Assembly: GCA_000934665.2 (NCBI GenBank) | Contig: JYFJ02004253.1 | Span: 1-33,572 of the forward strand | Direction: 5' to 3' | Source of the DNA: Catajapyx aquilonaris | Lineage: Eukaryota | DNA length: 33,572 nt | Shown: positions 1 to 33,572 of the stretch, one piece after another | Position numbering within the stretch: position 1 is the stretch's first letter | How the letters are laid out: each line of letters starts with the position of its first letter | Notes under the pieces: generated by a model | Told to the model about the DNA's origin: nothing | The model's database searches: none | Seen by the model: the letters and a program-made list of their open reading frames with translations, nothing else | Program-made: the position numbers and the translations under genes

Positions 1-92
1 GGCCGCAGTGGCGCTTTCCCATGTTAAACTCGCATAGACGGTGGCGCCACTGCGGAATTTTTCCATGAGGCTCCGTACGCTGCCGTGGCCCA

Positions 93-1751
93 CTACTCTA
101 ATCTTTTAGGAAGTATTGAGGTAAACAATTTAAAGATCGTGTTAAAAAGTGCAATCGGCCTATAGTTCTGCGCAAGTGTTGCATCGCCCGATTTAAAAAT
201 TGGGATTAGTTTGGCGATTGGCCAACTTGTAGGGATTTCCCGTGTTTCCAAACATTTGTTCATCAGTTGTCGTATAAAGGAGGCCAATTTAATTGAGTTT
301 ACCTTTAGGAGGGCATTAGGGATCATATCCGGCCCCACCGATTTTTTCGTCCGGAGGGAACGTACTGCATTCGCGTATTCGTCTTGTGTGATAGGAGCAT
401 CAAGTATCGGGTTGGTCGGGTTGACTAGAGTTGTTTGGATGATTGTTATCATGTCGGCTTCGACCGTTCCATACAGGTCCCTTAGATACCTTCCCCAGTT
501 TGCAGCCGTAACTTTTAAATGGGAGGGGTTTGACCTAAGCTTCACCGTTAGCTTCCAAAATTCGTTATTTTCCATTGATGGGACAGCACACGCTACCTTT
601 GTGTAATAAAGCTTTCTCTTGGCCCGTTTCAATTTACAGTACCACTTCCTGTATAACAGAAAGTCCTTCCTATGGTCATCCTCTCCACTTTTCCGCCAAT
701 TGGTCAACCTCGATTTAACCACTTTCCTAAAACTCCTCAAATCAGTATCGAACCATTCCACTCGCTTACTGTTCCGCTGCCTCCGATTGGACCGAAAACT
801 TTTCAAAATGTTGGCGTTCACCAGGAATTCCCAAACCGTTTCATAAAAAACCTGAGCTGCTATGCCAACCTCAAAGTCATCTCCGTCTACCCATTCAGTG
901 TTTAAAATATCCCATTCATCGATTTTCTCAGTATATGCCTCATATGATTCGCATGATTTTAACGACCAATACGGGGCCAGGCTATCAGGAACATCTGGCC
1001 CATCGTAGTAAAACCTTGCATGTATCGGGAAATGATCTGACCCTAGGATTTGCATCACTTCGAAGTCCTTGACTTTATCAATCAGATTTTCCGAAATACA
1101 AATATAGTCTATTACTGAGTTCCCCATGTGCGATACGAAAGTAAATTCGCCCTCATTATCGGATGTCGTCACCCCATTCAGGACCGACAATGAGGCTTCC
1201 TGCAAAAATCTAATTAACAGTCTCCCATTTCTGTTCGTTACAGGATCTTTGGAGGCTCTTGGCCAAAAAATATTAGAATCACTAACCGACTCGGGTATAA
1301 TTGGGCACTCGTGCCCAATTCGCCCGTTGAAATCCCCAAGCAGGACAATTGGGTAATCACTATCACTATTCTCGTAAATCTGTGCGGCTAGTGTCCTTAT
1401 CATTTCACTGTACACTTTTTGGGGGGTAAAGTATGTCATAATAATCAGGAATCTTACTTGCCCTTTTGACGCTAGTACACTTATACAAAATTCATTTCTC
1501 AGTTTGCAAATAAAGTTCCAACTTTTGTCCACACACAGTAATATTCCCCCGGATGGCCTACCTCTTTTGCTAACACTCACTGCCGGGTATTGGACGCAGT
1601 TGTAAGTATTGGAATAAGTTCCCAGAGAAATGTCGGCACTTTTCCATGTCTCCGCCACTGCTAAAAAATCGCAGCCCGGGATTTGTTCCGACAACTCGTC
1701 AAGCACTTCTGTTATCTCACTGCCAGCTACATTCCAAAACGTACACTTCAC
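93..1751 (-). CDS. LINE ORF2, partial: APE endonuclease plus start of reverse transcriptase
   Basis: APE motifs FWNVAG, AVAETW, GDFNGRIG, SVIDY, SDHFPI; RT-proximal motifs KSVGPDMIP, IPIFKSGD and NYRPIAL..TIFKLF; TAG at 93-95. Begins at GTG, with no ATG in frame ahead of the APE motifs. Confidence 0.9.
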   Translation of the reverse strand: MKCTFWNVAGSEITEVLDELSEQIPGCDFLAVAETWKSADISLGTYSNTYNCVQYPAVSVSKRGRPSGGILLCVDKSWNFICKLRNEFCISVLASKGQVRFLIIMTYFTPQKVYSEMIRTLAAQIYENSDSDYPIVLLGDFNGRIGHECPIIPESVSDSNIFWPRASKDPVTNRNGRLLIRFLQEASLSVLNGVTTSDNEGEFTFVSHMGNSVIDYICISENLIDKVKDFEVMQILGSDHFPIHARFYYDGPDVPDSLAPYWSLKSCESYEAYTEKIDEWDILNTEWVDGDDFEVGIAAQVFYETVWEFLVNANILKSFRSNRRQRNSKRVEWFDTDLRSFRKVVKSRLTNWRKSGEDDHRKDFLLYRKWYCKLKRAKRKLYYTKVACAVPSMENNEFWKLTVKLRSNPSHLKVTAANWGRYLRDLYGTVEADMITIIQTTLVNPTNPILDAPITQDEYANAVRSLRTKKSVGPDMIPNALLKVNSIKLASFIRQLMNKCLETREIPTSWPIAKLIPIFKSGDATLAQNYRPIALFNTIFKLFTSILPKRLE

Positions 1752-1986
1752 TTCCCGTTGGCCGGTCCCCTCGTTGTCTCAGTACCCATCGGAGCAGCCG
1801 GCGCCGGAGCCCCGACCTCTTCCTCTCCTGCTTTCGTTTCTCTTGTCCGCATCCATCGTCCCCAGCTTCTCTCCAGAGTTTAATTCCCAGTCCTCGTGTC
1901 CTCCGTTCTCATCATCTTCATGGTCCACCACCTGCTGAGCTTTCCCACTGCTCGATCCTTTCTCTGCTTCAGCTGCGGTGACCCAG

Positions 1987-2787
1987 TCATCCACTGCTTC
2001 TTCTTCTTTCTTTCAACGTTGCGCCCTTGTTCTTCTTTGGACCCACGACAAAGCCTGGAGATGATCGTGGTCGCTTGTTCTCAGCTCGAACATCTTTTCT
2101 TCCTTCCATTTGTTGCACCGGGGTTACCCCACGACCATTTTCTTTCAGCCTGTACTTCACGCCGTCGACCACCAGAAAATCCTTTTTCAGATTCGCCTTT
2201 TTTCCTTCGTCCCTCGCCTGATACATGTACTGTACCAAAGCTCTCCTGGTGTCCCTCACTTGAGTGGAGAAGTCCTCGCTTATCGCAGTCCCGGTGCCCT
2301 TCAGGTTTCTGGCTCTTGATAGGATGGTCTCTCGATCCTTGAAGCGCACGAAAGCCGCTATTATCGGTGCCCCATTTTTCGGTTTGCCCAGCAGATGCAC
2401 CCGCTGGAATTCTATCTCGTTGCACTTCTCATGCAGCTTGTACTTGCCCAGGAATCCTCTCAAGGTCATTTCAGCTTGCTCCCACGTCTTCAAGACATCA
2501 GGTGTTTGGAGGCCGTGAAAAATTAAGTTGTTTCTCCTTAGGCGGTTTTCCAAGTCATCCACTTTCCTCAGCAGTTCCATATGGGTCCCCTGCATCGATT
2601 GAACATGCTGATTTGTCTCCTCAACCTGTTGAGCCAGTTCCTGAGTTTTCTGCTGTATGTCACCCATGGCTGCCGTCCACTTCACTTCCAAATCCGACAA
2701 TGCCTGGTCCATTTTCTGCTCGATTCTGCTGGTAATGTCATCTTTCTGCTTGTCCAGCATCCTCTGGATATCCTGTATCGACGCCAT
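1987..2787 (-). CDS. LINE ORF1 (coiled coil plus L1-type RRM)
   Basis: Likely ATG at 2787 (MASIQDIQ); heptad-rich region, then KVDDLENRLRRNNLIFHGL, RVHLLG..PIIAAF and ISEDFS motifs typical of L1-like ORF1p. Confidence 0.85.
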   Translation of the reverse strand: MASIQDIQRMLDKQKDDITSRIEQKMDQALSDLEVKWTAAMGDIQQKTQELAQQVEETNQHVQSMQGTHMELLRKVDDLENRLRRNNLIFHGLQTPDVLKTWEQAEMTLRGFLGKYKLHEKCNEIEFQRVHLLGKPKNGAPIIAAFVRFKDRETILSRARNLKGTGTAISEDFSTQVRDTRRALVQYMYQARDEGKKANLKKDFLVVDGVKYRLKENGRGVTPVQQMEGRKDVRAENKRPRSSPGFVVGPKKNKGATLKERRRSSG

Positions 2788-3998
2788 AACTGCTGACCAG
2801 TATAGCCACTCACCCCCTTTGTCTGGGCTATTTGACTTGTCCTCACAGAAAAAGCTTGCCTTATCACGAGCTCTCACTACACCTCCTGTCTGCTCGAGCT
2901 CTATCCAGAGAGTGAAATGGCAGTTCCCTATCATCATGGGATGCTAGGAAAATGTAACCTAGTCTGGCTATAACAGTTGTTGATTACATTACCATGGCAA
3001 CAGTGACATTCAGCAATATCCATAGTTTCATAATATCATCAATGATTGATTGTTGTCGATTGCATTACCACGGAAACAGGCTGTGCAAAAAAGGGGTTGT
3101 GATTGAGTCACAATCAACAACAATCAAGGGTTGTTGCAACGGTTGCCATGTTAACCACTTGCCATGTAATCTCATTTTAATTGTATGGAGTCATTAAAAT
3201 ACAGTTCAACAAAGCATACAAAATCCACACACACACTTTACTTGTCCAAATGTGGGTGCATTTGCCTCTTGTGTTCCCCCACGGGGACACCAGATTTCAA
3301 CACTACTCCCAGACAAGGAAAGTAAAAAATATTCCTATATTGCCCCGTCATCATCATCATTCATAAGTTTTCTATTACAAACAAAAAATAACTCATAATG
3401 CTAATCAACATTAGAGAATTAATCCCTAATCATTTTCGGAATGTGGAGGTGCAGCCATTATTTCCTGCGTTAAAATTCAAACACCTGTATCTTAAAAATC
3501 TGAAGCAATATTAAGCAGGTCCTGAAGCCCCCGTCACTACTGCCAGCTCTTTAGCAGCAGAAGAACCTGCGCAAAAAAATTAAACTGTAACAACTGTGCA
3601 GGTGTCCCCTATAGGGAACACTCGGCATATCTGGGTTAATGTATGCTAGAGTCATACACTTTGAAATAAATTTGTGAATAAGTAATGACTAATAGAGCCT
3701 AGTATGGGCTTAGTATGGATTAGTTATGATGCCCCCATTGTAGGTATACCGAAAGCCTCATATGGAATAATGTTTACAAAAATATGCATAAGGTGACAAT
3801 GAGCAATGTTCAGTTATTCTAGAAAACAAGGTATACGCATGTTACAAGAAAATGGATGCCAATTTTAAAATTGCGACTTCATATTCACAATCCCCGCCTC
3901 CTAATACATGAGAGACACCAAAAATGGCGCCTTAAACAAAACCCAATGTTGCCCAAAAAATTTATGATATCGAGCTAAGCAAAGTAGGCCTATTCTTA

Positions 3999-4673
3999 CA
4001 AGGGAACGGTCAGGGTCGACCACCTCCGATTTGGTTCAAATTGGCTTGAGGGGTCATTCATGTGCGATAGACACAGTAGTGAAAGTGTTAGCTCGCACTG
4101 TCCAGCCGTTTCCGAGATATGAGCGACAGTTACATCCGAAATTTGGCCGCGCGCATTTGCCGGGAGCCGCTCTGCCAGCTCCAAATCCCTTCTACCTTGA
4201 TTCCCCCCACTTTTTTCGGTCCCACACCACCATCCCCCACTCCCCCACCAACATTTCCGTTTTCCATAGTTTCTTTGCTCCGGTATTTATAATAAGTTTT
4301 CCCCATTACCCAATTTTAGGTATAGAAGCTCTTTATTCGCAGTTGACAGAAGCGAAAGAAAGCAGCTTGATGGTCTCATAATAAATACCGGAGCAAAGAA
4401 ACTATGGAAAACGAAAAATGTTGGTGGGGGAGTGGGGGATGGTGGTGTGGGATCGAAAAAAGTGGCGGGAATCAAGGTAGAAGGGATTTGGAGCTGGCAG
4501 AGCGGCTCCCGGCAAATGCGCGCGGGCAAAATTCGGATGTTACTGTCGCTCATATCTCGGAAACGGCTGGACAGTGCGAGCTAACACTTTCACCACAGTG
4601 TCTATCGCACATGAATGACCCCTCAAGCCCGTCTCAACCAAATAGGAGGTGGTCGACCCTGACCATTCCCTTG
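3999..4673. mobile_element. Tc4/Tc5-type foldback MITE
   Basis: About 290-bp inverted arms (3999-4290 / 4381-4673), ends CAAGGGAA...TTCCCTTG, TTA duplicated in a C-TTA-G target. Confidence 0.85.
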
Positions 4674-4834
4674 TTAGTAGAGTAAGGCCTGTGACAAGAA
4701 AATTTATGCCGATATTGAAATTTTGACTTCATATTCGGAGTCAGCGCATACATGGTAAAAAGTGAAAATGGCGCAATTAACAAAACCATTGTTGACCATA
4801 TACAGTATTAGTCATATTGAGTCAATGTGCCTCA

Positions 4835-6856
4835 CAAGGGAACGGTACTTGCTGTAAGTTGAGTAGCCCTTTGACACTTGGCATAGGGCAAGAATCGATA
4901 TGGTTGATGTGAAAAGTGAAGTTCGTTGCGGCTGACATACATGAGTTTACGAGATAATGGCTTCTAAAGTTTCCTATAGCAGCTGATGTGGTGGTTGTAT
5001 TTCCCAGGATAACTAGTTAAGGTATAGAAAATAGCATATCTATCATCTATTTATTTACAGTGTTTACAACCTTTATGATAAGCAATACACAGAAATGTTC
5101 AACCAAATCAAGTATACGCTTGACAACCAAGAAGTCATTGAAGAAATCCGAACACTTGGGTTCAATGATATCACGCCTTTTCGAGATACGCATAATGTCA
5201 ATGCTGGGCTGGCAGAGGTTGGTTTTGTGGCAGGTGGTTCTTCTTGCGGTTCTTCACTAGAGTCGTCAGAATCCCGAAAATCATCCAGTTCATCTTCTTC
5301 ATGAATATAGAATATCTTTTATATATTCATGAAGAAGATGAACCGGTTGATTTTCGGGATTCTGACGACTCTAGTGAAGAACCGCAAGAAAACCAACCTC
5401 TGCCAACCCAGCATTGACAGATGCGTATCTCAAAAAGGCGTGGCTATACTGGAGATGTGTGGAGTGACCAATCAAAACGCAACAAACGCCAACAAAGCCA
5501 TTTCGAGATATTCAACAAAAACCGATTGCTCCCAAATGGAATGTGACCAAGAAACAAAATGTGCAGTACATTATGCCCATATGCAGAGGTGGTTAATGGT
5601 GTATGTTAATGAAATCAGGATTGAGAAAAAAATTAATCAAAATTTGACTTATTGCGTTTTGAATGGGCACATGTGTCAGATGTTGCGTTTTGATTGATTA
5701 TTATCATTGGCCGTATTATTAAACTGTGATAAATTCTTAGTTTCTTCTATCAGCAGGAACCATGATACCATATCCTTGACACTAATTATTATCTAAACAC
5801 AATGCTAATCGTGAGAACATTATTAGCTATTTTTAAAATTTATTATTACTTATACACCCTTCGGGGTTGGAGCGAGTCGATGAGAACAACATACGTACTA
5901 CTGTAGTACTGTGTGGGTTGGTTAGCTTACTCTATGGGGTTGGTAAGATATCGGCGGCCATTTGTAACAGTTGCGCATCGCACTCTCTCATTGGCTGCTT
6001 GGCACATGTTGCGTTATGAAGTAGCCGGTATGGGTCACATATTGCGTTTTGAAGCAACACTCCATTTTCCAGCCCTTATAACACGGTAGATATTGCATTT
6101 AGAAATGCCACAATCTAACACACACGTAGACCCGAGCCTCAAGGACGTGCTACCACCTATAACTCGATTTTGAAAATTTTGGCGTTTGTTGCGTTTTGAT
6201 TGGTCACCCCACATATGATGGCACAAGATTTGAAAAGGGGGATCGTCGATCATGGACTTCAGTTGCCAATCGTTTTAAACAGTTGAAAGGACATCAAATG
6301 AACAGTCTAACTCGATATGCCTTACGTCGGCAGGTAGGTCCGTTTGGAATAGCCAATAGCACAGGAAGCACACCGAGAAATCAACAGACGCACTTTGGCA
6401 GATTTTAAGAGGCTTGTAGGCCCTCATATGCCACCATTCATGACATTACATTACTGCAGTTGCCTTGGAACACAAAAGAGCTGTTAATCCAAACACATTT
6501 TTCAAAGCATCACCATCATGGGTGATCAAGTTCAAAGCACGGAACAATATTGTATCTAGAATCAAATTATTATTGCTTCGAGCATGATATCATTAATGTT
6601 CACAATTGCTTATCATAAAGGTTGTAAAAACTGTAAATAAATAGATGATAGATATGCTATTTTCTATACCATAACTAGTTATCCTGAGAAATACCACCAC
6701 CACCTCAGCTGCTATAGGAAACTTTAAAAGTCATTATCTCGTAAACTCTTGTATGTCAGCCGCAACGGACTTCACTTTTCGCATCAACCATGTGGTTTCT
6801 TGCCCTATGCCAAGTGTCATAGGGCAACTCAACTTACAGCAAGTACCGTTCCCTTG
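4835..6856 (+). mobile_element. Internally deleted Tc5-like DNA transposon with transposase relic
   Basis: About 250-bp TIRs starting CAAGGGAACGGT, TCA duplicated in C-TCA-G; decayed CENPB/Tc5-type HTH (IHDITL...FKASPSWVIKFKARNNIVSR) at about 6435-6562. Confidence 0.85.
5459..6212. mobile_element. Non-autonomous DNA element nested in the Tc5-like relic (possibly Sola1-type)
   Basis: TIR GTGGRGTGACCAATCAAAACGCAACAAACGCCAA at both ends; flanks ATGT/ATAT; internal TTGCGTTTTGA repeats; removal rejoins the host frame AWLYWR|YDGTRF. Confidence 0.65.
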
Positions 6857-7005
6857 TCAGTGTACTTTCCGCAAAATAAGGTATGGCTGTTACAAAAAAA
6901 TGGAGGGTGATGGACACTTTCTGACTTCATATTCGGAATCAGCGTGTGTGAATGCATTAGAAACAGCTAAAATTGTTCATGACCCAAAAACCTTGTTGAC
7001 AAGTG

Positions 7006-7390
7006 TTATAGATAGAATCCTCCTGGAGCCGAAAACACAAGAATCATGGGTGTGAAACTTCTCCGTGCCCTCCAGGAACCATTTTTTTGGATGTTAGGCG
7101 CACCCCTTCCCGGAAAACTGCTTACAGTCAACAATGTCCTCAAAATTGCATCAGTGAATGAGTTTTTTTCATGAATCTGAACAAGTGAAAGTCACTGGGG
7201 GCCAAGCCGGGTGAGTGCAGCAGGTGTGGAAGCACCTAAACACTGTTGACAGTTGTTTACGTTGTTGATTGTGCACAGTTGTCCGGTAGTAGGTGCGTCG
7301 CACCTTCAGAAAGTGGTTCCTGGAGGACCTGGAGAGGTTGATACACCTGTGATGGTAGTGCATTCGGCTCCAGGAGGATTCTATCTATAA
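7006..7390. mobile_element. MITE with 28-bp TIRs, family unassigned
   Basis: TTATAGATAGAATCCTCCTGGAGCCGAA and its reverse complement ending at 7390; compatible with a TA TSD. Confidence 0.7.
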
Positions 7391-7671
7391 TGTGTGACTA
7401 TCTGCCGACCTGTACGGGCACCGTATTTGTGGCAAAAAAATTAATTGCAAATCATTTTAGTACGGCCCTCGTAGTTTGCTCCCTAGAGCAAAACTTTATG
7501 GCTCCACCCCAACTTATAGCCCCACCCCCAACCAAAAGTTGGATAGGCACCAACTTTGGAGCGTATTCTGGTTTGGTCCCAACTTCCTATCTTTCCCATG
7601 TATTTTCAGGTTGGACCTGACTGGTTTGGAAACTAGTTGGGTTGACAAGTTTCCTTGTATAAACGGCCCTT

Positions 7672-8405
7672 GACAAAGATGACTTTTATCTAGTTTGGAA
7701 GCTCTGTCAATGTAAATTTATCGAGGTATGCAGATGACACAAAAATCACAAGAAGGGGAGAGAAACAAAAGACGAACGATGTCCCCCCCAAACCCCAATT
7801 TTGACCAACGTGTCCCACCGTTTTCATTTGAAAATGAAAACAGTTACAGATATGAACTATACTGGGTTTTGAAGCTCTATTGATGTCATTTTGTGCGGTA
7901 TAGAGATGGAACAAAATTACCGACAGGGGAGGGGAAAAAAAAGAAGAAATGACACCCCCCCCCCCTCCCCGGCACTGATTGAATGCAAACAATTGACAAT
8001 TTTCGTCCCACTGCTAGTTAATGCTAACTTAGCAGTAGCAGTGCTAAATATCGTACTGATAAGTTAGTAGTAACTAGCAGTGGGACGGAAATTCGACCCA
8101 AACTAAATTATTTTGTCCAACCTCTTCTCAGATTTAGTGCCGGAGAAGGGGGTGCCGTTTCCATTTTCCCCCCTACCCCATCGGTAATTTTGGTCCATCT
8201 CTAGACCACACAAAGTGACATCGATCGAGCTTCAAAACCCAATACAGTTCATATCTGTAGCTGTTTTCATTTTCAAATCAAAAGGGTGGGACACTCTGGT
8301 CAATGGGGCCTGTGGAGGTGTCGGTCGTAATTTGTTTCTCTCCCCTTCTCGTGCTTTTTTGCGTCATCTGCATACCTCCACAAATGTATTGTCGGATTCA
8401 AAGCT
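7672..8405. repeat. Long degenerate inverted repeat with a central hairpin of about 95 bp
   Basis: About 7700-7965 pairs with about 8145-8405; hairpin 7998-8093 (CGTCCCACTGCTAGTTA...TAACTAGCAGTGGGACG). Confidence 0.7.
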
Positions 8406-9627
8406 TGATGGAGTTCCGTGTATTTTCCCAACCACCCAAATCCTCCAGTCCCTACCCATGCCCTACCCCACCACCTCCAAAATGTGACCATTTCTTCTGA
8501 GCCTAATCCGCAAAAGGGTTCTGGAGAAAGCGATTAAAATGCGATGGTGCCGTACGTCTGCTGTAAGATAAATAATTTATAAGAATAAACTACTAATGGC
8601 GGGTTGCACCGGCTCTCGAAAAGATGTTTCCTCCCGGAAAGTAGAACAAATCCAGTCGAATAGTTCGAAAAGTGTTGCACCGCCACCCGAATTCCGTTTC
8701 CAGGCGCCTTTTCGATCGAATACTTTTACCCCACCCCGAACGGGCCGAATAGTGACTATTCGGGTCGAAAAGTTGTTCGGTGGCTGAAATTCAAGATGGC
8801 CGCCGGTCACTGACCTCGAAGGCTATCCCCGTTCGATCCCGAGGATTCAACCCTGCAGGAGGTGTTATTCCCCGCCCGTTCATTCAGATCAGGTGAGCGA
8901 TGATTGCGCACACATAAATTTCCATGAATTTAGTTTAATTTAATTTTAATTAATTAAAATCGAAAAACACGTATATTTCACCACTTTTTTTTTGGGCCCG
9001 AAGTATGTTTCAAGGGCAAGCACTCACTAGTCTTATTCCTCATTGCTTCCAATTATATTTATAAATTATTGTGGTGCATTTGGGCAGCAGAATGTTGGTA
9101 CGAGGAAATATAAATGAAGTCATTCAGGGGAAATACATAGCGATATGCAGAGCTAACAAGTAATAATTTTGCCATAGTGCAGGATGTGTACTGGTACGGC
9201 AGTTATGTCTGCAAACTTATTGAAATATACCAAAACTTGCCAGCAAGCCCACCACCACATATGGTAGCCCCAGTCATATTTTAAAGAAACTCTGGCAGTT
9301 CAACTTTCCTTGGCTGTGAGAGTACTTACCATTTCAGTAATGTAAAAGTAACTGATAACTACAAAAACTCTGCAATAAAATAATTTTTGGCACTCACATA
9401 AGTATAACATGGATAAAGAGATAATATCATTTTTATTGACTGCACAATATGTTGACAATATTCTGGTCATAACAAAACATACAGTGTATACCATAGGCCT
9501 GTAGTCTCTATAAAGGAGAAATGTAAGAACTGCTTATGGAATATGTCATTAGCCATATGAGCATTGTGTTCGTATTGACATGTACATATTTTATACAGGT
9601 ATTTGGTACAAGAAGCTTTCCTCTTGC

Positions 9628-9870
9628 TATGGCTACTGCCTTGTGGCAACAGAGCAGCAGCTCGGAAGATGAAGATGAGCGGCTGAATTATGTTAGAAAT
9701 GGGAGGATTTGGAGATGGAAGAATTCATTCAAGACCGGAGGAGCTGAGGGTTGCAGACCATATATGAAGAAGTTGATGGTGCTCCAGCACCAACTAATTC
9801 CCACTCTGCTGCTGCTATTGCTGGTGCCCAGACAAAATGGGAGGCCCTCATCATTGGACATTTCAATTAG
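9628..9870 (+). pseudogene. Harbinger transposase remnant (N- and C-termini only)
   Basis: MATALWQQSSSSEDEDER... joined out of frame to ...GAQTKWEALIIGHFN*, resembling the G..R..LI..HF C-terminus; no DDE core. Confidence 0.5.
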
Positions 9871-10599
9871 AAAATTCAAGCCGTTACATTACTCTTGTTA
9901 TGATGTTATGCTAATCATTGTAAATATTGTGAAATAAATTAATGGGCTCTAAAATGTGTTGTTGGCAACATGGCAGCTGTTCATTGCAACTTATATTGCA
10001 AATGAGGGGTCTGAGATAAAAAATTTGGTACTGCTGCATCATGGGGTACATCCTGGAAAAATTGAAGCAACACAGGAGTACTGTATTACAATAATTGCAA
10101 ATATAGAAGCATGAGCCTTGACACCATGGCCTTGTGGACATAAATTAAGCATTGCAAGTGACACTGAGTCTAATATTATGCTACAAAAATTCTTGTGAGA
10201 CGTTTATGTCCAATAACGCAACATATGGCCATATGTGTTATGGAAATATAATGCCAGCTAGGATTGCCCAATAAGATATCTGCTGCTGATTAATAATAAG
10301 AATCTAATGGGAGCATTCTTATATGGCACTCCCACCTCGAATTTCATTTCCAGGCTTCAAAAGCATAATATGGCCCTATGACTTCCTTGTATTTGAAAAT
10401 AAACTCAGCCTATTGTTAACTTGACACTGGACAGAAATTGTGGTTGCACGCAGTACATACCTCAAAAGTGAAAGACCAGGGGGGCAGCTGCAGGATCTGA
10501 TTCTGATGTGCCTGTAAGAAAAGGTATGGATTGCTATAGCCCACATATCTTGTACTGTCAATAACTTGCACATTGGCAAATATGCTGTACATACCGACT

Positions 10600-10994
10600 T
10601 GTAATTGGCCCCTTGCGGTGCCCCTGCCTGGCCTATCATGCCAAAAATCTTTGAAGAGACGGTACTCGGAGACTTCGAGATGGTACACACAGTTAGGTAC
10701 AACTCCCTCTTGTCTGCAGGGGACTGCTACTTAGCTTCTTTTTTTTCAGGCATTCATATGCAGACCTGAGCTGCTTCCAGGTCCTCTTGAGTTGAACTCC
10801 ACTTCCACCTTTCTCCATGTGTCTTCCTTCATTCTGTTATTAACAGCATTAGTCATCTTGTTTTCCAGCACCGAACGGTGCCGGTGAACAAGGTCACTTA
10901 GGAGCGTCGCGTCGTCTGCTCTTTTGGACCGGAATTTCGGCCCCTGCTCCCCTTCACCATCTGTGCCGGCTTCTGCGCCTTCTGCCTCCATCAT
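10600..10994 (-). pseudogene. Harbinger Myb/SANT-like DNA-binding protein, frameshifted (3' end approximate)
   Basis: VLENKMTNAVNNRMKEDTWRKVEVEFNS, then in another frame RTWKQLRSAYECLKKK, then ADKRELYLT. Confidence 0.75.
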
Positions 10995-11883
10995 GTGCTA
11001 TGGACAGGTCAGGGCATGTCACGACCAAGTATAACATAGCCAGCAGGCCCAGTTATGGTGTAGGCGGTACGACTTACCTTCACCTTCTGCCCCAGCCACG
11101 GTTTTACAGAGTTACAGGCCCCAACAAGCTGTGCTCTGTGCCAGCACCTCCAGCACCACTGGACCGCGCCATCTTGTTCTGACGTCACACTTATGACGTC
11201 CTCGACTAGCGGCCAATTCGGGAACTCGTAGCATCAGCGGTAGGGAAAACACAGAATTGGCCCGGATTTGTTTATTCGGCCGGAAAACTTGGAAGCGGTG
11301 CAACGCTTGCCCCTGAATTATGAATGTTTCCGGCTTGTCAGCCGAACGGGATATTCAACTTTTCGACTACCTTTTCGAGAGCCGGTGCAACCCGCCCTAA
11401 GACACAGCACTGGTCGTGTATCGGCGTCTGTAATAGGCAACACCGGTTTCTGGCCTGACCCATACGAACCCTTTTGCGTATTAGGTGTGGTAGGAATGGG
11501 GCTCATTTTGAGGTGGTGGGGTTGGGACAGGAGGATTTGGGTGGTTGGGAAAAACTCAGAAACTCCGTCAAGCTTTGAATCCAACAATACATCGAGAGAG
11601 CTTTAAAACTAGGTAAAAGGCATCTTTGTAACTTTTCCAGTTTTCGAATAAAACAGCTTCTGCTTCATCTTCTTCCTGACAGTCTCAATCAGGTTATGGC
11701 CAGGATTGTTGAGTGGCTATAGCGGTTCTCAAAGTTGTGTGCATCGAATCCCAGCTGTTTATTGGATTTGGCCATGTGGCATGACATAGACCTACCATTC
11801 TTCTGAGAGATATAACATCCTCCAATGGACGTTGTTTCTGCGTGGAAGCCAATAGCCCCTGACACAATCATGTGTTTAGCTTA

Positions 11884-12096
11884 AGGCCGGTATCGACGTG
11901 CGAGTTCCTCGTATGCGAGTCCTCTTACACGAGAAATCTTGTACGTCGAGACGGACTCTTTGTCGCCTCAGGGCCCCTCTTGTCCCTCGAAAAGGGGATT
12001 AAAGTTGAAAATTTTCAGCTTTTCCTCTTTCCTCGTATGCGGGCATGCGCAGTTGGCTCCTCGTATGCGAGAAACCTCGTACGTGGATACCGGCCT
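11884..12096. mobile_element. Harbinger/Tourist-like MITE
   Basis: TIR AGGCCGGTATC(G/C)ACGT, TTA TSD, internal CTCGTATGCG repeats. Confidence 0.8.
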
Positions 12097-13299
12097 TTAT
12101 CAATGGTCATGCCTTCCGGCCAAATCCAATAAACGGTGGGGGCCTGATGCACATAATGTTGAGACACTGTTTCGACATGACCACTGCTCACCTAATCCTG
12201 ATTCAGACTGGAAGAAGGTGAAGCAGAAGCTGCAGGTACATCGACTCTATCACCATAGCAGAGGCCTTTGGAGAGGGGTTCACAATAATGGCAGATGTGC
12301 CACCCTCTGTGATCTATACCTGGCAGCATGGAGGTGATAATTGCAGTAGAGGTGAATGACACCAAATATTCATCCTCTCATTATTTTAAAATAAACTTCT
12401 CTGCTGTGACCAAATTATTTTGAATCAGTGTGCAATGTGACCGACTTATTCTGCACTCTGTAGTATAATTTAATACCTCATAATACAGTATTTGTACAAG
12501 CAGTGTCATTTTTAATGTCCTGGTGGTCCAAGACTGACCCTTTCCAGTATGAACCTCTCTGGCACCCTAGATGTCACTTCAGACGTGTAGGATGCCTCTC
12601 AGCAAATCAAAGAGCCAGGAATTCAAAGCGAAATAACTATTCTGACTGAGATTAAGGAAGTACACCATACCATCACTCAACCCTCTTACAGGAAAGGTCA
12701 GAAAAAATTGTCCACCATAAGCCTGGACTCAATCTCCTGGAGCCTATTGGTATACATCAATCTATTTTGTAAACTTCCGGGCCATGAGTACGCTCCAACA
12801 GCTCAAGTTGTGATTCCAAGTGTACAAAGTGGCCCTACTGAGTGGCTATGTCTAGGGCATATTTTCTTAAATCGTGCAAAGTGGATGAATCTCTTGATGA
12901 ATCTACACAAGGAGGTGAGCACGGTTGTGGCCTGTAATATGGCATAGGCCTATATCAAATGCATGGGAAAGTTCTGGTTGTTAGTAGCAAGGGTATGCGA
13001 TAACTACTCCTAAATTTCAGTCTCACCCGTGGTCTCACCGAAGCAGTGGTGTGCAACAAACAATGAGGACGTCAACTTGCACTTGGTCCGGTCGGGTCAG
13101 AAGCAAACTGGCAAAGCCGTTGGTCTACGAGGTCTACGACTACTACAGTTGGCAAGCGTGCTACCATGCTTTGTTTGCCTTTTTAAAAAATAGATAAATA
13201 GTGAACTAAATCAATATCATGAAATATTATAATTAATCAGTCAGATTATGACCGCTTAAAATGTTAAAATTTTCGTTATGTAAATGTCGTACAACTCAG

Positions 13300-13441
13300 C
13301 CGTTTGCAGTTTGTGGCGCTGCAGTCAACAAGAATACGGCAAGTACGCCAGCACGCCAGGGGATTGTAATTACTAATGTGCATTATTAGAGCGTTTAATT
13401 GTCCATCTCGAGGGTGGAAATTAAACTTCTGGCCGGTAAGT
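13300..13441 (+). promoter_or_regulatory. Candidate non-coding first exon and splice donor of the PSMG3/GPN2 unit
   Basis: CpG-richer tract ending in a consensus donor G|GTAAGT at 13435/13436; a strong acceptor ends at 15067, 16 nt before the PSMG3 ATG. Confidence 0.35.
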
Positions 13442-13729
13442 ATCGGGTAATTGGGCAATTACACAAGGAGCACTTTATGCGTTGGCAGGTTGGAAATTTA
13501 GGGTACTCAACACCAAAGTGCATGCCGGGATTTTAGACATAAACCGTAATGGGAATGACACATGCGAGGGGGCAGACATTCGCCCTTGCGACACCAACAA
13601 CTGGACACTGCAATACCTGACGTTGAAGCTGGGGTTGAAAGCAATGAAAGTGCATGAGTCCCTAGAGGCGAGACTGAATTTTGTGAGGAAAAATTTTAAG
13701 TACTGGTACATGACATGACATGGGACTTA

Positions 13730-14257
13730 CAAGGGAAGTGTCTGTAGGGCCATCGGCCAATCGGCCCGAAAATGACACTAGGGGTAAATCGCAGGCCAGA
13801 AATTCATTGGTGAAAGTAAAAAGTCGCATTAGCCAAGCGTTTTCGAGATATGGGCGACTACAGGTGCCCGGTGACAATGGGGCGCATTCGGCAGAAGAAA
13901 TTATAAACAGTCTTCGTGGCTCAGTCGGTAGCGCGTCCGCGTCATGATCCGAAGTCTCTGCGTTCAAGTCCGCGGGAAGCGACTTTTTTTCCCCCCTCCC
14001 TCTCTCGTCTCGGAGCATCGGTTTCTTTTTCTTTCTTCTCCAACACCGTTTATCACCGCATATCTTCCCTTTTGCACTCAACAGGAATAAATAAACAGCT
14101 TGCTGGGAAGTGCATTACTTTTTTTTTCTTCTGCCGATGCTCGAAAACGGTTGGCTAATGCAACTTTTTACTTTCACCAATGAATTTCTGGCCTGCGATT
14201 TACCCCTAGTGTCATTTTCGGGCCGATTGGCCGATGGCCCTACAGACACTTCCCTTG
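13730..14257. mobile_element. Tc4/Tc5-type MITE, young, with an internal tRNA-like cassette
   Basis: About 118-bp near-perfect TIRs starting CAAGGGAAGTG; TTA duplicated in C-TTA-G. Confidence 0.88.
13910..13990 (+). ncRNA. Degenerate tRNA-like Pol III unit (not a canonical tRNA)
   Basis: A box TGGCTCAGTCGG, B-box-like GTTCAAGTC, GTCTTC/GAAG-GAC end pairing, T7 tract at 13984-13990. Confidence 0.5.
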
Positions 14258-15083
14258 TTAGTGAGGGAAGCCCACGGGAAGCCATTGCACTGAGTCAGCA
14301 ATACTATAGATGCAGTGCCTGGGAACAGATCCCAGAGGCCGGGATGTGCTGCAGTTTGAGTCCCTGTTTCCAGAGAGGAGATCCTAGGGCTCCCAGATTT
14401 TTTGCAGCCAAAGCTGAATTTTCAAATGTATTCTGAGCTGGTTTGGCAAGCATGCAGCTACGGACTCATTATGATGTTATGGATATTTTGATTCCGGTTA
14501 TGGGCTGCAAATAAGTTGTATTTTTTTTCTCTCTTGATGATGCTTTGAACCTGTACCTGAATGGAGATAAATCAGTAGTCACAGACATCGTCAATCCTGA
14601 TGTAGATAGTTTCCAAAGGTTTTTGCAAGCCAATCAATTTAAAAGTAGGCTTGAACCTGTGACATTTTGTTCATCCCTGCCCTGTAGTTTCATAATATGA
14701 CCAGCCTGGAATTTGGGGTGGCAGTGAATGTGTTCTAGTGGCACTTGGATGCTGATACGGTATGATAAGACGGACAGCTATGGGAATAAGAATTCAGTGC
14801 CAGCATCTTTGGTAATAGGCTTTGGAAAAGACAAATATCAGCTATGTTTGATGAAATTACCTGTGATTTATGACTTTTAAAATGTTATTTCCAGTCTACT
14901 TGGGACGGAGCTCTGAAGCAGCTTGTGCTCTTGTGAGATGATTACAAAAAATTTTATGCTAGAAGGATGATATCCAGGGTAGAGCATACAGTGGGAATTT
15001 CTACCCGCAATGCATGAAGCATATACTCTGGAATAACATTGTTTAATTTTTTCTGTTTGCTTTACAGGCTTCACTTTCATAAG

Positions 15084-16108
15084 ATGTGTGCATTTCCAGT
15101 TGAGACAAAGACCGTGTCACTTGCAATCAACGGGATCCATACGGACCTTGTTGTGAGCAAGTTCTGGTGGGTTACCCTGCTGTAGATTGTAGTGCATATA
15201 ACTGCCAGACAATTGAATATTTTAAAATTTAGTAATTGCACTAAAATAACTAGTCATTTGTTTTCAACAGCGACAAGACTCTAATCATTGCGACTCAATT
15301 CTCCAAGTTGGGAACGCTGATTGAGGTATCTCAGGGTAGTTCAAGAGAAGCACCAGGTGTGACAGTCTACAACTCAAAGTAAGGCATTTTCTGGTTTCCC
15401 AAGATGACAACTCTAAATATGAAAGGCTTTCAACCACTTCAGTGGGCTGAAAGAACAAAACTTATTATAAAGTTGGGCCCTGCTCTCATAGTTCAAGTTG
15501 GGCCATGAAGCCAATAAACGGCTTGAATCAAGATGTTGAATGGGTTAAAAGCCTTGGGATTTGATGGTGAATGAAGGCCTTTTGAGTTCTAGAGGCTATA
15601 TCCTGTACTGTTCTGCAATTTTTCAACATAATTATTATTTCAGGGTCCTTTTTGGGGTGGAGAAGGAAAATCTTGTAATAGCTGCACGCTACCTGGCTGA
15701 GAGGATTGGGATCCGAGAGCGGCCCTTGTTGTTTAGCCTCTCTCTCAAGGAATCAGGGCCACAAGTGGTGAAGTCCATCGAGGCGCAGCTGGTTCCCCTG
15801 ATTGGCAGAGGGGATGGCGGCAAGGACCCAATTTGGGCAGCTAGTGTTGGGGCCGCCAGGGTCAGGGAAGACAACCTACTGCAGGGCGCTGAAGGAGTTT
15901 CTCGAGGGGAGGGGGAGGAAAGTGGCTGTGTGCAACCTGGGTGAGTGTGACATGGGCATTACACACTCAGTTTTTTGTTTGCATGGCAATGAATGGTGTA
16001 AGGTGGAACTTCAAAATTTTTGAGTCTAGATAAAACCTGTTTGATTGTACAAACATTGCTGGTTTTAATGTGTTATGACTGACAATAAATTCTAGATCCA
16101 GCAAATGA
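15084..16108 (+). CDS. PSMG3: Proteasome assembly chaperone 3; exons 15084-15166, 15271-15378, 15644-15940, 16096-16108 (166 aa); stop at 15942-15944 if the last intron is not spliced (163 aa)
   Basis: GT-AG introns with matching phases give MCAFPVETKTVSLAINGIHTDLVVSKFCDKTLIIATQFSKLGTLIEV...YNSKVLFGVEKENLVIAARYL...PLLFSLSLKE, matching PAC3 motifs (TQFGKMGTL, KVLLG). Confidence 0.85.
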
Positions 16109-16921
16109 CGTGCTTCCATATGAAGCATCAGTAGATGTGTCCAACTTGATCGGCTTGGAGGAAGCCATGGACACCCTGAAGTTGGGACCCAATGGTGGCC
16201 TGGTCTACTGCATGGAGTACCTGGAGAAGAATGTAGATTGGCTAATCTCACAGCTTGGGAGTGGCTTGAAGGACTGCTACCTGGTTTTTGACTGCCCCGG
16301 ACAGGTGGAGCTGTACACTCACAACAATTCTATAAGAAATATCATAGTGGCCCTTGAAAAAGCAGGGGTCAGGCTGTGTGCTGTGAATCTGGTTGACTCC
16401 CACTACTGCAGTGAGCCTGGTCAGTCAGTGTTTTATTACTGATTGGGCAGTACAACCTAACTGGTTTTATCTTCTCAGCAAAATTTGTGTCTGTGTGCCT
16501 GACTTCATTGAGCACAATGCTGCAGCTGTCCCTTCCTCACATCAATGTCCTGTCTAAGATAGATCTGGCTGAGAAATATGGTAGACTCCATCTGGGCCTT
16601 GATTTCTACACTGACACCCTAGACCTCACCTTTCTGCTGGAACAGCTAACTGAAGATGACGCTGACCCCTTTGTGAAGAAGCATACCAAATTGACAGCTG
16701 CCCTGGCTGACCTGGTTGAACGTTATGGACTGGTTAATTTCTTGCCACTGTCAGTGAACTGCAAGGAGGCAATGGGAAAGTTGATGCTTCAAGTAGATAA
16801 AGCCAATGGGTATGTCTTTGGGGATGGGGAAAAGAGGAACATACAGGCCTTGCTTTCCTGTGCTGTTGGGGAAGACTTTCATGGGAAGGACACCCTTGCA
16901 GAGCAGTTTCATGATGACTAG
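15814..16921 (+). CDS. GPN2: GPN-loop GTPase 2; exons 15814-15940, 16096-16419, 16479-16921 (297 aa)
   Basis: FGQLVLGPPGSGKTTYC, NLDPAN across intron 1, LGPNGG, DCPGQVELYTH, INVLSKID; phase-consistent GT-AG introns, 894 nt in total. Confidence 0.95.
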
Positions 16922-17250
16922 TGCCAAGTATTCTTGTACAGGTTTTTGTACCAAGCTGATCAAGAGAACTTCATGTGCACATTACAAGTACATTTTTTTC
17001 TTTCAGTGAGTAACAATCTTGTACATGCATGTGTGATTGACTCCTGCAAGTTGTGACATTCTTCATTTTGCATTCAGAGGCAACTCGATGGTATGTCACT
17101 TACTATATCTATCAAAAATATGTGAGAATAATTATTTTACTGTATACCATTTTAACAGTTATATCACAGTTAATTAAAAGCATACATATGACATTCTTTC
17201 CTACAGAGCTAAACATACCGTCCATTTATGTCCAATGAGTGATGTACTGG

Positions 17251-17266
17251 AATAAATCACAATAAA
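17251..17266 (+). terminator. Candidate polyadenylation signals for GPN2
   Basis: Two AATAAA hexamers about 330 nt after the stop codon. Confidence 0.45.
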
Positions 17267-17711
17267 TTCACTGTCACAATTTTCTACCAGTTGTTTACTT
17301 GTAGTGCCTTAATTGAATGCTGTGTGTTGAACATGTCACTTTTCCACTGTCATCACTACATGTTTGTGTTTTGGAATGTGAGAATTTTCATTCATTACAG
17401 TAGCCAACTAATAGGAGCACACTTAAGCACAAGGAGTGTGAACATGACCTGGTAATGTCAGGAACATTTCCACTGATGCAGATGTGAGCTCAATTCTGAT
17501 TCGCACAGTATGACCTGTTACCGTATTACCTCACATAAAGAGCCAGTATAAAACGAGGTCAACCAGAATGGTGGTATAACCCGGGGGTGGCCGTAATGCC
17601 TCAATAACCGAGGTAGATTTCCGTCATTTTGATCCTTGTCATTTTTAAATGGAATGCTTCTAGTACCGGTACGGTACTGAAATTATGTTACGATGAAAAT
17701 GGGTGAGTGTA

Positions 17712-17799
17712 CTATGGGCGCCAAAAGAATTGACCGGAGTTGATGGGTATATAGCGCCATATACCCATCAAATCCGGTCAATTCTTTTGGCGCCCATAG
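17712..17799. mobile_element. 88-bp palindromic micro-MITE
   Basis: Near-perfect hairpin CTATGGGCGCC...GGCGCCCATAG with TA on both sides; absent from the sister copy at about 19665. Confidence 0.75.
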
Positions 17800-17889
17800 T
17801 ACAGCCTGTGAGAATATGCAAGTTCTGTTGCACAGTGCATAGAAAAAATGTCGATTGTGTGACCAATCCCATCGTCAGCCTGCTTTTAA

Positions 17890-18405
17890 CCCTTTGACTG
17901 CAGAGTTTTTTAGGCCTTTTTTTCCTTTTCTTGTGAAATTTTTTAGCAGGAGTGATATTAGTGAAAAACAATATGCTCAAATATTTATCATTTTAACTCG
18001 TGGTGGGCCTTTTGAATGGAAAATGCCAAAAAAAATCATCTACAGGGTATTCCTGAAAAAAATTCAAAATGAAATTAACTTTAAATGCAATTAAATTAAA
18101 TTAAAATTTTAAAGTCACTATAAAATTGTTACTATGGTTACATAATAATACTAAAACACTACTCTCAGAAACTCCACTGAGTCCAGACTTACAGGCCACC
18201 CTGTTCTGACACCGCGGGAGGGGGTATGTTTAGCTCACTCTGGGAGGCAGAAAAACTTATTATCATACGCCATGGTAGTTGAGCCCCCTTCCACAAGGTG
18301 GTAGGAGCAGTTTGAACCTCAAACTGCTCCATTTCTGTCGAAACTCGAGCGCGCCCAGTTCAAAAACCAACAGATAGTCATATGATGATCGTAGGCCTCA
18401 GAGGG
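17890..18405. mobile_element. piggyBac-like non-autonomous element
   Basis: TTAA|CCCTTTGA...TCAGAGGG|TTAA; the TIR match is short and imperfect. Confidence 0.55.
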
Positions 18406-18900
18406 TTAAATAGAGATTATTGCCAGACATTGCAATTGAAAACAATATATTCGTAATATGTGCCTTTTCGATAACCTCTACGTGAATTTCGATTTTCAGG
18501 CAGATGTCAAGTTCGGAAAGGATAATCTAAATTATGTGAAAAGCATGCCGGTATAGCCACCAGATCATGAATTTCTAAAAACTGGTCGACCTCGGCTACA
18601 CCGGCATGCCAATTATGTGAGGTAATAAGGTATCAAGTGTTATGCAGTTACATTGTTGCACAATGCACATTCACATGACATTTTTAGAACTTGGGCAAAA
18701 GAATCAAACAACCTGTCGTGACATATTTCTGTGAAGTAATGGCTAATGACTAAAGCCCTGATTTTTAGACTAATGCCTATTTGGTTCCTTTACTGTTGGG
18801 ATGATTTTGTGAAGAGATCTATCTGTTTTGTAAAGTGCAGGATGTGAAAATGTAGGTTTTAGAGTGCCTAAAATTGCCTATGTTGTGGTTTTGGGAACTA

Positions 18901-19457
18901 CAGGGTGATTCTCTCGAAACCAAGCCCAAACATTCCTTAATAACTTATTAATTATTGTATGGTTCTCAATGAAAATTGACATTTACTTACCTTGTATGAT
19001 GCCAAACGAGGTCTGCATAGAGAATATGCTGAAAATGATCCCCTCCAGCATCCAAAAATTTTTGAATACTAAATATTGGTGTATACTGTATATGTGCTAA
19101 TGTGAGGGAGTAAACTCTTGCTGTATCGGGACTAGAGGACTTCAGTTGTTCTGGGCTTAATCCTGTATATCTGTGTATATGATGTGCAGCCCTTCAGTAA
19201 ACCCCACAAGAAGAAATCACTTGAGAAATCAGGTTTGGCGGGGTCCCTTCAACCGGCTTCAGCTCTCCGAGACCGGGCAGGTGTACCCCACTGCCCTGCT
19301 CCCCTCTGCATGTCCCTGTATACGCCAATATGCAGACTTGCATTCAAAAATTCTTGATTCCTGGAAGGGACGACTTCCAGCATATTCTTTAGGCAGACCT
19401 TGTTTGATATCATACAAGGTAAGTGCATGCCAATTTTCATTGCGAACCATACAATAT
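18901..19457. mobile_element. Tc1/mariner foldback MITE, right end lost
   Basis: TA|CAGGGTG left end; arms about 18954-19080 / 19325-19457; cut by a TA-site insertion at 19458. Confidence 0.65.
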
Positions 19458-19459
19458 TA

Positions 19460-19750
19460 CCATATTACCTCACTTAAAGCGGCATGCCGGTATAAAATGA
19501 GGTCGACCAGCATGCCGGTATAACCTGAGGGTGGCCGGTATAACCTGAGGGTGGCCGGCATGCCGCAATAACCGAGGTAGGTTTCCATAATTTTGATCAT
19601 TGTCAAATTTTTTTAAATGCCTCTGGTTCTGTACTAAAATAATGTTACTGTGAAAAATGTGCGAGTACAGGCCTACAGGGCTGTGAGAATATGCAAGTGC
19701 ATCTGTTGCACAGGGCATAGAGTGTGACCAATCCCATATTCAGCATGCTC
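19460..19750 (+). mobile_element. Partial second copy of the 17521 MITE
   Basis: Direct similarity to 17521-17885; contains a 20-bp tandem duplication. Confidence 0.7.
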
Positions 19751-19803
19751 TGAGAGGGGAACGCCCCTTTAAACCCCTATTAAAACATTACAAAGGATCA
19801 AGG

Positions 19804-20165
19804 AGGGGAGGTGCAGCGGTACTTCGGTAATGTATACGGCCACGCTGCGGCCACGGATGTAAGGGTCCCGGGTTCGATCCCAAGCCCGGGCATTCCCCCC
19901 TTCAACTCGTGCAGAGTATGGTCATCTCTGGCTTCATCTCAGGTGAGATTCCTTGAGACTAACCACACGGGGGAGTTCACAAAATGACCATAGCAATGAC
20001 ATGCACTTACACTTTCCACATCTCCTCCCAGTCACCCTGCCCATGGGCCCGGGTGCTTTGTTAAAGGTTCCAGTATGTATCATAATTCAATGGTATAATA
20101 AAGGTCCGTTCTACATACCTCTCAAGGAGGTCAAACACTACCCTCATTATTATTACATTATAATA

Positions 20166-20235
<70 letters not shown>

Positions 20236-20236
20236 G
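19804..20236 (+). mobile_element. tRNA-derived SINE with (TTA)n tail
   Basis: B box GGTTCGATCCC; 13-bp TSD CAAAGGATCAAGG (19791-19803 / 20237-20249). Confidence 0.85.
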
Positions 20237-20335
20237 CAAAGGATCAAGGGAAATTCCTTCAGTCCTTCCTTTGCTCAATAGTTCGCTGGTTGCAGATCTC
20301 GTCGACAATCAGAGGATCAATTTGTGTATCCCCGT

Positions 20336-21085
20336 AACAGTAAGTGTTGTCAATGGAGTTTCTGAATGAAACTTCGGCACAATAATATAGGCAGCAGGTA
20401 AGTTATTAAACAAAATGCAAACCGTTTCTGTGGAGCGCTACAAGGTCAAAAGTCATGACCTCTTAATGCCAGCCCGGACAGCTTATTATATTATTACCTT
20501 ACGAGCGAAGTTTCAGATATTGCACTAAAAAAAAGTAGACTTTTTATTTACATCACTGGTAAAGGATAATTACTCTGATTACAACAGGCTAAATTGCTAG
20601 ATTTCAGCCAGATTTTAAAAAGTCGCTTTAAAAACCCCCAATTAGTCTTTGACTGTGATGAGTCAATTTCCTTACCTCCTCACGATTAGGCTATACGAGT
20701 AAAACTTTTGTATAGGCAATGGGCTAATGGCCTTCTACCGAGCCAACAAAAATATATTAAAAACCACTTTCCCTGCTTTCTCTCTCTTTATACTGTACAG
20801 TAATGTTATATCCCACACTGTCATATTTATACAAAGATGTGCTCGTTGTACGGACATGTTTTGATTTGAACATATTGTCACAAACAGTTGTAGATATGCT
20901 AATGTATTGTGCTTCATTTAATCTGCAGGTGGTTTGTTTCCGGCTTACGACAAATTAGGAACTTGATCTTCCGAATTTTCCAAGCTATATTGTTTGCATT
21001 TTGTTTAATAACTTACCTGCCTATATTATTGTGCCAAGATTCATTCAGAAACCCCATTTGGCACACAACACTTACTGTTCCCTTG
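20336..21085. mobile_element. Tc4/Tc5-type MITE, left tip missing
   Basis: Arms 20336-20422 / 20991-21080; right end TTCCCTTG|TGA-G. Confidence 0.7.
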
Positions 21086-21119
21086 TGAGAAGCCTCGGTA
21101 CCTAGATAATAATAAAATG

Positions 21120-21480
21120 AAAACCGAACGGATTTGTCATATCTGTTGATACGGTACGATACGGTAATACGCAAGCTGACATCTGGCAACCCTACTGCTA
21201 AATTCCAAGATGGCCTCCAAAATCCCGCGTACGATTCCGCGTGTTCTGATTGTCTGACTCTGACACAACTGACACCGAAACACCGCTCGCCGACTCAGAT
21301 ACCGGTCGGACTCACAACTGCTGGTGTGAATGCACGCCTGTTGAGCACTTTGATACCGCTGAGATCAGTACTATACCGGAGGTGCCATTGTTACGTTTTT
21401 TCGACACTAGGTAGGCTATACTTTCCTTCAGGTAGTTATGGGCTGGTGCTGCGTAGGGAAAGTAGGTCTCAGGAGGACGA
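21120..21480 (+). promoter_or_regulatory. CpG-rich candidate promoter or non-coding first exon (possibly of TUBD1)
   Basis: High CpG density, TGGCAACC and YY1-like CAAGATGGCC motifs, possible donor AG|GTAGGC at 21410/21411. Confidence 0.3.
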
Positions 21481-21890
21481 GGGATATTGCACTTTTTGAA
21501 TGTATTCGTATGCACTTCATGAAGTTAATAAGATAGTGAACGTCAGAAACCTGAATTTAAACTGTGGAATAAAATCTGTAATTATTTGGGGAATGGGGAA
21601 TTATTTTTGAAATGAACAACGCCATTCAATTAAGCTCATTTCCTTTGTTCAGAAGTAGATTATGTTGGATGCAGAAAAATGGCGAATAAATACATGAACT
21701 CCACAGGGTGATAAGTGCTGTTAACTCAAGATGGCAGAGTGGTGCAAATTAAACCTATGAAAACTCATACATTCAGGCTTAGACCGTGCATTCAGGTAGC
21801 GTAATCTGAATTCTATTTTGGCCATGTTCAGCATCTCATGCATTCAGTGGGCCAATATGTCACTTATGTAGTGTAGATCTATGTAAATAC

Positions 21891-22437
21891 CAGAGTTGGG
21901 GAAGTTACTTTTGAAATGTAACTGGTTACAGTTACAGTTATTCAGTGCAAAAAAGTAATTAATTTACAGTTACTCATGAAGTTACTTTTCCGTGGTCTGT
22001 CACCACTGCTGTAGATGGATGGGGGATTCGGATTCCTCATTTCTCCCTGTCATACGAATACAGAATATCACCGTGGTAAAAAAAATGATCAGTTTACCTT
22101 CAACTTCGATTTACTTTTAATAATAGCTGCTTTTCAAAGTTTGTATCAGTAAGCTTTCCCCTTCTCGGTGTAAAAACTTGCCCCCCCACACTGAAAAGTC
22201 TCTGAGGCACTGGAGGGCAGTACAGTGTTGCATTGGATTTTTTAAATCACCGGAAATGACATCAAACACGCACAGAAAAGTAACTTTGTAACTTTCGTTA
22301 CCATTACTGTTTAAAGGTAACTAGTTACGAGTACAAGTTACTTGTGCACAAAAGTGACGAAGTTACCGGAAAAAGGACTCAAAAAGTAACTAGTTACTAG
22401 TAACGCGTTATTTCTACTCAGTTACTACCCAACTCTG
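21891..22437. mobile_element. hAT non-autonomous element
   Basis: TIR CAGAGTTGGG, 8-bp TSD GTAAATAC, many subterminal GTAAC/GTTAC motifs. Confidence 0.9.
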
Positions 22438-22735
22438 GTAAATACTGGACAGTCGCAAGCATAGAGATGTGTATGGTAGACAAGAGCTCCTCCCCTGGTG
22501 TACCGTCCACATCTTTATGCTCGCGACTGTACATTATAATTATGTAAGGCCTGTGACTATATTCATATGGAACATGATTACGAAAGGGCTTGTTGGGACC
22601 GGGCATGCTTAAATGCAAGCAATAGAGGCAAACAAGAAAAAAGAGCGTCTTTTGCTCTGTCATTCTTCCATATTGTTGTACTCAACACCTTTGTATATGC
22701 TGCAGGTGGAAGTGTAACTTTTACTCTATACTGCC

Positions 22736-22737
<2 letters not shown>

Positions 22738-22784
<47 letters not shown>

Positions 22785-23060
22785 GAATTCATACCCCATT
22801 ATCAGCCATCGGCTCTTTAGGCGGGAAGTTTGTTTTGCCTGGAACTCTTTGCTTTCATTTTACTGTGCTCTTTGGGATAGGATAGGGACGGAAGGAAGCT
22901 GCTGTGGCCTATTAATTACGGAAGCAACTCCGGGATTTCCCTGGAAGGACCGTGGGAAACCACAGAAAACCACGGTCAGAATTGCCGGCCCCGGGATTCG
23001 AACCCAGGACCTCCCGATTAGCAGTCGGATGCCTTATCCACTATGCCAACCTGCTTCGGT
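22738..23060 (-). mobile_element. tRNA-derived SINE
   Basis: A/B boxes on the minus strand, (ATT)n tail, 14-bp TSD CTCTATACTGCCTA. Confidence 0.9.
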
Positions 23061-23171
23061 CTCTATACTGCCTATATAAGCACAATTTTCTCATGAGTTA
23101 GCAGATTTGACTATGGATCCAACTCCTAACTGGATTGGAGTATAACATGGATTCGAATCTGTATCCAGGTA

Positions 23172-23336
23172 CAGTCGGTTAAAGGATTCCCCTTCCACAT
23201 GAGGCGGGATTATTAGCCTCTAACAGAGGTGCTAGCTAGGGGAGTCGGGAGTACGAGCCATTGCATCAGAGGGAGAAAGCGCCTCTGTTGGAGGCTAATC
23301 CTGCCTCATGTGGAAAGGAAATCCTTTAACCGACTG
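23172..23336. mobile_element. Tc/mariner-type MITE, 165 bp
   Basis: TA|CAGTCGGTTAAAGGATT...AATCCTTTAACCGACTG|TA, arms about 60 bp. Confidence 0.85.
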
Positions 23337-23468
23337 TACATGAGCAAATGAGTACTTAGATTATTCTAACCACAGAGATGTTGTCAAGGTAGGCAGATTT
23401 GCCTGACATGGTGTCAAGGTCGTAGTGAGTAGGCAGCTGTTGTTTCAATTGTTTTAATATCCCCCTCA

Positions 23469-23778
23469 TGATGCATGGTGGTCCGATGGTTACGCCACTG
23501 ACCAGCCAAGCGGGAGATCAGGGTTCAAATCCCGTCCCTGTCACCTCTGCTTGGCCGGGTCTTTTTCCGCTTTTCACCCAACATGCCGGGGCAGAATTGC
23601 ACTCCCTACTCTGCCCAGGGCCAGGAGAAAAGGTCTGGTGTATTTCGGAAGTCAGAAATTACTATAATTACAGCACCCTCCCTCGGGAACCTCCCCTTCC
23701 CCCCTAAAACGGCTCCTCCCAATCACGGGGTAAAAAAATTTATGAATAAATAAATAAATAATAATAATAATACTAATA
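23469..23778 (+). mobile_element. tRNA-derived SINE
   Basis: TGGTCCGATGG / GGTTCAAATCCC boxes, AAT-rich tail, TSD ATCCCCCTCA. Confidence 0.8.
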
Positions 23779-23973
23779 ATCCCCCTCAAAAGCTGCCTTG
23801 ACTGACAATTAACTGGTATTTCTGGTAGAATAACCTGCTAGTCCTCTTAGAGATGCACAAAACCAGCTAACTCTGCTTGGGAACACAAGCAATTTTTCAT
23901 CCTTTTTTGGACTGCCACACTCAAAGGGTACAGCGATAAATTTTCCAGTGATACTGTAATACATTTAGGTATA

Positions 23974-24091
23974 TAGTCTGGTGACCCGGGGTAGCTTGCC
24001 CCCTGGGGTAACTGGTTGTTTACTGCTATCCTTTTACATATGTTGCCATGGTGATTGCCCCCGGGATAGCTTACCCCGGGTCATCAGACTA
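23974..24091. repeat. Small inverted-repeat element
   Basis: TAGTCTGGTGACCCGGGGTA...TACCCCGGGTCATCAGACTA; no TSD seen. Confidence 0.55.
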
Positions 24092-24116
24092 GGGGCCTTA
24101 GTGGAGATTGTTACTA

Positions 24117-24849
24117 CAAGGATCATGTGGGAAAATAAGTTTTGTGATGCTACAGTTTTGATGCCATATGGTGGACAGGGTAAAGACGAGGATGAGCAGG
24201 GATGTTGATCCTTCCAGTACTTCAGAGGATGGGTAGGCACCATCTTGGAGCTTGTGTGCAGGTGCAGCAGCCGTCGCACAAGTGGCGAGCAGAGCGTGCC
24301 TGCCCACATTCTGCCAGGAGAAGTCGTGGAAGACAGAAGTGTGTTGGTCACATGGACTAAGGAAAAAGTGAGGGCAGTTGTTTGCTACATGTGGGCACAT
24401 GAGGCACTGACATTCGTTGCTGGCTGATGAAGATGTATAGTCAGGATGTCATGTCTGAGCAAATGGTGCGACGATAGCACCAGCAATTCCGTGATGGGCT
24501 CGCAAACGTGAAGGACAACCAGAGACCCAGACAACTGGCCACAGCAGCCACAACTGACACTGTCAGTAGTGGTCTCACTTCCGCCTTAGTCATGTGACCA
24601 ACAGACATCTGTCTACCATGAGTTCTGGTGGAATGTAGGCGAGCATGCCAAGGCCTGTTGGGCACACTCTGCTCAGCACTTGGTCTCTTCCAACAGCTGA
24701 TTGGCCTGCGCACAAGCTGTAAGATGATGCCTACTTGTCCTATAACGTACTGGAAGGATCGACAGCCCTGCTCATGCTCGTCTTTACCATGTTAATCACA
24801 TGGCGTCAAAACTGTAGCATTGTGAAACTTATTTTCCGACTGACCCTCG
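24117..24849. mobile_element. mariner-derived foldback element
   Basis: TA TSD, TIR CGAGGGTCAGTCGGAAAATAAGTT, arms about 260 bp, central HTH relic MYSQDVMSEQMVRR*HQQFRDG..VKD..R. Confidence 0.8.
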
Positions 24850-25203
24850 TAATATCTTCTGAAAAAGTGAATCTGAGTTTTCCTCCTACAGATAATTTGA
24901 ATAGTGAAATCCTGGTTTCAAAATCACAATTTTGCAGTTTTTCAAGTTTCAAGTGATTGCGGAAGGCACTAGGAATAGTCATTCCACGTCAAAATAAATC
25001 ATCCAGACCATGCAACCCGACCATCTCTGATTTTGATCAATTTGGTACATTTGTTGTATACATGTTCAAAAAGAATTATCCTCAAAATTTCAGCTTAATA
25101 CATTGGTTAGATCAAAAGTTATGAACTGTCCAAAATATTGGTCATAAATGGGAAATAAGCTTCACTAAATTGTTGGGAAAGGCGCACTGTCTTGTAATTT
25201 ATT

Positions 25204-25486
25204 ATAATAATAATTCATACCCCGTTATCAGCCATCGGCTCTTTAGGGGGGAAGTTTGTTTTGCCTGGAACTCTTTGCTTTTCATTTTACTGTGCTCTTT
25301 GGGATAGGATAGGGATGGAAGGAAGCGGCTGTGGCCTCTTAAAGAAAAAGCAACTCCGGAATTTTCCTGGAAGGACCGTGGGAAACCACAGAAAACCACG
25401 GTCAGAGTTGCCGGCCCCGGGATTTGATCCCAGGACCTCCCGATTAGCAGTCGGACACCATATCCCCTCCTCCAAACTCCTTCGGT
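25204..25486 (-). mobile_element. tRNA-derived SINE, same family as 22738-23060
   Basis: Colinear similarity to the other copy; TSD TGTCTTGTAATTTATT. Confidence 0.88.
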
Positions 25487-25859
25487 GTCTTGTAATTTAT
25501 TTTACTATGCATTCATTACTTGTACTACAAACCTACAAATTTCTACACTTATGGTTTAAAATATGCTGATTGCAAAAGTTCCATCAGATTTTCATTATCA
25601 ATGAGATTTTGCAATACTAAAATAGTAAGTAAGTTCTTTATTTCCGTTTGCGGATTTCCCATATCACGGAAAGTAATTGTAACTTTTTCGTAGCTTGTAA
25701 AAAGAAATTATACAACAAAAAAAATACTGGTCGACGGTGTATCTACAAATAATGGGTGAATCGAGTTTATCGGTACCCTTGGATTTATCCAGGCACTGCC
25801 TTCTTGCTTCTTTAAAAAAAAACATTCATATGACAAGTGATATAATGTAAATGTACTAT

Positions 25860-26126
25860 TTATTTTATTATTTTTATTTTTATTACCCCGTGATGTCCCT
25901 TACGGGAGCTATAAGGGGGGGGGGGGGGGGGGGCGGCATACCACCATCAGTTTTCTGTATTTCTTCAATCTCCGTGCAAGGACTTGTTCAGGATATANAC
26001 ACCTCCTTGGTGCAGGTCAGAGACCCTCCCGACGCAGGTGAAAGGAAGTTCCCCAGGCGGGGATCGAACCTGGGGCCTTTCACTCGCAAGCCGAGACGTT
26101 ACCATCTCGGCCACCACACCTCCTCC
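25860..26126 (-). mobile_element. tRNA-derived SINE (A)
   Basis: A/B boxes on the minus strand; TSD TAAATGTACTAT at 25848-25859 / 26127-26138. Confidence 0.85.
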
Positions 26127-26139
26127 TAAATGTACTATC

Positions 26140-26457
26140 GGGGAAGGCGTGATGGCCGAGATGGTAACGTCTGGGCTTGCTGTGCGGAAGGACCCTGGTT
26201 CGATCCCCGCCCGGGAGTTCCCTTCCGCCTGCATCAGTGGGTCTCTGACTCGTGCCTAAGAAGGCGTCTTGGCAACCTAGCCTTCTGGGAGACTGCACAT
26301 GACCCATTTCCGACAGTGCACTTGCACCTGTGTCCCCATTTCCTTACTCCCCTGCACGGAGAATGAAGAACAACGTATAAAAAATACTAGAAAACTGATG
26401 GTGGTATGCCACCCCCCTATAACGACTTACAGTTGTATCACGGGGTAAAATAAATAA
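26140..26457 (+). mobile_element. tRNA-derived SINE (B); its tail resumes at 29446-29465 after the LTR insertion
   Basis: TGGCCGAGATGG / GGTTCGATCCC boxes; TSD AATGTACTATC at 26129-26139 / 29466-29476. Confidence 0.85.
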
Positions 26458-29445
26458 TGTAGTGCCTCACGATGAGGCGTAAGAGACACCACAAAATAAC
26501 ACACGGAAACACGCCGGGGGAAAGGGTAAAACCACCACTGTGGACTTCTATTCAGGACAACTCGTACACACATCCGTCCAGGAGGACGGTAGAACAAGAA
26601 CTAACATTTATCGAACATCAACAACATCAGTGTCCTGGCAACCAGGGCAACAGACAACAACCTGGTAGCCAGGACACTACAATCTTCCCCCCTTAAAGAG
26701 AACGAGAAATATCTCGTTCCTTAACAATATGCTCCCATTCCAACTTGGACTTCTTTTTCTTCTTTCTCCAGTTCCTCCAGACTGGCCCTCTCCAGCTGGA
26801 GTTTCTTTCTCTGTCCAGTGACCGTTGATCTTCCGCATCTGCTTGATCATCAGGCCCGTCAAGATCAGCTTCTGCTTGGGCATCAGCCTCCGCCTCTAGC
26901 TGCTTCTGCCTCAGCTTCCGGAAGTCGTCCAATGATGTACAGACCCCTTCTGCAGCACCAAACCCTGTTGTAGTTCGCATTCCCTGCACCTGGGCCTCTT
27001 CTCGCCACTTGACTCGACGGTCCATCGTTACTTCACCATCTTCCCAGCACCGAATGTCATTCATCCCCCTGACTGCTTTGTCCCGCAGGTTGCCTCTATA
27101 TTGGAGACAACTCTTGGCACGCATCTGACTCGGCCTGCTGGCTTCTTCGTCGACCAGTTCTTCCATCGCTGGCTTCAGGTACAGCAGACCTCCTGGTTCA
27201 CTGCAGCACCCTATGGCACGTCTCCCCATGCTCTTCCCCAGCCCTCCATCGTCATGACGCAACCGCAGAGCGCCTACAGCCTGGTACTCTTCAGCTTCGT
27301 CTCTCACCTGCTCCTGGCTCCTCAACTCATCTTTCATCCCCGGGATGTTCCCTGTTGAGCACTCACACTTAGCTGAGGTTACTTCGTTGCTCTCAGGACC
27401 CACCAACAGCAAGCTCTTGGGATCTTCGGCCTCTGAACCTTCCTTCCTCAGCCCCCAGGTGTCCAAACCGTCATCCAGACCACCAGCCACTGGCTCCAAG
27501 ATCTGCAGCGCCCCTGGTCCATTGCAGCATCCCTTGGCACTACTTTCCATGCCCCCTTCCAGCTCCCTGGCGATATGGTGCAATCCCATTACGCCCTCTG
27601 TTTGGCCCTTTTCGGTCTTCACCCTCTTCATCTCAGCCTGGTGGGAGATTGTCCCAGCATCTTCTTGCCCCCCGACTGGATGGTACAGCGACTCGGCACT
27701 CTCTCTCCGGCACCGGTCTTCCTTCTTTCGCTCGACATCTTTGTTCCTCAGGCCACTTCTGCCACTCTCGGAACACTTCTGCACTGGCCTCCGAGTGTCC
27801 TCGCCATCAGCCTGGTCATCCGTCCCTGGCTTCAGGATCTGCACGCTTCCTGGCACGCTGCAGTATCTCCTGGCACTTCGATCTGTGCCTTCCACCAGCT
27901 CCCTGACGGTGAGGCGCCACCCCATGGTGCCCTCTACCTGGTCTTCTTCGGTCCTCACACCATTTCGGCCCAGCCAGTTGTCCAAACCCGGGTTGACCTC
28001 TGCTACCCCGCTGGTACTCATGTCATCGCCTGTTGTTGGAACTCTTATCTCCAACCACACGGGATCTCTCACCTCAGGACTTTTCTTCAATGGTCCCCGG
28101 GCACCCTCGCTGTCAACCGTACTGACCGTCGCTGGCCTCTGGATCTGCAGGCCACCCCCTGGTTCACTGCAGCCTCCCTTGGCACATCTCCCTGTGCCTT
28201 CATCCAGCCTCACGACATCATGGTGCACCATCACAGCACCACCTGTCCGGTCCTCTTCAGCTCTCACGTGCCTCTGGCCTAAAGTGCCCTTCCCAGAGAT
28301 GATCCCAGTCGTGCCACTGATCCCGGCTGCGGCACCACTTGACCCTTTCATCGGCAGGCCCCCTGTTGGCTCTCCGCAAACCCTCTCAGGCGCACCTGAC
28401 CTCGACAGCACAGTCGCAAGATGCGGCACACACTCATCACACTCGGGCCTCTTGCCCTCCGACGCACCGGTACTGGTACTGCCGTCATCGCCTGGCAACC
28501 TCACCTGATCACTCATTCTTGGCGCCTCCAGGAGTGTTTGGAGTGACACCGATGAACCCCCTTGGCCGTCGCATGGCAACGTCGATTGGCCCATTGTTGG
28601 CTCCTTCCGAATTGTACGGTGCTGCGATGCGGTCGTCGACCGTGTTCCTAAGCCATGTGCGGTGGAGTAGACCCCGTGAGGTGCAACTCTGCCCCCATTT
28701 CCATTGGGAGCAAGCCTTGCCAACATAGCCTTCCTCTCCTCCAAACACCGCACTCTCGCCTCCAGCTCCTCGCGGCTCCGACTTTGGGCCTCTGCGACCA
28801 TCCGCATCTGCTCCAACTCGTCTCTCATTTCCTGCCGCCTCTTGTCCCGGATCCGACGAGCAGCCTCCACAGCCATCTGCATCTGCACGAACTCCTCCTT
28901 CAGTTCCTTCCTGATGAGCTTCGTCTCCGTCCTGGAAGCTCTTCCATCGGGCAGGGGCCCTCCTCGCAATACTGGGGAATCGCCATCTCTGCCCCACTTG
29001 CTTCCCTGCCACCTACCCGGAGTTCTGTCCTCTCCCGTCTCCATCCTGTGCTGCAGTCCTTCAACATATATCCTCCAGTCCACGGATCCACTGCCCTCCT
29101 CGGCTTTGAAGCACCTTTCTTCCCCCAGGATGGCTCGCAGCTGCTGAAGGAATGCCATCTTCCTCAGCGACGTCCAATCCGGCCTTGTGGTTCCGATATC
29201 CAAACACTTCTGACACCAATTTGTAGTGCCTCACGATGAGGCGTAAGAGACACCACAAAATAACACACGGAAACACGCCGGGGGAAAGGGTAAAACCACC
29301 ACTGTGGACTTCTATTCAGGACAACTCGTACACACATCCGTCCAGGAGGACGGTAGAACAAGAACTAACATTTATCGAACATCAACAACATCAGTGTCCT
29401 GGCAACCAGGGCAACAGACAACAACCTGGTAGCCAGGACACTACA
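26458..29445 (-). mobile_element. Non-autonomous Gypsy-like LTR retrotransposon
   Basis: Two 224-bp LTRs (26458-26681, 29222-29445), identical by eye, with TGTAGTG...CACTACA ends; ATAA TSD; PBS TGGTGTCAGAAGTG (tRNA-Leu type); PPT AAGGGGGAAGA. Confidence 0.95.
26693..29203 (-). CDS. Uncharacterised 836-aa LTR-element protein (821 aa from the ATG at 29158): coiled coil plus four internal repeats
   Basis: Uninterrupted ORF filling the interval between PBS and PPT; no protease, RT, RNase H or integrase catalytic motifs seen. Confidence 0.7.
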   Translation of the reverse strand: MDIGTTRPDWTSLRKMAFLQQLRAILGEERCFKAEEGSGSVDWRIYVEGLQHRMETGEDRTPGRWQGSKWGRDGDSPVLRGGPLPDGRASRTETKLIRKELKEEFVQMQMAVEAARRIRDKRRQEMRDELEQMRMVAEAQSRSREELEARVRCLEERKAMLARLAPNGNGGRVAPHGVYSTAHGLGTRSTTASQHRTIRKEPTMGQSTLPCDGQGGSSVSLQTLLEAPRMSDQVRLPGDDGSTSTGASEGKRPECDECVPHLATVLSRSGAPERVCGEPTGGLPMKGSSGAAAGISGTTGIISGKGTLGQRHVRAEEDRTGGAVMVHHDVVRLDEGTGRCAKGGCSEPGGGLQIQRPATVSTVDSEGARGPLKKSPEVRDPVWLEIRVPTTGDDMSTSGVAEVNPGLDNWLGRNGVRTEEDQVEGTMGWRLTVRELVEGTDRSARRYCSVPGSVQILKPGTDDQADGEDTRRPVQKCSESGRSGLRNKDVERKKEDRCRRESAESLYHPVGGQEDAGTISHQAEMKRVKTEKGQTEGVMGLHHIARELEGGMESSAKGCCNGPGALQILEPVAGGLDDGLDTWGLRKEGSEAEDPKSLLLVGPESNEVTSAKCECSTGNIPGMKDELRSQEQVRDEAEEYQAVGALRLRHDDGGLGKSMGRRAIGCCSEPGGLLYLKPAMEELVDEEASRPSQMRAKSCLQYRGNLRDKAVRGMNDIRCWEDGEVTMDRRVKWREEAQVQGMRTTTGFGAAEGVCTSLDDFRKLRQKQLEAEADAQAEADLDGPDDQADAEDQRSLDRERNSSWRGPVWRNWRKKKKKSKLEWEHIVKERDISRSL

Positions 29446-30022
29446 ATAATTAATAAAAAATATATAATGTACTATCAACCATATAATATTACATAATGTA
29501 CAGATCTCATCATTTTCTACCCTTATTCTACAACCTTGTGCCCAAAATATCCTTGAGCCATTTCTTAAATTTGCTAGTAATCTTATCCTTTTGAGAGGTA
29601 AATCTTGTAAGTACTTTTTCTGCATAAACCCATTTGAGATTTCTTGATAGTGTTGATATGCTTTTGTATTTCTAGTGCTATCCTATCCCACGCTATTGTA
29701 TTGTCTATAAAGGTCGTGATTAATCCTCTTAAATGTCTAGCAATAGTAAAATAAATGTTGCTTGTCCAAAAATTCCATGACCTTGAAACCTTGCAAGCAA
29801 ATTGTTCATTGTGCGGAGTTCATACAGTGACAAAAACAGTACCATTGGAAAGCTAATTTTGGGAACTTAGAAAATCTGTAATAAAATGTTTGTGTATTGT
29901 ACTTTTAACAGTTAAAAATAGCTTTTTTACATAAAAAGCAGGAAATTCAATATACGTACCCTCACTGTGAAGCCTCCAAAATGTTCACTTCTCTAATCAG
30001 ACTGATTTTTCTTGTAGAACAA

Positions 30023-31072
30023 TCACTTTCTTTCAATCAGTTCAGTAGAATGTTCATGTAATTTGTATTGTCTTCCTGTTATAGTTGTGGGGGTGTCCAC
30101 AATGCAAAGAATATGTTGCACTGGCACCCAACACTTGTCTTCTGTTTGAGGCCAGTAGAAAGACAAGGCTGGACCATGAGGGTGCAGGAATTTCACAGAC
30201 ACATCCCCTTCAGTCTCCTCAATATCTTCTACTAGGCCTAGGTTGTCATAAATGCAGCTGAAGTATGAATTGTGGATAACTGCTTTAGCGTGACATCGCA
30301 ATCCCCGGCAGTGTCACTCTGAAATTTGAATCTCATCAGTGCAACAACATCATCTTGGCTGATTCTTTTAATGGCTATTGATGTTCGCGAGATGGGCACA
30401 AAGTGATGGAAGCTTCCGGTCCCAGTTATGGTCTTCACTCCTTTGAAGCGTACTTTTAACTTATCCCTAACTAGAATCATACCATCCTTTCTGATGAAGA
30501 AGAAGGATATACAGGGTGTATCAGAACTCTACCGTAAGCCATGTGCCAATGGCATAAGGTGCACCAGAGCATCATTATATGTAGAGGGGTCATCATGTCT
30601 AGGCAGCCACATCACGTAGATAATTGATCATTTGCGAAGTAGCGATTGCGCTTAAGCGTGATTGTAGAATAGCAGTGCATATGGGGGGAACTGCATTCTA
30701 AGAGCCCTCAGTGACTACCCCAATAGCAGTGTGGCAGTAGCCCCCCAGAAAATAGCTGCGACCTTCACCTGTGACGCGATTGCGGCTGAAGGTTTGCATA
30801 CCTGCCAGGATATTTTATACCTATTGGTTGAGGTCAATTATCTCGGTCATGCGGGGGCCCAGGCCTATGATTCCGATACTGTAAATGATCATCTGCTGAC
30901 CATTACGCCATTGGCATATGGCTTACGGTAGAGTTCTGATACACCCTGTATATTCTCTGTGGCTTGTACAGAATTCATATGAGTTGCTGTCATAATTTGA
31001 TTTTCATATTGTTTTTGTAAGCTAGCTTGTGCTGCTAGTCTCTTTACGGTGCCACCAATGCCATCACAAGGT
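30023..31072 (-). pseudogene. Decayed DNA transposase C-terminus (Sola2-like), split by a MITE
   Basis: PCDGIGGTVKRLAAQASLQ..NQI; KTITGTGSFHHFVP; FLHPHGPALSFYWP..DKCWVP..ILC. Confidence 0.7.
30512..30948. mobile_element. Tc1/mariner MITE
   Basis: TA|CAGGGTGTATCAGAACTCTACCGTAAGCCAT TIRs of about 45 bp. Confidence 0.88.
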
Positions 31073-31859
31073 CAGTGGCATTGGTGGCATCGTAAAGAGA
31101 CTAGCAGCACAACTAGCTTACAAAAACAAGCCTTTCAACTGGTATTATTACCCAATTGCCATACACTTTGCAGCATGCCCAGGTTATAAAGGGTCAGTCA
31201 TGGGGCCAATATATTCAGAGGAAGCTGAGAGGTCAGTGTAAAGCAGGGTAATATTTGTGATTTCCTCCTTCCCTTCGAGATTGTCAAAAATAAACTAATA
31301 TTAGTGACTTGCCAACTGCAATGGTTTATTGCCTCACAAGCAAGAATATTCTGAAATTTTCTTTCAGGACTTGCAAGTGATTGATTTGGTGTTGATAGCC
31401 TTCGGGTACCACACAAAAGACCAAATTGTGACATGGGCTGATTTCAGTCAGAGTGGGCTCTGTTAGTATCAGCATGTAAACATACGATTTTCAGGATTTT
31501 TTTCTCAATTATTGCTTTAGGGTAGGATGTTTGAAACTCTTATTGATAAGTTACCCAATGTCACAGCCTTCTACCTCTGGGGTCCTGAGCTCAATGCCGC
31601 AGTTGGACAGAGGATTTTCTGTCATGGAAAGTGTTTTGAGAGGTCTTTTCTATGTTTGCATGTGTTTTCTTGCGATTTTCCTGTACTTTCTGACGCTGTC
31701 CATAAACCTCTCTTCTCCTCTCACTCTCACGCCAGGTAGCCTGTAGTTACTTAGCTCCCCCAATAAACCAAACCATCCCAAACTCTCTCTTTACCATTGT
31801 AAAACTCACAGAAATGTACTTTTTTTTTCTAGGTCCTGATATCCTGCCACATTGTAAAG

Positions 31860-32387
31860 ATGTCTGTTGTGACTGTTCAGGTGGGACAATGTGGGATTCA
31901 ATCAGGCCGTGCTTTTTTTGATGCCCTGTCTGACGATGTGGACACACATGCAGTGAAACGTCATGATGCCATATATTGCCGAGAAGCAACTGAGAGATTT
32001 TTTCGTACCAACCGACCTGGTGAGCGAAGAGCAAGAGCTGTTTTGGTTGACACTGAGGAGAAAGTGGTGCATGACGTAATGAAGAGTGTAGACCGGCCCC
32101 CAGATGCACGGTGGTGGAACTATTATCCCCCAAATGCTATCTATCAGAAGGGCGGATCATACAACAACTGGGCATTTGGCTACAGTGTGAAAGGACCAGC
32201 ATTAAGTGAGGCCGTGGTGGATGTTACTAGCAGGGAGGTTGAGCGCTGTGACCAGTTGGAAGGCATTCTAACAGTGGGGAGTGCTGCTGGAGGTACCGGC
32301 TCAGGGGCTGGGGTGCGCCTGCTAAATGATTTCCGGGAAGAGTGGCCAAAGTCAACAATAGTGGCCATCTCAGTGCTTCCATACCAG
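31860..32387 (+). CDS. TUBD1: Delta-tubulin, first coding exon (176 codons); the rest was not found in the window
   Basis: MSVVTVQVGQCG, ERFF, ARAVLVDTEEKV, NNWAFGYSVKGP, EVERCD, AGGTGSG; acceptor ending at 31832, donor at 32388. Confidence 0.9.
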
Positions 32388-32853
32388 GTGAAATATTAAG
32401 TTGCTAAAATTGTGACCTTTGCAGGTTAGTTTGTGTGATGAAAATCGTTTTTATCATCAAATCATATTTATCCTTTGGTGCAAGTTTTTGAAGAATCCTT
32501 GTTTGTAAAAATTGTTAATTTTTTTGGTAGGGGTCTGTTCAGACAGAATAAGCAATTTTAGTACTCTCTGTACTGACTGCCACTTTGGTTGGTTTATTGT
32601 GGGAGCAAAAGCAACTAAGGCTATCTGGCATTGGGGATGGGAAGGGAAAAATGCAGGCTCCAGTGATGAAGGGATGAAGGGACATTAGCCACTACATCAC
32701 CTTGCTGCCACCTAACTGCTATGTAATTTTTGTAAAGTTCATAAGGTGGTTTTGACTTTCATATGGGTGGACCCGTGGACATTCTTCGTGTCTTGACCTG
32801 TGTGGGGGAGGATGCATAAGAGAGAATTTGAATTTGAACATCACACCAGAGAC

Positions 32854-32906
32854 CTAGGGATTGAGCAGGTCAGAGAAGACTTTCCTCTGACCTGCTCAAT
32901 CCCTAG
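32854..32906. repeat. Perfect hairpin with a 22-bp stem
   Basis: CTAGGGATTGAGCAGGTCAGAG, 9-nt loop, then the exact reverse complement. Confidence 0.85.
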
Positions 32907-33160
32907 TTGTTTACTTTGGTGAATGTAATTTTCACAAGTCAAAAAGATGATTCCTTTGACCTTGGAAATTAGGGCAAGTAAAGTAGCACGACACTAAAGT
33001 AAGGTAGCAGTTATTGGACCAGATGAATTTGCTTACCAGAATGACACAAAGTAGGAAAATAGCATACTATGCCATCTGAACGGGCCCTGCTTATTCTGAA
33101 ATTGACCCAATGGCAGCATTAGAGAAGATGAGACATTACTTATGGCTGCTGAAGAAAGGC

Positions 33161-33161
<1 letters not shown>

Positions 33162-33244
<83 letters not shown>

Positions 33245-33272
33245 GTTGTTGTTGTTATTGTTATTGTTATTA
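33162..33272. repeat. (TTA)n/(TTG)n microsatellite
   Basis: Directly visible in the sequence. Confidence 0.95.
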
Positions 33273-33289
33273 TGATTTATTTATTTATT

Positions 33290-33572
33290 TACTAGCAGGT
33301 TACCCGGCGTTGCCCGGGTATGTTGGGGTGCTGGTAAAGATAGGGGTACATATCTGTGATATATTACCTGCTTGTCTTATAGCGTACAGTTGACACGGAT
33401 ATTCTGATTGGATGTGTAAAAGGAGGAATGCGGATGGAGTTGGCCCAGGAAAAGACTGCACAGCCATGTGTTTTTCCCCCTGCATTTTTGACCCCTTGAC
33501 CCCCCCTCCCCCCCCAACCCCGCTTCACACCCCAACCTCGTTCCATATGTTTGCTCTGGATAACTTTAGAAA
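33290..33572 (+). mobile_element. 5' end of a Helitron/Helentron-like non-autonomous element
   Basis: TACTAGC..TTACCCGGCGTTGCCCGGGTA subterminal hairpin; runs off the end of the window. Confidence 0.5.

What the first reader, a model, noticed from the sequence alone, without database searches (positions are those of the whole stretch)
15084..16921. PSMG3 and GPN2 share exons: same-strand overlapping ORFs, candidate bicistronic or dual-coding locus
Seen: the spliced PSMG3 frame has no stop before the GPN2 ATG (15814, +1 frame, same exon). It continues to TGA 16106-16108 (140-nt overlap after splicing) or to TGA 15942-15944 inside GPN2 intron 1. GPN2 has an in-frame TGA at 15799-15801, so it cannot simply be extended upstream. 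Known: PAC3 is a 20S proteasome assembly chaperone of about 120 aa and GPN2 is an RNA polymerase biogenesis GTPase; both are normally separate genes. Inference: one transcription unit yields two assembly factors, and PAC3 gains a tail of about 50 aa read off-frame over the GPN2 P-loop. GPN2 would need leaky scanning, internal initiation, an exonic promoter or an alternative splice.
Basis: partly seen in the sequence, partly recalled or inferred. Interest (0 to 1): 0.85.

Follow-up and report, generated by a model that had tools for sequence, protein, structure and literature searches.

The report
Two-protein PSMG3–GPN2 gene, overlapping frames
One spliced message in this animal genome carries a proteasome-assembly gene and then an RNA-polymerase-assembly gene, a pairing shared with several crustacean-like relatives, and here the first gene has lost its stop and runs into the second.

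Summary
A 3-coding-exon PAC3/PSMG3 gene (ATG 15084) and a 3-exon GPN2 gene (ATG 15814) share exon 15644-15940. The PSMG3 frame has no stop before the GPN2 ATG. It ends at TGA 16106-16108 after splicing, a 140-nt overlap.

One intron-less 1,592-nt contig from a public run matches the window exactly. It joins a 5' UTR exon (13321-13342) and all five downstream exons, so both ORFs lie on one assembled spliced sequence.

The pairing is not peculiar to this window. Seven of 54 related metagenome loci (about five further taxa) carry a PAC3 ORF directly upstream of GPN2 on the same strand. All fall in an arthropod-like group. Their PAC3 stop lies 7-32 nt before the GPN2 ATG.

The PAC3 cistron is almost free of ATG in any frame: 0, 1, 0, 0 and 0 in 358-541 nt, where shuffles give 4-5. 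The PAC3 proteins are only 22-39% identical.

Best reading: a conserved bicistronic unit whose second ORF is reached by leaky scanning. The overlap and the roughly 50-aa tail are a derived stop loss in this lineage. A separate GPN2 start site is not excluded. This is a new member of a known kind.

The parts
13321..13342 (+). 5' UTR exon (minimum extent seen); GT donor follows at 13343
   Evidence: The 22-nt loose end of the X1 contig before 15068 is found once in the window, with 0 mismatches. None of 100 shuffles gave a match. The flanks were read.
15068..15166 (+). Exon carrying the PSMG3 start codon (ATG 15084-15086, context cataagATGt)
   Evidence: Contig piece and joint. It is the first ATG of the reconstructed mRNA. 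tblastn with the L003 PAC3 hits 15093-15164 at 54% identity.
15271..15378 (+). PSMG3 coding exon 2 (first part of the PAC3 domain)
   Evidence: Contig piece. Pfam PAC3 profile 1-30, E 0.0033. tblastn with the L003 PAC3 hits 15269-15373.
15644..15940 (+). Shared exon: C-terminal half of PAC3 (to about 15791), then the GPN2 start (ATG 15814, context gaggggATGg) with its P-loop. The PSMG3 frame stays open throughout.
   Evidence: Contig piece. Pfam PAC3 profile 33-84 on residues 1-49, and ATP_bind_1 on 15814-15939. Frames read.
15795..15801 (+). C-run 15795-15798 followed by TGA 15799-15801 in the GPN2 frame. This is a candidate site of the stop loss: with one C fewer, PAC3 would end here, 12 nt before the GPN2 ATG.
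   Evidence: Sequence read. The relatives have a stop 7-32 nt before the GPN2 ATG. The link is an inference.
15814..15940 (+). First part of the 140-nt dual-frame overlap (GPN2 residues 1-42 and the PSMG3 tail)
15941..16095 (+). GPN2 intron 1. It holds TGA 15942-15944 in the PSMG3 frame and AATAAA at 16084-16089, which together could give an alternative PSMG3-only 3' end. This was not observed.
   Evidence: Joint. Stops and poly(A) hexamers.
16096..16419 (+). GPN2 exon 2. Its first 13 nt end the spliced PSMG3 ORF at TGA 16106-16108.
   Evidence: Contig piece. Pfam ATP_bind_1 E 7.1e-35. ORF end.
16479..17220 (+). GPN2 last exon (stop TAG 16919-16921) and 3' UTR. ATTAAA lies at 17173 and AATAAA at 17251 and 17261.
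   Evidence: Contig piece ending at 17220. Pfam E 2.3e-17. Hexamers.

Best explanation
PSMG3 (PAC3) and GPN2 form one bicistronic transcription unit that is conserved in an arthropod-like, probably crustacean, lineage.

A capped mRNA starts at or before 13321, is spliced five times, and carries the PAC3 ORF first and the GPN2 ORF second. Some scanning 40S subunits start at the PAC3 AUG. Those that pass it meet no other AUG in any frame until the GPN2 AUG, where they start GPN2. This is leaky scanning.

In relatives the PAC3 ORF stops 7-32 nt before the GPN2 AUG. In this genome that stop is gone. One possible cause is an extra C in the run 15795-15798, which puts TGA 15799 out of frame. Another is a substitution in a former stop codon. 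PAC3 therefore reads 140 nt into GPN2 coding sequence in another frame and gains a tail of about 50 aa.

The tail is most likely a tolerated by-product and not a selected second coding layer.

What is shown:
- the exon structure;
- both ORFs on one assembled spliced contig;
- the conserved adjacency;
- the ATG-free first cistron.

What is inferred:
- that a single mRNA molecule carries both ORFs;
- leaky scanning as the route to GPN2;
- the nature of the stop-loss event;
- the neutrality of the tail.
For: (1) Spliced contig. One 1,592-nt contig of run X1 is identical to the window and covers the 5' UTR exon and all five downstream exons.

(2) No 3' end for PSMG3 alone. There is no AATAAA or ATTAAA between 15514 and 16083, so PSMG3 has no poly(A) signal of its own before GPN2 begins.

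(3) ATG gap in the window. In the reconstructed mRNA the first ATG is PSMG3's and the second, in any frame, is GPN2's, 361 nt later. The next 1,190 nt hold 27 ATGs. The fraction of 20,000 dinucleotide shuffles with zero ATG is 0.0008.

(4) Conserved linkage. Of 54 loci found with a copepod GPN2 relative, seven carry a PAC3 ORF directly upstream on the same strand: L001-L005, L031 and L041. A local HMM found them and Pfam confirmed them at E 1.3e-05 to 1.6e-18. The distances from stop to ATG are 9, 25, 30, 32 and 7 nt.

(5) ATG gap in relatives. ATG counts between the two starts are 0 of 358 nt (window), 1 of 462 (L001), 0 of 541 (L002), 0 of 408 (L003) and 0 of 443 (L005). Shuffle means are 4.1-5.3. 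The fraction of shuffles at or below the observed count is 0.0008, 0.041, 0.008, 0.0038 and 0.0004. The GPN2 coding sequences of the same records hold 14-25 ATGs. The PAC3 proteins are only 22-39% identical pairwise.

(6) Shared gene structure. The genomic locus L041 has the same three intron positions and phases as the window, including the shared PAC3-end/GPN2-start exon. L004 retains intron 1 at that same position. L003 is therefore a spliced mRNA contig that spans both ORFs.

(7) Frame relation varies. The two ORFs are in the same frame in L001 and L003, at +1 in L002 and the window, and at +2 in L005. That speaks against a conserved fusion made by read-through or frameshifting.

(8) Argument against reinitiation here. 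In the window the first ORF ends 140 nt after the GPN2 AUG, so termination-reinitiation could not serve GPN2 (inference).
Against: - A contig is an assembly of reads. It does not prove that one molecule carries both ORFs. No raw RNA reads, transcript starts or ends could be seen.
- Run X1 is not on record as RNA. Its RNA origin is inferred from the missing introns.
- The first AUG is not clearly weak. There is a purine at -3 in 5 of 5 PAC3 starts, and only the +4 position is poor (T in 4 of 5). A weak first AUG is expected for efficient leaky scanning.
- The statistical case for the window alone is modest once the protein is held fixed. Codon-order shuffles give zero ATG in 26% of 20,000 trials, and synonymous resampling gives it in 41%. 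Most of the signal is the absence of Met codons.
- L041 has one in-frame ATG inside PAC3 (339-341), and L001 has one out-of-frame ATG at +7.
- The five records are related, so their P values are not fully independent.
- An internal GPN2 promoter in exon 15644-15813 cannot be excluded.
Confidence: 0.6

Rival explanations
1. Two overlapping but separate mRNAs. GPN2 has its own start site inside PSMG3 intron 2 or exon 3. PSMG3 mRNA either shares the downstream exons passively or ends at an intronic poly(A) site after AATAAA 16084, using TGA 15942 as its stop. The contig merely merges the two.
For: - Contigs cannot show transcript starts or ends.
- AATAAA at 16084 lies inside GPN2 intron 1, with TGA 15942-15944 in the PSMG3 frame just past the donor.
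- FlyBase reports that many Drosophila dicistronic loci also have monocistronic alternatives: only 45 of 159 pairs are exclusively dicistronic (passages of PMC4528330).
- An ATG-free stretch just upstream of 15814 would also suit a GPN2 5' UTR.
Against: - The ATG-free stretch covers the whole PAC3 cistron, including exons 15084-15166 and 15271-15378, and not just the last 170 nt. This holds in four other records as well. A start site inside exon 3 does not explain that.
- Spacers of 7-32 nt in relatives leave no room for a 3' end plus a promoter between the ORFs.
- Only the spliced form was laid. No loose end appears at an internal start, although contigs drop rare forms.
Confidence: 0.2
2. 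The overlap is a sequence error or a rare allele. The true C-run has three Cs, PAC3 ends at TGA 15799-15801, and the locus is an ordinary non-overlapping bicistron like its relatives.
For: - A one-base change in a homopolymer would restore a stop 12 nt before the GPN2 ATG, which is exactly the layout of the relatives.
- Homopolymer length errors are common in long-read assemblies (general knowledge).
- Run X1 could come from the same individual as the assembly (caveat stated).
Against: - The X1 contig, at word depth 16.9, agrees with the window over this stretch with 0 gaps and 0 other letters.
- It lacks the introns, so it is not simply the same genomic assembly.
Confidence: 0.07
3. GPN2 is reached by another route on the shared transcript: termination-reinitiation, an internal ribosome entry site, or spliced-leader trans-splicing at the AG at 15806-15807, just before the ATG.
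For: - The close stop-start spacing in relatives (7-32 nt) resembles coupled termination-reinitiation.
- The sequence ttcccctgattggcag upstream of 15808 looks like a 3' splice site.
- From recall, with no call: copepods are known to trans-splice.
- FlyBase authors consider IRES use possibly common among fly dicistronic genes (passage of PMC4528330).
Against: - Neither reinitiation nor an IRES requires an ATG-free first cistron, yet that property is conserved.
- In the window the first ORF ends 140 nt after the GPN2 AUG, which makes reinitiation implausible.
- The transcript's 5' end is a cis-spliced exon encoded at 13321, and no leader-bearing contig was laid at 15808.
- AG-containing acceptor-like sequences before the GPN2 ATG are not consistent among relatives (contexts).
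Confidence: 0.08
4. The tail is a selected dual-coding feature. The extended PAC3, with its extra ~50 aa, has a function of its own, and the overlap couples the two proteins' evolution.
For: - The extended ORF is intact and is present on the expressed spliced contig.
- The PAC3 domain, its splice sites and its start are all intact.
Against: - None of the other linked records has the extension: 0 of L001, L002, L003, L005 and L041. All stop before the GPN2 ATG.
- The tail has no Pfam match.
- Its only hit among 1.84 billion representatives is a marginal match, E 8.8e-04, to an unrelated 2,384-aa protein.
- An open alternative frame of 42 codons is not unusual by chance (my estimate, about 0.13).
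Confidence: 0.05

Closest known systems
Drosophila dicistronic genes stoned and Snapin (Wall et al. 2005, as cited in passages of PMC11291117 and PMC4528330; original paper not read)
   Same: It is an arthropod nuclear mRNA with two unrelated ORFs. The first cistron is deficient in AUG codons, and the second ORF is reached by scanning ribosomes that pass the first start.
   Different: The gene pair is different, and here the two ORFs overlap by 140 nt in different frames instead of lying apart. Translation was not tested here.
Bicistronic loci of green algae translated by leaky scanning (PMC11291117 / PMC11892635; abstract and passages read)
   Same: Potential start codons before ORF 2 are under-represented. 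Inter-ORF spacers are short. The pairing is conserved over long evolutionary distances. Some of those loci have overlapping stop and start codons.
   Different: Those loci show a weak Kozak-like context at ORF 1. Here ORF 1 has a purine at -3 in 5 of 5 records. The lineage is an animal, and the genes contain introns.
MOCS2 / Mocs2-CG42503 (molybdopterin synthase subunits), a conserved bicistronic gene
   Same: It is a conserved animal bicistronic pair, named in PMC4528330. From recall, with no call: the human MOCS2A and MOCS2B ORFs overlap in different frames.
   Different: The MOCS2 products are two subunits of one enzyme. PAC3 and GPN2 act on different complexes (the 20S proteasome and RNA polymerases), and no physical link between them is known or claimed here.
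Human PAC3/PSMG3 (PDB 2z5e) and GPN2 as separate monocistronic genes
   Same: The PAC3 of relative L003 matches 2z5e_A at E 4.7e-10 over residues 16-121. The window's GPN2 exon 2 is 60-71% identical to the best 120 listed relatives, many of them named GPN2 proteins from many animals.
   Different: In human the two genes lie on different chromosomes (recalled). The aligned part of human PAC3 has internal Met residues, for example in the FGKMG motif. The linked PAC3s have none, except one in L041.

Membership tests
PAC3 / PSMG3 (Pfam PF10178) | Match to the PAC3 profile above the curated cut-off | tested here: met
   The exon-3 piece scores 26.9 bits against a cut-off of 21.2 (profile 33-84 of 87). 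The exon-2 piece scores 18.1 bits (profile 1-30), which alone is below the cut-off. The whole spliced protein could not be submitted. tblastn with the L003 and L005 PAC3s hits all three exons.
PAC3 / PSMG3 (Pfam PF10178) | Small single-domain protein of about 120 aa that pairs with PAC4 | tested here: not met
   The length is 166 aa because of the ~50-aa tail. The domain part is about 115 aa. Binding to PAC4 was not tested.
GPN-loop GTPase 2 (Pfam PF03029 ATP_bind_1) | P-loop (GPPGSGKT), GPN motif and full-length profile match | tested here: met
   The three exons cover profile positions 1-32, 34-138 and 140-239 of 240, with E 1e-08, 7.1e-35 and 2.3e-17. The P-loop and the GPNG motif are visible in the translations.
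GPN-loop GTPase 2 (Pfam PF03029 ATP_bind_1) | Orthology to GPN2 and not to GPN1 or GPN3 | tested here: met
   The named proteins among the 120 best hits are almost all called GPN-loop GTPase 2; a few carry only generic names. GPN1 and GPN3 were not put in the tree, so this rests on names and best-hit identity.
Bicistronic mRNA translated by leaky scanning | Both ORFs on one mature mRNA molecule | tested here: inconclusive
   One spliced contig spans both ORFs in the window, and transcript-like contigs do so in relatives (L002, L003, L005, L031). Contigs are assemblies, and no single long read was seen.
Bicistronic mRNA translated by leaky scanning | No or very few AUGs between the first and second start codons | tested here: met
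   Counts are 0, 1, 0, 0 and 0 ATG in 358-541 nt, against 4.1-5.3 expected from shuffles. The partial L041 record has one.
Bicistronic mRNA translated by leaky scanning | Sub-optimal context at the first AUG and a better context at the second | tested here: inconclusive
   The first AUG has a purine at -3 in 5 of 5 records and T at +4 in 4 of 5. The second has a purine at -3 in 4 of 5 records (C in L005) and G at +4 only in the window. No species-specific consensus was available.
Bicistronic mRNA translated by leaky scanning | ORF 2 output falls when the ORF 1 start is strengthened or an AUG is inserted upstream | not testable with these tools
   This needs reporter assays or ribosome profiling.
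Fusion protein PAC3-GPN2 | One continuous reading frame across both domains | tested here: not met
   The 491-aa database protein P0013 looked fused. Its DNA (L001) has a TGA at 1643-1645 where P0013 has W. In the window the frames differ by one. The frame relation varies among relatives.

The most novel reading that the evidence does not exclude
PSMG3-GPN2 is an ancient, obligately bicistronic unit of crustaceans, and perhaps of arthropods more widely. Leaky scanning through an AUG-free PAC3 cistron would fix the ratio of a proteasome-assembly factor to an RNA-polymerase-assembly factor. In one relative a Gemin7 ORF (snRNP assembly) sits just upstream on the same contig. This genome would then be a natural stop-loss experiment, showing that GPN2 synthesis does not depend on termination of the first ORF near its start. 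The extended PAC3 would be made and used.
Probability: 0.2. Interest if true: 0.75.

Novelty: new member of a known kind. Interest (0 to 1): 0.55.

Why it matters
Bicistronic nuclear genes in animals are known, but few are shown to be conserved across deep lineages. Fewer still carry a sequence signature that points to the translation mechanism.

Here two unrelated assembly factors, PAC3 for the 20S proteasome and GPN2 for RNA polymerases, are linked in several distantly related arthropod-like taxa. The first cistron is kept free of AUGs although its protein sequence has diverged to 22-39% identity.

That makes the pair a clean comparative test case for leaky scanning in animals. It also suggests co-regulated output of the two factors.

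The window adds a natural variant in which the first ORF runs past the second start. That argues against termination-reinitiation.

The result is a practical warning for annotation. One-CDS-per-mRNA gene callers will miss PAC3 or GPN2, and a caller that read TGA as W produced a false fusion protein (P0013).

I found no paper holding both names.

Tried and rejected
- **RNA runs.** No RNA holder was listed for the stretch. One run of unknown kind (X1) held 63% of the words. It was laid, and its contig lacks the introns.
- **Window's own genome.** None is held.
- **PSMG3 exon-3 piece, word-indexed search at near lengths.** 6 candidates, none at E <= 0.01.
- **Same piece against 1.84 billion representatives.** One marginal hit, E 8.8e-04, to a 2,384-aa protein over the tail (query 48-98). 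I take this as composition-driven. No PAC3 relative was found this way.
- **P0013 residues 1-158.** Found only itself among 335 candidates.
- **Fusion-protein idea.** Raised by P0013 and rejected after reading its DNA.
- **Spliced-leader idea for the 22-nt loose end.** Rejected because the 22-mer is encoded at 13321-13342 in the window.
- **Cluster look-ups.** They gave no organism names.
- **Gemin7, upstream of PAC3 in L005/L031.** Not found in the window; best tblastn E 1.7.
- **Literature.**
  - 0 papers with PSMG3 + GPN2.
  - 0 papers with the two full names.
  - None of the 15 papers listed (of 1,538 that held at least two of the terms GPN2, bicistronic, dicistronic, polycistronic) holds GPN2.
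  - None of the three listed papers on PAC3/PSMG3 in Drosophila holds 'dicistronic'.
  - The FlyBase supplement files, including the polycistronic gene list File S1, hold no CG10222, GPN, 'proteasome assembly' or PSMG3. One index html file was not readable.
  - That CG10222 is the fly GPN2 is my recollection only and was not verified (one search shows only the symbol in a list).
- **Eukaryotic genome collection.** None was available, so insects, chelicerates and named crustaceans could not be checked for the adjacency.
- **Loci without PAC3.** 47 of 54 loci had no PAC3 hit.
  - L013-L027, L030 and L037 group with L007-L012 in a clade of unnamed loci outside the group that holds all named animals in the tree, and have up to about 4 kb upstream.
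  - L006-L011 have under 160 nt upstream of the P-loop and so say nothing.
Full report
**What is in the sequence**

The window is animal DNA, with GT..AG introns, a LINE-type endonuclease/reverse-transcriptase ORF and microsatellites.

On the + strand a PAC3/PSMG3 gene starts at ATG 15084. Its coding exons are 15084-15166, 15271-15378 and 15644 onward. A GPN2 gene starts at ATG 15814, with exons 15814-15940, 16096-16419 and 16479-16921.

Pfam supports both names.
- PAC3 (PF10178): the exon-3 piece gives E 5.7e-06 and 26.9 bits against a cut-off of 21.2, covering profile 33-84 of 87 on its first 49 residues. The exon-2 piece gives E 0.0033 and 18.1 bits, covering profile 1-30. The 27-aa exon-1 piece has no hit.
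- ATP_bind_1 (PF03029): the three GPN2 exons give E 1e-08, 7.1e-35 and 2.3e-17 and cover profile 1-239 of 240.

- The GPN2 ATG is in the +1 frame of PSMG3.
- The GPN2 frame is closed upstream by TGA 15799-15801, and again by TGA 15769.
- The PSMG3 frame has no stop from 15645 until TGA 15942-15944 in the intron.
- After splicing 15940 to 16096, that frame ends at TGA 16106-16108.
- The overlap is 140 nt and the spliced PSMG3 ORF is 166 codons.

**Transcript evidence**

The run search listed one holder, X1, of unknown kind, with 63% of the sampled words.

Laid on 14440-17700, it gave a single 1,592-nt contig at word depth 16.9. Its five pieces lie on 15068-15165, 15270-15378, 15644-15939, 16095-16418 and 16478-17220. 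There are 0 other letters and 0 gaps, all four joints are GT..AG, and 22 letters hang loose before 15068.

Those 22 letters occur once in the window, at 13321-13342, and are followed by GT. They are therefore a cis-spliced 5' UTR exon and not a spliced leader.

Because the contig lacks all the introns, I take it to be RNA-derived. The run's record does not say so. A contig is an assembly, so it shows that both ORFs lie on one spliced sequence path, not that one molecule carries both.

No AATAAA or ATTAAA lies between 15514 and 16083, so PSMG3 has no poly(A) signal of its own before GPN2 starts. The first such hexamer is AATAAA 16084, inside GPN2 intron 1. ATTAAA 17173 and AATAAA 17251 and 17261 lie near the contig's 3' end.

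**The ATG gap**

In the reconstructed mRNA the first ATG is PSMG3's. The next ATG in any frame is GPN2's, 361 nt on. The following 1,190 nt hold 27 ATGs.

| Null model (20,000 trials) | Mean ATG count | Fraction with zero ATG |
|---|---|---|
| Dinucleotide shuffles of the 358-nt stretch | 5.25 | 0.0008 |
| Codon-order shuffles (protein composition kept) | 1.13 | 0.26 |
| Synonymous resampling | 0.59 | 0.41 |

For the window alone, most of the signal is therefore that PAC3 has no Met after its start. The lack of out-of-frame ATGs adds little.

**Relatives**

No close relative of either protein is in the protein collection.
- The GPN2 exon-2 search gave 1,627 hits at E <= 1e-10 among 1,757 candidates. 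The best identity was 71%.
- The PSMG3 searches found nothing usable.

One hit, P0013 (491 aa), looked like a PAC3-GPN2 fusion. Pfam placed PAC3 at 79-130 (E 7e-05) and ATP_bind_1 at 165-411.

Searching metagenome contigs with P0013 gave 54 loci. The DNA of the P0013 cluster (L001, 100% identical) shows the fusion is a gene-calling artefact. The PAC3 ORF ends at TGA 1643-1645, which P0013 reads as W, and the GPN2 ATG follows at 1655.

A PAC3 ORF directly upstream of GPN2 on the same strand is present in 7 of the 54 loci. A local HMM built from five PAC3s hit only these, and Pfam confirmed PAC3 in each.

| Locus | Pfam PAC3 E-value | PAC3 stop to GPN2 ATG | Note |
|---|---|---|---|
| L001 | 1.3e-05 | 9 nt | genomic, intronless |
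| L002 | 4.5e-09 | 25 nt | |
| L003 | 1.6e-18 | 30 nt | L004 is the same taxon |
| L005 | 2.4e-14 | 32 nt | L031 is the same or a near taxon |
| L041 | 7.6e-12 and 2.2e-04 (two exons) | 7 nt | genomic, with introns |

In GPN2 trees all these records and the window fall in one group with insects, Artemia, chelicerates and copepods.
- That group has SH-aLRT support of 91-92, which is not strong.
- L001 and L002 sit with Tigriopus (support 100).
- L003 is next to Artemia (87).
- The window is next to L005 (93).

The remaining 47 loci had no PAC3 hit. In the tree, L013-L027, L030 and L037 lie with L007-L012 in a clade of unnamed loci outside the group that holds all named animals, and they have ample upstream sequence. 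L006-L011 have under 160 nt upstream of the P-loop and are uninformative. The loci that did not enter the tree were not placed.

**Shared gene structure**

L041 is genomic and has introns at the same three positions and phases as the window.
- One follows the SKF motif of PAC3 (phase 2).
- One follows the VYN-x-K motif (phase 2).
- One follows the VNL motif of GPN2 (phase 1).

It therefore also has an exon that holds both the end of PAC3 and the start of GPN2.

L004 differs from L003 only upstream of the first of these positions. There it carries AT-rich sequence ending in an acceptor-like AG, which is a retained intron 1. L003 is therefore a spliced mRNA contig spanning both ORFs.

**ATG depletion is conserved**

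| Record | ATGs between the two starts | Stretch (nt) | Fraction of 5,000 shuffles at or below observed |
|---|---|---|---|
| Window | 0 | 358 | 0.0008 |
| L001 | 1 (at +7, out of frame) | 462 | 0.041 |
| L002 | 0 | 541 | 0.008 |
| L003 | 0 | 408 | 0.0038 |
| L005 | 0 | 443 | 0.0004 |

Dinucleotide-shuffle means are 4.1-5.3. The GPN2 coding sequences of the same records hold 14-25 ATGs in 888-1,005 nt.

The PAC3 proteins are only 22-39% identical pairwise. The property has therefore survived extensive sequence change.

Human PAC3 (PDB 2z5e_A, matched by the L003 PAC3 at E 4.7e-10) has Met at aligned positions where these proteins have V or L.

There are counter-points.
- The partial L041 record has one in-frame ATG at 339-341, with T at -3.
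- The records are related, so the P values are not independent.

**Mechanism**

An AUG-free first cistron is the signature of leaky scanning. It has been described for the Drosophila stoned and Snapin dicistronic mRNAs and for green-algal bicistronic loci (passages of PMC11291117; PMC4528330).

Reinitiation and IRES models do not need this signature. In the window, the first ORF ends 140 nt after the GPN2 AUG, so reinitiation is implausible there.

The frame relation between the two ORFs differs among records: same frame in L001 and L003, +1 in L002 and the window, +2 in L005. A conserved fusion by read-through or frameshift is therefore unlikely.

The first AUG does not look weak, which counts against efficient leakiness. 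It has a purine at -3 in 5 of 5 records. T at +4 in 4 of 5 is the only poor feature.

**The overlap itself**

All relatives stop PAC3 before the GPN2 ATG, so the window's overlap is derived. The Pfam match runs to residue 49 of exon 3, about 15791.

In the PSMG3 frame the codons read gtt ccc ctg att. With one C fewer in the run 15795-15798 the frame would hit TGA 15799-15801, 12 nt before the GPN2 ATG, which is the layout of the relatives. A substitution in a former stop is equally possible, for example AGA 15807-15809, which is one change from TGA. Both are inferences.

The X1 contig agrees with four Cs, which argues against an assembly error.

The tail has no family match and no credible relative. 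I regard it as a tolerated by-product.

**Verdict**

The claim that the two genes are normally separate does not hold for this lineage.

The locus is a new example of a known kind: a conserved animal bicistronic gene with an AUG-free first cistron. It has a lineage-specific stop loss that makes the two ORFs overlap.

I found no paper naming the pair. The FlyBase polycistronic list holds none of the terms I searched, though the fly gene symbol I used is from recall.

Noticed in passing
L005:261-641 and L031:29-400 (metagenome contigs): In the record closest to the window's GPN2, a Gemin7 ORF (Pfam PF11095, E 6.2e-20) lies 25 nt upstream of the PAC3 start on the same contig, after a further 84-aa ORF. 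That makes three or four ORFs in a row: Gemin7, PAC3, GPN2, all assembly factors. Unlike PAC3, the Gemin7 stretch contains several ATGs. The window has no Gemin7 (best tblastn E 1.7).
   Followed up: partly
P0013 / L001:1643-1645: A 491-aa PAC3-GPN2 'fusion' protein in the public protein collection is a gene-calling artefact. The DNA has TGA where the protein has W, and a 336-aa GPN2-only member (P0121) sits in the same cluster.
   Followed up: yes
window 93-1778 (-): A 561-aa open frame with endonuclease/reverse-transcriptase domains (Exo_endo_phos_2, E 9.2e-12). This is a LINE-type retroelement running off towards the window start.
   Followed up: partly
window 31833-32399 (+): A 188-aa open frame with a tubulin GTPase domain (PF00091, E 9.4e-30). 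It is probably the first exon of a divergent tubulin gene. The subfamily was not determined.
   Followed up: partly
window 26693-29230 (-): An 845-aa open frame in a GC-rich stretch (GC 0.52-0.60) with no Pfam match. Several long ORFs overlap it on the other strand, which suggests a composition-driven open frame or a repeat-rich element.
   Followed up: no
window 13725-13847 and 14140-14262: A 123-nt inverted repeat, 98% complementary with 292 nt between the arms, inside the 5' UTR intron of the PSMG3-GPN2 unit. It is probably a small transposon-like insertion.
   Followed up: no
window 17711-17800: A perfect-hairpin-like 45-nt inverted repeat, 96% complementary with 0 nt between the arms, about 500 nt downstream of the GPN2 3' end.
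   Followed up: no
window 20200-20290, 22730-22790, 33130-33260: Long trinucleotide microsatellites that translate as runs of Y or I. There is a single N at 25998.
   Followed up: no
L004:1-166: L004 is the intron-1-retaining form of the L003 transcript. The unspliced intron ends at the same position as intron 1 of the window's PSMG3.
   Followed up: yes
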